DNA of 64,000 nt from a virus: the IMG/VR virus record IMGVR_UViG_3300029989_000005. One strand, given 5' to 3'. This document shows, piece by piece, positions 1 to 64,000 of this stretch. Position 1 is the stretch's first letter. Every line of letters starts with the position of its first letter. The notes beneath the pieces were generated by a model. It made no database searches, was not told where the DNA came from, and saw nothing but the letters and a program-made list of their open reading frames with translations. Both the position numbers and the translations under genes were made by a program.

Positions 1-551
1 TCATTTTGTTTAGTGTTAGAACCTTGCATTTCTACATGTCCTATATATTCCACAACTCTTTTGTAAGTGTTAGCGGATGTGTTTTCCTCTAAAAATCTAC
101 TGTCGGCAAGAGAAGATACTTTCTTTGTGTTATCAGCATTTTGAAATCTTAAAGCACCAATCTCTTTTAACCATTTAAAGAAGATACGCTCAGATACTGT
201 CCTTAAATTAGCCCTGTTATAGATACTTTGACTTGTAAGATTAGCCTCAAAATTCATGACATAGTTCTGAAAGCTTTCAGAAAAATCAAGCTTATTCTGT
301 GCATTTGGTTCTGTTAATTGAGTATTTAAACCATTCACATAATGACCCTCTATGTTTAGAAAGTTCATAGAATTTTGGGTATTACCACCTAATGTTGGTT
401 GTATTTTGGGTAAGTTTAATAATGCATAATGTGAAAACAAAAACTTGTTAGTATTGCTTTGAGGCATAAATGATGCATTGAGGTCTTCCGATGCTGACGG
501 CATTGTAATAAATACACCCTTTTTAAAAAGTGAGAGAAGTGGAGTAATCAT
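1..551 (-). CDS. Putative virion structural protein, 5' part (runs off window)
   Basis: Not in ORF track; own translation from ATG at 551 gives MITPLLSLFKKGVFITMPSASEDL...SERIFFKWLKEIGALRF..., open to base 1; TAAATA late-type motif at 565-576. Confidence 0.7.
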   Translation of the reverse strand, partial: MITPLLSLFKKGVFITMPSASEDLNASFMPQSNTNKFLFSHYALLNLPKIQPTLGGNTQNSMNFLNIEGHYVNGLNTQLTEPNAQNKLDFSESFQNYVMNFEANLTSQSIYNRANLRTVSERIFFKWLKEIGALRFQNADNTKKVSSLADSRFLEENTSANTYKRVVEYIGHVEMQGSNTKQN

Positions 552-595
552 ATAAATTATATTTTTAATTATTTAACTCGATGTATAAATACAGA

Positions 596-627
596 AATGA
601 CTGTCATTATAAGCAATGACAGTCATT
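596..627. terminator. Hairpin, probable intrinsic terminator
   Basis: aatgactgtcatt / aatgacagtcatt 13-bp inverted repeat between genes. Confidence 0.6.
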
Positions 628-639
628 AAATTAATTACT

Positions 640-921
640 TTACTGTTGTTGTCTGTGTATATCAGATTCAGAGTATGCTATCAATGTATCTTTACCCATA
701 ACAAATACGTAGCAATGGATTCCTTTTACCTCCCATTTTCTGAGTAATTTTAAATTACGCATATTACTTGGGGTTTTTACAATTTTTGGGGTTTCATTCT
801 TTGGTATTGTATATGCATTGGATGAAATGATACCAAAACAACAAACCAAAACAACACCAACGATTATTGCCACCTTAACTGTAGTGCCTATTGTACGCAC
901 AATTAACTTTCCATTTTTCAT
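640..921 (-). CDS. Hypothetical membrane protein
   Basis: N-terminal hydrophobic helix. Confidence 0.5.
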   Translation of the reverse strand: MKNGKLIVRTIGTTVKVAIIVGVVLVCCFGIISSNAYTIPKNETPKIVKTPSNMRNLKLLRKWEVKGIHCYVFVMGKDTLIAYSESDIHRQQQ

Positions 922-984
922 TGTTAATTTTGTTTAATTATTAATTTTTTATATAATTTTTATATTATGATATTGTCTTACGTG

Positions 985-1419
985 TCAAATATCCTTAGAT
1001 TCTACTCGTATAGTCCTTAATTTTGACATTAATTCTTTATGTTTTCTTCTGTTTTCAATGGCTTCATCTGATTCAACAAATATTGCATTATCGGGTAATA
1101 AATTTCTAAAATTTAATGGTATATCACCCTGATGCCAAAGGTTTTTTGTCTGAACAATACGACCATCGTTAAATATGATTTTAAACTGTCTTCCGCCATG
1201 ACCTTGAAAAAACGTTTCACTACTATCAGGATAAAAAGTATAATGGCTACCATTAACAATGGCTATTTTTTTTGAGTACCCGTTTGTACCATTTCCGTAG
1301 CTTTTAACTTTCTCATTCCAAAAATTAATATGAAAACACTTATCACCACACATTACGGGAACTTCATCCCTATAATGAGATTCCTCTATTTCTTTTCCGC
1401 AAACTATACATTTTACCAT
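985..1419 (-). CDS. Hypothetical protein with N-terminal Cys motif
   Basis: CxxC...CxxxC; NLWHQGDIP motif recalled from phage hypotheticals. Confidence 0.55.
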   Translation of the reverse strand: MVKCIVCGKEIEESHYRDEVPVMCGDKCFHINFWNEKVKSYGNGTNGYSKKIAIVNGSHYTFYPDSSETFFQGHGGRQFKIIFNDGRIVQTKNLWHQGDIPLNFRNLLPDNAIFVESDEAIENRRKHKELMSKLRTIRVESKDI

Positions 1420-1423
1420 AATA

Positions 1424-2593
1424 TTAAAATATTGATAATTTTTGTTTCTTTTGTATTCTCATAATTTTTATAGGTAATAGTAATTCATCGTGTCCACTAA
1501 TTGGTTTGCCTATGTACTCATGGCAATAAGAGGTTCTAGAAAGTACTTTTTTCATCATTCTTCTTTTATAAATACTGTTACCATAATCTATATCGCTTCT
1601 GTATTTGCCATTCTTACTAGTACCTCTCCAAAGCGGTGATTTATTGCGGTGTTCGCCAAGTGCGGGGTTTATAGTTTTTGTAAATAATCTCCCACCATTA
1701 TGAACTATTATTCCCGCTGTAAATTCAGAAATTGATTTGCCTATACCCATACCCTGAAAATCAGGAAGTACAACAGTTCTGCTGAGTGCATACCCGTTGG
1801 GAAAGTTACCCGTTGGGAAAGTTTTATAAACACATATTCCAACAGGAATGTCATCCCATACAAATACAAGATATCCGAAGCCCTTGTTAGATTCCGAGGT
1901 TAGATAATGATGTTTTTTAAAGATTTCCCAAGTATTAGGCTCTGTTCTATAGACTTGCAAGTCAATTTTAGGTCTTCCTTGCCTTCGGCAGTCATGTCTT
2001 TTGGACATGCCTCCATTTTGAAGATTAACAGACCAATCAGGTAATAACCATTCTAACACATCATAGTGTACCGATGCAATTATTATCTTTTTGTTTAATT
2101 TCCTTACATATTTTTGTATTGCGAATGACATGGACTTTGCAACATATCTATCAACAACCGATGTATATTCGTCAATGAGTATTATCTCACCATCTTTTGA
2201 TGATGCAATTAGATAGGCTAATTTTGCTCTGTATTGTTCACCATTTGAAAGTAAATGAAAAGGTCTTAGCCATGTGGGAACTGATGAAAGCCCAACAGAT
2301 GTTAAAGCAAATGTAGCTTCTTTTGGGTCTAAGAAATTAAAGTTACTTATAAGTGCCTTGTTAGTATCAAACTTTACATCAGGTATGTTACCAATTGATC
2401 TTAATATCGATGATTTACCCGAACCGCTGCTTCCAAGTATTATTCCAATGTTCCAATCAGACTCATTCATTTCTGATAAATCAAAAATGATTTCGGTTGA
2501 TGTTTTATCAGAGTCTTGTATATCAAACGTTGAATAAACATATTCTGTATATTCGTCATTGATTATTTCATGCTCAAGATTTATCTTACTCAT
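1424..2593 (-). CDS. ABC-family ATPase fused to GNAT acetyltransferase
   Basis: Walker A GSSGSGKS, signature LSNGEQYR, Walker B ILIDE, H-loop SVH; C-terminal GNAT motif A SRTVVLPDFQGMGIG. Confidence 0.85.
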   Translation of the reverse strand: MSKINLEHEIINDEYTEYVYSTFDIQDSDKTSTEIIFDLSEMNESDWNIGIILGSSGSGKSSILRSIGNIPDVKFDTNKALISNFNFLDPKEATFALTSVGLSSVPTWLRPFHLLSNGEQYRAKLAYLIASSKDGEIILIDEYTSVVDRYVAKSMSFAIQKYVRKLNKKIIIASVHYDVLEWLLPDWSVNLQNGGMSKRHDCRRQGRPKIDLQVYRTEPNTWEIFKKHHYLTSESNKGFGYLVFVWDDIPVGICVYKTFPTGNFPNGYALSRTVVLPDFQGMGIGKSISEFTAGIIVHNGGRLFTKTINPALGEHRNKSPLWRGTSKNGKYRSDIDYGNSIYKRRMMKKVLSRTSYCHEYIGKPISGHDELLLPIKIMRIQKKQKLSIF

Positions 2594-2877
2594 TCTGCAC
2601 CAAATTTATCAACACACAATTCATATTCTTCCACAGATATTTCCCTAAGTTCATAGTTTCCAAGACATCCTCTAAAACCTCTTAAGTCGTTACAAATTTT
2701 GTCAAATTCTATTTCTTCGGATTTACTAAAATCATCAGTCATAAAAGTGTCCTCAATAAAATTTTCTTCATCTAAACCATGTCTTTTACAATATATAAAA
2801 CTAGCCTCAATAATCATTAAGTTTTTATGAGTCTTTTTTAATATCCTTGGTGTGATTTTTAATACATCAGTTTCCAT
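2590..2877 (-). CDS. Hypothetical protein
   Basis: Tightly packed ORF, ATGA overlap with next gene. Confidence 0.55.
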   Translation of the reverse strand: METDVLKITPRILKKTHKNLMIIEASFIYCKRHGLDEENFIEDTFMTDDFSKSEEIEFDKICNDLRGFRGCLGNYELREISVEEYELCVDKFGAE

Positions 2878-2881
2878 AATG

Positions 2882-3316
2882 TTAATCTATTTGTAAGTTT
2901 AAGTCATTGCCTGTTAAAAGAGCACCGTTTGTTATAGCCAATTCATCGAAATATTTTTGCCAATCGTCTGTTTTGCCAATTTCAAAATCTTCAACATATG
3001 GTATTGGTTTACATACCATACCATCTTTAATTGATATTTTACCAAGTATTTCATTTTCTCCCAACAAAACGAATTTTTCCTTATTGAATTTAACGAACAC
3101 ACCCGACATATCACCATAAAAAACAATGTCTGATTTATTAAATTTATATGCCAATGCTGAAATTGATACAACCACACCGACATTACCCGCCAATGTTTCA
3201 CCAATTATGTGATGATTTATTTCAGGTTGCCAAACTAGCACATTTTTCTTTGTAAGTTCCACGAATTCACATAGCTCAAGAACTTTCTTTAATTTATTTT
3301 CCATTTTATTATCCAA
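2882..3316 (-). CDS. GroES/Cpn10-like co-chaperonin
   Basis: GVVVSI...DIVFYGDMSGVFVKFNKEKFVLLGENEILG resembles the GroES C-terminal pattern. Confidence 0.6.
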   Translation of the reverse strand: MDNKMENKLKKVLELCEFVELTKKNVLVWQPEINHHIIGETLAGNVGVVVSISALAYKFNKSDIVFYGDMSGVFVKFNKEKFVLLGENEILGKISIKDGMVCKPIPYVEDFEIGKTDDWQKYFDELAITNGALLTGNDLNLQID

Positions 3317-3878
3317 AAATATAAGTATTTACTAATGTCGATAACATTTTTAATATTCTTTGACGTTTAAGGTAAGATATTTGTGATTTGTTAATTACAC
3401 ACATGTCAACCTTGGATTCCTTAATTTTTATGTAAATATCAGTGCCTTTTATTGAAAATAGCATACCATCATCAGTACCACAGCTGAATAAAAATTCCTG
3501 ATATTTATCTATATTTTTAAACTCAGTATTATCAGAAAGATATTTTACTCTTTCTATATATTGTGTAACATATTTAGAACTCATATTATTTTGTAATTCT
3601 TCCGCAGAATTCAAAAAATTAATTAATTTAGGTTTTAATAGTTCTAAATCGTTTAATTCTTTATTATTAACAGATAATATAACCATTTTACTATTTTCAT
3701 CATAGCATGTTAAATGATAAGGTATATAATTAGTATTTTCACTTTTATCAATAATGAATGATATGTGGAATTTTTGGCTGTACATCATTATTCTACCATT
3801 TTCAATTTCAAAAAAAGGTAAAAACTGTTCAAATAATGATGTGCTAATGGATTGCAGTGCATCAATTATATCTTTCAT
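3309..3878 (-). CDS. Hypothetical protein
   Basis: ORF track; operon packing. Confidence 0.55.
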   Translation of the reverse strand: MKDIIDALQSISTSLFEQFLPFFEIENGRIMMYSQKFHISFIIDKSENTNYIPYHLTCYDENSKMVILSVNNKELNDLELLKPKLINFLNSAEELQNNMSSKYVTQYIERVKYLSDNTEFKNIDKYQEFLFSCGTDDGMLFSIKGTDIYIKIKESKVDMCVINKSQISYLKRQRILKMLSTLVNTYIFG

Positions 3879-3899
3879 ATTTTAAATAATTAAAAATTT

Positions 3900-4247
3900 A
3901 TGATAACTGTTATAGACTTAGACATATTAAATTCTACTGATGATGATTTAACAGACCTTCTATACGTTTATATCCAAGAGATATTAATGGTACTCAATAC
4001 AGATAAAACTGAGGTGTTGGGGTGTCCGACTATGACAGTAAATTTAGAAGAATTAGTGTATGATATAAATCTTGATGAATCAGCTATACAAAAATTGATA
4101 CTTGATAAATTGAGTCAATACACATCTTTATATGATAATTTTGATACTCAAATCAATGTAAAATTTGCAAAAGGAACTGAGAGGGATGTTTGTTTAATAG
4201 ATTTCTCCATAAATTCAGAAGCCAATTTTTCTTTAATGATTAAATAA
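3900..4247 (+). CDS. gp25-like baseplate/sheath-initiator protein
   Basis: 115 aa, acidic, IQEILMVLNTDKTEVLGCP..NLEELVYD resembles the gp25 family; late motif TTAAATAATTAA at 3882-3893. Confidence 0.55.
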   Translation: MITVIDLDILNSTDDDLTDLLYVYIQEILMVLNTDKTEVLGCPTMTVNLEELVYDINLDESAIQKLILDKLSQYTSLYDNFDTQINVKFAKGTERDVCLIDFSINSEANFSLMIK

Positions 4248-4947
4248 AATCATTAAAGAAAAATTGGAAATACTTGTTTATCCAAAATGAGTCAATTATA
4301 TCATCTATTGGCTTGGCAACCTCATTAACGCTCTTACCCTTTTTATTTTTTAACGATGCAAACTTATCACAGTCATTAGTCATAAGTTTATGAAAGCCAC
4401 AAGCCGTCAAATTTTCATCTTTCAACGCAATAAAAGATATAAGTAATTGGTACTTGTCAAAATTACCACCACCCGCAAATTTTTTAACTTGTGGTGCTGT
4501 TACCAAAAACAGATCATCCATTTCAAAAAATGTGGTTTTTAAAAGGTTTGACTTTAATTCCATTGTGTTTTCAATAATTTGTATGAAAGTATCAGAAGCA
4601 GAACCATATGAATAATTCTCAAAAACTAATATATTCCTGTTTTCATTGGAAACATGCATGCATATAAAATCAGATAATTGCCTGTTATATGATATACAAT
4701 TATTTATATGGTCTTTTTCCCAACCCGACAATCCATTTACTCGTGATTTTACCGCTTTGATTGGTGGTCTGTGATATTTTTGAACGATTACATAATTCGT
4801 TATACTTTCAGCTATACTTTCAGTTTTTTTATCCTTATATATATTTACAAATGATAAAAATTTATGTGATTTGGTGTCACAATTATATATTGTGACACCC
4901 GTTGAATTAAGTGAATAATCTACACTTACTATTTCTGTTTCAACCAT
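4240..4947 (-). CDS. RuvC-like Holliday junction resolvase
   Basis: IVSVDYSLNSTG, VFENYSYG, VKKFAGGGNFDK, DDIIDS catalytic pattern. Confidence 0.75.
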   Translation of the reverse strand: MVETEIVSVDYSLNSTGVTIYNCDTKSHKFLSFVNIYKDKKTESIAESITNYVIVQKYHRPPIKAVKSRVNGLSGWEKDHINNCISYNRQLSDFICMHVSNENRNILVFENYSYGSASDTFIQIIENTMELKSNLLKTTFFEMDDLFLVTAPQVKKFAGGGNFDKYQLLISFIALKDENLTACGFHKLMTNDCDKFASLKNKKGKSVNEVAKPIDDIIDSFWINKYFQFFFNDFI

Positions 4948-7900
4948 TATTTCTGATAACTTTTAGTAAATGTTATATCAAATGAAAATAAATCCTCAAC
5001 ACTTCTTTGAGCAATGTCTATACCTATCTTTTTAGAATAAGTAACATTTCCTATGCTTCCAATGCCACCAATGTTACCTGAACCATCGTTACCCGCACCG
5101 AAAAAATCAGTCATACGTGTTTGAAACAATATAGGTATTTTGATCAATGAATTATTCAATGTTAGTCCTTTATTATACATCTGAGAGCCAACATATAATG
5201 AACGGTTTAGTTGTGGGAATATTTTAAGATATGCACCACAAGTATCAGAGCCAATTAAATACTTATCCCATTCAGCAAACCCGTTTTTTTGTGGAAGTTC
5301 AACTATTTGTGTCAAAGCCGCATTATCGGAAAAATCAGATTTTTGACTAAATTGTTTTTGTTTATAATAGTTGGTTTCACCAAATTTTTTTGATGCCAAT
5401 ATTGTTTGATAGAACATTGGATAAATGAAATTACCATTGTATTTGAGATATCTAGGAATAAAATCACCTAATGTTTGATTACTATAGATGTTATCACCGT
5501 TGCTATCAATGGCTGTTCTTAAATTTTTGTAATTAGTTGGCTGTACTTGTATATCAGCATTGCCACCCAAAGCGGGATGTAATTTGTGTACAGCGAAAGA
5601 TGTATTGTTACCGCCACCATTAGGGCTGAACAAAGCGTCAACATCCCATGAACCATTCCATATAAAATCCTCAGCACCCGCACCACCTGATAATTTCAAG
5701 AAATTGTATTCATCGGCTGTGTAAAGTGGTTCGGATAATGAAAAATCCATATACCTCTGATAGAGTAATTGACCATATGCTTGCATACTTGCATATTCGG
5801 GAAGCTCTAAATTAGGGTTTGAATTTTTGAAAGCAATGTAGTCATTATCAGTTTCTTTATAGTAGCTATAGCCGATAGGTGATAAGAAATATTTTCTGTA
5901 TTGGTTATATTCAGAGGCATTTCTTATGTACCCATTATAATCGACTGTTGGTAGAAATTTATTGTAATATCCAGGAACGAAGCTCAATATATTTGAATCG
6001 TAATTGGTTTTATTCCTTATAACAAGATAATAAGTGTCATTTATTATCTTTCCTTTTCTGTCTGTCAATTGTTCAACCTGATCTCTGTAATAAGGTGCTT
6101 GTATTTGTACAGATGACTCGTTTTCTATGGTTGTAATTAAATTACCATTAGAATCTTCAATATAAATATCAATATCACCTATCTGAGTTAAATAGTTTGC
6201 CTTAATGCTTGAAATATCCTCTTTCATGGATGCAACTACCTGTTCAACTGACATTTTTTTATTTTCAGGTGTGAAGTAATTCATTGAAATATTTTCGGCA
6301 GCATGATTGAATTTTTGGTCTGCAGAACTTGATGAATCCTTTAAATGTTCATACAGCCCGATAGATTGTAATTCTTGAAATAATGTAGATAAAAAATTGT
6401 CAGATGATAATTCTTGTATTATTGATTGATTGTTTTTTACCAAATCGGATGGAAACTCAACAATTACGGATTCAGCCCAATCTGATACTATTGCATATAT
6501 TGGATATCCCACCTCTGAAATAGACCGTACTCTGATTTCAACAGTTTCATTTTCTGTTATAGGAATCATTACCTCATTTATGGACATTTCATCGGCATTT
6601 GATTCAACCACATTTTTCCATTCAGATTTACCCGTATCTTTATTGAAGACTTTAAATCTCTGAGGTAAATCTAACAGTTTATTCCAATCTGTTGAGGTTG
6701 CACTAACCTTATTGCCGTTTTTATCAATATAAGATGTTGGTTGGGCATTGGTAGATGTTTTGTTAACTGTCAGGTATCTGTATTCACATTCAAATTTTAT
6801 AATACCTTGAGCACCTATTTTATTGACTTCATCAGTATAAACATCACTTGGTATATCAAAAAATCCTCTTATGGCATACTTTGGTGAAAAAGTTCCGTTT
6901 GTGTTTATTGTAGCAAGCAAATCACTAACAATGGACTGATAATTTGCCGTTAAATTTTTACGTTTTGTATAAGCATCATCAATTTGGCTTTCAATTTTTG
7001 ATCTTGAAATATCATAAGTTTCAACAAACAATTTACCTTTTAAATTGGTAATGGAAACATCAACAGATGCAATTTCAGTTTTAATTTTTTCTTTCTCAGC
7101 ATATTTTTCTTTGATCTGAGATTCCAATTGTTCCTGTTTATGTTTGTTTATTACACCAACAGTAAAATTAGAAACTAATAATGATGGGGTATTTGGTGCA
7201 ATATAATCATCTAAACTAGTATGATTTACGGCAGCTAGGTATTTGATTCCGTTTCTGATATCAGAAATGTTGGCGTTAAAATAATCTGAAAAAGAAACTT
7301 TATCTTTGATTAACGTATTTGTTACTATGAACTTTGATTCACCCCAATTTGACGAAACTAATGATTCATTGGTTACAATTTTTATAAATGGTGCAAACAT
7401 TTCATTTATATCAATAGGAATTTTTGCCTTTATATCTTCATCATACAATCCAAGAATTGATAATGTACCGACACCTATTTTAACAGCATCAAGACCCTCA
7501 ATTCTTTGTACAGATATTTCAAATGTATCATAATCTATAAATGCTATTTTATATATTGTGGATTTATTTCCGCTACTATCATTTACAACAACCTGATCAC
7601 CTATTTTCAAAGATTGTTTTATACCTGTGTTGTTTTCTACGTATGATGTTGAATCAATTTTGTACAACATAGTACCAACAACAAGTGCCTGATTGTCAGA
7701 TATTATTGATTTCCTATAAGACACAACATCAAAGTTGCCCGAATATTTAAGCATTTTAGGTGTTACATCAACATTGTAGTCTACCTCTTTATAATAAATG
7801 GCTTGTCCATCAAGTACGGACTTTAAATCATTATACTTATAAATATTGTTTTTAATATAATTGCTGAAATACGTTAGTTTGGTTTCATTGGTTTCAGTTA

Positions 7901-8381
7901 TAACAATCTTTCTTACTACAGCCGACTTTACATTTTTATCAAAATATGGCTTAAGACTTATGGGTATAAATGCTTTAGGTGTTACCAAATTTTGGTAAAC
8001 ATCATATTGTTCAACATCAAAAGCATTTATTACGGTTGCTGCATTTATTACGACTGTCTTGGGTTCTTTAGGTGTATTTTGTGCAAGTATTATCCTTCTT
8101 GTACCATCAGGTAAAATTATGGATGATTCTAAAATACCTATACCCGATAAATTATCGAAGTTTTTTTCTACTCTAGCAACAGCCGATAAAAGGTATGCCA
8201 TGGATGGTATCTCATATATGCTTTCCGTTGAATCCTCGTTTGTATATGTCAATATAACCTTCTCATTTGATGTAAATAGCATTTCAGCATAAACTTTAAT
8301 GAGATTTAGTCCATTTGCATCACGTCTTATCAGTTCTTGAAGGTACTTATCCATACCGCCTTTAGTGAGATTTTTAGCCAT
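4947..8381 (-). CDS. Large putative virion structural protein (1144 aa)
   Basis: Size, beta-rich plus coiled-coil segments, TAAATA motif at 8405-8415. Confidence 0.55.
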   Translation of the reverse strand: MAKNLTKGGMDKYLQELIRRDANGLNLIKVYAEMLFTSNEKVILTYTNEDSTESIYEIPSMAYLLSAVARVEKNFDNLSGIGILESSIILPDGTRRIILAQNTPKEPKTVVINAATVINAFDVEQYDVYQNLVTPKAFIPISLKPYFDKNVKSAVVRKIVITETNETKLTYFSNYIKNNIYKYNDLKSVLDGQAIYYKEVDYNVDVTPKMLKYSGNFDVVSYRKSIISDNQALVVGTMLYKIDSTSYVENNTGIKQSLKIGDQVVVNDSSGNKSTIYKIAFIDYDTFEISVQRIEGLDAVKIGVGTLSILGLYDEDIKAKIPIDINEMFAPFIKIVTNESLVSSNWGESKFIVTNTLIKDKVSFSDYFNANISDIRNGIKYLAAVNHTSLDDYIAPNTPSLLVSNFTVGVINKHKQEQLESQIKEKYAEKEKIKTEIASVDVSITNLKGKLFVETYDISRSKIESQIDDAYTKRKNLTANYQSIVSDLLATINTNGTFSPKYAIRGFFDIPSDVYTDEVNKIGAQGIIKFECEYRYLTVNKTSTNAQPTSYIDKNGNKVSATSTDWNKLLDLPQRFKVFNKDTGKSEWKNVVESNADEMSINEVMIPITENETVEIRVRSISEVGYPIYAIVSDWAESVIVEFPSDLVKNNQSIIQELSSDNFLSTLFQELQSIGLYEHLKDSSSSADQKFNHAAENISMNYFTPENKKMSVEQVVASMKEDISSIKANYLTQIGDIDIYIEDSNGNLITTIENESSVQIQAPYYRDQVEQLTDRKGKIINDTYYLVIRNKTNYDSNILSFVPGYYNKFLPTVDYNGYIRNASEYNQYRKYFLSPIGYSYYKETDNDYIAFKNSNPNLELPEYASMQAYGQLLYQRYMDFSLSEPLYTADEYNFLKLSGGAGAEDFIWNGSWDVDALFSPNGGGNNTSFAVHKLHPALGGNADIQVQPTNYKNLRTAIDSNGDNIYSNQTLGDFIPRYLKYNGNFIYPMFYQTILASKKFGETNYYKQKQFSQKSDFSDNAALTQIVELPQKNGFAEWDKYLIGSDTCGAYLKIFPQLNRSLYVGSQMYNKGLTLNNSLIKIPILFQTRMTDFFGAGNDGSGNIGGIGSIGNVTYSKKIGIDIAQRSVEDLFSFDITFTKSYQK

Positions 8382-8469
8382 AACTATTTTATTATATTAT
8401 ATTTTGATTATTTAAATCTAGCCTAATTATAATAATGTATAATAATGATTTACTTAAAAATATTAAAAA

Positions 8470-9495
8470 ATGAATAACCTTGTAGATATATCGATTCTTT
8501 TGAAAGGATTCTGTAACATGTACGGCTCTGATGTAACATACCTTACGCAAAGAAGTGAAAGAGAGGAAATAATCGATAAAGCTTATATTACTCTTAATTC
8601 TATCTTAAGACGATATCAATCAGTAAGTAGATTGATATTTTGTATAGATGATGTTTTTACCAAAAGTTTCAGATATGGTTTGCCTTATGGTGACTTATAT
8701 AAGTCAAAAAGATACACAACACCGCCACGTTACAACCCCGAAGGCTACAAGGAAATGGTGCTGGAACTACGGCATAAATTAAATATGGCGAATATAAGTA
8801 ATATAGCCGTTTCAAATATGGAGGCTGATGATCTTGTTTATTGTTTAAGCAACCTACTTTATCAGTCAGGTGAATCCGTTATGATTATATCAGCAGATAA
8901 AGATTTAAAACAGCTTGTAAAGTACAACAATGATGCTTTTATAGCAATGTATAATTATCAAAAAGCGGATTCCGCATTTCATTTTATTTCACATGATTTT
9001 AAGATTGCTAATGAATCATCCATGGAATCATTTTTCAATAATTCACCGTCATCTATGAATAAGAATATTATTCTTGAAAGACATGAAAAAATAGTAGCTG
9101 AGGAAATACTGTTTATAAAAATTGTATCAGGTGATACATCAGATTGTATTCCAAGTCCTTTTAGATATCCAAAAGGAAGCCAAACTGTTAACTATACCGA
9201 AAAACGTGCACAAGACTTATATGATGATAAATATTCTGAGGCATTTTTATTAGGTGGTGATATTGAAACAATTTTTGGTGATAAACAAATTTTAGGAGAA
9301 TTAGCCAAGAATATACTTGAAAGCGTAAAACAAGAAGTTACACAAGAGAAAATATTAGAGCTTGTCAAAAATCTAAGAATTAACAAGAAATATATTCGTT
9401 TGCATTACAGTGAATATCCTAATAATCTCTATGATATAATGGAAAAAGAATGTATTTCAGAACTCAATAAAGAAAAATCTACAATATTACAATAA
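8470..9495 (+). CDS. 5'-3' exonuclease / T4 RNase H-like
   Basis: YKSKR, MEADDL, SADKDLKQL, GDTSDCIP motifs. Confidence 0.85.
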   Translation: MNNLVDISILLKGFCNMYGSDVTYLTQRSEREEIIDKAYITLNSILRRYQSVSRLIFCIDDVFTKSFRYGLPYGDLYKSKRYTTPPRYNPEGYKEMVLELRHKLNMANISNIAVSNMEADDLVYCLSNLLYQSGESVMIISADKDLKQLVKYNNDAFIAMYNYQKADSAFHFISHDFKIANESSMESFFNNSPSSMNKNIILERHEKIVAEEILFIKIVSGDTSDCIPSPFRYPKGSQTVNYTEKRAQDLYDDKYSEAFLLGGDIETIFGDKQILGELAKNILESVKQEVTQEKILELVKNLRINKKYIRLHYSEYPNNLYDIMEKECISELNKEKSTILQ

Positions 9496-9497
9496 TT

Positions 9498-9923
9498 ATG
9501 GCTCAAAATTTAAAGGATTTTACAGATAACTTATTCAACAAGGATTATTACAAAAATGTTACAGACGTTGATAAGAGGTCTAATTTCTTTATGGTATCAA
9601 GGCAAATGTCTTGTAAATATCCTGTTGAAGCATGTAAGTTATCATCTATACATGTTCACAAAGAAAGTGTAATGGATTATTGGCATGAACTTATGATGAA
9701 AGAGTGTGGTGGTAGAAAACCATCTTGGTTATGGGTTTATCCAAATGCAGGTATCGACAACAATAAACTAGACAAAAAGCTTGTTGACAAATACAAAAAA
9801 ATAGATAAGGACATTATAATTGCTTATTGTCAGAAACATGAAATTGGTAATATTGAATTGGAACTTTTGAAAATAAATGATTTTGAAAATCTTATTGATA
9901 ACATTTCAAGATCAGCATTATAA
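9498..9923 (+). CDS. Possible clamp-loader small subunit (gp62-like)
   Basis: FFMVSRQMS weakly resembles gp62 FMxNRxLS; adjacent to RNase H. Confidence 0.3.
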   Translation: MAQNLKDFTDNLFNKDYYKNVTDVDKRSNFFMVSRQMSCKYPVEACKLSSIHVHKESVMDYWHELMMKECGGRKPSWLWVYPNAGIDNNKLDKKLVDKYKKIDKDIIIAYCQKHEIGNIELELLKINDFENLIDNISRSAL

Positions 9924-9956
9924 AATACAATACACAATATTAAAAAATAGAATATT

Positions 9957-10430
9957 ATGAAAAAATTAGCAGAAAGATTAAGGGAAACCGCTGAATTAAT
10001 AGCAGCTGAATTGGATAATAAACAAAAATTGACTACTTTAAGCAAAGAAAGATTAGAACAGCAGAGAATTGATTTAATAATCCAAAAAACATATGATTAT
10101 TTTAAAAATAATTGGCTTGAAAAAGCTGAAGAAGCAGCTTTGAATGGCGAAACTAATTTTTATGTCATATTAAATAGTAGAGGAAGAAATGAGTCAATTG
10201 AAGAATACGACATGACATCCGATTGTTACAATGTGACGGGAGTATATCTTAGTGAATTGTATGATATAATAATGAATAAGAAAGGAAAGGATTACTTTGA
10301 AACATTATGTAAAGAAATTGAATCACAAGGTTTTACAGATGTACAAATAAAATGTAAGAGTTGGAACGGTACTACATTTTCATGTGAAAGTTACACAGCA
10401 TATATCATACATTTAAGTGCTAAATTTTAA
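9957..10430 (+). CDS. Hypothetical protein
   Basis: ORF in + operon. Confidence 0.6.
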   Translation: MKKLAERLRETAELIAAELDNKQKLTTLSKERLEQQRIDLIIQKTYDYFKNNWLEKAEEAALNGETNFYVILNSRGRNESIEEYDMTSDCYNVTGVYLSELYDIIMNKKGKDYFETLCKEIESQGFTDVQIKCKSWNGTTFSCESYTAYIIHLSAKF

Positions 10431-10460
10431 GTTAATCATAATATTAGAAAATAAAATATT

Positions 10461-10838
10461 ATGGATACGATTTTTGAACTTATCAAACCCAATCCAATAC
10501 CTGAATTTATTATTTGTGCTGCAAATTATTATTATGATGGTAATAAACATAATCATATGCCCAAAAATATTGAGGTAGGTTTTGTGATTTGTGGGAGAAG
10601 GCATCATAACTGCATTGCAACATTTGCTCAGTTTATGGGATTTTTTGAAGACAACAAATATAAAGGTGAGGCTATAAAAACTCGTAAAACAGAGGTACAA
10701 GGATTCCTTACAAGCACTGATAGATTTGTTGACCGTAAAGAGGCTTATAAAATAGCATTTGAAGCAAACCAAATTATCGGTCCAAACAAAGGATGCCCTG
10801 AAAATTCAATAGGTCTGACTAGCGAGGACTTGTACTAA
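10461..10838 (+). CDS. Conserved phage hypothetical protein
   Basis: CGRRHHNC...QGFLTSTDRFVDRKEA...SEDLY pattern. Confidence 0.65.
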   Translation: MDTIFELIKPNPIPEFIICAANYYYDGNKHNHMPKNIEVGFVICGRRHHNCIATFAQFMGFFEDNKYKGEAIKTRKTEVQGFLTSTDRFVDRKEAYKIAFEANQIIGPNKGCPENSIGLTSEDLY

Positions 10839-10855
10839 TTTAAAACTTATAAATT

Positions 10856-11533
10856 ATGGAAAAAGATAATATCAAATTTATTGATGGTAAACCATACTTG
10901 ATAACCAAGGCATCCGTATTACCTACAACCGAGGACAACAAAGATAGATTACAAATTTACCGTAATTCAGAAAATAAAAAATTTGTCATAGGATTTATGA
11001 ATGCAAGAAGTACGAAAGATGCACCGCACAGCGTTTATATTACATCCAATGAAAAAATATGTGGTGGTGATAAAGTGCTGCTACACAACAATTGGGTTGT
11101 TGAAGCTGTAGATTTCATAGGTAATATAGGATATAAAGTTTCAAATCGTACTGCTTTTCTAACATTCCAACAAAATGATAGAAAGATTATTACAATTAAG
11201 CCATCGCTTGAATTTATCAAAAAATTAATCTTCTCAGAAATAGAACCATTAAATATTGATGTACTTACAGAACTTACAGGTGGAGGTAAAGAGGAGGTTT
11301 TGCTTCCAACTTGGGATGATGATATAAAAGTAACTTATAACGATATACCATATAAATTGAAGCAAGTTTCAGGTGGCTTCCATGTTATTCATACGTTAAA
11401 AAACAATTGGAATAAAAATGAATTATATGAATTATTTGAAAAAGCCAAGCATGATACGTTACGTATGGATGGATTGTATGATAAGCTTCCTAATGGATGG
11501 GTTGAAAACATACTTTATCAGATAGACAAATAA
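10856..11533 (+). CDS. Hypothetical protein, paralog family A
   Basis: KASVLPT..VYITS..KIIT; similar to 11538, 13021 and 33483. Confidence 0.6.
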   Translation: MEKDNIKFIDGKPYLITKASVLPTTEDNKDRLQIYRNSENKKFVIGFMNARSTKDAPHSVYITSNEKICGGDKVLLHNNWVVEAVDFIGNIGYKVSNRTAFLTFQQNDRKIITIKPSLEFIKKLIFSEIEPLNIDVLTELTGGGKEEVLLPTWDDDIKVTYNDIPYKLKQVSGGFHVIHTLKNNWNKNELYELFEKAKHDTLRMDGLYDKLPNGWVENILYQIDK

Positions 11534-11537
11534 AACT

Positions 11538-12242
11538 ATGGATATAGACAAAACACAAATAATTAATGTTGCGGGCAGACATTTTACTTTGGCAAAGGTT
11601 ATAATGCTAGATAGTAATCATGAACCAACTTTAAAAGGTGGTGAACTATGGGTTAATTATGATAGCAAATTGAAGCTTTCAAGACCTAATTCTATATGTC
11701 CTATACAATCTTTCAAACATCTTTACATTTATATTAAATGTAAAATAAAAGAAGGTGATTGGTGCTATGATTCCGAATTTAATATAATATTTCAAAAAAA
11801 TAAGTTTGCTTATAAATTCAATGATAAGTATCAATTTAAAATAATTGCCACAACCGATGATATATTAACCGTTACTACTGTTAATATATGGAATAATGGC
11901 GAGAAATCAGCATTACCTCAATCAGCATTACCTCAACCATCAGGGCTATTTATTAAACAATATATTGAATCGTATGGTACAGGTGCTACAATCACTGACG
12001 TTTTGGTAGAATGTGAAACTCAATATCCAAGTTATAAAGATTCATTACATGAAACTAATGGTATAGAGGTTATTAAGGTAAATCCTAGCAACAAGGTAAA
12101 TCCTAGCAATATAATTAATATAATAGTACAGAAAGATCATTATACTAAATCTGAACTAATAGATTTTGTCATGTGGTATTCAGGAATGGATAAAGACAAA
12201 GTTATAAGGCAAATTAATAGATATGAATCTGGATTAAGGTAA
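11538..12242 (+). CDS. Hypothetical protein, paralog family A
   Basis: AKVIML..HLYI..IKEGDW..KIIATTD..LPQPS..ITDVLVE; two short internal duplications. Confidence 0.65.
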   Translation: MDIDKTQIINVAGRHFTLAKVIMLDSNHEPTLKGGELWVNYDSKLKLSRPNSICPIQSFKHLYIYIKCKIKEGDWCYDSEFNIIFQKNKFAYKFNDKYQFKIIATTDDILTVTTVNIWNNGEKSALPQSALPQPSGLFIKQYIESYGTGATITDVLVECETQYPSYKDSLHETNGIEVIKVNPSNKVNPSNIINIIVQKDHYTKSELIDFVMWYSGMDKDKVIRQINRYESGLR

Positions 12243-12251
12243 TATTAAATT

Positions 12252-12470
12252 ATGGAAGAAGATAATGTATACTTAGGTGATGGGGTTTATGCCTCATTTG
12301 ATGGGTTTCAAATTTGGTTGGCTGTTGGTGACCACACGAATAATATAGTAGCATTAGAACCTGCAGTTATGAAAGAGCTAATTAAATATAAAGAATCTAT
12401 TGATAAAAAGCTTGAAGATAAATACAAAAATGATACTATGAACTTAATTGATAAATCTGAACTAATATAA
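12252..12470 (+). CDS. Conserved small phage protein
   Basis: YLGDGVYASFDGFQIWL..IVALEP. Confidence 0.6.
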   Translation: MEEDNVYLGDGVYASFDGFQIWLAVGDHTNNIVALEPAVMKELIKYKESIDKKLEDKYKNDTMNLIDKSELI

Positions 12471-12478
12471 TTAAAACT

Positions 12479-13012
12479 ATGGACAAAAAACAATTCTTGG
12501 GGGTAAATTTGTTATCTGATCTGAAATTCATTGATACTTTTAGAAATACGGTTCATTTGTTAACAGGTGTACAAACCGATATTAACAGTTCAATTTATTG
12601 TGGTGGTATCTATTCACACGGTGTATATATGTCGTGGGAAAATTGCACCCCAATTTTGCACCATATTTCTGATTTGTATAAATCAATTACGCATAACGGT
12701 GAAACGTTTATACCAATAGTTGAACTTGCAAGGTTAGCATATTCTAAATTAAATTGGAATTGTGGAATTGAGGAAGATATTAATGGTATAAAGTGTTTTT
12801 TGTACTCAAAAAGCGGCAAAAAGGAATATAGATTTCTTTATTGTGAAAGTGAGCAGTCATTTTCTACTGTTTCTATTCCACAGAATGAAACCAAATACGT
12901 TCCGTATCAGTTACAGCTATTTCAAAAATTAATAAGTTGGCATTTTAATTTAATGTATGAATCAGAACCTTTTATTGATGTTAATTCACTTCCCGAAAAT
13001 CCTTACAAATAA
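12479..13012 (+). CDS. Hypothetical protein
   Basis: ORF in + operon. Confidence 0.6.
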   Translation: MDKKQFLGVNLLSDLKFIDTFRNTVHLLTGVQTDINSSIYCGGIYSHGVYMSWENCTPILHHISDLYKSITHNGETFIPIVELARLAYSKLNWNCGIEEDINGIKCFLYSKSGKKEYRFLYCESEQSFSTVSIPQNETKYVPYQLQLFQKLISWHFNLMYESEPFIDVNSLPENPYK

Positions 13013-13020
13013 TTAAAATT

Positions 13021-13929
13021 ATGAAGATAGATAAAAGTCAAGTTATTGCAATGGATGGTAAATATTACGTTAAGTCTAATATAATATTAGCTAGTTCTAC
13101 ATCTTTACAGAGGGGTGATATAGTAATTGAGAACGGAAAATTGAGAATTGCTGAATCTTTATCAAAAGATTTACTAAACACAAAAGCTAAACCACATCAT
13201 CTTTACTTCATTGTTGATGAATTAATTGAAGAGGGTACTGATTGTTGGGCACTCAATCCAAACACGAAATACTTGAAAGAACACTTGAAATATTATACTA
13301 CTGATTCTAAAGGTATAAAGTATGCTAATGGTTATAGATTGGCTGATTGGAAGAAAATTATTGCATCTACCAACGAACTATTGGATTGGGATACTATTTC
13401 TACCAAGAGCCTATTACCAAGACCATCTGAACAATTTATAAGACGATTTATAAAGTCATGTAATATCATAGGTGTTGCTAACATAGATTCATCAAATTAT
13501 GTAAATGCTTTAGTTGAATGTACTTTTGAATTATCAAATAATGAAAATGAAGCAGGTAATTTAATTCCTGAGTTTTACCTAAAACTTGATGCCAACGGGT
13601 ATATTATTGTAAAGATACAATTGGACACGCAAGAGCAAACATATAAGCCAAATATTGATATAATCAAAATGGCTATTTCTAAAGGTTGTGAATGTAGCAA
13701 TAATGGTAGATATTTGCAAGATATTCAGGCATGGTTAAGGGATGAACATGATATACATGTTCAACCTATTATTCATTCATGGTCTAACAGAACTTACCAA
13801 TTTAGAATTCACAGTGATTTGATCTATGTTAATTCTATGAATTATAAGAATACGCCAATAATCGGTACACATGATTACGCTTTAGAAATGGGGCTTATTA
13901 TTGCCATGGAAAGTGTTCCTACATTATAA
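13021..13929 (+). CDS. Hypothetical protein, paralog family A with C-terminal extension
   Basis: HLYF..KIIAST..LPRPSEQFI; C-terminal QAWLRDEHDIHV. Confidence 0.6.
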   Translation: MKIDKSQVIAMDGKYYVKSNIILASSTSLQRGDIVIENGKLRIAESLSKDLLNTKAKPHHLYFIVDELIEEGTDCWALNPNTKYLKEHLKYYTTDSKGIKYANGYRLADWKKIIASTNELLDWDTISTKSLLPRPSEQFIRRFIKSCNIIGVANIDSSNYVNALVECTFELSNNENEAGNLIPEFYLKLDANGYIIVKIQLDTQEQTYKPNIDIIKMAISKGCECSNNGRYLQDIQAWLRDEHDIHVQPIIHSWSNRTYQFRIHSDLIYVNSMNYKNTPIIGTHDYALEMGLIIAMESVPTL

Positions 13930-13957
13930 AATTATAAACATTAAAAATTATTCTATT

Positions 13958-14074
13958 ATGAAAAAATTAGTCTTTTTACTTTTTATTATTTGCATCTCTT
14001 TTTCCTCGTGTTCAGACAACGGATTGTATCGGGTTCAGCAGAAAATAAATACCCCGCATTACAAACACATGTAG
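13958..14074 (+). CDS. Small putative lipoprotein (38 aa)
   Basis: Own translation MKKLVFLLFIICISFSSCSDNG...; lipobox-like FSSC. Confidence 0.45.
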   Translation: MKKLVFLLFIICISFSSCSDNGLYRVQQKINTPHYKHM

Positions 14075-14078
14075 TAAA

Positions 14079-14190
14079 TTAAACACGTGTAGAATGGATT
14101 GGGCAACTGCAAGTACCACGAATAATCAGTATAGTGATTTAATATGATAGGGTATTGTGCAAGTATTAGGTATCCAATACACGTGTTTAA
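14079..14190. ncRNA. Rod-like structured element, unassigned
   Basis: 13-bp perfect closing inverted repeat ttaaacacgtgta/tacacgtgtttaa plus nested stems. Confidence 0.35.
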
Positions 14191-14240
14191 AAACAGACTT
14201 TATTAACTAAATTATTAACAATTGAAACAATTTAAACAAA

Positions 14241-15137
14241 ATGAAATTAATTAAGCCATCTTTTGAAATTATTGGTCAACAGTCGGGTGAAATTGGAATG
14301 CTAAAGCACATAGAAACCTGTGGTAGAGTTGCTTGGAAATCAGAGGATAAAATTACCGATGATTCCCATATCAAGTTTCTTGAAATGCTTAAGGGTGTTA
14401 ATCATGGTTCTGTACTAGAGCACGGTACTATTTATCTCACGGTTAAATGGTACTCATTACTTATTATTTTATTTTTCTTCCTTAACAAATATTCCAAGGT
14501 GAAAAATTGGAAATATATTACAACTAATTACAGGGTAATAACTGACAATAATAAAGTTAATACCATGAAGAAATACATGAGTAAACCTACAAAATTTCAT
14601 GAAAAGAGATATACAGTAAGATTTATTTGTGATAGGGGTGTTTCACATGAATTTGTAAGGCATCGGGTATTCTCGTTTACTCAGGAGTCTACACGTTTTT
14701 GTAATTACATCAAAGAAAAATTTGGTAATTGTATAACTTTTATTTATCCTGTTTGGTTACAAGGTAAAGAAGAAATTGTACAGGGTTTGGTCGATATGGC
14801 AAATATAAACAATAAAGATGTTTATGAACTTGGTCATGATGAATCCATGCCTTTAGAAAAAAGAGGACTTTGTAGTTTCGTTTATGATATGTCAAATTCC
14901 GAACACGGATATAATTTTCAGATTGCTGCAGGATGGAAACCACAACAGGCACGTGCCGTACTTCCAAACTCTCTGAAAACTGAACTTATTATGACAGGTT
15001 TCATGACAGATTGGAGGCACTTCTTTAAATTAAGATGTGCACCCGCAGCCCATCCACAGGCTAGAGAACTTGCTATACCTTTGCTTGGTAGATTCCAATG
15101 TTACACAAATAGCTTTAATAATATAACATTAGATTAA
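14241..15137 (+). CDS. thyX: Flavin-dependent thymidylate synthase
   Basis: HGSVLEH, RGVSHEFVRHR..SFTQESTRFCNY, ARAVLP, LRC..AHP. Confidence 0.95.
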   Translation: MKLIKPSFEIIGQQSGEIGMLKHIETCGRVAWKSEDKITDDSHIKFLEMLKGVNHGSVLEHGTIYLTVKWYSLLIILFFFLNKYSKVKNWKYITTNYRVITDNNKVNTMKKYMSKPTKFHEKRYTVRFICDRGVSHEFVRHRVFSFTQESTRFCNYIKEKFGNCITFIYPVWLQGKEEIVQGLVDMANINNKDVYELGHDESMPLEKRGLCSFVYDMSNSEHGYNFQIAAGWKPQQARAVLPNSLKTELIMTGFMTDWRHFFKLRCAPAAHPQARELAIPLLGRFQCYTNSFNNITLD

Positions 15138-15148
15138 ATAAGTAATAA

Positions 15149-15502
15149 ATGGAAAGGGGTGCTACTAGATTAGTATTAAAAATTGGGGAATTTGTTATCA
15201 AATTCCCCAATTTCACATATAGCCATCTAAATTTTCTAAATGGCTGCCATGCCAATTGGTCTGAAAGAAATTTTTGTAAAGTGTTCAAGAATTATGATAA
15301 TGGTAGACTGTATAATAAAGTTGCACCATCATTATTTTGCTCAATTTTTGGACTAATTCAGGTTCAAAAATATTGCAAACCTCTTGGTAGAGAATTGACT
15401 GATAATGAAGTTGAATATTTTAAAAATGTACAGGACTTTGATTTAAAATCGACAAATTTTGGAATATACAAAGGTAGAGTTGTGTGTTTGGATTATCCAT
15501 GA
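15149..15502 (+). CDS. Minimal protein-kinase-like protein
   Basis: GATRLV..VIKFP..E..DLKSTNFG..VCLDY. Confidence 0.45.
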   Translation: MERGATRLVLKIGEFVIKFPNFTYSHLNFLNGCHANWSERNFCKVFKNYDNGRLYNKVAPSLFCSIFGLIQVQKYCKPLGRELTDNEVEYFKNVQDFDLKSTNFGIYKGRVVCLDYP

Positions 15503-15539
15503 AAGTATAAATAATTTTAAACAACACAGATTTTAAACA

Positions 15540-15577
15540 AAGCCTGACAGTATTATTTACAATTGTCAGGTTTTTTT
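15540..15577 (+). terminator. Intrinsic terminator
   Basis: cctgacag/ttgtcagg stem followed by T7. Confidence 0.7.
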
Positions 15578-15605
15578 GTATTTTGTAAATAATAAAAATT
15601 TGAAA

Positions 15606-18347
15606 ATGGGTGATTTAAATGCTTTATCGATATTTAATAAAAATGGTAATAAATTAGAACTTTCCTATAATAAGGAATATGATATATTACAAGGTATAAT
15701 GTATCTACCTGAGGTTTCAACCGATTTGATTGAGAATGAAACCTTATTCATACTTGAGGAAACAGGTGGTGAATTTATACAGCCTAAATCATTCGGTGAT
15801 TTAACCGTTAGTTTGATGAATTCCATGGATTATCAAATTTTTACAGTTGGAAACCCACATGATGAATTCCCCAAGGTAGAATTTATAGATAAGAAAGTTT
15901 TTAATGTGGAAATTCTACCACCACAATCTATTAAAAAAATAACAAATGGTAGGTTGTACAATTGGTATGCTATAACAAACACTAGAAAGCTTGCACCTAC
16001 AGGATGGCGTGTTCCATCAAGATCAGATTGGGAAACTTTGGTAACATTCCTAGCAGAAAATGGATATAATTATGATGGTAGTATTACAACAAGTTTTAGT
16101 AATAATAAAGTGGCAAAAGCTTTAGCATCTAAAGAGGGTTGGAACATATTACCTAGTACGTATGTTGGTTCTGCAGGTTATAATTCATCCCTGAATAATT
16201 CATCAGGGATGAATCTCTATCCATCAGGTGTTCAGGTGGTTTCGGGTTCACAGACAGCATCAAATGCAATGGGTAGAGTGTGTGGCTTATCATTTACTGA
16301 TATGGGTGCATATGGAGCTGTAATTAGTAATGGTAATTCCTTTTCATTTAGTACGCCAACAGGTAAACATGATGGTATGTCTTGTAGATTGATTAAAGAG
16401 GATGGTGTATTTGTAGAAAGTGTAATTATTGATGGTGATGTATATCATTGTGTAAAGCATGGAAATCAAGTCTGGTTGCAAGAAAATTTGGCTGTTGAAC
16501 ATTATAGTGATGGTACGCAAATTGGCTCAGACTTTATAGGTACTAATGGTGCTGTAACAGCTTATAATGGGGATGAAAACAATGTTTATATTATTACAAC
16601 AGTTGAAGGTAGCGGAAACATACGTAAGCCATTTAGAGTAGATTTTGCCGTTAAATCATCTACAGAAAAAACAGTTATAGACAAATTGCTTGTCTATAGT
16701 GCTTTAATTGGGAGGATAATAGCTGAAATCTCAGTATATATAGAGGTAGTTGGTGAGGATGAAAGGTTAACGGCAAAGCTTGCTGATTTCGGGGAATATA
16801 TCACAGCAAATGAGGAATATATATTCCGTAACAGTGACATCAAAGAGGAACTTACTAATCATATATTACTTAATGAAAAGAAAAAGGAATTTATTCTTGA
16901 AATGCACAATATCAAGCCTTACTTTTCAGCTTATAAAGGTCTTATAAACATACTTAACCTATTTGATTACCCCGATTTAACACTTAAGGAATATTGGGTT
17001 GATATAAAGACGGGAAAATATATAGCAGAAGATATTAAACTATATGAACAGGGAAGACTTGACGAAACTATACGTTATAATAGCCAACTTAAAAAGACCT
17101 CATTTTTCGGGTTGTACTATCCAATAAATCATACTAATGGTGAATATACACAAGATGGTTTGCCCGAAACAGTGGATAGTTTCATGTTTTCAAACGAGGA
17201 AATTATAATAAAATTGTTTGGTCTTAAGAATTGGATTAAAGACCGTGAAATCGGTGGTATTTCATCTATTATAGACATTATTGGTGAGATAACTTACTTT
17301 AACAAATATGACATAAATTTTTGGTATGATGATTGGAACTTAATTTCTGAATCCATCTCACAGGATAATATTCGCTTTTCAATAAATGGGGTAGAGGATA
17401 ATAACATAATAAACGTTCTACTTTCCGATTTATCAGGTTTTACATTTGATACACCTATTAGCAAAGTAGGTGCTGTTATAAATGTTAAAAATTTAACCTT
17501 TGGTGTACAGATTCAGGATGTTGACGTTACATTTGAGCAATTAAAAACAGAAAACGCCACATATTCAATATTTTTCAATAATGTAGATAAATTCAAGTAT
17601 TATCAAATAGAATGGTCAGCCGTTTCTGTTAAAACAGGTTTATTAGTTGATTCCAAGATTGGTAAACTTGATGATTTACTAGAAACTACACTTACTTTAC
17701 CAAATAGTGGACTTTTTAACATACAAATGAAACTGTATAAGTTTAATAATGAAATGGCTGTATTAACCAAACATTCAATAATTAATGTTTCACCAAAATC
17801 CATCTCATTGACCGCCTTTGTTAATACAAGTGAAATTATAAATCAAACACCTGAATACATAGCACTTTTTGATACTTATGCACCTAAAACATTAAAGGAT
17901 TTTAGAAAGATAAAATTTGTTGATGATGATTTCATGGCTTATGCAAATCATAAGTTTATGTTCTTTGATAACATACAATTCAATGATATAATCTCTCAGA
18001 CATTCCAAACATATGGTCAAAATTTCAACCCTGATAAAGATTTGTTACCATTTGCTAAGGGAATGACTAAAATATTCACTGATAATGTAGCCATTCACGT
18101 TTCGGATACCATATTTTTCAACTTGAAGAGGTCACAATTTGTTGGTAAATCAAATGCAAATTGGAAATTACTAGATGAAAATGGAACAGTTATTGTTGAG
18201 CTTGATAATTATTTATTTTTCTGTTATACATTTTTCAAATCGGGAAAATATTCCTTACAGGTTACATTGTATAATAATAAAGGTGATAACAAGACAGAAC
18301 TTTTCTCAAATTATATAACTGTTCATAAATATAAAATAGACTATTAA
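15606..18347 (+). CDS. Putative baseplate/tail structural protein with inserted Fib_succ_major domain and C-terminal Ig/PKD-like segments
   Basis: GRLYNWYA, PTGWRVPS, SCRLIKE, GNQVWLQENL; ATG start follows TAAATA at 15585-15595 (ORF track starts at 15576). Confidence 0.65.
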   Translation: MGDLNALSIFNKNGNKLELSYNKEYDILQGIMYLPEVSTDLIENETLFILEETGGEFIQPKSFGDLTVSLMNSMDYQIFTVGNPHDEFPKVEFIDKKVFNVEILPPQSIKKITNGRLYNWYAITNTRKLAPTGWRVPSRSDWETLVTFLAENGYNYDGSITTSFSNNKVAKALASKEGWNILPSTYVGSAGYNSSLNNSSGMNLYPSGVQVVSGSQTASNAMGRVCGLSFTDMGAYGAVISNGNSFSFSTPTGKHDGMSCRLIKEDGVFVESVIIDGDVYHCVKHGNQVWLQENLAVEHYSDGTQIGSDFIGTNGAVTAYNGDENNVYIITTVEGSGNIRKPFRVDFAVKSSTEKTVIDKLLVYSALIGRIIAEISVYIEVVGEDERLTAKLADFGEYITANEEYIFRNSDIKEELTNHILLNEKKKEFILEMHNIKPYFSAYKGLINILNLFDYPDLTLKEYWVDIKTGKYIAEDIKLYEQGRLDETIRYNSQLKKTSFFGLYYPINHTNGEYTQDGLPETVDSFMFSNEEIIIKLFGLKNWIKDREIGGISSIIDIIGEITYFNKYDINFWYDDWNLISESISQDNIRFSINGVEDNNIINVLLSDLSGFTFDTPISKVGAVINVKNLTFGVQIQDVDVTFEQLKTENATYSIFFNNVDKFKYYQIEWSAVSVKTGLLVDSKIGKLDDLLETTLTLPNSGLFNIQMKLYKFNNEMAVLTKHSIINVSPKSISLTAFVNTSEIINQTPEYIALFDTYAPKTLKDFRKIKFVDDDFMAYANHKFMFFDNIQFNDIISQTFQTYGQNFNPDKDLLPFAKGMTKIFTDNVAIHVSDTIFFNLKRSQFVGKSNANWKLLDENGTVIVELDNYLFFCYTFFKSGKYSLQVTLYNNKGDNKTELFSNYITVHKYKIDY

Positions 18348-18460
18348 TACGGTAAAGCACATGAAAAAGTTAAGAATATATTCACGGCTACAGACGATAT
18401 ACTTTCCTTGCACTTTGACCATTTTTGTGGTATCAGCATAACAAAGAATCATTTTAATAC

Positions 18461-18496
18461 AAAGAAACCATCAAGGATTAACTTGGTGGCTTCTTT
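18461..18496. terminator. Terminator between convergent units
   Basis: aaagaaaccatcaag / cttggtggcttcttt imperfect stem. Confidence 0.5.
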
Positions 18497-18593
18497 CATG
18501 TTGTAGTTTTTACATTATCGCAATGGTTACTACTTTACTGACATTTCCAATTCTTAATATTTATAAACTAAACTATTATGCACGTTATTTATT

Positions 18594-18833
18594 TTAACCC
18601 TCATATGGTAGTTTATCTTGTGAGTTCCTTTTAGCCTCATTTTCTCTGTCGGTAATAACTGTTTTATATGCTAGATCAATGCTATCACCTAATCTTACCA
18701 ATGAGTTAAATGTTTTAAGTTCTTCACCCTTAAGTTCAGATTCAACCTGTTCCATAGTCATATCCTCAAAGATATTGATATTTTTATCTGTACCTGATGG
18801 TATATTAGCCTCAAAAATTTTTAACTTTTTCAT
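18594..18833 (-). CDS. Small protein with MKKLKIFE leader (putative internal head protein)
   Basis: Leader motif; late motif at 18839-18850. Confidence 0.6.
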   Translation of the reverse strand: MKKLKIFEANIPSGTDKNINIFEDMTMEQVESELKGEELKTFNSLVRLGDSIDLAYKTVITDRENEAKRNSQDKLPYEG

Positions 18834-18845
18834 ATTTTTAATTAT

Positions 18846-19088
18846 TTATAATTTATCCTGATAACCTTTTTTAAGTTCCTCCAATTTAAGGCATGCATCA
18901 TCTATGATTTCCTGTGCATCCTTTTGAATTTGCTTACCTGTTTCCTTTGTTTCATCAAACATAGCTATTAAATCAGATTTAAATTCAGTACCTATATTCT
19001 TGAAATCCGATTTTATCCCATCTATGAAATCCTTGAAAATGTTTACACTTTCATTAACAGGTTTATTCAGTGTGTTAGATTTTTTCAT
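18846..19088 (-). CDS. Small protein with related leader (MKKS..VNES)
   Basis: Basic N-terminus followed by xNE site. Confidence 0.5.
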   Translation of the reverse strand: MKKSNTLNKPVNESVNIFKDFIDGIKSDFKNIGTEFKSDLIAMFDETKETGKQIQKDAQEIIDDACLKLEELKKGYQDKL

Positions 19089-19474
19089 AATGACAGTTCC
19101 TCACTTGCTTGAATTAAGAATAAATATTCCCTTGTTGTAATCATGTCATTTATAAGTAAATATAGCAGTCTATCCTGATACATGTTACATGAATTATAAA
19201 CCAAATGATAAATATAAATGTCCTCTACCTTAAGTTGACTTTTAAAATGTTCAATCTGTTTTTCTTTAGATACAACTAAATTAAACGCTGAATCAGCCTG
19301 ATAAAACATTTTGGTATAACGGTTAGCCTTTAATTCTCTGTTAGTCTGATGCTTAGCTGAATCACTTGCTTGATATAATATAGTCAAAACATTTTTAGGC
19401 TCTTTATTTTGACTGAACACAGTTATACATGTTAATAACATCAAAGATAAAATAAGTGTAAATTTTGTTCTCAT
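19085..19474 (-). CDS. Hypothetical secreted protein
   Basis: Signal-peptide-like N-terminus ending in VFS-Q. Confidence 0.55.
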   Translation of the reverse strand: MRTKFTLILSLMLLTCITVFSQNKEPKNVLTILYQASDSAKHQTNRELKANRYTKMFYQADSAFNLVVSKEKQIEHFKSQLKVEDIYIYHLVYNSCNMYQDRLLYLLINDMITTREYLFLIQASEELSL

Positions 19475-19592
19475 AATTTTAAAGTATTATTAAATATACA
19501 ATTATTACTATACACAACCCTATTTTTAACAAGGTGTAAAGACACCCTATACTTTCTGTTTGTTTTGTTGGCATAACTTTAAAATTAATTGG

Positions 19593-19949
19593 TTATCTCT
19601 TGGTAAGTATTATTGAGTAAGTATTATCAGATGAATCAGTACTTGTAATTTCAATCTTTTTTCCATCATCAGATTTAACTTTCCAATTGTTATATCCAAG
19701 ACCTGAATCATTAAGTGCTTTGGCAACAGATTTTCCATTATCCTCAGCACCTGTAATTACTATTTCTACAGCTGATGCCATATCCTTTGAACCTGTATTT
19801 TCCAACTGAGGAAATTTTGCCTCTCTCATGTTATCGGATAAATTGAATCCAAAACTTGATAAAGCAGCATTTGTACCACTTGATATACGCCAATTATCTC
19901 CAATAACTGATTCATTTATTTTGCTTTCAAAAACTTTTGACTTTTTCAT
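19593..19949 (-). CDS. Small protein with MKKSKVFE leader
   Basis: Leader motif; TAAATA at 19956-19961. Confidence 0.6.
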   Translation of the reverse strand: MKKSKVFESKINESVIGDNWRISSGTNAALSSFGFNLSDNMREAKFPQLENTGSKDMASAVEIVITGAEDNGKSVAKALNDSGLGYNNWKVKSDDGKKIEITSTDSSDNTYSIILTKR

Positions 19950-20175
19950 ATTGTATATTTATTTTATTATTTTTATAATCTGTGTAAAGACCTTTGCCAT
20001 AATATGTCCAACTTTCTATTAATTTTGGACTCTGATTAAATTTACCAACTAATTGTTCTGTTGTCATTTGCTTGGTTTCAGTCATTATGTAACAATAAAC
20101 TGTATTCCTTTCCAAGGTGGTTAACTTACTGAATTCATTGGTATCGAAAAATGACAATAATTGTGAATTTTCCAT
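19927..20175 (-). CDS. Small HTH-like protein, paralog of next gene
   Basis: LTTLERNTVYCYIMTE..MT..W...GKGLY shared with 20175-20450. Confidence 0.55.
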   Translation of the reverse strand: MENSQLLSFFDTNEFSKLTTLERNTVYCYIMTETKQMTTEQLVGKFNQSPKLIESWTYYGKGLYTDYKNNKINIQYEKVKSF

Positions 20176-20450
20176 TACATAAATGCGTTTTGAGGTTTGA
20201 ACATTATATCAGGATTTATTTTATTTTCAGAGTATAATCCAATACCATGTTCAACCCAACCACGTGCCAAATTTAGTGAAATATCTAATTTCTTGGCTAC
20301 ATCGGCTAATGTCATTTTACCTGATTCAATCATAATATAACTATAAACAATATTTCTCTTTAATGATGTTAATTGTTTATAATTATCAGATTTTAGGAAT
20401 AACAACATTGTATTGTATTCACCCGATTCAAATATCTTAAGCTTTTTCAT
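20175..20450 (-). CDS. Small HTH-like protein with MKKLKIFE leader
   Basis: Leader plus MTLADVAKKLDISLNLARGW helix-turn-helix pattern. Confidence 0.6.
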   Translation of the reverse strand: MKKLKIFESGEYNTMLLFLKSDNYKQLTSLKRNIVYSYIMIESGKMTLADVAKKLDISLNLARGWVEHGIGLYSENKINPDIMFKPQNAFM

Positions 20451-20451
20451 A

Positions 20452-20802
20452 TTAAAATAAACCCTCTATTGATCTATAACCCTCGTTTGTTATTTTATAT
20501 AGTTCAAATTCCTCACCTTTCACTTTGAACATACATTCAAAAAGCATACCATCGTTGTTGACACCAAAATAATAATCATTACTAATTTTGACGTGATCTA
20601 AAATGGTAGAAATTTGACCAAGCCCATAATGACCCTTGATTACAAAATCAACATGGTCTATGTTCATACAGCTAATATAGAATTCAAATATTTCATCCAT
20701 ATTAGCTGTACTCAGAAATTCCACAACTTTCTGAGATTCATTAGACAGCTTAGCCGATTCATATATTCTATTGGTTTCCAAGTCCTCAGGTGCGTTATAC
20801 AT
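20452..20802 (-). CDS. Hypothetical late protein
   Basis: TTAAATAATTAA at 20810-20821; RIYE site near the N-terminus. Confidence 0.55.
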   Translation of the reverse strand: MYNAPEDLETNRIYESAKLSNESQKVVEFLSTANMDEIFEFYISCMNIDHVDFVIKGHYGLGQISTILDHVKISNDYYFGVNNDGMLFECMFKVKGEEFELYKITNEGYRSIEGLF

Positions 20803-20849
20803 TTTGTTTTTAATTATTTAATATACAAAGAGGTTTCAAAGGTGGGGTA

Positions 20850-21203
20850 TTATTCGGTAATTTTTGGTTGGGAAACTTCTTCTGAGTATGTTAATCCACA
20901 TTTTTTATACGACCAAAATCCACCATCGTATTTTGAACCACCAACCAAATCTCCTGTAAGTATGGCAGACAACCCTTGACCTTTAGTTTGCTCAGTTATA
21001 TCCTCTGCTGTGAACAGGTTATGTTGCATGGATGGTTGACCATTACTATATATGCTATTTTGGGTCATTGAAGAAATTAAAAAATCAGGGTCTTCATTCT
21101 CAGAATATTTTTCCAATTCCTTGAAGTCATTCCAATCGGTAACGGTTATAACAATAGCCATTTTACCAAATTTCCTTACAAATGTGTTGCTTTGAGTTGC
21201 CAT
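20850..21203 (-). CDS. Hypothetical protein
   Basis: ORF track. Confidence 0.55.
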   Translation of the reverse strand: MATQSNTFVRKFGKMAIVITVTDWNDFKELEKYSENEDPDFLISSMTQNSIYSNGQPSMQHNLFTAEDITEQTKGQGLSAILTGDLVGGSKYDGGFWSYKKCGLTYSEEVSQPKITE

Positions 21204-21218
21204 AGTTTCTACATTTTA

Positions 21219-21476
21219 TTAAAATGTTGTTGTTAACTTATCTTTGTCAATATATAATATTTCAAGATTTGGGTCATTTGAGGCATTACAATATGTAAGT
21301 TCTGATAATACTATACTGACTTGATTAAGTGCTGAATTCCAAGGAAACGTATACTGATGATTATTGCTATCTTTAGGAATAACAATAACATTACATGTAA
21401 TCAAGTGACCTTTATCATGAGATTCATTAGAAAAGCATCCAAATCCATGTATATTAGATTCTTTTATATATAACAT
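21219..21476 (-). pseudogene. C-terminally truncated SET-domain protein
   Basis: IKESNIHGFGCF..CNASNDPN; stops before the GEEL..Y motif. Confidence 0.5.
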
Positions 21477-21494
21477 TTTAAATATTTTTATATA

Positions 21495-23209
21495 TCAGTA
21501 GCAAAGATTATCAATTTGTTTCTTTGTATAATATCGAGGTTTAAGATATGGTACAACCTGATAAGTACAAACGCCAAGCTTTATAAGGTTCAATTGTTTG
21601 GTTATATTTTCCGCAGCCTGTTTGAAATTAAATTTATGTGCAAGCTCAGGACTAAATTCATCGGCATATTTCCAAGATTTAATAACGCCTTTGTAAATTT
21701 TTGTATATGATATGTATTTTACAACGTAAAAATTGTTTGTACATTTGATAATATATTTTTCAGCCATATTTATTTGTCCAACTTAGCCATTATATATTTC
21801 GTGTGTTCCAATTTCCATTTTTCCATTATACTTATAAACTGTTCTTTAGTGATTTCGTGATTTGAGCCATTTCTACTTAAATGATTGCTATCTGAAATAT
21901 GTATTCTAAATTCATCTGTATATTCTGCTCCACCCATCACATGTAAACCTGTGAAATTTATATTATAATCATCCACATAATCAATCTTATCAACTCTTGT
22001 GATAGATGTTGATGATATTTGATAGAATTTACCAATATATTCATCGTATTCTCTGTTTTCCTCAATTTCAATAAGCTTGTCTATTTCCGAGATATCAGAT
22101 AGCTTGGATACCTTTAATGCAATTAGTTCTGTTATATTCATAATTAGTATAAATATGATTTAATATGTTTAACAGTTTCCATAGGTACTATAAATTTACG
22201 TGTTTGCTTGAAAGGTTTATTATCTATATAAGGTTTCATTGAGAATACTTCTTCGCATATCAGTTCCCTTGTTTTAAGGTTCAAAATAGCTAATTTATCC
22301 TCGAAATCACAGCCAATTATACTAACTTTAAGCTCTATGGTATCATTGACTATATTTTGTTCATGTATATCCAATTTAAGAGTTATTTTCCAATTATTCA
22401 GCTGTGAGCTATAAGATGTTTTATACATATTTTTGATATTTTTTATTTGTAATACATGTCCTCATTCACATAAATGTTTAATATAAGTAAATCTATCTGT
22501 TCTTGGGTTAAGAATGTTTTGAGTTCCAAGAATCTACCACTACATCTTTGCCTGAAATTTATATATAATGTTTCAGCATCTCCTTTGAATATACGTTGGA
22601 AAGTTAATAAATTAGCATTGTTTTCAAACGTTCTCATTCTACTTTCAACCACAGCCCAATTTCTTAAAATGGTTGATAGAGGTTGATAAACCTCATTAAT
22701 GTTGTCTTTGCTTATTTCTATTATAAAAATTTAAGAATTACAGTATTTAAATATAAATTCAACATTATCATCCTCTTTAATTACGCCTAACTTTATTTGC
22801 TCAGAAATATAATTTGATTTTGTTTCAGAAATATGATATGTGCTTATCGCCTCTACTGATAAAAAGAAAGGCATTGTTTTATTATTAACTAATATTTGGT
22901 AATTTCTGTAATGTGCATTCATATATATTAATGTGTTTTGGTAATATATAAATTTACCATGGATTCAATGCCATATAAAATTGCTATCGAATTTATGGAA
23001 ATGGAGTAGGATTCTCCAAGTATTTCGATATAATCTTTGGATACCATATTAAACTTTTTATAGTCTTTACTGATAGCACAATCACGTAATATAAGTTGAA
23101 ATGATTCACTTAACTTTGATTTACGTTTATTAAATATTTTTTCAGCACTTTTAAAGGCTTCGTAATTCCTTTTCATGGATTCATAATCTTTCCTGATTAC
23201 TGTTATCAT
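21495..23209 (-). other. Block of six small hypothetical CDS
   Basis: Contiguous minus-strand ORFs at 21495, 21770, 22144, 22443, 22731 and 22928. Confidence 0.55.
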
Positions 23210-23210
23210 A

Positions 23211-23915
23211 TTAGTAGACTTTAAGTGATTTTTCTAACTGTTTTTCCTCAATCCTCTGTTTCATTAGTGTAAACATTGATTCATCTTTTTCAATCATTAT
23301 GAAATGTCTTCCCATTTCCAAACATGCTACACCTGTTGTACCACTACCTGCAAACATATCTAGAATTACATCTCCCTCGTCTGAGTGAATTGAAAGTATA
23401 TCTTTGATTAGCCAAATGGGTTTTTGTGTCATATGACCTACTTTTTCACTTTTCTTGGTAAGTCCACCTTTGAATTCAGGTATTTGATATTTTTCACTTT
23501 GACTATTGAAAACCCATTTAGCCTTTTTATTGGTACACCAAATAGCAACCTCATAATCTGTTATATATCTTCGATTTCTGTTTCTAGGCATTGGATTAGT
23601 TTTCTTCCATCTCAACATGTCTTTGATAACTAATCCGACACTTTCGCAATATTTCGCAATCTCTCCGATGTTTTTCCAATCATTAAAAATAATCACAGAA
23701 CCATTCTTGGATAGTATTCTAGGTATTTCATCGATGTATGAAAACATATCAAAATCCTTATCCCAATCTCCAAAATCTATTCCCGACCTACCCATGGTTT
23801 TAAAGTTATTTTTCCGAGATATAACATAAGGTGGGTCAGTAAGTACGAGATTTACGCTGTGGTCTTTAATTAATTTCATTTCGGTTATACAATCACCTAA
23901 AATCATTTTATCCAT
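23211..23915 (-). CDS. DNA amino-methyltransferase, beta class (probably m6A), orphan
   Basis: TDPPY precedes HxTQKP and DMFAGSGTTG. Confidence 0.9.
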   Translation of the reverse strand: MDKMILGDCITEMKLIKDHSVNLVLTDPPYVISRKNNFKTMGRSGIDFGDWDKDFDMFSYIDEIPRILSKNGSVIIFNDWKNIGEIAKYCESVGLVIKDMLRWKKTNPMPRNRNRRYITDYEVAIWCTNKKAKWVFNSQSEKYQIPEFKGGLTKKSEKVGHMTQKPIWLIKDILSIHSDEGDVILDMFAGSGTTGVACLEMGRHFIMIEKDESMFTLMKQRIEEKQLEKSLKVY

Positions 23916-23929
23916 ATACTCAAATATTT

Positions 23930-24423
23930 TTTAAATGTGATAATTGTAGGACTTGAGCCTACAAGGGGCTTTTGCCTCCACAGTAACCATATCCTCCGAC
24001 TTATTAGGTACATCCTGCAGCCTATGTCAATTCATTAAGACCATTCCATTCACTTTCGTTACTAGGTTAGTGTTTACCATTTCTCGGCAAATTATCAGTT
24101 TATCATTTATATTTGAAAACCACCAAAGGTATCCAAGAGATATTCAGAAATATTCCAAATTTGCCGAGAAATATCAGACATATCTCAGAGGCTTTCCCTT
24201 GAATTCAAAGTTTTAAAGTTATGTCAGTAAGTGAGATAGGAAATGAGTTCAAGGAATATGGCAAAAAGTTTCAAAGAGATAGTAAGAGAGGTCAAATATA
24301 TGGACAATATGGGGGATATATATTATATACTATTATGTCAGTTGAAAATTATTAATACAGAGATAACAATACCAAGTCTGAATATCTTTAACATCTTTTA
24401 ACTTAATTATGATATATGTCAGT
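23930..24423. promoter_or_regulatory. ~490-bp non-coding locus with inverted repeats and TATGTCA(G/A)T boxes
   Basis: 15-bp inverted repeat 24079-24093/24158-24172; boxes near 24023, 24220, 24334 and 24415. Confidence 0.45.
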
Positions 24424-24657
24424 TCAAATAGTATATAAAAGTATTGTCCTGTCAAAATCATCTGCCATAATTATTGATGAACCTTTAGCCGATAGATTCC
24501 ACATAGTTATTCTTTCTATCATTTTTACTTGTGAGTTTATTTTATATGCCATTATCCCTACTCTGATGCATAATTCCTTAGTGGTAAAAGGTACTTCTAC
24601 CCCACTTATAATCAATATAAATTTAGTTATTGTCTTTGTTTTAGATTCAAGCATAAC

Positions 24658-25008
24658 TTAGTATTTTTTTTGATTTATTAAACCATTGAAACCGTTTAAT
24701 ATATTGAATGTGGGGATGAACTTACATTCAATATTTTTTATACATTTAAAAGTCATTGTTAATTTATCCCTATCTATGGAGAGTATTTTTAAATTAGGAC
24801 TTATAAATGACGAATTACAATATGAAAGTTCTGATAATGCTATACTTACCTGATTAAGTGAGGAATTCCAAGGGAATAAATATTGATTATTGTTGTAAGA
24901 TTTGGAAATTATTATAACGTTACATACTATTTTAGAACCTACTTTAATTTTTCTTACTTGAAAAACAGCCAAATCCGTGTCTATCAGATTTGGCAACATA
25001 TAAGCCAT
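24658..25008 (-). pseudogene. Degenerate SET-domain paralog
   Basis: Shares QYxFPWNSxLNQVSIxLSELxYCNxS with 21219-21476; lacks the SET C-terminal motif. Confidence 0.45.
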
Positions 25009-25029
25009 TATGATTCATTAGTTTTTATA

Positions 25030-26311
25030 TTAAGCATTTATTTCGCACCAATCAGATGCACCTGTGATTAGATTTATAGCTATTTCTTGGTTATAAAATG
25101 TTAGAGGTATAAATCTCTTAATTGTGTTATTCCATCTTACAACCATATAACCACAATTATGATCAATCTTTATAAGTATTTCTTTATTATCATGCTTTTC
25201 ATCAGGTAATACACCATCGCCAATTCTATTCCATTTCATACATTATCCCTTTTAAGTCTAGCCTTATCTCTATCAGCTTTCATTTTGTCTTTAATGTTCT
25301 GAGGTAATGAATCTTGTGCTTTCTTATCAAAAGTTATACATTTCATATTAAAAGTTATTAGGTAAGCTCCTTATAATCCAATTGGCAAATTCCTTATAGT
25401 TTATAATAGTTCGTTCTTCTTTACCATTATAATCCCTAGTCACAAGTGTATCTATATCGTACATTTGTGATTCTATTCTAACAAATTCCTTAGCTTTATT
25501 ACCCTTAAATTGTGCATATTGCCTATATAATCTTCTATCATTCATAATTTTACTTAGTGTGAGAAAGTTTAATAGTTTGGTATCTTTTCAAAGTTTCAGT
25601 ATTAAATTCACCAGCTATATAAGATAATCTATTATCAACATCCACCTTTATCCATGAGGTTTCATCAGCCCATGTAGTAAATCTTTTACTTTCAAAATTC
25701 ATAGTTAAGCCCCTATTTTTAAGCATTATAAACATCATCATAATATTCCTGTAAAGCTATCTTACAACTTTTGGCATCTCTACCCCAAGCTATATCAACA
25801 CCATCTATAGTACCAAAAAATGTTTCACCATGCTCACTATAAACCTGTAAGCAAGTTATGCCGTTTGGATACCATTCATCTACTTTTTGTGACATGATTT
25901 CTTATAATTCTTAGATTTTACAAACATAAGTATTCCATTATATGCACTGTCGTTTGTATGATAACCATGACCAAATGCATCAATGAATGTATTACCATTG
26001 AGTCCTACTACTTTAAATCTATCCTCACCTTTGGAATTTATAAATGGAATAATTGATAATCTACTTGTCATTATAATTAATGATTTTTATTAATGTGCTC
26101 TGAAACGAACTGTTGAAATTCACCCCACATTATATTTCTTGAGTAATTCTGATATTCTTTTTTGCCTTGATTCATTTGCATTTATATCAGACATGCTCTT
26201 TAATATATCTGTTTTAGTTGCTGTACTTGATATTGCACTGACCATTTTCAAAAGCTCTACAAAATCATCGGTACTAACATTAGTTATATCTTTATTTTCT
26301 CCGTCTGCCAT
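25030..26311 (-). other. Block of very small hypothetical CDS
   Basis: Contiguous short ORFs with A-rich leaders, including untracked ORFs at about 25236-25346 and 25718-25879. Confidence 0.5.
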
Positions 26312-26324
26312 AACATTTATGAAT

Positions 26325-26744
26325 TTAAATATTGATTGGGGGTATTACTGAAATGTCGAGGTAATATTGGGGGTCTTTAAAATATGTCATATCAGCAAAC
26401 CCACCACCGCTTAAGTACCCACCTCTAAAAATATTGATTACATAACATATACGACCATGAGGCTTATGGGTGAATACATCACCAACAATTGTGCCATCTG
26501 TATGCCTTGACTCATTGAATAAAGCTATTTCACCACCCATAAATTTAGCCATTTCCCCAATCATTAGCAAATGGGAATCTATTTCCTCTTGCCAAGGTAT
26601 TGCAATCAAGTCCATATCCCGATTCAATGAACCATGAATAACTAAATTATAACCATATCTTATAGCTATCTCCTTTAAAGGTTCAAAGTAAACAGCAAAC
26701 AAACTTGGTTTAGCGTGTATAGGTTTAGGTATTACTGTATCCAT
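26325..26744 (-). CDS. Conserved phage protein, nucleotidyltransferase-like motif
   Basis: IHGSLNRDMDLIAIPW (GS..DxD). Confidence 0.5.
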   Translation of the reverse strand: MDTVIPKPIHAKPSLFAVYFEPLKEIAIRYGYNLVIHGSLNRDMDLIAIPWQEEIDSHLLMIGEMAKFMGGEIALFNESRHTDGTIVGDVFTHKPHGRICYVINIFRGGYLSGGGFADMTYFKDPQYYLDISVIPPINI

Positions 26745-26747
26745 AAG

Positions 26748-27378
26748 TCATTTATCCATTATTATTAAATTACCCATAAAAGTTCTCAAGTCTTGTAATA
26801 TATCTTTAAGATAATAAATGTTACTCCAATAATCATCTCCCTTATCTGAGTTTTGCCATTTATTAGACCTTTGACTATAAATCAGCTCACGTCTAGAAAT
26901 TTCATCCTCTAAAGGCTTATACACATCCTTGATACCTTTAATTACATCTACCTTTGCCATCTGTACATTCACCTATTATGTCATATGGGGTAACTATTTC
27001 CTTGGCGGTAAAATCCCCATGTTTTATACATTTACCTGTATCCACGTTCCATGCACATGTAAATGGTTCTTTATGACCTAAGCAATCAATTAGATATCCT
27101 ATTGGATTTTCATCTATGAAAGTCATTATGAAAGCAGTCCAACCACCTTTAGTTTTGTATTTATGACCTGTTGTTATACCAAACTGCATAATTCATTAAT
27201 AATTACGCTTGAGTTTGATGTATAATGCAAGCGTACATAAAGGAAATATTATACCACCTGTAGCAAGCATTACACAACCATCAACATGATCAGTAACCAC
27301 CATAATAAGTACACCAATCCAACATACAATTGCCATTAATACACCTTGCTTAATTTGTTTTTTTAATAATTCTTTCAT
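26748..27378 (-). other. Three small hypothetical CDS (one with two TM helices)
   Basis: ORF track. Confidence 0.5.
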
Positions 27379-27848
27379 TTTTCGGATTTTTCTATTAAGT
27401 AAAATTCTAATATTCCGTGATAATCCAATTGATCAAATAATGGATAATCAAATATGTCTATATTATTAGGATTTGGGTCATGAACTATCCTGAATTCTTT
27501 ATCTATAATCACAGCATGAGTACAGGCTGATGATTTAGCTAAATCATCAGCCGTAAAAGAACTTGGGGAGTAAACAATACCTATGAACAATCCGCTAACA
27601 CCTTTATTATCTACTATTGTAGGCATTGAATCACCGCCATAGCAGCCTATTTGTCTTGGATTATATATAGTTCCTTTAAATTCATAACCTGAATCCATTA
27701 TAAACTTAAAAAGAACCTCGTACCATTCAGCACCATGAGATATGAAATGTGGTACTAGCTCTAAATCAATTTCTAGCAAACTTGCTGCAGCCGCTTGTAA
27801 GCAATTACCATTTCCCTTCTTAAAAATTGTTTGATATATTTTCTTCAT
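27375..27848 (-). CDS. Papain-like/C39-like fold hypothetical
   Basis: GNCLQAAAASLL...HAV...HDPNP (Cys-His-Asp). Confidence 0.5.
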   Translation of the reverse strand: MKKIYQTIFKKGNGNCLQAAAASLLEIDLELVPHFISHGAEWYEVLFKFIMDSGYEFKGTIYNPRQIGCYGGDSMPTIVDNKGVSGLFIGIVYSPSSFTADDLAKSSACTHAVIIDKEFRIVHDPNPNNIDIFDYPLFDQLDYHGILEFYLIEKSEK

Positions 27849-28720
27849 TTGTTTTTATAATTTTGTAACAATTTTGCACATAAAGATTCAGGGGAATCAT
27901 GTAAATCAGTTACCAACATATCAAACACATCGATTTTGTATTCATCGTTATAAAGATTATGCAAATAATCTTTACCCTTTTTATTGACACCAACAATTTC
28001 CATTTCAATAATTTTATTATCATAAACAGTATAGCAAATATCATCCACATTAAAATGTGTTTTATATGGTATATTTGTATTAGATTCTCCATTAGGGGAT
28101 GCAGTATCATTACCATGCATAGGTGGAATATTGTCTTTAAATTCAGAGGTATTTACCTTATGTACATATTTACGTTTTTCTTTAATAGGTTGTATGAATT
28201 TTTCATTTAAATCAAGGAATACCTTAGGTTGTGTGTTGCTTGATATATGTATAGAATCTAAATCAAGTGGCTTTACCTTATGTACATATTTGCGTTTTAC
28301 TCTAAAAACTTGTTGCTTATCATTTTCGTTAAGGAATATCATTGGTGGTGAACTATTTAATTTATTATTCACGGTGTCGGTTTTATTATAATATTTACGA
28401 ACTTCGTATTTAACAAGCTTTGTATCAATAGCAACAGGTTCGAAATACTTAACCACATCACCAATTAATTTTGTATAATTTGGAGTTACAGAGGTTTTAG
28501 ACCTATATCTTATATTTCCACCATCATTAGATATTGCGAACTCATTACAATTACTCAAAACAAACATTATAGCCTCACTCCATGATTTATCCAATCCAAA
28601 CATATTATAGATTGGTGTTAAAGGATGATCTTTTACAGAAACCCACTCATTATCACAAAATTCAAATAAATGTTTAAATAAACTCCTTAAATTTTCTATT
28701 TTATTATCGGTATCAATCAT
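27845..28720 (-). CDS. Hypothetical protein with duplicated KRKYVHKV motif
   Basis: Motif occurs twice; basic, possibly DNA-binding. Confidence 0.55.
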   Translation of the reverse strand: MIDTDNKIENLRSLFKHLFEFCDNEWVSVKDHPLTPIYNMFGLDKSWSEAIMFVLSNCNEFAISNDGGNIRYRSKTSVTPNYTKLIGDVVKYFEPVAIDTKLVKYEVRKYYNKTDTVNNKLNSSPPMIFLNENDKQQVFRVKRKYVHKVKPLDLDSIHISSNTQPKVFLDLNEKFIQPIKEKRKYVHKVNTSEFKDNIPPMHGNDTASPNGESNTNIPYKTHFNVDDICYTVYDNKIIEMEIVGVNKKGKDYLHNLYNDEYKIDVFDMLVTDLHDSPESLCAKLLQNYKNK

Positions 28721-29523
28721 ATCGGTAAAGTTTATTATATTAGGAAATTATTGCATTTATGCTTATATAGTTATCAATCTCATATGATTTATAATAAGGT
28801 GTACTTAAGTCTTCATAATATTTTGTAACTCTTAAATGTGCTAAGTAAAACATAAATATTTACAATTGATTAAAATTATAATAGTGCTGTTCAACAGGGG
28901 TATCCAACAATATTGACATTATAAACGCTCTTTCCTCTTTAGTATAATGAACATGAGTATATCCATGCAGTACCCGCCAACGTAACCAATATGAATGTGA
29001 TTTCTTTTTGTCAAAAGGTGCTGTTCTATCATGATGACATACAGGACAACCATACATTTTAGGTGATGATGAATTACACTCAGGGCAAAAACCTAGCAGA
29101 TGTCTGCTGAACCAAACATGTAAATAGTAAAATGGATTATTCATATCAATTGTATTAGAGGTTTAATAATTTATATTTTTAATCAATTTATATTATCACT
29201 TAAGATATTTCGATAGAACTATGAAATCATTTGGATATTTTGAATTACGACCATTTTTATAAAATCTTTCCTTATTTATAGGCAAAGATTTAGAACAGCT
29301 GTCTGTGCTTTCATCATTGTAATAACTTGTTTGGGACATACATTTTTCAATAGTAATCTCTATTTGTTGATCTAATAAAGATTTTAATTGATCTAAAGTA
29401 ATAGTTATAATTGCATCCATATAAAGATTTTCCTTTTTATAATTGAAAACTTAAAAAGGTTTTAATAGGATTATAAGTACGAAAATTGAAGGAAAATATA
29501 TCGTGTGACCTTGGGTGACATAT

Positions 29524-29557
29524 AAAGAGGACTGAATGTATGTATTCAGTCCTCTTT
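29524..29557. terminator. Intrinsic terminator
   Basis: aaagaggactgaat/attcagtcctcttt perfect stem. Confidence 0.7.
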
Positions 29558-31363
29558 GCTTAATTAGCGTATTTACTTCAATATTGATATTAAAACCAAA
29601 GTCAAAGCGGCAAGCCAACCCGTAATAGTAAAAATCATCGATGAATTCCTAGCAATATTAAGCTTTTTAATTTCATCATTATAAAAATTGACATTGGCTA
29701 TTTGCTTACCGAATTTTCTGACAAGTAAGTCTTTGGCTTTATAATTCACGAATTTAACTATCTTTCGTTTGTCATCGTCTGATATAGGAAATTTATTATC
29801 CCAATCCTTTACATAGCTACTTGCTTTAAAGGTTATATCACTATGATAGTTCTCTTGAACATCAAGTTCAATCTTTATTGCAAAAGTTCCATTTTCTTCA
29901 TAGAGTTCTTGAGCTTTCCTTTCTATATTTTTAATACTCAAGCTTGCAGATTCAACAAGAGTGTCATATTCTGATTTTCTTAATTGTACTATGGCTTCCA
30001 TTGTTTATATATTTTAAAATTATTATATACCTTTTGTAAAACATCCTTTAGATGGCAAACATATTTCCCCTGAATCCAACGGATAACAACAAGTACTGTG
30101 GCTTTCACATAATTTTATTTCTTCATCATCCACCAATTCAAAATGAGTATAATCATAAAAACCACACACCTCAGGAATAGAAACCATAAAATTATCTCCT
30201 TCCCCAACAGTTCCATTAACAACAACTATATCACCTTTTTTAAATATATGATGCTCAATAGACCTGCTTCTTGGATTGTCTTTTGTACATATAACTTTTT
30301 TCGGGTTTCCACGTGTATCATGGAATAGTTTTAGTTTTGGGTCATCTGATTCCAAACCAAAAAGACTTGTTATTGTCATAATTTTAATTTGTTTAACGAT
30401 TTAATCCAAACATTAAATATGTTAGTTATGAAAGATTTAAAATTCTCATAATCGTCGTTTTCCTCAATCCATACACGTTCATCGTTTTCAGAATCCCAAA
30501 GTGTCTTATCTCCAAATCCGAAAATGTCTGTATATCCATTTGTCATATAATAAAACTGATCACAGATTTCTCCATGTTTTTTATACATTTCCTGATTTAA
30601 TTCACAGGCAGCATCTATAAACATCAACTGCTGTTTTTTCCTGTCATTAGCTGTCAAGTGCACAATCATTTCAGCATCGACTTCCCTGAAACAATATTCT
30701 TTATACCAATTATTGTTATAATACTTATATTTATCAACACCCTTGTTGTATAAAACCACAACCCAATCATTAATTGGTATGTTATCCAAACTTAAGGCAT
30801 AAGCCCAATAATATCCGCTTTTTCTCATAATACTTTTAATTTATTTTGTGTATAGTCTTTTGCTAAATCTGTACATTCATCCAATGTATAACGAAAATAA
30901 AATTTATCAAAAATTTTAACAGATATTGTTTTGATATCATTTAACTCATTAATAGAAAATTCAAATTGATTTAAAAATTCAAATATTTTCCCTTGGACTT
31001 TTGTTGGAAATGTGCTTAATGACATATATTTTAATATTAACAATCGGCTTCACATTTGGTTACCTTAACTAAGTAAATTATCCCCATGCTTTTTTTACAA
31101 AATTTCTTCTTTATTATTTTATATTCGAATATTGGACATCTTTGCCAAATAACCATAAGTTCCTGTTCAATATCGATATTTCCATGAATTCCATTTAATA
31201 CCTCTTCTTCGGTAAATACAAAAGCATATGTAAGATTGTAGCTTTTGCATGGGATATAAAATTTACGAGATATTTTAATGGGATTATCATCATGATTATC
31301 ATCAAATTTTCCATATTTATAATCAGGTTCTTGTCTAAATTTTTTATGAAATATTTCCATGCC

Positions 31364-31549
31364 TTATAATATTTTAAAAGATTGATTGTTAAAATCCAAC
31401 TCAACTGTTTCTCCCTCTTTAATTGATGAAAGTGTACATGCTTCAAAACTTGGACTATCAGGGAAATTTTCGGACTCGTTATCAACTACCTTTTTTAGCT
31501 CCTCAAAAGTATAAGTAACCGTTGATTCATCTTCATTTATATATCACAT
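31364..31549 (-). pseudogene. Small gene with TGA at codon 2
   Basis: AATTAAAAATT-ATG TGA TAT ATA AAT GAA... then open to TAA: M*YINEDESTVTYTFEELKK...FKIL. Confidence 0.5.
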
Positions 31550-33482
31550 AATTTTTAATTTTAAGTAACACAAGTGTGATTTTATTTTATTTTACGTGTT
31601 TCGGAATAAGGATAAATTTTATCAAGAGTTTCAATATAACCACATTTTGGTGTATTACATTTGTGTTGGTAATATAGTCCAATAAATTTTTTACCTGTTG
31701 GTCTTAGTCTTCCTATAATACATCTAGGACATCGATAGTCTGCATCAACTGTCTGTATTATATTTTCTATTTTAGACATTATCCTCGTAAATTAAGTTAA
31801 ATTCTTCCTTAATATATTGCTTCTCTTCAATGAAGGTGTCTGAAATATCACCTTGAAACACATCACAGCCTATTATATTATCATCACCATCACCAACCCC
31901 GAATCGTATTCTTGATTCACAGTCAGGATAATTACAATTACAATAATTACATAAATTATCGGTTTTGTCCTCTAATTCAAATGCTTTAATTTGGCTATTA
32001 TCCCCAATGCTTATGCAATCAACAATTTCATCTTTAGTCATTGGAGTATAATTATGTATTGTAATAGCCATACAATCATCTATTTCCTCTTCATCCACAT
32101 CATCATCGTTATAAAGTGGTGTTCCTACCCCCATATATGCTGTAAATGTATTGTATTCTAAAAACATTATAGCCTCAAGTTCAGGGTCATATTCAGGGTC
32201 ATCTTTGTTATCAGGGTCTTCCGAATACTGCTTGGCTAACATGTTAATCATTTTCTTTTTGGAATATACAACACGGTTTGTTTCAGCATTCAAACCAAGT
32301 ATAGCATTATCAAAACCATCCACAAATAATGTTTCACTCATGATATTATTTTATAATTTATATTATTTCTACTAAGTGCTTTGTTGAATATTTTTATATT
32401 ATTTTTAGTTGGTACAACAAATTCTTTATCAGCAGTACCAACCATTATAGCATTATCCTCTATCATTGAAATCATTGAATCAAATTCCCTTTGAGTTAAT
32501 TCAAGTATTATCTTTTTCATTTATTGAAAATATCTAAAGCCTCTAAACCCTTTCATAGGAATAGGTGCTATCTTATGAAATTCACCACTTCTTTGAATAA
32601 ATTTACCAACCCAAGCAGTACCCGTAGTTTCACAATTAAATGGTTTATCACTTAGTGCTGTAATAAACATATATCCTATTATGTTTCCCTTATAACACAG
32701 ATAACATTTCTTACCAACCTCTGTTTGCTTTGGATATGAGGTAACTTTGAAATTCATTACATACTTACCATCTTTCACCAAATCAAGTTCCTTTTGGTAT
32801 TCTTCCCATTTTGTGATTGATGGTATTGTTATAATTATGTCCTTTGTTTGAGAGTGATCAATGGCTAATTGTTTCATAATGTTATAGTAAATTCAGTAAA
32901 TGCAATTATATTTTTATCGTCATACATTGGCTCTAAATATATTGAATGTCTACCACCTACAAAAGTATCTTGTATTATAGGTCTACCACAAAATGTACAA
33001 ATACCATCACTATACCAAGTATCTCTATTACCACAGCTTGTTAGGTCTACTTGCCCATCAAAAAAATTATTTTTAGAATTATGAATACAATATTCTTTAA
33101 ATTCTATAAATACGGTATCAAATAAACGTGTTTTAATGTTTAAAATATAATCAGTGGACTCCTTTTTGAGCAAAAACACTTGATCGTTGTAAATATATGG
33201 AGGTCTTAATTTTGTACATATTTTAGTATCCGATGAAATCCTTACTCTAAGACAATCATCTAGTTGAAATACTTTATAAATAATTTGACAGTTTTTCTCT
33301 ATATCTTTAGTGAAAGACATAACAGATGATTCATTAATTATATGTTGACATTTATGGATGCACCACTCATTATTCTCCATTACAATGAAGTATTCATTTT
33401 CACTTATATAACCTTTTACAGCAAAATGAATATTTTCCGAGATTTTAACTATTTTACCTTTTATTTTCATAATGTTAGCAAC

Positions 33483-34184
33483 TTATAGGTTTTCATAAAT
33501 CCAATTTACAGTTAATATTTTGTTAGTTCCGCCCGCAGAAAGGTTATCATCTCTGTGCTTATTTATTAGTATTTCAACTTCCTCAAAAGTATAGTTGTTT
33601 TTAATCTTCCTTATTGTTATAGTTCTATCTTTTGGATTAATTTTTAACCGTTCAAAATCTTTTGCTGATTTATTAAATGCATTTATCCAAGATTGAGTAT
33701 CCTGTTCATATTCAACCAAAACATCGGTAATTTGTCTACCATTGTTGTATTCTTTAATATAAATATCAATAAACGATTTCGATGATTGTGGAAACAAATT
33801 TTTGTTCTTTATTTCAACCCAACCTGAAGAGCCACTCATACAATCAGAATCATTAGCTATTTTAATTGCTTCTTCCAATCCCAAACTTAAATCAGTTGAT
33901 GCAATAATCTTTCTATCGGCTCTTAAAGGAAATTCACCCTCTTTCAGCTTATATACAATTTGATCAAGACCTATTGCATAATCACCAACTTTAATTTCTC
34001 CACCTACCTCAGTATTTTTTTTACCTGATAATACGTAAATATGTTGAACTATTGTTGTTTTAGCTATAAATACCTCGTTTTCGGTGAGTATATGTAGCTC
34101 ATTACACTTTGACTTTACTAAATTTCCAATTTGTGCTTTTTGATTAGTAGGAAGCATAACCACTTTTGCTCTTTTAAACGGCAT
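33483..34184 (-). CDS. Hypothetical protein, paralog family A
   Basis: AKVVMLPT..HIYV..KIIASTD..ITDVLVEYE. Confidence 0.65.
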   Translation of the reverse strand: MPFKRAKVVMLPTNQKAQIGNLVKSKCNELHILTENEVFIAKTTIVQHIYVLSGKKNTEVGGEIKVGDYAIGLDQIVYKLKEGEFPLRADRKIIASTDLSLGLEEAIKIANDSDCMSGSSGWVEIKNKNLFPQSSKSFIDIYIKEYNNGRQITDVLVEYEQDTQSWINAFNKSAKDFERLKINPKDRTITIRKIKNNYTFEEVEILINKHRDDNLSAGGTNKILTVNWIYENL

Positions 34185-34270
34185 AATGTTTTGTTTTTAA
34201 GAATGTTAATTATTACAAGTATTGTATAATTTTCTCCCTTATATAAGCAAATACATTAATATTTTCATAT

Positions 34271-34525
34271 TTATCTTTTATTCCAACTCATTGGTATTAT
34301 ATTTTGATTTTCTGATCTTTTTAAACACACAATAAGTTCAGACTTAAAAACCTTAACTGTAAATCTAAATTTGCTTCTTACAAATCTTTTATTTGATTCA
34401 ATTACATGATAAACTGAATTACTTTGCTTCTGACCTATACATATGATAAAATCGTCAGACTTTATATTTATATCTGATGGACAATCAACAAAGAATTTTC
34501 TAATTTTATCGGTATGTTCATTCAT
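34271..34525 (-). CDS. Hypothetical protein
   Basis: ORF coupled to the gp2-like gene. Confidence 0.5.
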   Translation of the reverse strand: MNEHTDKIRKFFVDCPSDINIKSDDFIICIGQKQSNSVYHVIESNKRFVRSKFRFTVKVFKSELIVCLKRSENQNIIPMSWNKR

Positions 34526-35247
34526 TAGAACAGGTGTTTATAAGATTTAATATCTTTTATAGTGCGTTCAGCTATTTTTAAATCTTTTGGTGCTTTTTTT
34601 ACACCCGTAAGATTATCGTAATATGACATATATACACTCCTTATACCGAGAAGGTTGGCTGTCTTTATAAAAGGAATTGTAAAAGTACATAATCTATGCC
34701 AATCTTCATAGCTAATAATTTGAGGTGGTGATGTAAATGCCGAATATTTATATGAACGTATACAATATTCAAATCCACTATTTTCAAGCATTTTTTGCAT
34801 CATTTCCCAATTAACGGGTAAAGTTCTAGTTGGTTGATTCCCAGCTTTCATTTGATTAATTGATGGATTTATTATCTCTGAGCCAAACACACGTATGATT
34901 TGGTCTAGTATTTGTATCCTTATCCTTGGTGGTACGAATGTAAGATTAATTCCGTAAGGGTTGAAATCACCTGATTTTGTAAATTTTTGACCTATTATGA
35001 AATTTATGGGTCTGAATGAAAAAGCGGGGCATTGAGCAAGTAATTTTTCCTCAGGGGTTATTGGATTATATCCGAATGTATAAATTTTACCAGGAATTAA
35101 AAATATTTTATCTTTCTTTTCGGGTAAATTTTTACTAGACTGATCAGTCAAGTAATTATCGTAAAACCATTTTTGATTTCTAGATACCATAGTTGAATAT
35201 GGTGTTATCATCATTTCATCGGTCAACGTTTCGGCTATTAATTTCAT
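34525..35247 (-). CDS. DNA end-protector protein (T4 gp2-like)
   Basis: PGKIYTFGYNP..P..GINLTFVPPRIR..CIRSY pattern of the gp2 family. Confidence 0.7.
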   Translation of the reverse strand: MKLIAETLTDEMMITPYSTMVSRNQKWFYDNYLTDQSSKNLPEKKDKIFLIPGKIYTFGYNPITPEEKLLAQCPAFSFRPINFIIGQKFTKSGDFNPYGINLTFVPPRIRIQILDQIIRVFGSEIINPSINQMKAGNQPTRTLPVNWEMMQKMLENSGFEYCIRSYKYSAFTSPPQIISYEDWHRLCTFTIPFIKTANLLGIRSVYMSYYDNLTGVKKAPKDLKIAERTIKDIKSYKHLF

Positions 35248-35786
35248 TATAACTTTATAAATGTTTCATTTAAATTACCGCCTGAATAATTATATTTATC
35301 AAATACAACAACCTCATTACTTAAATCTATATTTCCAAATTTAAGTAAATATTTTGCCGCAGTTCCTTTTTTAAGATATGCTAGCGTTATATGAGGTTCA
35401 AAATTTGGGTATGTTAATGTAACATGTAATTTATTGACTATATCTGATCTTAATTTCAACAATTCATTAGATGGTATAATTGACACTTTTAATACATCAT
35501 ATTTTTCATTTTCGAAAACACTTATCTTTCCTAATTTTAAAGTGCCAATATTTTTAGGTATCATAGTCAACATCCTAGAAAGTCCAACATAAGTATCAAT
35601 TCCGTATACTACTGTTATGTGTTGATTTGTTTCTATACCTTTATCATCCAAATCATCCAAATCTATTTTATTTTGTAATTTTGTAATTAAAAGTATAGGA
35701 TAAACATCCACCATAAGACAGGCAAAATCATAGTCTGTCAAATTTATTCTGCATTTATAATCTTGTATCATTTGTAATGGTTGCAT
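35247..35786 (-). CDS. 2H phosphoesterase, T4 gp57B/Acb1-like
   Basis: Two HxT motifs: HITVVYG and PHITLAY. Confidence 0.75.
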   Translation of the reverse strand: MQPLQMIQDYKCRINLTDYDFACLMVDVYPILLITKLQNKIDLDDLDDKGIETNQHITVVYGIDTYVGLSRMLTMIPKNIGTLKLGKISVFENEKYDVLKVSIIPSNELLKLRSDIVNKLHVTLTYPNFEPHITLAYLKKGTAAKYLLKFGNIDLSNEVVVFDKYNYSGGNLNETFIKL

Positions 35787-35813
35787 ATGATTTGTTTAAT
35801 TATTTAAAACGAA

Positions 35814-35848
35814 GATTCCGTGAAGATGGCTTATATCTTCACGGAATC
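35814..35848 (-). terminator. Intrinsic terminator
   Basis: 14-bp stem gattccgtgaagat/atcttcacggaatc, U-rich tail on minus strand. Confidence 0.75.
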
Positions 35849-35849
35849 A

Positions 35850-36072
35850 GTGTTCCCAATAGTTGCATGCTCTGAGTTGTAGGTCAGATTGCTTGTGATG
35901 TCCAAAGTCAGGTATTGATGGCATTTCTACCAAATGCCTGTATGGACTCCGAATATCGGGAACGGATTTGGTGATTTCGGGTTGGAAACGGAATTAGGGG
36001 ACAGCCCTAATTTAATAGTCAAGTCTGTGGATTTACCACAACGACAACACCAAGCCGAATAATAATCACCAT
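35850..36072 (-). ncRNA. Unassigned multi-stem ncRNA
   Basis: GC-richer than flanks, no ORF, two nested multi-branch domains, followed by a terminator. Confidence 0.55.
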
Positions 36073-36239
36073 CATTTATCTATAATCGTAACATTATTTT
36101 ATATTAGTTAATATTAAACGGTTTCAAATCATTACCTGAACTCTTTCAGGAAATATGAGGTATATAATCATATAACAATTTGTATATTCAAAAAACCAAA
36201 TTACAGGCAAAACCTTATATCCCATAAAGTCATAATACA

Positions 36240-37134
36240 TTATAAGCCTTTTTTTGTTGTATTGAGGTATTCAATTTCCTTTTCATCAGATGCTGTCATT
36301 TGTTGGAATTTCAATAGTTTTTCAGAAATCGTTTTCAGATATTCAAGCTCTTCACATGATATACAATCATTGGTTTCCACATCTGATAGAAAACCATGTA
36401 ATCTTGTTGCAAATGTGGTATCACTAACAATTCTTGCATCAACAATAACACCGTTCCAATAGTTATCGCTGTGATTAGTTCTTTTTTCTAAACCCGATGA
36501 AGCACATTTTTTACATTTCTTGACATCTTTACTGAAATAATCACATGTATTACAGTATTGTGGATATTCAAAAAATCCAAGATAATGGGGTGGTAATTTA
36601 TCCATAAGTTCCAATATCTCAGGTAGAACTTTAATACAATTGTCAGCTTCTTTATCAAGCAGCAAAGTACTAATTACCTGATTATTTTTATCGGCTTTCA
36701 ACATTGAGAAATAGTTTTTTATTGGGGTTAAAATATTTCTTAAATGTGCTACTTTAGTTTCTGTTTGCATATTGCTTTCTTTGTTTTGCTAAGAATTCTA
36801 ATTTTTCCGAGAACATTTTTCTATTAACTCTTATCTTTGAATTACATAATACATGTTTTGTTTGCCTTGAAAGTATTTTAATACTTTCAAGCATAGTTAT
36901 ATCAATTTTGGACATTTTTTCATCTGTGGTAACCCATTCTATTGGAACAGTATTAGCTGCAACATCTGTAGAAAATCTGACATGTATACCACCTGTGATA
37001 TGTACTATTATTGCCTCAATTTTACCGCTTAAGCCCATACCTTGCCTTATAATACCATTTTCAGTTTCTATAACTCTATAACGTTCGTAAGCTATCCTGC
37101 CGACAATAACAGGACTTTCATTCTTTTTACCCAT
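36240..37134 (-). other. Two hypothetical CDS
   Basis: ORFs 36240-36770 (CxxC pairs) and 36754-37134. Confidence 0.55.
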
Positions 37135-37898
37135 TAAAATAAAGAATTAACTTGTTTATTATCCAATTTATACAAAATTTTATATACATCAAAATTTGGA
37201 TGTTTCAATATTTTATATGAATGTGTCAGTTCAAGTACATTGCTATAAAATCTAAGTATATTTTTATTTACCGTTTGGTTTTCATATAATGATTCTATCC
37301 ATTCATCTTTATATAGCTCACCTATGCTCAATATATGGTTATCAATAGTTGATCTATAAGTTTGATCAAACCCTATAGTTGAAACTGTTATATATTCCAT
37401 AAGTGAAAGATCAAGTTTGGAACAATCACCCATGATAGGTTCGATTTCTAACCAAAGATGAATTGATTTATTTAAAAATTTAAGTTTGGATAAATCTTTT
37501 ATTCTGCAGTTATAATTATTATTTTCAACAGAAGTTCCAAAATAAATGTTCTTGGGTATTTCCTTTATCCAACATTCTTTCAAAAACTTAAAATACCTTA
37601 TTGGGTTCTTTGATTGCAAGAAAAATACATCGTGTGGTCTTCTTTCTATATGTTCAAGTATGTCTATAAGATTTAGGTCAGTTATAGTACTACTTAACAT
37701 ATCACCCATAATTGAACATATATAAATATCGGGTCTTTTTGGTAATTTATCCCAATATTCGGGATAATATTTAGGCTTTAGAAAGTCGTTTTTTAGGAAA
37801 TTTTTATTGGAGAATTTGGTTTTTACATAGCAGAACCCTGTTTTGTATAGATCACAGGAATCTATATCACAGCCGTGAACCAAATTTAATGTTACCAT
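37134..37898 (-). CDS. Phage Gp37/Gp68 (DUF5131) radical-SAM-like protein
   Basis: GC...C...CY, CSIMGDM, LQSKNP.R, NIYFGTSVEN, IEPI. Confidence 0.7.
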   Translation of the reverse strand: MVTLNLVHGCDIDSCDLYKTGFCYVKTKFSNKNFLKNDFLKPKYYPEYWDKLPKRPDIYICSIMGDMLSSTITDLNLIDILEHIERRPHDVFFLQSKNPIRYFKFLKECWIKEIPKNIYFGTSVENNNYNCRIKDLSKLKFLNKSIHLWLEIEPIMGDCSKLDLSLMEYITVSTIGFDQTYRSTIDNHILSIGELYKDEWIESLYENQTVNKNILRFYSNVLELTHSYKILKHPNFDVYKILYKLDNKQVNSLF

Positions 37899-37935
37899 AC
37901 ATCTTTATATAGAAGCACAACAACGTTAATCTTAT

Positions 37936-38499
37936 TTATATTGGTTTTGGGGTATCGAGATATTTATGAAATGGTATAAGTTGCCTTCCGCCATCATACA
38001 ACCATTCTTTGAATTTATCTATATGTACGGGTGTTATATTTTGAAAACCTTTCCAATCTTTATCATAATTATTCAAATATGATTCTTTAGCATCTTGATG
38101 GCTGTTATATCCAAGCATTACTTTACTTTCATCAAATTTACCTGTTAAAGGGTCTATCTGATCTACAACATATACCATAGTACTATTGGTGTTATCACCT
38201 ATAAATACATCAATATCTTCTCCTATTCTGTCATGTGTATTATCAAAGTACCCATAATGATTTTTCATTTCCGTTGACCATTTTTTACCATTATCATCAA
38301 CACCCGAACGTGTAGAACCTTTTGGATTTTCAATGGTTATATTCATCCCCTGAATAATAATTGCAGCTTTGTCATATTCTCCCGATTCTATTTGAGATTT
38401 AGATGGATTGAGTTCCACATGGTTGAGTAGGAATCCTTCTAAATCAGGTTTGAATATCTGCAGTTTTTTCATACTTTTCAATACATTATCGGCATCCAT
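37936..38499 (-). CDS. Inorganic-pyrophosphatase-like domain (type found in phage polyvalent proteins)
   Basis: ITIENPKGSTRSG..HYGYF..DIDVFIG..VVDQ..FDESKVMLGY. Confidence 0.75.
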   Translation of the reverse strand: MDADNVLKSMKKLQIFKPDLEGFLLNHVELNPSKSQIESGEYDKAAIIIQGMNITIENPKGSTRSGVDDNGKKWSTEMKNHYGYFDNTHDRIGEDIDVFIGDNTNSTMVYVVDQIDPLTGKFDESKVMLGYNSHQDAKESYLNNYDKDWKGFQNITPVHIDKFKEWLYDGGRQLIPFHKYLDTPKPI

Positions 38500-38529
38500 T
38501 AGGTTAGATGTCGATATAAATTTTATTGA

Positions 38530-38901
38530 TTATTGTATTAATCCCAATGTTTTAAGTGCTAATATCAAAGATGTTAATTTCTCTGTATCCGTAGTACCTG
38601 AAACAGTTTGTATATTTGCAGGTGTGAAATCACCATCTTTGTCAATAGATGATTTGATGGTTACACCATCAGGTGAAACCACCAATACATTACCACTAGT
38701 TCCTGTGAGTATTATATTGTCAGCTATTATTGATTTATTAGGTAAAGTACCTTGTAGACCTGATAAATTTATTGTTTTGGTGGTAGTATTTATAATTTGA
38801 AGAATAGGATTTAACGTATCCTCTAAGATTTGAAATGCAGCATTCAACATATCAGGTATGTCAGAAACTTGGTTGGTCGGTTGAAATCTTGTTAGTTCCA
38901 T
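38530..38901 (-). CDS. Putative small structural protein
   Basis: Thr/Ser/Ile-rich; TAAATA motif upstream. Confidence 0.5.
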   Translation of the reverse strand: MELTRFQPTNQVSDIPDMLNAAFQILEDTLNPILQIINTTTKTINLSGLQGTLPNKSIIADNIILTGTSGNVLVVSPDGVTIKSSIDKDGDFTPANIQTVSGTTDTEKLTSLILALKTLGLIQ

Positions 38902-38986
38902 AATGGTAATTAATTTTATTTATTTATTTTGGTGCTTGTGTTATAAACCAAGCAAAAAATAGCACAAGCACCTATATAAATCATTA

Positions 38987-39694
38987 TTAAATTACTACAG
39001 ACTGCGACACTTCATCCATCATTTTATCATCCATCATTTCGGGTTGACTTCCATTTGACTCATTATCAACTATGATAGGCTGTGACACTTCATCTATAAT
39101 TTTATCATCCATCATTTCGGGTTGACTTCCATCAAGTTCATTATCAATTGCATCAAGCTGTTTAAGCATATACATCTTTTTACCGTCTATCTCTGAAATA
39201 TCAATAACCCCATTTTCAGATAAATGCTTTGTGAATACATCTATTTCCAAATCGGTAAATTGGTAAAGCTTGAGTTCTTCAACAGTTATTTCAAGGTTAT
39301 TGTTATTGTAGTGTTGCTCACAAATCTTAATAAATGTTTCAAGCCTGAATTTCCTTACTTGCTCCATGTAAGATTTCCTTACATTATCAGCATAAATTTT
39401 TACCTTTTCGATTGATTCCTCGAATGACCCACCCGACATGTATTCCTTAAAGGCATATTCAGCGTGAACAACAATAATCCCCAAACCATTTTTAAAAATA
39501 GGCAATCCTTTTGTAACTAGTTTACACCATTCTTTTGGTATTAATGAATGTTGTATTTCCTTCTCCGCTTTAGTTCCTACATTTAGCTTTTCAGTCCAAC
39601 TGATCTTGCAATGTTTCTTCTCTCTAGATGTCCATTTAGCGGGGTTGCTAACAATTTCACCTTTCTTTGGAATGTTTTCAGTAACTTTATCCAT
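38987..39694 (-). CDS. Hypothetical protein with duplicated acidic tail
   Basis: GSQPEMMDDKxxDEVSQ occurs twice. Confidence 0.6.
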   Translation of the reverse strand: MDKVTENIPKKGEIVSNPAKWTSREKKHCKISWTEKLNVGTKAEKEIQHSLIPKEWCKLVTKGLPIFKNGLGIIVVHAEYAFKEYMSGGSFEESIEKVKIYADNVRKSYMEQVRKFRLETFIKICEQHYNNNNLEITVEELKLYQFTDLEIDVFTKHLSENGVIDISEIDGKKMYMLKQLDAIDNELDGSQPEMMDDKIIDEVSQPIIVDNESNGSQPEMMDDKMMDEVSQSVVI

Positions 39695-39703
39695 GATTTT
39701 ATT

Positions 39704-39922
39704 TTAAATGATTTTATTTTTAATTAATAAGCAACAATATTTGTATTTTTTCCCCGAACCACAATTACATTGATCATTACGGCTCTGTTCTTTCTTTTTT
39801 ATAATTGGTTTATTATTTCTGTTTCTAGCTTTCTCAATGCATAGCTCACAATACCATTTTTTATTTCTTTTTAAAATAATACTAGCGGGTCTTCCACACA
39901 TACAACATTGGTGAGTATCCAT
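39704..39922 (-). CDS. SEC-C motif zinc-binding protein
   Basis: RNDQCNCGSGKKYKYCC plus N-terminal CxxC pairs. Confidence 0.75.
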   Translation of the reverse strand: MDTHQCCMCGRPASIILKRNKKWYCELCIEKARNRNNKPIIKKKEQSRNDQCNCGSGKKYKYCCLLIKNKII

Positions 39923-39927
39923 ATAGG

Positions 39928-40653
39928 TTAATTTACTAATGTATGCTTCAAAAATTGATGCTTATCGCCCAAAAATGATGTATAATTTATTCTAGCTAGC
40001 CAATAATCTATCTTGTTTATATTGCCTAATATTTGATCTACATTAAGGAAAGCATTATAAGTATTAGGATTAAATGACATTTTATATGTTTTATTTTCAT
40101 ATGGATTGTATACATCAAACGATGTAGTTATTCCAAGCTGCTTAACAAGCTTTATCTTCTCGTCTATTAATTTTTTCCATATTATAAATATTTCTGAATG
40201 ATTTATGTTGCTGAGTTTTACACAATCAAGGCAAATATCTTTTATGTTCACAAAATATTCTACATCGGCAAGGTTTTGATTTTGTTTTGATTTAAAGAAT
40301 GTATTATTTATAAGTTTTCTAACATTCTCTTTAGAAAGCAGATTGATATTTGATACAATATGTTTTCCACTTTCAATTATAGTCAATATATCATTAACAG
40401 GTTCTATTATCACACCACCATCCTCAAGTATTATCAAAACATTATATTTAAGTAATAACGACACTGTGATTTCATTAGCTTTATACTTCATATCCTCGAT
40501 TCTTACAAAATCTGAAAAAACAAAGGTTTCTGACTTGGTGTATTTATTTGAAAGTCTATCTATTATGGTATTTTCATTAGGGAACGTATAATTAGCTATG
40601 AAGACCTCATTTTCAGTCAACAGTTTATACAATTGGAATATATTTTTAAACAT
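39928..40653 (-). CDS. Hypothetical late protein
   Basis: TAAATAATTAA at 40668-40679. Confidence 0.55.
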   Translation of the reverse strand: MFKNIFQLYKLLTENEVFIANYTFPNENTIIDRLSNKYTKSETFVFSDFVRIEDMKYKANEITVSLLLKYNVLIILEDGGVIIEPVNDILTIIESGKHIVSNINLLSKENVRKLINNTFFKSKQNQNLADVEYFVNIKDICLDCVKLSNINHSEIFIIWKKLIDEKIKLVKQLGITTSFDVYNPYENKTYKMSFNPNTYNAFLNVDQILGNINKIDYWLARINYTSFLGDKHQFLKHTLVN

Positions 40654-40728
40654 AAGCTAGATAGATTTTAATTATTTATATTCGATATCTTATAATTGTG
40701 TCAATCCAAAATATAGTTGCAAAATACA

Positions 40729-40763
40729 AAATTGGCTGTAATCTCAAAGATTACAGCCAATTT
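40729..40763 (-). terminator. Terminator downstream of tmRNA
   Basis: aaattggctgtaatct/agattacagccaattt perfect stem. Confidence 0.75.
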
Positions 40764-40771
40764 ACTTAAAG

Positions 40772-41125
40772 TGGAGGTGGAGTGAGTCGAACACTCGTCT
40801 TACGATTGGTTAATACAAGTCTTTTTACAACTTAGTGCATGAGGTTAATCTTACCACCTTTCAGCATCTTATAAGAATTTGGGTACTGTTTGGAAACAGT
40901 GCAGTCCACCATCCGATTTATGACATCGGCAAACTTTAAAAAACTAAATTAGGCTTCCTTAAGCAGCAAATGCTACTACTCTTGGAGATATCATTGCAAT
41001 AACCTTGTTACCCAATGATTTGATTGTATTTTTGCCTGTTATTTGGTTTACCTTTTTAAAAGGAGAACTGATAATCTCCATTGAACTTATACCACCCTAA
41101 ACCGCAATCAAAACCAAGCACCCCC
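40772..41125 (-). ncRNA. ssrA: tmRNA
   Basis: 5' GGGGGTGCTTGGTTTTGA; 3' GACGAGTGTTCGACTCACTC-CACCTCC-A with G3:U70; tag frame 41036-40959 GKNTIKSLGNKVIAMISPRVVAFAA*. Confidence 0.9.
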
Positions 41126-41253
41126 GATTTTTCACTTTTTATATCAGAATAACTCTTTATCCTGTATCTCTCAGGATGGGACTAACCATCCTTTCGTTCA
41201 TAGATTAGAGAGATGCAATATTCTCTCTATAGTCGTATCTAATAAACAGTCTG

Positions 41254-41327
41254 TGCTCCCTACAGGACTTGAACCTATGACCTCAACATTATGAGTGTTT
41301 TGCTCTGACCAACTGAGCTAAGGGAGC
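41254..41327 (-). tRNA. tRNA with CAU anticodon, probably Ile2 (lysidine type) rather than Met
   Basis: GCTCCCT TA GCTC AGTTGGTCA GAGC A AAACA CTCATAA TGTTG ... GTTCAAG ... AGGGAGC A; C4-G69 and C5-G68 present; CCA not encoded. Confidence 0.85.
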
Positions 41328-41534
41328 AAAAATGGCAAGTTACATGTATTGCCTACCACCTTAAAGAACCTCTGAGTTACTTTTTATTGTTCACAAAGAG
41401 GTAGTGTATTTTAAATCCGGATATCTTATCTTGATTCTGCTAACCACTCACAGCTTCTGTGGCTGTTATACTACCATAATCCCATATGCTCAAAAAAGAG
41501 CAGCCGCTTAATGTTTCAGAGTGTTTGGCGGGTC

Positions 41535-41894
41535 TTAGGTAATTATGGCAGACATAAAAGGTAGTATAGGCGGTAAACTAATTTTATCGTACTTTTCAAT
41601 TATCCAATTTATATTTCCACTTCCATAATCTTTATTTGTACAAGTGTAGACATAACCATGGTTTATTGCGTTCTGTGTATCAATGTTTTTAATTAATTGC
41701 TTTTCAACACAATAATTTAGGACAACATTTACCTGTGTGGTGATTGTAAAATTTACAACTTGGTCAACTACCACAGTAGATTGGACCGTTACAATTTGCT
41801 TTTCAGTTGGCGGAGAACCTTTCGGTGCAGCAATGGCGGCTGAAAGAGCAAAACTAAAAACAAGCATCAGTAGAATACCAAAGAGCTTTTTCAT
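41535..41894 (-). CDS. Hypothetical secreted protein
   Basis: Signal peptide. Confidence 0.55.
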   Translation of the reverse strand: MKKLFGILLMLVFSFALSAAIAAPKGSPPTEKQIVTVQSTVVVDQVVNFTITTQVNVVLNYCVEKQLIKNIDTQNAINHGYVYTCTNKDYGSGNINWIIEKYDKISLPPILPFMSAIIT

Positions 41895-41958
41895 GTTTTT
41901 TTTTCTTTTTAATTAAACAATAGTTTGATTTTCACACGTTAAACTTAACGGTGTTTAC

Positions 41959-42342
41959 TTATTTACTTGTGGGTTTAACACTTTTTATAAAGTAATTGGT
42001 TTCTCCCCTATTCTTAAACAGATTTAAATATTTAACCTGTTGATATTGTATAATAATTGGTGTACCTTTGGAAATATAAGATTCAATGGAATCAATAGGT
42101 GTTTCACATTTAATTGTATTACTGTTATCAATTGATGCATGAAATGTTTCATAATTTCCAATTACCTGATTACTTTGGGCAATATTGGGTGAAATTTTAA
42201 TTTCAATTTCAAACGATTTGTAAACAGCACCCTTTTCTGATAATTTAGTAATTACCCCTACACGTTCGCCACTTGAATAGTTTTGGCATGATGTCAGAGC
42301 CATGGAAAAAGCTAAAACTAGTAAAATTAAGAAATTTCTCAT
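41959..42342 (-). CDS. Phage lipoprotein
   Basis: Lipobox LTSC; YSSGERVGVITKLSEKG. Confidence 0.7.
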   Translation of the reverse strand: MRNFLILLVLAFSMALTSCQNYSSGERVGVITKLSEKGAVYKSFEIEIKISPNIAQSNQVIGNYETFHASIDNSNTIKCETPIDSIESYISKGTPIIIQYQQVKYLNLFKNRGETNYFIKSVKPTSK

Positions 42343-42398
42343 AATGATTGTTTTTAATTGTTTGTTTTCTATTTTATGTTTAATAAGTTATAATAGTG

Positions 42399-42851
42399 TC
42401 AATTCAACTTTCTGTATAGTTCCATTATTTTATTTTCATATGATTTACTTGCTGTTGGATTGTGTAATTTTATAGCCATATGAAAGTCACGATTTGGATT
42501 TTTATGATTTTGGAATATTTCAAACATCTCAATTGATTTTTCTCTATCATATCTATCTGAAACTGTATAAACTTGATTTGAGTGCTTTGATTTTAGAATT
42601 TTATTTACCTCTTTAACATATATTGGGGTAATTTGAAGGCATCCAATACAATTTCCTACATTTTTAGCATCATCATCATTGTTGGACTCAATAAAAATTA
42701 TAGACCAAATCAATTTTTCCCAATTTATTAGCTTTAATGATTTGGTTATAACAGGCTTTGTGATTATTTTTTTAGGGGTATTATTGAATAAAATTAATTG
42801 TAATATTAGTAATACAAAAATTATGGAAATTACCTTGTAAGTTAACTTCAT
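42399..42851 (-). CDS. Membrane-anchored lytic transglycosylase (SLT-like)
   Basis: N-terminal TM helix; IESN catalytic Glu; GCLQIT. Confidence 0.7.
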   Translation of the reverse strand: MKLTYKVISIIFVLLILQLILFNNTPKKIITKPVITKSLKLINWEKLIWSIIFIESNNDDDAKNVGNCIGCLQITPIYVKEVNKILKSKHSNQVYTVSDRYDREKSIEMFEIFQNHKNPNRDFHMAIKLHNPTASKSYENKIMELYRKLN

Positions 42852-42931
42852 TTTAATAGATTTAGTTAATACTAGTACCGAACTTTATCGGATTTTATAT
42901 TTTATATCTTTGTTAACATAATATTATCAAA

Positions 42932-43450
42932 TTATTTTTCTAAAGTTAAATCAAAATGTACTATATCATCCTCTAAAATAAATCGTGGGTTTGGATGATT
43001 TCCTTCTTGTACAAATTCAATCATGGATGAATTAGCTATATCTACAAGATAGGCTTTGTTGCCTGTTTCCAAATACAATTTAGCACGTTTAATAATCTCA
43101 CCTATGTAATCATAATATTTTTTTTCGGCTTGTTGTTCTTTAGTATGTGCTAATTTTCCATATCTATAAGCACCCATAATCAAGTGTGAACGCATTAAAG
43201 ATTCAAATTCGGGTGACCATTCAGAAACTTTAAATTCTTCTTCCTGTTTCAGCCATGATTCATATTTCAGTCTATCAGATTCAGCTTTTTTCCATTCATG
43301 AACTTCCTTTGCAATTTCTGAAAAATCAATTTCATTTTCAGGCAATTCACATTTCCACAACCATAAATTATTTGCAAAAGGTTTAATAGGTAAATCCATA
43401 TTATTTTTTGCCTGTATGACCAAATCCACCATCACCACGGACAGTTTCAC
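42932..43450 (-). CDS. Conserved phage hypothetical protein
   Basis: [21 protein letters not shown]; true start is probably 43400. Confidence 0.55.
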
Positions 43451-43835
43451 TTAATATTTCTACCTCTTCCCATTCGGCTTGTTTATATATGGTTACAACC
43501 ATTTGACATATACGTTCTCCATGTTCAACTACAAAGTCTTGATTTGATAAATTAACCAAAATTACACAAACCTCACCACGATAATCGGCATCAATAGTTC
43601 CAGGACTGTTAAGTACCGTAATTCCATGTTTGATTGCCAAGCCGCTTCTTGGTCGTATTTGAGCCTCATATCCCTCAGGTAATTCAATAAATAAACCTGT
43701 TGGTATAAGTTTTCTGTCAAGAGGCTTGAGTAATATAGGGCTTTCTAAATTTGCACGTAAGTCCATGCCCGCAGATAAAATAGTGGCGTATCTAGGTAAT
43801 GAGTTTGTAGATTTGTTGACAATTTTAATATTCAT
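43401..43835 (-). CDS. dut: Trimeric dUTPase
   Basis: [38 protein letters not shown]. Confidence 0.97.
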
Positions 43836-43908
43836 AATAATTTTATAATTAATTTAACATTTTTAACTTAAATTAATAAGTATTGTCGTGATCAAAACGT
43901 CTTTTAAT

Positions 43909-43969
43909 CAATGCTTTTTGGAATCGAACCAAACCCGCTGAATCTAAGTGCTACCGAATGTACAGCATC
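43909..43969 (-). pseudogene. tRNA-like remnant
   Basis: Acceptor GATGCTG/AAGCATT and perfect T-arm TTTGG-TTCGATT-CCAAA; D and anticodon arms shortened. Confidence 0.35.
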
Positions 43970-44001
43970 TTTTACAACAATACCTATTAATTTGTTTTAT
44001 T

Positions 44002-44898
44002 TTATATTTCGGGTTGTAAATATTCATCCATCAAGAATTGACCACAAGAAGCACCAACGTCAAGTCCTGGCGGTTTATAATATTCAGAACTTATACCAAT
44101 TTGGTTAAGGTATTCTTGGAACATTTCAAATTTTGCTATCTCTGATGGATGCATTCCCAAAGATGTTTTTTCGTTATAGAACAAAAATTTAACATTAAAG
44201 TCCTTACCTTTAAGCAGATTACACAATATTACAGCATCTTCTACTGAGTCATTTATGCCATCAATTAAAGCATAATGTATTTCAACTTTGTTAGAGGTAT
44301 ATACTCTATAAAATTCACCTGCAGCCAATGTAGATTCTATATTCATTGATTTCGGCATCCATTCTTTCCTAAGTTCGTTATTTGTATAATGCAAAGATAA
44401 GTGTAATTTTACATCAAGTTCATAAGATTTTATAAGCTTTGATAGTCTAAAAAATTCCATTGATGCATAATTTGGTAAAGATGTAGCAATAGCAAAACGA
44501 ACATATAATTTAGGATAATTATCCCTTATTCGTGACATGGACTGAATAACATTCTTAACGTTTAATATAGGCTCACCACACCCCATAAAGCTAACTAAAA
44601 GCGTCTTTGGGTTTTTATCCAACTTCAAATCATTATAAATATATTCAATACCCTCAACCAATTCATCTGCCGAAATTGGTGTAACATTGATTATTCCTAT
44701 ATATTCTTTGGTATGACAAAATTTACATCCAATGTTACACATTGTCTGACACGGAACACAAATAATATTTTTGCCATCTTTTTTGTTTATATAAGAAAAT
44801 TCTAATGTGGCAGAGGTGCTATTTCTTAAAAAAACATATTTTATAGTATCATCATCCTTTGAGAATACCATCTTCCTTAATTTCAGTTTTGTATTCAT
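44002..44898 (-). CDS. RlmN/Cfr-family radical SAM methyltransferase-like
   Basis: CNIGCKFC, SFMGCGEP, LSLH, GINDS, ASCGQ. Confidence 0.8.
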   Translation of the reverse strand: MNTKLKLRKMVFSKDDDTIKYVFLRNSTSATLEFSYINKKDGKNIICVPCQTMCNIGCKFCHTKEYIGIINVTPISADELVEGIEYIYNDLKLDKNPKTLLVSFMGCGEPILNVKNVIQSMSRIRDNYPKLYVRFAIATSLPNYASMEFFRLSKLIKSYELDVKLHLSLHYTNNELRKEWMPKSMNIESTLAAGEFYRVYTSNKVEIHYALIDGINDSVEDAVILCNLLKGKDFNVKFLFYNEKTSLGMHPSEIAKFEMFQEYLNQIGISSEYYKPPGLDVGASCGQFLMDEYLQPEI

Positions 44899-44901
44899 GT
44901 T

Positions 44902-46195
44902 TTAGTATTTTTTATATGGAATTGATTTCAACACATCTGATGAAAATTTTTTAAGTTTTGTTTTCCTTGGATTTTCCTTGGAAAATTTCTCTATGGCATC
45001 AATCATCATTGCTGCCTCTATAGCCTCAAGCATGATAAACACTTTATCTGTCTTGTTATTTGTTTCTTCAAAAACTTGCATATAATTTTACATTTTAAGT
45101 TATGGCATTAATCTGCTTAATAATGTTAACGCATGATTTATAAATTGCCTCCATTTTAGAATTTTCTTTGTATTCACAGCATATGTAACCACAAGTAGTT
45201 ATTTTACAATAGCATCCAATTATGTGAAACACATATCCCATTGATTCAATTTTTTCTACAACAGGCATTAACCAACTAAAATCATAATTCCATCTACCAA
45301 AATTAGCATAAGAATACTCATGATCAAACGGATATATAGTATTTATCGGACATCTAAACATATTAAAATGCATAGTTCCAATAGGATATCCACCTACAGT
45401 ATTGCTATCAATAGAGCCATCAGGGTTCTTATTACATGCAAATACGCATATCAATTTATTACCTTCTAAAATTTCTTCATTATTATCCATACAATATTAG
45501 TTTAATTCAATTGTTCCTCTTGGAAAGAAATGCATTAATGGTAATATCTGCTCCTTTGTGTATGTTGTAGCAAATTCACCGTTGAATAATTCAAAAGCTA
45601 TTTCTCTCATTCTCTCATAGGATTCTGCTTTTATTACACCAACACAATCCTTATCCAATATTATTGAGCCATGAGTATGGCTATGATGTTGACCGAAAGT
45701 TATATAAAATGGTTCTATTTTTGGGACACCATGTATTATTCCATCAATTATATCGTATTGCCTTACATCTTTCATCATTTCCTCGAAATTTTTATATTTT
45801 TTGCTCCATTTAACAGAGCCAAAAATAAGTTTTTCCAATTCACAACTTTCATCATCTATATTAAACCAAAAAGCAAATTCTCTGCTATCGTTATTATCTA
45901 AACATATATTAACAAGTGCTAAATCATACCCGTACATTTGTTTTATTATACCTATATTTTCAACAGGAATATCCTTATCAAGAGTACAGCCATTAACTTT
46001 AATGTTGGTATGATTTTTGTATGAATCACAAATTGTTGTACCACCACGAAAATAGATACCATACATTGCCAAATAGTCTGCTAGCAGTGTATATAAAGAA
46101 TAGTTTTTACCATCAGACTTATTAAGATTTGTAAGATGAAAATCTCTATTACTTAATAAAGATTCATCGAATACTTTAAATTCCCTTTTTGCCAT
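44902..46195 (-). other. Three hypothetical CDS
   Basis: Untracked 59-aa ORF at 44902-45081, plus 45095-45490 and 45497-46195. Confidence 0.55.
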
Positions 46196-46199
46196 AATA

Positions 46200-48074
46200 T
46201 TATATTTTTAATCTTTGTTGAATCATTATTACTGCTTTTTTATCATCTTGTGTTATTGGTCGTTTCCAAATGTTCTTATATTTCCACCAATCTATTGCCT
46301 CGTTTACTGATTGCTCCATCACTGATTCAGGCATTGTAGGGTGCTTCCTCAAAATCATACCCTTAAGCATTAATTTAAAATCGTTTTCTTTAATTTGTTC
46401 TGCAATTAAATGCTTCTTTATATTTCTGAGTATTGGAAGCATGCTTATGTAATTTTTTCTTTCAAGCCTTGAATTCAGATAATATTCTATATCATCAACG
46501 CATATCCTATCATAATTCAAATATACGCTTCTCTCTAGGCTTATTGCCCATGTTACCCTTATTTTTCTTTCCGATTCCTTATAATACCAAAATGATTGCC
46601 TATCAGGCATATACCTTATAACAGGCACTTTTATATCTTTTCTTTTTTTTAATTCGCTATCATAAACATCTGTTTTCATTTCTTCAATTGTGTATAACCC
46701 ATCTTGTGGAAATGCAGGGCAGCTCCATTTGTTAGCATAATATGGAACAAATCCTTCTTGTATTCTATTATAATTCTTATAATTATGATTTTCATTATCG
46801 TTATAAGAATTTCCGCCGTATGTTGGTGAAAGAATAATTCTACTTCCACGACCAACATTAAAATTTATTTCTTTTACCCAATTAGCATATGACAATCTAC
46901 CATCTGTAAGTGCACCTTCGGCATCGTATATAAGCCTCAACCCCCCGTTTTCTATATCTGTAACTTTAATACCCGATTGTATTGGTAAAAATATTTCGGT
47001 TCTATCAAGCAGCCCCTGAACAAACAAAAACATTTTCATATATTTGTCATTAAACATTTCCTGTTCGTGCTCAGAGGAATCATTCATTAATTTTTCTAGT
47101 TCCGCTTTCTTTGGAAACATTGTTTCTCCTATACCAATATTAGGAGAGCAAATTCGGTATATATTATCACCGTTCCTTATTAGGAAATATGTTTGATGAT
47201 TCCAAACATTAATCATTGCATTTTCCATTGCATTTGTGGTGTATTCTTTATCTTTTCGCCTTGGCTTTAATGCTACAATACCCCTTACCTCAGGAAGTAT
47301 GTCCTTGTATCTATTATTTTCAATGAGCCATTCATCAAATTTATCAAGTTGATTATAATCTATACCACCATCATCACAATTGCCAACTTCTTCATCCGCA
47401 AATATAACAAGTTGTCTAAGTGCCAATGGTTCATCCTTACCCGCAGGTTCACCACTAGTCAATTGATAAAGTTCTTCCTCAATTCCCATATAAAGTTCAA
47501 TCATTCCTATAACCTTCATGATCTTTTGCATTTCTTTTGCAAATATGGCTATTTGTGTCTCCATCTTTCGTTTTATTTTGTCTAAAGATGATTTTTGATG
47601 ATTTATTAGAAGCAATGACATATTTCTTAAAATTTCAAGTTGGCGTTGTTGAATTTCAATACCGTTATACATGGTTTCAAGAACTACTTTACTTGTTTTG
47701 TGTACAAGTCCGTATTCATTTTCCGTTTGCTCTTTCTTGATTTCAAAAGGTTTTCCGTTATATAAGTATTCTTGAGCTTTTCTCTTGTATTCCTCGAAAT
47801 CAGGAATATATCTGTGCGAGTATTCTTTTATAAACGTTGCTATATTTTTTGTTGTCCAATGATGTATTGGTTCAAGAGTATCAATATCAACCGTATATAT
47901 TTCGACATTTGTAGAACCATCTTTTTCAAATATATTGCTTATAGTTACTAATGTATCTCCTCCACTATCTATAAATAAGTCACCTATTTTGATATTATCT
48001 TTGGTTAATATCAGTTTGCTGTATTCCTCACTCTTTAAGATTTCCTTTGAATCATTTTTCTGTACAGAGTCCAT
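46200..48074 (-). CDS. Large hypothetical protein with coiled coil (624 aa)
   Basis: Long ORF; IELYMG..GEPA..LRQLVIFADEE. Confidence 0.65.
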   Translation of the reverse strand: MDSVQKNDSKEILKSEEYSKLILTKDNIKIGDLFIDSGGDTLVTISNIFEKDGSTNVEIYTVDIDTLEPIHHWTTKNIATFIKEYSHRYIPDFEEYKRKAQEYLYNGKPFEIKKEQTENEYGLVHKTSKVVLETMYNGIEIQQRQLEILRNMSLLLINHQKSSLDKIKRKMETQIAIFAKEMQKIMKVIGMIELYMGIEEELYQLTSGEPAGKDEPLALRQLVIFADEEVGNCDDGGIDYNQLDKFDEWLIENNRYKDILPEVRGIVALKPRRKDKEYTTNAMENAMINVWNHQTYFLIRNGDNIYRICSPNIGIGETMFPKKAELEKLMNDSSEHEQEMFNDKYMKMFLFVQGLLDRTEIFLPIQSGIKVTDIENGGLRLIYDAEGALTDGRLSYANWVKEINFNVGRGSRIILSPTYGGNSYNDNENHNYKNYNRIQEGFVPYYANKWSCPAFPQDGLYTIEEMKTDVYDSELKKRKDIKVPVIRYMPDRQSFWYYKESERKIRVTWAISLERSVYLNYDRICVDDIEYYLNSRLERKNYISMLPILRNIKKHLIAEQIKENDFKLMLKGMILRKHPTMPESVMEQSVNEAIDWWKYKNIWKRPITQDDKKAVIMIQQRLKI

Positions 48075-48085
48075 AATACTTATTT

Positions 48086-49204
48086 TTAAATTGCAACATT
48101 AAATTTTTTACGAAGATTCATTTTGGTTATCAAATCCTTTGCAATTATATTAAATTGATTAATATTATCTGTTAAAACAAAATCTGTTAAAACATTCATA
48201 CTGTACTTATCCTTATTGATTTTTAGTACTAATATTCCGTTTGCATCAAATTTTACCTCTTGAATGAAAGCCTGATAATGCCCTAATTTGTTTTGTAATT
48301 GTAAGTTACAAATTATTAGTTCCAATGCCTTTAAAGAGTTTTCAAAAGTATTGGAAACACTATGAAATTTTTCATTTATAGAACTATAAACTTCGATAGT
48401 GTAAATTGATGATTTTTTCATAATTTCTATTTTTAGATCATTTTTAAATTATTATCAGCACTTTTTAATATTGAGGTTTATAATGTTCACAACGATTACA
48501 TTGTTTAGTATAGTGTCCATCTATATTAATGTATGGACAATTTAAATTGTTATAATGACAGGTGAAATGTTCTATTTGTTCTTTATCTGTGGGCATGAAA
48601 GATTTAAAATCTTGTAAAGTAATAGTTTTCTTTACTATACCCATAAGTTCACACGGCTTGTATTGATTTCCATTTTCCTCAACCATAATCAGCCATTCAT
48701 AACCATGAATAGTGCCATTATCATATTTGATATCCTTGATTGTCTGAATCCCAAATGGTGTTAGTATCCTTTGACCAACTTTATAAAGATAACGTTTCTT
48801 CATATCACAGAGATCATCCCAACTTATTAAATGAGTTTCAGGATTTTTACAAATAATTACAAGATTTTTACTTTCATTAACTGAAATATAAAAATCTCTA
48901 CCGAAAGTATTATCACTCATTTCTTTCATAGTTTATTTTGCATTAATATTAATTATTCATCATATTCAGATTGTATTTTATCAGTAATTCTGTCATATTC
49001 TTCCTTTAAAATCAAATCATTATTAAGCAACCATTTATAAAAATTGATTCCATTAGGGTGCTGATTTAGTCCATCAATAATTTGAAATTCACTGAAATAC
49101 AACCTTTGTAAGATGAATTCCACAGCAATATTATTGTCAACTAATTTTATTTTTACTTCTGACATAATTTTATATCTTAATTTATGATCAAGCTCTGTAA
49201 TCAC
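48086..49204 (-). other. Three hypothetical CDS
   Basis: ORF track. Confidence 0.55.
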
Positions 49205-49838
49205 GATTTTCTTTTTGCATCCATTTTTGCATCCAAGAATTCATCCAACATTTAGGATTGCTTTTATTTTTATTATATTTCCACCTGTTATGAAGCATAC
49301 TTATCTGAGGTAAATTTACCTCAAAATCAGCTATTGCCCAAATATCGAAATAAATTGTGTCGAAAATTTCGTCTTTTAATGGCTTATATTCCAAAATATC
49401 GGCACAAATATAGGTTATTGGCATATCAGCATAAATTGGTGAAACAAGGTCTATTACATCTTGATATTTTTCTATAATAACAATCTCTGTTACTACACCG
49501 CTTTTAACCTTGTCTTTAATGTTTTGTAATATCAAACCAATACCAAGACCAGCTACCATAACTCTACCATTAGCATTATTACAAAAATCGGTATTTGTAA
49601 CCATTTCCATTTTTGTATCTGTCATCATAAGCTCACCGTCAACATTAAGTCTAATGTACTTACCATCATTCATATAGTTCAACCCACCATCTCTTATTGC
49701 TCTCAAGTTAAATAATGGGTTTTTCTTGTTTGAAAATTCAAAAGTTGATAACCTAGCCAAACCAAGCTTCTTTACCTCACCGACTTTCATATTAAAGTTA
49801 TCAAAAACTCCTTCCATATTTATTATTTGTTTTTCCAT
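49188..49838 (-). CDS. Class I SAM-dependent methyltransferase (spermidine-synthase-like)
   Basis: MMTDT..E, VMVAGLGIG, IIEK, DTIYFDIW; start reassigned to MEKQ. Confidence 0.75.
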   Translation of the reverse strand: MEKQIINMEGVFDNFNMKVGEVKKLGLARLSTFEFSNKKNPLFNLRAIRDGGLNYMNDGKYIRLNVDGELMMTDTKMEMVTNTDFCNNANGRVMVAGLGIGLILQNIKDKVKSGVVTEIVIIEKYQDVIDLVSPIYADMPITYICADILEYKPLKDEIFDTIYFDIWAIADFEVNLPQISMLHNRWKYNKNKSNPKCWMNSWMQKWMQKENRDYRA

Positions 49839-49902
49839 TATTCTCTTTGTTTTTCTATTTTTATAAAAACTGTTAATTCCATTAAATATAGTGAAAGGCA
49901 AG

Positions 49903-49937
49903 AAAAATGCCTCTCCTGTATCAGGAGAGGCATTTTT
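49903..49937. terminator. Intrinsic terminator
   Basis: aaaaatgcctctcctg/caggagaggcattttt. Confidence 0.75.
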
Positions 49938-49942
49938 AAAAT

Positions 49943-52900
49943 TTACATGTTTTCTCTTAATGCCTGTAATTTGGAAAGATTGCTTTCATCAAGACCGAAA
50001 ATTGTTCTATCGGGTGATGTAAGCTTGTTTTTCCTTTGTCTTTCATTATATTCGCTTGGGGTTTCCTTATCAATGCCAAGTATTTCTTCAACAGATGGTG
50101 GTTTTACCTCAAATTTTAATAGTCTTGTGGTATCTTCCAACAAATAATATTTTAATGCTATAAATCCTGCGGTTGAAATCTTTTTATCGGATTTGAGTGA
50201 GAAATAGCCTATTCTTTGAGCTTTATATTCCTCAGGCATTTCCTCAAAATTTTTATTTCTTTTATCAATTTCCTTTTGTGAAAGTTTACCAAGTGCTTTT
50301 TTAGCCACAAACACAACACTTGTAGCCTCAACCAATTTTTGTGATAGTGGTATTAAACCTACGATTTTTTTGTTAGTAATACAACAAACAGAGCCATCAT
50401 CAACAACTTTACACATATGGTTGAAGCTATAAGGATTGAATACCCTTGCTAAATGGTTAAGGAAATTAAGACCTTTTTCAGTCTTTTCAATTTCCTTAAT
50501 AAGATTAAAAGCCCTGTTGACATCATCTGGTTCAGGGTCACCAAATTCAGTTTTAAGTTTTGAGTAAATAACAGCCAATTTGGGTAAGTCCAAGTTTTTC
50601 TTCTTAATTTCAAGTTTTGGTCTTGATAACATTAATGCTGAACGCCTTGGTCTATATAGTTCTAATTTCATGGCATTATCCAAAGTTTTTATTGCTTCCT
50701 CTTTTTGTTCTTTGGAAAGTCCTGTTAAATTCAAAACCCTAACTGATTTTGAGGGTTTTTCAAACTTGGAAAGATCAATTGAACCTACAACCTTAATCTG
50801 TTTGTTGTTTGGATGTGATTCAATTTCTTCCTGTGTCATAGGAACAATTTTATACATGAAATTGTTAGGTTGTAATACAACAAAATCATTACATTCCTGA
50901 TTTGTACCATCGAAACAGTCTTGACCTTCTTCAACTGTATAAACTAAATCTAATACTTTATGAGTTTTCATTTTTATATATTTTTAAAAGCTAAAACAAA
51001 CATTTCTAATTTCTTCGATTCTTTCATCAACCCACTCTTGAAGCTTTTCTTGCTTTTTATCATTTACATTTTCTTCGGGTAGTTCTTTTTCCCAACCATC
51101 TACACCTGTATTGATATCCAAATCATTAGCAACATCTGTATTAATATCATCAATGTCTTCATCATATTCTACATCAATATCGTCAAATTGTGATATTATT
51201 TCATCCATTTCATCAATACGTTCTTGCATAAGTTCACCTGTTGGTGAGGACTGTAAAGAATCAGGTATACCATCCAATTTGTCTTGGGTTTCATCACGGA
51301 GAGTTTCGGCATTGGATTTGATATTTTCAATAAATTCAGATAATTCCTCAGCATTAGTTATAGTTATAACCGAAATGTCCTCAATTTGCTCTTGCATGGA
51401 ATAATAACATGACATGAATTCACTTTGTGTAAGTTGTGATTGTCTTGGTTGTGTTTTACTTATATTTTTACCACCATGTAAAAACTGCCACCAATAATAA
51501 GATTCACCCTTTTTGATTAAAACTGTGTCAGTTTCGTCATATGGTTGTGTGCGGTCAATTTTAGAAAGTATTTGCCCCTCTCTTTTACCTTTTAATGATG
51601 TATATTCAACCCTTTTTCCCCTTGAGTAAATATTACTCTGTGCTGTTTTTACTAAATTTGCTTTTGCCATGATTATAATTGTTAAATTAAATTTTTGATA
51701 TTAAGTAATCAATTTGTGTTTCAGATAATTTTAGTTCCAATATGCGTTTACGTTTTAAAACCATATCCAACCCTATTTCCTCTATTACCATGATTTCAAG
51801 ACCATCATCCTTTAATTCTTCCGCTTTAACTAGCAGAAAATCCATCCAACCCATTTTTTCTGCCAATATTTGCTTTTCTTTTTCTGCAATTTCATCTTTA
51901 TGGATTAATTCCAATGATAAAATTGAAGATTCCAAGGTTTTTATTTCGTGTTTCAAAAATGTTTCCTTAGCTTCAAACGGAAGCCCATTTTCTATAGCCA
52001 CATCGTTATTGATATTGTTAATCATCAAATCAAGACTTTTACCGAAATACTGTGAAAAATAACTATCAGAGTTGCATAGTTTGGTTAGTAATTTTATTTC
52101 TTCGTCTTTTGTCATAATAATGAATTGTTATTGTTAAATTAGTTTGTATTTTATAATTGGATATTTTATAATTAATCTATGTGGCTGATTTTAACGTCGA
52201 ATTTTTTCTTTCCAAAAACGTTAAACCAAAAATTAAGTAAGTTTAATCCATTTGAACCACCACCAAAAGATTCATAAGATAAATTAGTAGTGACCCATAC
52301 CATAACATAATCCTTGTCAAGCAGGTTTGGAGTTGCATTTGTGGCTAGATCACTTAATTTACCAATACTTACAGAGGTATTAAAATTTGTGATACGTAGT
52401 TTTTTGAATATTACGGGTGTGGTTTGGAAATAAGCTGTGGAAAGCTCAATGTGATGAGAACCCATTATGTCAACAGTTTCTTCAATTTTTAGTATAGGTG
52501 CTGTAAAACCCCTTTTTAATAATTCTTCTTGAATGATTTCCCTAATTTCAAGCAAATTTGATAACGATAAGTAATTTTCTGCTGAGTTCATAATTTGTAT
52601 TTTTTAAATTATTTTTATATTTAACGATTTTTCTATCAATTTTACTATTTCATGCTTCTGTGCTGCTTTACATTTAGAATACCAACAAACACAATAGAGG
52701 TTTCCACAGTCTGTATAACCTTTCATAGGCTTGAAAATGTAAAGACCCAAGCTACTATCACCATTTTTAGTATTTTCACCAAAAATGATTCTGTCTGCGT
52801 TGTAATTATTATCATTTTCAATTTTAATTCCTTGATTGGGTTTGAATCCAAAGCTAATTAGTTTAGCATTCAATTCAGAGGCTGTTAATGCTCTAGCTGT

Positions 52901-53029
52901 TGCCATAATTTCTATTTATTAAATTATTTCCTGAATTACACGCAACCAATAAAACGATAAGCATCCAATTACAAATAAAACGCCAATAATTTTATAAAGA
53001 TTTTCTGCTGAGAGGATTTCTGTTTTCAT
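49943..53029 (-). other. Putative early gene cluster (six hypothetical CDS)
   Basis: ORFs 49943, 50984, 51687, 52172, 52604 and a small TM ORF starting at about 53029, downstream of the -24/-12 promoter. Confidence 0.55.
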
Positions 53030-53062
53030 AATTTCTATTTTTTAAATTATTTCCAAAATTAT

Positions 53063-53224
53063 TACAAAAATCATGCCAAATTTGTTATTATATATGTCAA
53101 TTCATAAAACCTTAACAAACCTTAACACAAAAAGCATAATTTTAACATTTTTTAACTGACAGGTGACATGTTTGTCATGTCACCTGTCAGTTAATATGTA
53201 TGTCAGTTCGCCATGTATGTCAGT
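53063..53224 (-). promoter_or_regulatory. Sigma54-type promoter with upstream TGACA boxes, copy 1
   Basis: TTGGCATGATTTTTGTA at 53079-53063; TTAACA repeats; 19-bp palindrome 53152-53194; TATGTCAGT boxes. Confidence 0.65.
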
Positions 53225-53520
53225 CAAATTTTTAACTTTTCCATTATTACTGAAATCGATTTTCCATTATAAAGTTCCAATACATTATTTTCAATTGCAT
53301 AGTACATTGGTGATTTATTAGTAAACCAAAATTGCCCGTATTTTTCCTTTAATTGTTTCTTTAAATAATTTGTTTCTTTAAATTTTTTCTTTGATTCCAA
53401 AGCATCTATCTGTACATCAGTAGGTTTTATATCATTTAAAAAATCTTCATGCTCTATGAGATTTTTTATTTGTGACATACCGTTTTGGTATGTCACTTTA
53501 TATGTCGATATTATTTTCAT
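53224..53520 (-). CDS. Hypothetical protein
   Basis: Coupled to the sigma gene. Confidence 0.55.
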   Translation of the reverse strand: MKIISTYKVTYQNGMSQIKNLIEHEDFLNDIKPTDVQIDALESKKKFKETNYLKKQLKEKYGQFWFTNKSPMYYAIENNVLELYNGKSISVIMEKLKI

Positions 53521-55013
53521 TAATAAATTGATTTTGAGAAATCTATTATTTGATTACCAAATCCGTTGATATGTCCTTTTTCCTCTACTTGCCCGAATTC
53601 ATCATAAATGATATATGAGTAACAGTTATCATCGCCATAAATTTTGATTTCCTCGATTTTACCCGATTCATCATAATTAAACCATTTGCCTATTTTCTCA
53701 CCATTATCAAATTGTCCTTTTTGCTTTACTTTTTTGTTTTCGTAATATGTAATAAAATCACCTACCAATTTCCCGTTTTCCCAATGTTTTTTCTTTTTGA
53801 TATTGCCATTTTCAAAGTATAGAATATTTTCACCATGTCTTTGCTTGTTATTAATTTCACAGCTTTCTTTAAGACATCCGTATGTATTTGGATAATAAAA
53901 TCTGACAGTACCATTATCTGCTTCCCTGTTGGTTATCTTTTCTGTTTCTATCTCGTTGGCTATTACGGAAACGACAAACCTATTAGCCCTTGACACTATT
54001 GACTTAACAGCACCCGATGTATTAAAACCATATTTCTTGAATAATTGGTTGTGTGTTAGATCATTGAAAAAGAAGTCAATCAATATATCAGGGTTTTTGG
54101 ATAACTCGTATAATTCCTTTGCCCTTTTGAGTTTCTTTTTTGGTATTAGGTCTATTTCTTCATGTTTGAAATCTTCCTCTGATTTCATACTGAATTCAGT
54201 TAAATTGGTATTATAGATTTCATAGATTTCATCAACCTCGCTTTTAACCTCAGCTATTATGTCTGTAAAATCACCTTCAGATATTGTCTTGTTTGACGAA
54301 TTGGAAATGATTTTAGAAATATTGATAACTTTACCACAATTAACTTTGTTATATTCCATCATTGCTGTATGTCTTATAGCCATAAGAACATAACCCGCTA
54401 TTGGCTCTTTAGGTTTAAACCAACCGTTTGGATTTATTTCATTATTTTGGAGGGTTGTATCACAAGATGTTAATTTTTGGAGTTCTAATGCGTAAATTTC
54501 ATCTTGTGATTTATTGGCGTATTCTAATTCTTCAAAATGAAAATTAATTAATTTATCCTCTAAAATTGATATTTTGGTTTTCAATAATAATATAGATGAC
54601 TTTAAAATTGCGGCATCAACATCATCATATGTTTTTGATAGTTTTTCTATTTTGGTTTTCAGACTCTTTTTTAAATCATAAAGATCAGCATTGCCGTATT
54701 TTTTCCTATTTCTGAAAGCGTCAAATTGGTTACATACAATTATGTCAGCCATATCTCTGTCTTTGACTACTTGAAAGGCGATGGAATAACACTGCTCATA
54801 AAATTCTTGCCAAAATTTAGACCAAACGAAATTATGTTTAGTTCCTGTTAAAAACAATCTACCAAAAACCTGCGTATCAATCCATTGTTGAAGTGTGAAT
54901 TTCTTTTTGTACGTATCAGACAAGTTATAGTAATTTTTAGTTTCGAAATCAATAGCTACTTTTAATCTAATATCTAAGATTTTATTACCTGTTTTATATT
55001 CCATAATCCCCAT
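53520..55013 (-). CDS. ECF-like sigma factor fused to C-terminal MORN-variant repeats
   Basis: Region 2 (YEQCYSIAFQVVKDRDMADIIV; GYVLMAIRHTAM), region 4 HTH (LTHNQLFKKYGFNTSGAVKSIVSRA), repeats YFENG..G..YYEN..GKWFNYDESG. Confidence 0.65.
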   Translation of the reverse strand: MGIMEYKTGNKILDIRLKVAIDFETKNYYNLSDTYKKKFTLQQWIDTQVFGRLFLTGTKHNFVWSKFWQEFYEQCYSIAFQVVKDRDMADIIVCNQFDAFRNRKKYGNADLYDLKKSLKTKIEKLSKTYDDVDAAILKSSILLLKTKISILEDKLINFHFEELEYANKSQDEIYALELQKLTSCDTTLQNNEINPNGWFKPKEPIAGYVLMAIRHTAMMEYNKVNCGKVINISKIISNSSNKTISEGDFTDIIAEVKSEVDEIYEIYNTNLTEFSMKSEEDFKHEEIDLIPKKKLKRAKELYELSKNPDILIDFFFNDLTHNQLFKKYGFNTSGAVKSIVSRANRFVVSVIANEIETEKITNREADNGTVRFYYPNTYGCLKESCEINNKQRHGENILYFENGNIKKKKHWENGKLVGDFITYYENKKVKQKGQFDNGEKIGKWFNYDESGKIEEIKIYGDDNCYSYIIYDEFGQVEEKGHINGFGNQIIDFSKSIY

Positions 55014-55045
55014 TTTTCAAATTATACTTATGTTAAATTAAATTT

Positions 55046-55833
55046 TTATTTAGAACACCTTGGTAAGAAATTATTTTCTAGCATACCATTTTCTCTGTTA
55101 ATATTGTTTCTAATACCAAAGAAATCATGATAAAAATCAGAATCATTTGATTCCAAAAGTTGTTTGAAATCAATAGGGTTTCCGTGAGTATGACATTTGT
55201 CAAAATCCATTAGTGATGAACCACGGTTTATAGGTTCATTTAAATGTACAAACCTAACAAGTTCTATTGCTCTGCTAATAATTTTAGTTATTAGTTCATA
55301 ATCATTTTTAGTTGTCTTTACGCAATCAGTGATTTCTACCATAGTTCCTATATTTTTAAATTAGTTTATAATTAGTGTTTACTACAATTTTGTATTGCAA
55401 GTTTATAAATTTCTTTTATTGTGAGTATTTTTTGAGCAACAGGAAATTTATCCATTCCTATTCTTCTTATAAGATTCCAATAACCATTTTCTTTGTTAGC
55501 GTTGAATGAGAACCATTCATTATACAATCCCAAAGCTCTGAATTCTATTTTGTTATCGTTTGAAACAGCTTTATTAATTATAATGTTTTTAGCCATAATT
55601 TTATATTATTTTATTGATAAATAATAAAAATTGTTATGATAACGTATTACAATCCCTATTTTTTTAAAGATTGACGTTGATACCCTTAATTCCTGAGGAA
55701 TTGAAATGTATTTGACACCCTTAATAGTTGATGAATCAACCTTTGACACACCAATTTCTTCACTATTTTCGCCTATAAAATTCTTTAAAGATTGAACTTT
55801 TAAAGATTTGGCTTTTGATTCTGCTGCAGTCAT
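55046..55833 (-). other. Three small hypothetical CDS heading the sigma operon
   Basis: ORFs 55046, 55372 and 55606. Confidence 0.55.
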
Positions 55834-55873
55834 AATTTCTATTTTTTAAATTATTGATTATTTCCTCTTTTAC

Positions 55874-56028
55874 TACAAAAGTCGTGCCAAATTTGTTATC
55901 ATATATGTCAATTCATACACCTTTAACAATCTTTAACAAATAAAGCGTTGCTATTAACATCTTTTTACAAACTTATATGACAAAATGTCGTGTAACTTGT
56001 CAGTTACCATATATGTCAGTTTGTCATG
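55874..56028 (-). promoter_or_regulatory. Sigma54-type promoter with upstream TGACA boxes, copy 2
   Basis: TTGGCACGACTTTTGTA at 55890-55874; same element order as copy 1. Confidence 0.7.
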
Positions 56029-56526
56029 TCATTTCTTAATAAAATAGTCTTCCGTAATGTATTCATACCGCATACCTTTATTTTTACAGAATTCAACGGC
56101 TGCTTTTCTCTTTGCCTCAGTTACAGCTGATATAGCCAACTGATATAAATATTTTTCTTTACTTTTATATTTCTCCCTGTCAGGTTTTTCAGTATCTTTA
56201 CGTGATTTTACCTCAATTATGTATTTCGTAAGTTTATTAGAGTTTCCAACCATTTCAACATAAAAATCAGGGTAGTAGCTACATATTTTTTGTTTTACAG
56301 GGTTAAGATAGCTAATAATTAGATCATCACTTTCGTATGACCATCTTTTACATTTTGATGATGAATCTAAAACTTGAATGAATTTTAACTCCAATCCACT
56401 CCTATAAATTATTCCTAATTTCATATTATAATATCCTATTAATTTATCAGGATTTTCCAAGTGATGATATCCTTGATGAAATCTACTATTAGCATGAATA
56501 GGATTTAATATTTCTAATTTCCCCAT
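56029..56526 (-). CDS. Head completion nuclease (T4 gp4 / TnsA-like)
   Basis: NPDK.IG..IYRSGLELKF..WSYE..YYPDFYV..IIEVK..ITE. Confidence 0.85.
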   Translation of the reverse strand: MGKLEILNPIHANSRFHQGYHHLENPDKLIGYYNMKLGIIYRSGLELKFIQVLDSSSKCKRWSYESDDLIISYLNPVKQKICSYYPDFYVEMVGNSNKLTKYIIEVKSRKDTEKPDREKYKSKEKYLYQLAISAVTEAKRKAAVEFCKNKGMRYEYITEDYFIKK

Positions 56527-56590
56527 GTCCTTTTACTTTATTTAGTAAATTGGTATTACGTATAGATTAAAATAAATAAAATTAAAAAAC

Positions 56591-57580
56591 ATGTACAATG
56601 ATTTAATAAATTGGTATAATAACAACACATACAAATCAAGTATTAAAATATGTGAATTTAGGAAAATATGTGAATTAACTTCATTTCTAGATGATAGTTG
56701 CAAACACATAACTCCAAAACAAAGAATGTGGCATATAATTAATAGTAATTTTAATATACAATATTGTGAAATTTGTGGAAAGCAATCGAATTTTGACAGA
56801 CACAAATACTGTTATCAGGTTTGCTGCTCAAAAATATGTGCTAAAAAATTTCAATCATCTGAAAAATGGTCAGACAATTGTAAGAAAAATTATATAAAAG
56901 CAGAATTGACTTGTTTAGAAAAATATGGTGTCGAAAATTATTCCAAAACTGATGAATATAAAGAAAAATATAAAGAAACATGCTTGAAAAAATATGGTGT
57001 CGAAAATCATATGCTTATAGAAGATTTTGTAGAAAAATCAAAGCAAACAAATCTTAAAATTTACGGTGTAGAATGGTATCAACAAACTGACGAATTCAAA
57101 GGAAAATATGAGAAAACATGTTTGGAAAGATATGGTGTAGGAAATATGTCATATCTATCAAGTACTATATCAAAAATACACGAAACCAAAAAGAAAAATG
57201 GTTCTTATGAAAAATCTAAAGAGGAGAATGAAATATATTATAATCTAATAGAATTGTTTGGATATTCAGATATTGTTCGTCAATATAGAGATAAAAGATA
57301 TTATAGTAAAGAAACTAAATATTTATTTGCTTGTGATTTTTATATCAAGTCTTTGGATTTGTTTATAGAATATGATGGAATATGGACACATAAACCACAA
57401 TATTTATCTGAGAAAGAAAGAAATGAAATGATTAAAAAATGGAAAGAAAAATCAGAATTTAGTAATTATTACAAAGGTGCTATTTCTGCATACAATCGTG
57501 ATTGTTTGAAGAGAGAAATATCAAGGGAAATTAATTTAAATATACAATTTATTAGAAAATTTTCTGATTTTTCTATATAG
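56591..57580 (+). mobile_element. Free-standing homing-endonuclease-like gene
   Basis: Zn-finger Cys pairs, four TCLxKYGV-type repeats, C-terminal DFYI..FIEYDG.WTH nuclease motif; opposite strand to neighbours. Confidence 0.7.
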
Positions 57581-57588
57581 TTGTTTTA

Positions 57589-60500
57589 TTAATTATTACT
57601 TAGTCCTACTTTCATTCTTCCATCGTGACCAACTAAACCCTCAATTTTTGAGTTCAATTTTTGAATTTCTCTGAATAATAAATTCGTTTGTTGTTGTTGT
57701 TGACTTGTAGCCTCAGTGAACAACAACATCATTTGTGCGTATTTATCCTCTTTTGTTAATGGCTTATGTGGGGCTTGTACAACAAGCTTTGCAGCTTGCT
57801 GCTGTGAGGTTTGGCTGTAATTATAAACACTGTTATAACTAGCCGATGATTTTATGTTGGCTGCTGAATATTTATCATAAAAATTAGCTGATGAATCTAT
57901 AATTTTTGATAAGTCACCTATACCTGCAGATTCATTTTTTAAATCTTTAAGGAATTTAATATAAATATCAGCAAATCTCTTAAATGGGTCTATAAATTTG
58001 TTAAATATATCAACTTTATCAGTGGTAAGAAGCGACATACCAATGGCACTTCCAACCAATAATTGTTTTACACCCTCACCAATTTGCTTTCCTCTATCCT
58101 TTATATCTGTAGTACCTGAAAAACTAGAAACCACATCCGATAAACTCTTTAAAGGTGACATCATGTTATTTACAACACGTATACCTTTTTCAGCATCCGA
58201 TTTAAACATCCCCCAAAATCCCTTGTCATTATTTTTAGCCCTACCAACTGCTGCAAAAGCCGATGGTATAGTTGTTATAAGTTCAGTAATATTTTTCTCA
58301 ATAAGTTTTATATCAGCGGGTGTTAGTTTAGCCTGTTTCCAATTTAATACGGCGATTGATAAATCTTTTAAAGGAGCACCAAGACCATTAACATATTTAA
58401 TACCACGTTCAGTATCCGTTGTTTTCCACATACCAAATAGTCCTGGCTTTGATGTCTTTGTATCATCACCTATCTTGGCTATTGTTGAAGGTATAATCGA
58501 AAGTACCGCATTTATGTTATCAGAAATTAGCTTTGTTTCTGTTGGTGTTAATTTCATGCTTTTCCATGTTTTTACACCCTCACCCAAATCATAAAGTGAC
58601 CTACCTATGCCTTTAACATAATCAATACCTCTTTCTGTATCTGTTGTTTTCCAAATCCCAAAAAGACCGCTAGATTTTATAGTATTATCATTTCCTATTT
58701 TTGAAATTGTTGATGGTATAATAGAAAGTACAGTATTTACATTGTCCGAAATAAGTTTAGCATCATTTGGTGTTAATTTCATTTCTTTCCACATTTTAAC
58801 ACCATCAGCAAGTTTTGTCATTGCTTTACCAATACCTTTAACGTAATCAATACCTCTTTCTGTATTTGTTGTTGTCCAAGCACCACCTGTTATAAATCCT
58901 AGAAGCCCTGTTGCGGGTTTAGTAATATCATCGTTCCCTATCCTTGCTATAGTTGCGGGTATAACAGACAAAATTGTATTGATATTATCTGAGATATTTC
59001 TTGCATCATCAGGACTTAACTTCATATTTTTCCAAACAAGAACGCCATCCGCTAATTTTTTAAGATTACTACCCAAACTCATTGTAAATGCTATACCCTT
59101 AAGTATTTGCCATTGTGAAACATCTATTCCATGCATTTTCTTTATATATTCAGGAGATGTACCCAACGCCACAGCCGTTGTTACACCCAATATGGTATCA
59201 GCTAATGTCTTGGCATCCTCAGGCTTCCAATCAGTTGTTGTAGCTTTCCAATATGATAAAGACCTTGCAAATACACCAACAACTTCTCCCACTTTGTTAC
59301 CCATCATTGTTATTTTCAAGAATGAGCCAATACTCAAATTAGAAAATGCATCAGAAACACCTTTAACTACTATTCCTAAACTATCGGCAAATATGCTCAT
59401 TTGCTCCCTTTCCAAGTTAAGTTCAGATATTGGTTTCAATGCTTTAGCTAATACATAAAGAGAACCCGCTAATAATCCAACTGCTAAAGCACCTAGAGAT
59501 ATCGGTGCTATTAACAATCCCGCACCCGCATAAACTAACCCTAAAGCTGTAATAAATGTTGGTATCTTCCAAATCAAACCACCATTTTTAGCTATCATAT
59601 TTCCTATCTCTGTAAGTGGCTTTTTCATTATCCACAAAGATATTCCAATTAGTGCAAAGGCTAAAGCACCCATAGCTATTTTAGGAAGTAAAAATCCTGC
59701 AGCTACAAATGGTGCTGTTACAGCGAATAACATCAAAGGTATTTGCCAAATAGCATTAGTCTGACCCGCCAACATTTTAGCGGTTATACAGACTGAAAAT
59801 CCAAACAGCAACAATGACAATGATACAAATCCTATAGCTAAAGCACCTTCTTTAACCTTATCAGATACGGTTTTCATTCCTATCAATGCAAATAAAGCTG
59901 CTGTACCCGCAAGCAAAAGAACTGTTAGACCAACCTGCTTATAGTCTATTGGCAACTTGGATATAACCCAAAAAGTACCTGTCATCATTAATAATGATAA
60001 TGACATAAGTACCATATTTTTAATACCATTCTTGAGGTCTGATTTATCACTCAGACCCATGTATTTATAAAATTTGGCTACAATATAAGTAACACCTATA
60101 ACAGTTACCATACCAACTACCATATCTGTAATTGAGAATTTTGAAATAGCATATGCTGATGCAGCTATAGCAAGTGACATAGCAAGTATCCCCGCACCAA
60201 TATACATTACGGATTGTGCACCATCTTTAAGTTTTTTATTATCTTTTGCTAAAGATTTAAATTCGGGTTGTAAAACTCTAAGTGCTAATTTAAAGAACAA
60301 TAATCCTGGAGTTGCTATTATCGATAGTGCACCACCAATAGCCAATGCACCAACAAATCCTGTTATTGATCTAGCAACTTTTAAAAGAGAATGACCAAAT
60401 CCATCAAGCCCTTCAAAATTTATACCTTTCATTACATTACTAACCTCATTTATAGTAGACCTAACATATCCAATTGATTTTTTAGCTCTGCTTGATATTT

Positions 60501-61002
60501 CTTTTTTAATTTTAAATTTATTAAGATGTTTAACAAATGATTCTAAAACATTAAAGAAATTCTTTACCATAGATTCAGCATCTTTCATTTTCATTTTACC
60601 CAAAGCGGATATAAATCCAACATCAACTGCTTTTATGGATTCAGAAAGTTTCTTGGTGTCTTTTGGTAAAGTTCCAACTGATTTATTAATTGATTTTGCA
60701 TATATGGTTATTATCTTTGATAGTTTAGCAATATCAGCCTCAGTATAAGAACCTATATTCATGCTTTGTTGTGAATTAACTGTATTGGCTGTTTCGGCTT
60801 GTATATTCTGCTGTATAGTCTTTGCATCGACATTTTGAGTCTTTGCATCAACACCCGCTATAGCATCTTTAATGAATTTAGCTGATTTGGAGATATCAGT
60901 TGATGCCGATAATATATCAAATGAATACTCAGAAATATCCTCTAAAAAAGAATTTGATTGTTTAAGGTAATCATAAAGGACTTCAATTTCTATATCATTC
61001 AT
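57589..61002 (-). CDS. Tail tape-measure-like protein
   Basis: 1137 aa, Ala/Gly/Leu helical, central multi-TM region, ~75-aa repeats; late motif at 61014-61025. Confidence 0.7.
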   Translation of the reverse strand: MNDIEIEVLYDYLKQSNSFLEDISEYSFDILSASTDISKSAKFIKDAIAGVDAKTQNVDAKTIQQNIQAETANTVNSQQSMNIGSYTEADIAKLSKIITIYAKSINKSVGTLPKDTKKLSESIKAVDVGFISALGKMKMKDAESMVKNFFNVLESFVKHLNKFKIKKEISSRAKKSIGYVRSTINEVSNVMKGINFEGLDGFGHSLLKVARSITGFVGALAIGGALSIIATPGLLFFKLALRVLQPEFKSLAKDNKKLKDGAQSVMYIGAGILAMSLAIAASAYAISKFSITDMVVGMVTVIGVTYIVAKFYKYMGLSDKSDLKNGIKNMVLMSLSLLMMTGTFWVISKLPIDYKQVGLTVLLLAGTAALFALIGMKTVSDKVKEGALAIGFVSLSLLLFGFSVCITAKMLAGQTNAIWQIPLMLFAVTAPFVAAGFLLPKIAMGALAFALIGISLWIMKKPLTEIGNMIAKNGGLIWKIPTFITALGLVYAGAGLLIAPISLGALAVGLLAGSLYVLAKALKPISELNLEREQMSIFADSLGIVVKGVSDAFSNLSIGSFLKITMMGNKVGEVVGVFARSLSYWKATTTDWKPEDAKTLADTILGVTTAVALGTSPEYIKKMHGIDVSQWQILKGIAFTMSLGSNLKKLADGVLVWKNMKLSPDDARNISDNINTILSVIPATIARIGNDDITKPATGLLGFITGGAWTTTNTERGIDYVKGIGKAMTKLADGVKMWKEMKLTPNDAKLISDNVNTVLSIIPSTISKIGNDNTIKSSGLFGIWKTTDTERGIDYVKGIGRSLYDLGEGVKTWKSMKLTPTETKLISDNINAVLSIIPSTIAKIGDDTKTSKPGLFGMWKTTDTERGIKYVNGLGAPLKDLSIAVLNWKQAKLTPADIKLIEKNITELITTIPSAFAAVGRAKNNDKGFWGMFKSDAEKGIRVVNNMMSPLKSLSDVVSSFSGTTDIKDRGKQIGEGVKQLLVGSAIGMSLLTTDKVDIFNKFIDPFKRFADIYIKFLKDLKNESAGIGDLSKIIDSSANFYDKYSAANIKSSASYNSVYNYSQTSQQQAAKLVVQAPHKPLTKEDKYAQMMLLFTEATSQQQQQTNLLFREIQKLNSKIEGLVGHDGRMKVGLSNN

Positions 61003-61029
61003 GGCAAAGCGTTTTAATTATTTAAAACA

Positions 61030-61061
61030 GAGAAGCCTGACAGGTTGCTATCAGGCTTCTC
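61030..61061. terminator. Terminator hairpin
   Basis: gagaagcctga/tcaggcttctc. Confidence 0.65.
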
Positions 61062-61079
61062 AATTAGTATTTTAAATAA

Positions 61080-61397
61080 TTAAGGATTTAAAACCAAGTC
61101 TTTAGATGAATCAGCTTTCCAAGTACCATCGCCATTATTTCCATCGCTGTTTATTTCAAACCTTGCCCATAATTTTTCATCCGTCTTCCTGTAATTCATC
61201 CGTTCCTGTAGTTTTTTTGTAGCCTCTTCTTTGGCTTTCTCCAAAGTGGTATTTTTAAGAGCAACAGGTTCTATATAAGGATAAGAGCCTTCAAAGCAGC
61301 TAAATCTTATATCACCCTCGAAATTATCAGGAATTGTTGTAAAGTATTTGTCATTTCTACTATTATTATTGCTTTCGAATATTTTTAATTTTTTCAT
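61080..61397 (-). CDS. Small protein with MKKLKIFE leader
   Basis: Leader motif. Confidence 0.65.
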   Translation of the reverse strand: MKKLKIFESNNNSRNDKYFTTIPDNFEGDIRFSCFEGSYPYIEPVALKNTTLEKAKEEATKKLQERMNYRKTDEKLWARFEINSDGNNGDGTWKADSSKDLVLNP

Positions 61398-61409
61398 AAT
61401 AATTTACAT

Positions 61410-61649
61410 TTAATCATTTGACACTGTTATATCAAAAACCTCACCAACAATGTCTTTTTCTTGTGGATGGCTTACAGCCCACCCTAATCCCAATATATAA
61501 TCAACATCTTTCATTGTTGCATTATTAAACTCTATTTTATCATCAGTTTCATGTAATTTTTGCAAAAAAGATTTTAATGTATCATTATTAAAATCCTTTA
61601 TATTTTTGGATTCTGAATTATTGTTTTCGAATATTTTTAATTTTTTCAT
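61410..61649 (-). CDS. Small protein with MKKLKIFE leader
   Basis: Leader motif. Confidence 0.65.
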   Translation of the reverse strand: MKKLKIFENNNSESKNIKDFNNDTLKSFLQKLHETDDKIEFNNATMKDVDYILGLGWAVSHPQEKDIVGEVFDITVSND

Positions 61650-61664
61650 AATAATTTATATTTT

Positions 61665-61916
61665 TTAATTGTAATAGTTTCCATCATTTTTCGCTTTAGT
61701 AGCTATTTCCTTGTTGTATATAGCATAAGCTTTATACGCAACCTCTTTAACGGTCAAATTATCAAAGCAATCCATTACATAGTCATAATGGTACATTACA
61801 ACATCTTCAGCAGTCTTTTTATCAGTTCCTGATGAAATCAATTTTGCAATAACCTTTTCTTTTGTAATATCTGTATCAGGGTTAGCATCACCTTCAAAAA
61901 TTTTAAGTTTTTTCAT
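61665..61916 (-). CDS. Small protein with MKKLKIFE leader
   Basis: Leader motif. Confidence 0.65.
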   Translation of the reverse strand: MKKLKIFEGDANPDTDITKEKVIAKLISSGTDKKTAEDVVMYHYDYVMDCFDNLTVKEVAYKAYAIYNKEIATKAKNDGNYYN

Positions 61917-61921
61917 AGTAC

Positions 61922-62335
61922 TTACTTATGAAACCCTAAAGCCTCGTTTTTAGTTTTAAAGAAATTAATAAGATTATAATTAGGTGCTTTTGTAAATGAC
62001 ATCCAAAGATAATAATCAGGATTGACATTACCACCCCAAATTGACAAATCCCTTTGAGGTTTATATCCCCAATAACAAGGTATTTTAAATAATGTAGTAC
62101 CATCTTTAACTTTTATACCTTCCTGTTTATCAGCCCATTTAGCTATATTAGCCACATTGGAATCAAAATGATCATCACCTTGCTTATCGGTAAGATACCC
62201 TCTAAATTTATAGGGATCACCCGCAATTTGGGTTGTCATTCCTGAGCCAGGAGAGTATGATGTCCATAATGAATTTTGTTGAATATAGACAACATCTGTT
62301 GGATTCCAATCCTCGTTTATTTTTAACTTTTTCAT
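61922..62335 (-). CDS. Small protein with MKKLKINE leader
   Basis: Leader motif; ATGA overlap with the terL fragment. Confidence 0.65.
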   Translation of the reverse strand: MKKLKINEDWNPTDVVYIQQNSLWTSYSPGSGMTTQIAGDPYKFRGYLTDKQGDDHFDSNVANIAKWADKQEGIKVKDGTTLFKIPCYWGYKPQRDLSIWGGNVNPDYYLWMSFTKAPNYNLINFFKTKNEALGFHK

Positions 62336-62838
62336 ATGGTTGATGTACTAATTAATTTTTGATTATTTACTTTTCTTTGAAGAAATCTCTTAATTCTTAA
62401 TAAAAATGCTAAAGGCTTATTTATTTTGTAGTAATAAATATTCTCGAAAAAATCCTTAATTGTTATATTCTCGTTATTAACAGTTATAATTGAATCACCC
62501 GACAAGCATTTACCTGATTGTCTACTTGATAAAAATATATTAAATCTATAGCTTTCAAATTGTCTAAGCACTCTTGATTGATATGGTCTTAATTTTATCT
62601 GTTGAATACCATCATCTGTCATACAATATGCATAATTATTAGCAAAGTATAGACATGATGCTTGTAATTTAGCAAGCTCTGTTATTTCTTTATCGGTATA
62701 TTGGAAATGTAAATAACCTTTCCTTTTCCTTATATCTTTAAGATAAAATGGGTTGTTCCTTGGTAAGTATCCCGTTTTATTATATTCTTTTAATATTTCT
62801 TCTACCCTTTCGGTACTGTATATATTTTCGTTAGCCAT
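62332..62838 (-). CDS. terL: Terminase large subunit N-terminal fragment fused to split-intein N-half
   Basis: YFANNY..KLRPYQ..RFNIFLSSRQSGK followed directly by intein block A CLSGDSII, then a stop after 58 aa. Confidence 0.8.
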   Translation of the reverse strand: MANENIYSTERVEEILKEYNKTGYLPRNNPFYLKDIRKRKGYLHFQYTDKEITELAKLQASCLYFANNYAYCMTDDGIQQIKLRPYQSRVLRQFESYRFNIFLSSRQSGKCLSGDSIITVNNENITIKDFFENIYYYKINKPLAFLLRIKRFLQRKVNNQKLISTSTI

Positions 62839-62936
62839 AATATCAATATTTTCGTTGTATTTACCGCTACAGGAGAGGCATTTTCCTTGAACTCAGACAG
62901 TTTTCATGGTATAAGCACAACATGAAAATGTAAAAC

Positions 62937-64000
62937 TTACCAAAGCGAATTAAAAGTCACTAAAGATGAAGGTATTTCTTGTAATCCTATTGCTGATAAT
63001 ATTCTATTTAAATATGCTAAATAATTAGTCATAAATTGTACATCGTATGATACAGGAAACTTCTGCAAAAATTGAGGTGGTATTACACCTATCGGAAAGG
63101 CAAACACATCTGTTGATGCATTTGATGTCCAATACCATTGAACTTTATCACCCGATTTTATTATAGAATATTTTTGCTTTATCTCATTAGATGACATGGA
63201 AATCTCATTATTATATTGTGCTATTGCTCTCATATATGCCTGAGAACCCGCAATTGTCTTTATTTCATTGTTTGAACTTTCAAGAATGTATTTACCCAAA
63301 TTGTTTACCCTTTGTGCGGGTAGGACATTTATTATGTCAGTATGTATAAATTCTTCCTTTACTTGCTTTACTTTTTCTATTATTACCGCATAATCTATAT
63401 TATCTACTTTTATAATATAGTCAATAACAATCTCTTTCAATTTATTACGTATAAATTTTGGTACAGATGCCTGATTTATTTCGAGACCAACGGCTTTTAC
63501 ATTTTCATATCTTCCAAAAGTATTACCATCAGCCCATAATGATTCCTTAATATACCTTTTTTTAGCGGTAATAAGGAATTTACCAACTATTTGCTCAAAT
63601 GTTAAGTTAAGACATGGCTTACCCGATATTCTTGTCTGTAAACCATTATGTAAGCCGATAAAATACGAAAGCATATGACCAAGTGCGGGATATATGTCAA
63701 GTTCGTTTAATTTTAATATGAAATCTTGAACGCTACCTTTATAATCAGTATTCTTAATAATTTTGCCATAATTAACAAATATGGAATCAGTATCACCATA
63801 TATAACAATATCACCTGTCACAGGTATTACCTTTGTTATTCCAAGTTGTTTATGAACATCGTATATGTATGGAAATCTTTCCTTAAAGTACTTATTGAAC
63901 CAAAATTTGGTATATTTAATTACATAAGCTGATTGTGTTGATATTGATGAGGCAACATATTTGTCATATAGTACAAAATTACTAAAGCCAAATACACCAT
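62937..64000 (-). CDS. Family B DNA polymerase, C-terminal part (starts outside window)
   Basis: YGDTDS, AKKRY; frame stays open upstream of the tracked start to the window edge (..GVFGF, end of motif B). Confidence 0.9.
   Translation of the reverse strand, partial: GVFGFSNFVLYDKYVASSISTQSAYVIKYTKFWFNKYFKERFPYIYDVHKQLGITKVIPVTGDIVIYGDTDSIFVNYGKIIKNTDYKGSVQDFILKLNELDIYPALGHMLSYFIGLHNGLQTRISGKPCLNLTFEQIVGKFLITAKKRYIKESLWADGNTFGRYENVKAVGLEINQASVPKFIRNKLKEIVIDYIIKVDNIDYAVIIEKVKQVKEEFIHTDIINVLPAQRVNNLGKYILESSNNEIKTIAGSQAYMRAIAQYNNEISMSSNEIKQKYSIIKSGDKVQWYWTSNASTDVFAFPIGVIPPQFLQKFPVSYDVQFMTNYLAYLNRILSAIGLQEIPSSLVTFNSLW

Follow-up and report, generated by a model that had tools for sequence, protein, structure and literature searches.

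Two intergenic regions on the minus strand of the 64,000-nucleotide stretch of viral DNA analysed here (the window) look like copies of one another, which raises the question of what they do and which transcription machinery reads them. Sigma-54 is the sole bacterial sigma factor unable to start transcription without an ATP-consuming activator, and its use is normally linked to particular physiological signals. To our knowledge, phage transcription programmes have been described with sigma-70-type promoters, phage sigma factors or phage polymerases, not with sigma-54. A literature search for sigma-54 promoters in (lytic) phages found no relevant publication. The original prediction was that both regions are sigma-54 promoters with upstream enhancer boxes, and that one of them drives a sigma factor of the phage's own. 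We think it probable that both regions represent one promoter cassette that the phage repeats, and that its core is, most likely, a -24/-12 promoter for sigma-54 (RpoN) such as those of heat-shock genes in the class Bacteroidia.

The two paralogous modules are about 200 bp each and have the element order in common, as predicted: distal TGACA/TGTCA boxes, helically phased GTTAA repeats, a proximal AAYTGACATA box, the core and a leader. They are 79% identical over 107 nt and 82% identical over a second block of 44 nt, and share the core TTGGCAYGAYTTTTGTA. In module 1 this sigma-54-type -24 (TGGCA)/-12 (TTG) element reads TTGGCATGATTTTTGTA (53063-53079, minus strand), with a transcription start predicted from the core near 53052; in module 2 it reads TTGGCACGACTTTTGTA (55874-55890, minus strand), with a predicted start near 55863. 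No other exact match to the core occurs in the window. A match with one mismatch at 46005 on the plus strand runs antisense within ORF 45497-46195 and is apparently due to chance. We rejected a reading of GAAC...CGA in the module as an ECF-type -35/-10 promoter, since the spacing is 26 nt.

Upstream of each core is a proximal block (53080-53106 in module 1, 55891-55917 in module 2, both minus strand) carrying the AATTGACATA box, at 53093-53102 and 55904-55913, respectively. The TGACA of module 1 starts exactly 20 nt upstream of the core, and a TGACA box has this position in eight of the ten modules of the window and its complete 167-kb relative (G001). AAYTGACATA occurs seven times in the window against 1.08 expected, a count reached by none of 100 shuffles. 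The GTTAA repeats follow at 53112-53156 in module 1 (minus strand; starts 37, 47, 67 and 77 nt upstream of the core, spacing 10-20 nt), where they are a candidate intrinsic bend or protein-binding array, and at 55923-55958 in module 2 (minus strand; starts at 37, 47 and 68 nt); over both modules, the repeats between boxes and core are spaced 10-21 nt apart. The upstream box first seen on the plus strand as TATGTCAATTC is present as the GAATTGACATA box, and so are the tandem TTAACA motifs, which read TGTTAA on the minus strand.

The distal cluster of module 1 (53152-53224, minus strand) contains three direct CTGACA repeats and a 19-nt perfect palindrome; the latter had been placed at 53152-53194, and its arms are indeed found at 53152-53170 and 53176-53194. 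As RNA, the palindrome is predicted to fold with -34.5 kcal/mol (z -8.3), and module 2 has no comparable hairpin (z -1.8). The distal TGACA/TGTCA boxes of module 2 (55978-56031, minus strand) include AACTGACATA at 56012-56021 and the imperfect palindrome TGACAAAATGTCG, which had been noticed at about 55978. The distal cluster of module 1 starts directly after the stop codon of ORF 53224-53520; the first distal box of module 2 overlaps the stop codon of ORF 56029-56526, and nuclease genes adjoin this module.

Downstream of the cores, the conserved leader of module 1 (GGAAATAAT ... AAAAAATAGAAATT; 53030-53062, minus strand) ends at the ATG at 53029-53027, and that of module 2 (55834-55873, minus strand) ends at the ATG at 55833-55831. 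Core end and ATG are 33 and 40 nt apart, respectively, where about 35-40 bp had been proposed. The AAATAGAAATTATG leader, which is short and A-rich and has no Shine-Dalgarno sequence, is present in four copies in the window, all on the minus strand. The first gene behind module 1 is a 36-aa hydrophobic ORF (52919-53029, minus strand), read from the sequence since it is too short for the ORF lists; after it comes ORF 52604-52906, with the same leader.

The layout of the core, GG-N10-G, has the spacing of sigma-54 -24/-12 elements, and the distance from the GG to the -12 G is that of TGGCACG-N4-TTGC. Both modules read TGGCAY-N5-TTGT against TGGCAC-N5-TTGC; hence, the spacing is exact and only the C at -12 is changed, to T. 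We counted this T, present in both cores in place of the classical C, against the sigma-54 reading. Among 25 groES cores of Bacteroidia, T is normal here, the position being unconserved and only the TG being kept. The predicted sigma-54 consensus layout stands, with exact -24/-12 geometry and a match to the Bacteroidia groES cores. A scan for RpoN-type sites had been suggested together with the original prediction. With a matrix built from the 25 Bacteroidia groES promoters alone, module 2 ranked second (15.5 bits) and module 1 third (14.8 bits) of 128,000 window positions, although the matrix is weak and these scores fall inside the best-score range of shuffled windows (9.7-16.4); its top match in the window, at 34703, is inside a gene. 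Applied to G001, the same matrix had all eight module cores inside its top ten. A loose sigma-54 pattern (TGGCAC-N5-TTGC, 2 mismatches) was not enriched in the window, with 29 matches for 27.5 expected. The sigma-54 signal in the window is two specific modules, not a genome-wide excess. In bacteria, the identical 17-mer precedes recognisable sigma-54 regulon genes: pspG-like genes in Enterobacteria, flagellar rod genes in alpha- and deltaproteobacteria, and htpG, putative grpE and clpB-like genes in Prevotella.

Transcription start mapping in Flavobacterium psychrophilum placed a -24/-12 motif (SM4) at groESL, dnaK, grpE-dnaJ, htpG, clpB and lon (PMC9723704), and Bacteroidota chaperone genes are enriched for sigma-54 promoters (PMC12316311). 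The phage core and these chaperone/protease promoters have the -24 TGGCA/-12 TG layout in common, at identical spacing. We found TGG[CT]A[CT]-N6-[TC]G 51-112 nt before groES in 25 of 30 sampled class-Bacteroidia genomes. These 25 regions also have upstream TGACA/TGTCA boxes, as the phage does: we counted 60 such pentamers, where shuffles gave 9.5 +/- 3.1, and they are most frequent 40-100 nt upstream of the core. The comparison of the boxes with host RpoN-type promoters that had been put forward thus came out positive. In a phylum-wide groES sample, about half of the regions have CIRCE elements and about ten have canonical TTGGTAC-N5-TTGC cores. Compared with the SM4 promoters, the phage core has a T-rich spacer and a T at -12, and the phage has in addition a box at a set distance of 20 nt from the core, as well as phased GTTAA repeats; its cassette precedes small phage genes and a sigma-like gene rather than chaperones, and the cassette or core is multiplied eight or more times per phage genome. 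A Shine-Dalgarno-like core precedes only 2 of 86 genes, a point for a Bacteroidota host, and the best cultured-phage protein matches are to phages of Tenacibaculum and Nonlabens. Since the cores resemble Bacteroidota heat-shock sigma-54 promoters, this large uncultured phage probably borrows an unusual transcription system of its host.

The motif is kept in related phages, as a sigma-54 promoter class of the phage had been expected to be. G001 has eight cassettes, all intergenic; just downstream of seven of these, a gene start in the same orientation can be recognised. Four further phage contigs (G002-G005) have 8-33 cores each, where a reversed-pattern control gave 0. We compared 54 sites close to genes in two other phage lineages: TGGCA (positions 2-6) and TTG (positions 13-15) are at least 96% invariant, most of the variation falls on positions 7-12 and 16-17, and the distance from core to ATG is mostly 30-37 nt. 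The boxes are distributed differently. Phage G003 has a full TGACA-N3-TGTCA palindrome at the place of the proximal box, whereas the lineages of G002, G004 and G005 have the core dozens of times with 0-1 TGACA boxes; in G004, a single 20-kb block holds 34 core sites, one per small gene, with few or no boxes. If a DNA-bound activator were strictly needed, such box-less cores would be difficult to explain; they leave room for another reader of the motif. The core motif was not above background in Tenacibaculum phage pT24 (5 matches, 6 in the control) or Prevotella phage Lak-C1 (1 match, 1 in the control), a blastn comparison of the region with cultured phages found nothing, and an 81-nt cassette query in a sequence search returned noise only.

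Sigma54_DBD (rpoN) was found in 38 of 41 sampled class-Bacteroidia genomes and in none of the five related phage contigs. The complete relative G001 gave no PF00158-type activator, and neither GAFTGA nor a Walker-A motif was detected when the window was read in all six frames. The PF00158 family matches all 14 control genomes too, and its matches in G004 and G005 are to two-AAA ORFs of 884-888 aa, which are probably ClpB/ClpC-like chaperones and not enhancer-binding proteins. The search for phage-encoded rpoN or enhancer-binding genes, named at the outset as a way to check the prediction, thus agrees with it. Because neither was found, dependence on host factors is likeliest. A literature search for the Bacteroidota heat-shock activator found nothing.

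What binds these elements, when, and in which direction control runs, we infer as follows. Host RNA polymerase with sigma-54 would bind TGGCA at -24 and TTG at -12, and transcription would start near the two predicted positions. Formation of the open complex would need an ATP-driven activator, for which a host protein is likeliest, none being visibly phage-encoded. The oriented AAYTGACATA/TGACA boxes are the best candidate regulator sites, with one 20 nt and the others 82-143 nt upstream of the core, and the GTTAA repeats, spaced in multiples of about 10 bp, may keep these sites on one helix face or bend the DNA. Classical sigma-54 promoters such as glnAp2, nifH and pspA (textbook) have the GG-N10-G(C) geometry in common with the modules, as well as clustered inverted and direct repeats about 80-150 bp upstream and a possible bending element between. 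The modules differ in their setting, a lytic-type phage genome, and in an additional proximal site, whose centre is about 45 nt before the predicted start; this is closer than classical enhancer sites and counts against the sigma-54 reading. They also have no recognised IHF consensus; an IHF bend had been named as frequent between boxes and core of sigma-54 promoters, and the GTTAA repeats lie there. Hence, the original reading is supported in part, as to modules, geometry, host boxes and missing phage machinery, whereas an IHF site is not supported.

Module 2 heads a five-gene unit (53224-55833, minus strand) with ORFs of 75 aa, 74 aa, 98 aa (DUF6874), 497 aa and 98 aa, in which the intergenic gaps are at most 32 nt; a terminator scan found nothing on that strand. 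The 497-aa protein (P0001; 53520-55013, minus strand, probable start 55004) appears to fold like an ECF sigma factor fused to MORN repeats. A sigma-2-like domain is predicted at about aa 43-229, a sigma-4-like helix-turn-helix domain at about aa 283-358 and MORN beta repeats at about aa 360-490. In its likeness to ECF (group 4) sigma factors, which lies in the sigma-2-like and sigma-4-like domains, the protein differs by a helical insert of about 100 aa (aa 105-200, approximately) that splits the former domain and by the fused C-terminal MORN domain. The structure model (mean pLDDT 71.8) matches many ECF sigma factors over both domains with Z of 8-10.9, including Mycobacterium tuberculosis SigK (4nqw; Z 10.9, rmsd 1.8 Å over 85 aa) and Escherichia coli sigma-E region 4 (2h27; Z 9.0, rmsd 2.0 Å over 67 aa). 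Foldseek matches with this better model were filled by the MORN domain, and a first model from 3 sequences was set aside (pLDDT 45.7). By hhalign, P0001 aligns to sigma region 2 with E 7.8e-6 and 83.9% probability. No Pfam sigma model passed its threshold with P0001, a homolog (P0017) scored 20.6 bits against Sigma70_r4 for a cut-off of 24.1, and sequence searches of the PDB found nothing significant. We found only seven full-length relatives; the relative P0002 is 78% identical. In G001, a module is directly in front of the homolog of this gene; in the window, three extra small genes lie between the two. Thus, of the prediction that one module drives the phage's own sigma factor, the gene's place in the operon and a likeness at fold and profile level stand, and assignment by a Pfam sigma model does not. 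In the proposed scheme, host sigma-54 activity would precede the phage sigma-like factor. The original prediction went further, in that the modules would be early promoters and the phage factor might then read TAAATA late promoters, both of which are speculative.

That this phage family encodes an ECF-sigma-like protein also bears on an explanation that we consider unlikely, namely that the core is read by another specificity factor (a phage sigma, a sigma-appropriating protein or an alternative sigma of the host) and that its sigma-54 likeness is convergent or partial. Phages commonly bring their own promoter specificity, and the 20-kb block of G004, with few or no boxes at its 34 sites, resembles a class of phage promoters in general use more than a class gated by an activator. 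However, conserved positions fall exactly on the -24 and -12 blocks of sigma-54 sites and variable ones on the spacer, the same 17-mer precedes known sigma-54 regulon genes, and a contiguous element of 17 nt does not have the -35/-10 layout of ECF promoters; moreover, the ECF-sigma-like homolog is absent from G002-G005 despite their 8-33 cores, in contigs that are only 23-61% complete. Still less probable, to the point that we give it little weight, is an ordinary Bacteroidota sigma-A promoter (-33 TTTG, -7 TAnnTTTG) in which TGGCA is incidental. This had been raised with the original prediction, and GAYTTTTG does match TAnnTTTG at five of six specified positions; but in the 54 related sites the would-be -7 box begins with G (42 sites) or A (12 sites) and never with T, TGGCA is at least 96% invariant, the window modules have no TTTG 19-21 nt upstream, and an E. 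coli-type sigma-70 scan was not above shuffles (29 against 27.1).

A different question is what the boxes do. It is possible, if not the reading we prefer, that the core is a sigma-54 promoter whose TGACA/AAYTGACATA boxes serve, as in the HrcA/CIRCE system, as operators to which a repressor or phage regulator binds, the palindrome of module 1 being mainly an RNA 3' hairpin or terminator of the upstream operon. The proximal box is merely 20 nt from the core, the G003 palindrome occupies the same place, some Bacteroidota groES regions (L223, L230) have a palindrome downstream of the core, the very stable module 1 hairpin comes directly after a stop codon, and cores without boxes apparently work in other lineages, to judge from their number and placement. 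Host boxes, in contrast, peak 40-100 nt before the core, which is the usual enhancer range; the hairpin lacks a U-tract, and the terminator scan of that strand was empty; and module 2 has no counterpart of the hairpin. We are more doubtful that the cassettes are mainly recombination substrates that shuffle genes, with promoter activity secondary, like the PeSL cassettes of T4-type phages (PMC2839356; PMC4122927). PeSLs are described as repeated intergenic units of promoter and stem-loop between small variable genes; likewise, the cassettes are repeated units of about 200 bp next to small unknown genes of a T4-like genome, a stem-loop stands beside the promoter of module 1 and nuclease genes beside module 2, and window and G001 differ in synteny by the three extra small genes. 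PeSLs are also described as carrying sigma-70-type early promoters, whereas the modules are of sigma-54 type with extra putative protein-binding boxes, and only module 1 has a strong stem-loop; on this description, the cassette is PeSL-like in layout but is not a PeSL. Recombination would in any case be compatible with promoter function, and the strict core, the fixed distance from core to ATG and the co-orientation of genes point to selection on expression.

If, as we favour, the cassettes are true sigma-54 promoters, part of the phage programme would be coupled to the stress (heat-shock-type) regulon of the host, which would tie infection to the state of the host in a new way, and this in an abundant bacterial phylum. 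We would suggest, tentatively, that several large Bacteroidota phage lineages run a main transcription class, perhaps of early genes, via the host sigma-54 holoenzyme; the many box-less cores, up to 34 in 20 kb, would then imply another mode of firing, and the lineage of the window would have refined this by adding boxes, in a cassette that also turns on an ECF-like sigma of the phage. Box-less cores might fire through an activator acting from solution, through a phage protein that replaces the enhancer-binding ATPase, or through a weakened -12 element that allows activator-independent opening. The motif TTGGCAYGRTWTTTG can be used for promoter annotation in uncultured Bacteroidota phages.

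Two intergenic regions of the window, module 1 (~53030-53224) and module 2 (~55834-56031), share one common architecture on the minus strand. Each opens with a distal set of TGACA/TGTCA boxes located 82-143 nt 5' of the core. The module 1 set includes CTGACA as three direct repeats, together with a 19-nt palindrome that is perfect (53152-53170 / 53176-53194), and the module 2 set includes an imperfect palindrome, TGACAAAATGTCG. Next come GTTAA repeats, which start at distances of 37, 47, 67/68 and 77 nt from the core, a spacing of multiples of ~10 bp, and a proximal AATTGACATA box follows, whose TGACA begins exactly 20 nt before the core in both modules. The core, TTGGCAYGAYTTTTGTA (53063-53079 and 55874-55890), lies 3' of this box, and 3' of the core is an A-rich conserved leader terminating in AAATAGAAATTATG. 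All elements listed in the original prediction are present at the positions it gave, and its description of them was accurate. The window has seven copies of the oriented 10-mer AAYTGACATA (1.08 expected), all of them on the minus strand; each module holds a proximal and a distal copy, separated by 106 and 108 bp. Orphan copies at 24023, 24334 and 24415 (-) are not followed by a sigma-54-like core; these boxes (24023-24424) are putatively of the same kind as the module binding boxes. As RNA, the module 1 palindrome, which lies just past a stop codon, would fold into a very stable hairpin (-34.5 kcal/mol, z -8.3). This hairpin lacks a U-tract and has no counterpart in module 2.

The cassette is a feature of a phage family, not the product of a local duplication. 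A scan of IMG/VR for exact matches located the 17-mer core at 63 loci, several per contig. The closest relative (G001), a phage contig of 167,485 bp with a completeness rating of 100%, carries the cassette in eight intergenic regions with the same element order; in seven of them a same-orientation gene begins just downstream. Across the ten modules of the window and this relative, the proximal TGACA is found at -20 in eight and phased GTTAA repeats in five. Four other large phage contigs contain 8, 13, 26 and 33 cores with at most 2 mismatches, against none in any of them for a reversed-pattern control; the motif of the proposed RpoN-type promoters is conserved in related phages. Across 80 kb drawn from two of these contigs, 54 sites have an ORF start no more than 70 nt away, and the ATG usually follows after 30-37 nt. 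In these sites TGGCA (positions 2-6) and TTG (positions 13-15) are ≥96% invariant, and changes concentrate at positions 7-12 and 16-17. Judged from sequence, this invariance pattern is that of a sigma-54 promoter, in which an unconstrained spacer separates the -24 block from the -12 block. The cassette feature is real and conserved.

Several viral loci carry the core in other settings. In L278 (G004:81001-101000) and L280/L281 (G005), core density is very high (34 sites per 20 kb on one strand), with mostly 30-37 nt to the ATG and TGACA boxes nearly absent; here the core looks like a main promoter class. The exact 17-mer lies ~30 nt upstream of dnaK-like (MSKTIGIDLGT...) and dnaJ-like (MAEKDYYQILGV...) starts in viral contigs L060 and L026, apparently phage-borne chaperone genes placed behind heat-shock-type cores. 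Cores in L006, L049 and L053 (contigs G005 and G002) adjoin sequences that by eye resemble tRNA genes and terminators, so this promoter type may also serve tRNA clusters. In the GC-rich viral contig L059 (IMGVR_UViG_3300007542_000861), tandem repeats, each with a canonical TTGGCACGGTTCTTGCT sigma-54 core, stand immediately 5' of the 17-mer.

In unrelated bacteria, the identical 17-mer also precedes genes that can be recognised as members of the sigma-54 regulon: pspG-like genes of Enterobacteria, flagellar rod genes of alpha- and deltaproteobacteria, and, in Prevotella, htpG, a putative grpE and clpB-like genes. Among 30 class-Bacteroidia genomes sampled, 25 have TGG[CT]A[CT]-N6-[TC]G 51-112 nt before groES. 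When the window was scanned with a weight matrix built from those 25 sites alone, the two cores ranked 2nd and 3rd of 128,000 positions, but the matrix is weak, with shuffled windows reaching 9.7-16.4 bits; all eight G001 module cores were in the top ten. We regard this ranking as supporting, short of decisive. The top window match, ATTGGCATAGATTATGTACT (34684-34703 (-), 18.2 bits), is in sense orientation within ORF 34525-35247 and could be a chance match or an internal promoter. At -12, only TG is conserved among the host groES cores, which explains why the phage has T where the classical consensus has C. A host-sigma-54-type reading is in line with published work: mapping of transcription start sites in F. 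psychrophilum assigned a -24/-12 motif to groESL, dnaK, grpE-dnaJ, htpG, clpB and lon, one of these promoters being further analysed by reporter mutagenesis (PMC9723704), and a comparative study found sigma-54 promoters enriched at chaperone genes in Bacteroidota (PMC12316311). In a phylum-level sample, a canonical TTGGTAC-N5-TTGC core precedes groES in ~10 Bacteroidota genomes (L203-L212, L217) and about half have CIRCE elements instead; heat-shock control is not uniform within Bacteroidota.

The core might instead be read as an ordinary sigma-A promoter; we rejected this reading because the would-be -7 box begins with T in none of the 54 sites. For the upstream boxes, the 200 nt preceding the 25 host groES cores contain 60 TGACA/TGTCA, where 1000 shuffles gave 9.5 ± 3.1 and never more than 20; the boxes peak 40-100 nt upstream of the core, and 11 of the 25 regions have TGTCA...TGACA inverted pairs. 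The phage boxes therefore imitate a host feature beside these promoters, at what would be the usual enhancer range. They may also be sites of a repressor or another regulator: only ~45 nt separate the proximal box from the predicted start, phage contig G003 carries a full TGACA-N3-TGTCA palindrome at the proximal-box position, some Bacteroidota groES regions have a palindrome downstream of the core, and the G002, G004 and G005 lineages have the core with 0-1 boxes.

The phage probably infects a bacterium of the phylum Bacteroidota: a Shine-Dalgarno-like core is found at only 2 of 86 genes, and among cultured phages those of Tenacibaculum and Nonlabens give the best protein matches. rpoN is present in 38 of 41 Bacteroidia genomes sampled. 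Searches for phage rpoN or bEBP genes found none: Sigma54_DBD was absent from five phage contigs, PF00158 from the complete relative, and GAFTGA or a matching Walker-A motif from all six frames of the window. PF00158 matches in G004 and G005 fall within 884-888-aa ORFs with two AAA modules, probably ClpB/ClpC-like proteins. Because neither factor was found in these searches, the simplest reading is that the cassette relies on host RpoN, probably plus a host activator. We consider it most likely, with moderate confidence, that the cassette is a sigma-54-type promoter depending on host factors.

Behind module 2 are five tightly packed genes (gaps ≤32 nt) with no terminator-like site on their strand. 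The fourth, a 497-aa ORF (53520-55013), had been proposed to encode a phage sigma factor; Pfam finds only C-terminal MORN repeats, whereas fold and profile comparisons indicate an ECF-sigma-like protein. Two large protein libraries yielded only seven full-length relatives, one with a sub-threshold Sigma70_r4 match; in a shorter relative this match is about at the cut-off. An AlphaFold model from 7 sequences (pLDDT 71.8) was aligned to 48,161 PDB representatives, and the best match was the ECF sigma SigK (Z 10.9, rmsd 1.8 Å over 85 aa, model residues 43-229). The model also matches SigW, SigC region 2, sigma-H region 4, sigma-E region 4 on DNA (Z 9.0, rmsd 2.0 Å, 67/69 aa, residues 286-353) and more than 10 other sigma entries covering both domains. 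Alignment with hhalign to seven Bacteroidota ECF sigmas matched region 2 (83.9% probability, E 7.8e-6), and a language-model look-up pointed in the same direction. On these predicted fold and profile matches, we accept the protein as ECF-sigma-like; it would additionally have a helical insert and, at its end, a MORN tail. In G001, a cassette directly precedes the homologous gene. As far as can be told, the protein does not read the core motif, since no homolog is present in contigs G002-G005, where cores are numerous, although these contigs are incomplete.

In function, the closest known system to the phage cassettes is the heat-shock sigma-54 promoters of Bacteroidota. In genomic behaviour it is the PeSL promoter/stem-loop cassettes of T4-type phages (PMC2839356, PMC4122927); the cassettes described here fall outside that group because the promoter type differs. 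We found no description in the literature of sigma-54 promoters as a phage promoter class.

Two features of the surrounding genes may be mentioned. ORF 53224-53520, next after the sigma-like gene, has just inside its start a TGACA-containing palindrome with 10-nt arms, GTGACATACC ... GGTATGTCAC (53472-53496), which is terminator-like on the plus strand only. Directly adjoining module 2 upstream is a TnsA-like/endonuclease-I-like nuclease gene (56029-56526 (-)), and a homing-endonuclease-like gene (56591-57580 (+)) lies nearby on the opposite strand; this mobile-DNA neighbourhood (56029-57580) may be related to spread of the cassette.
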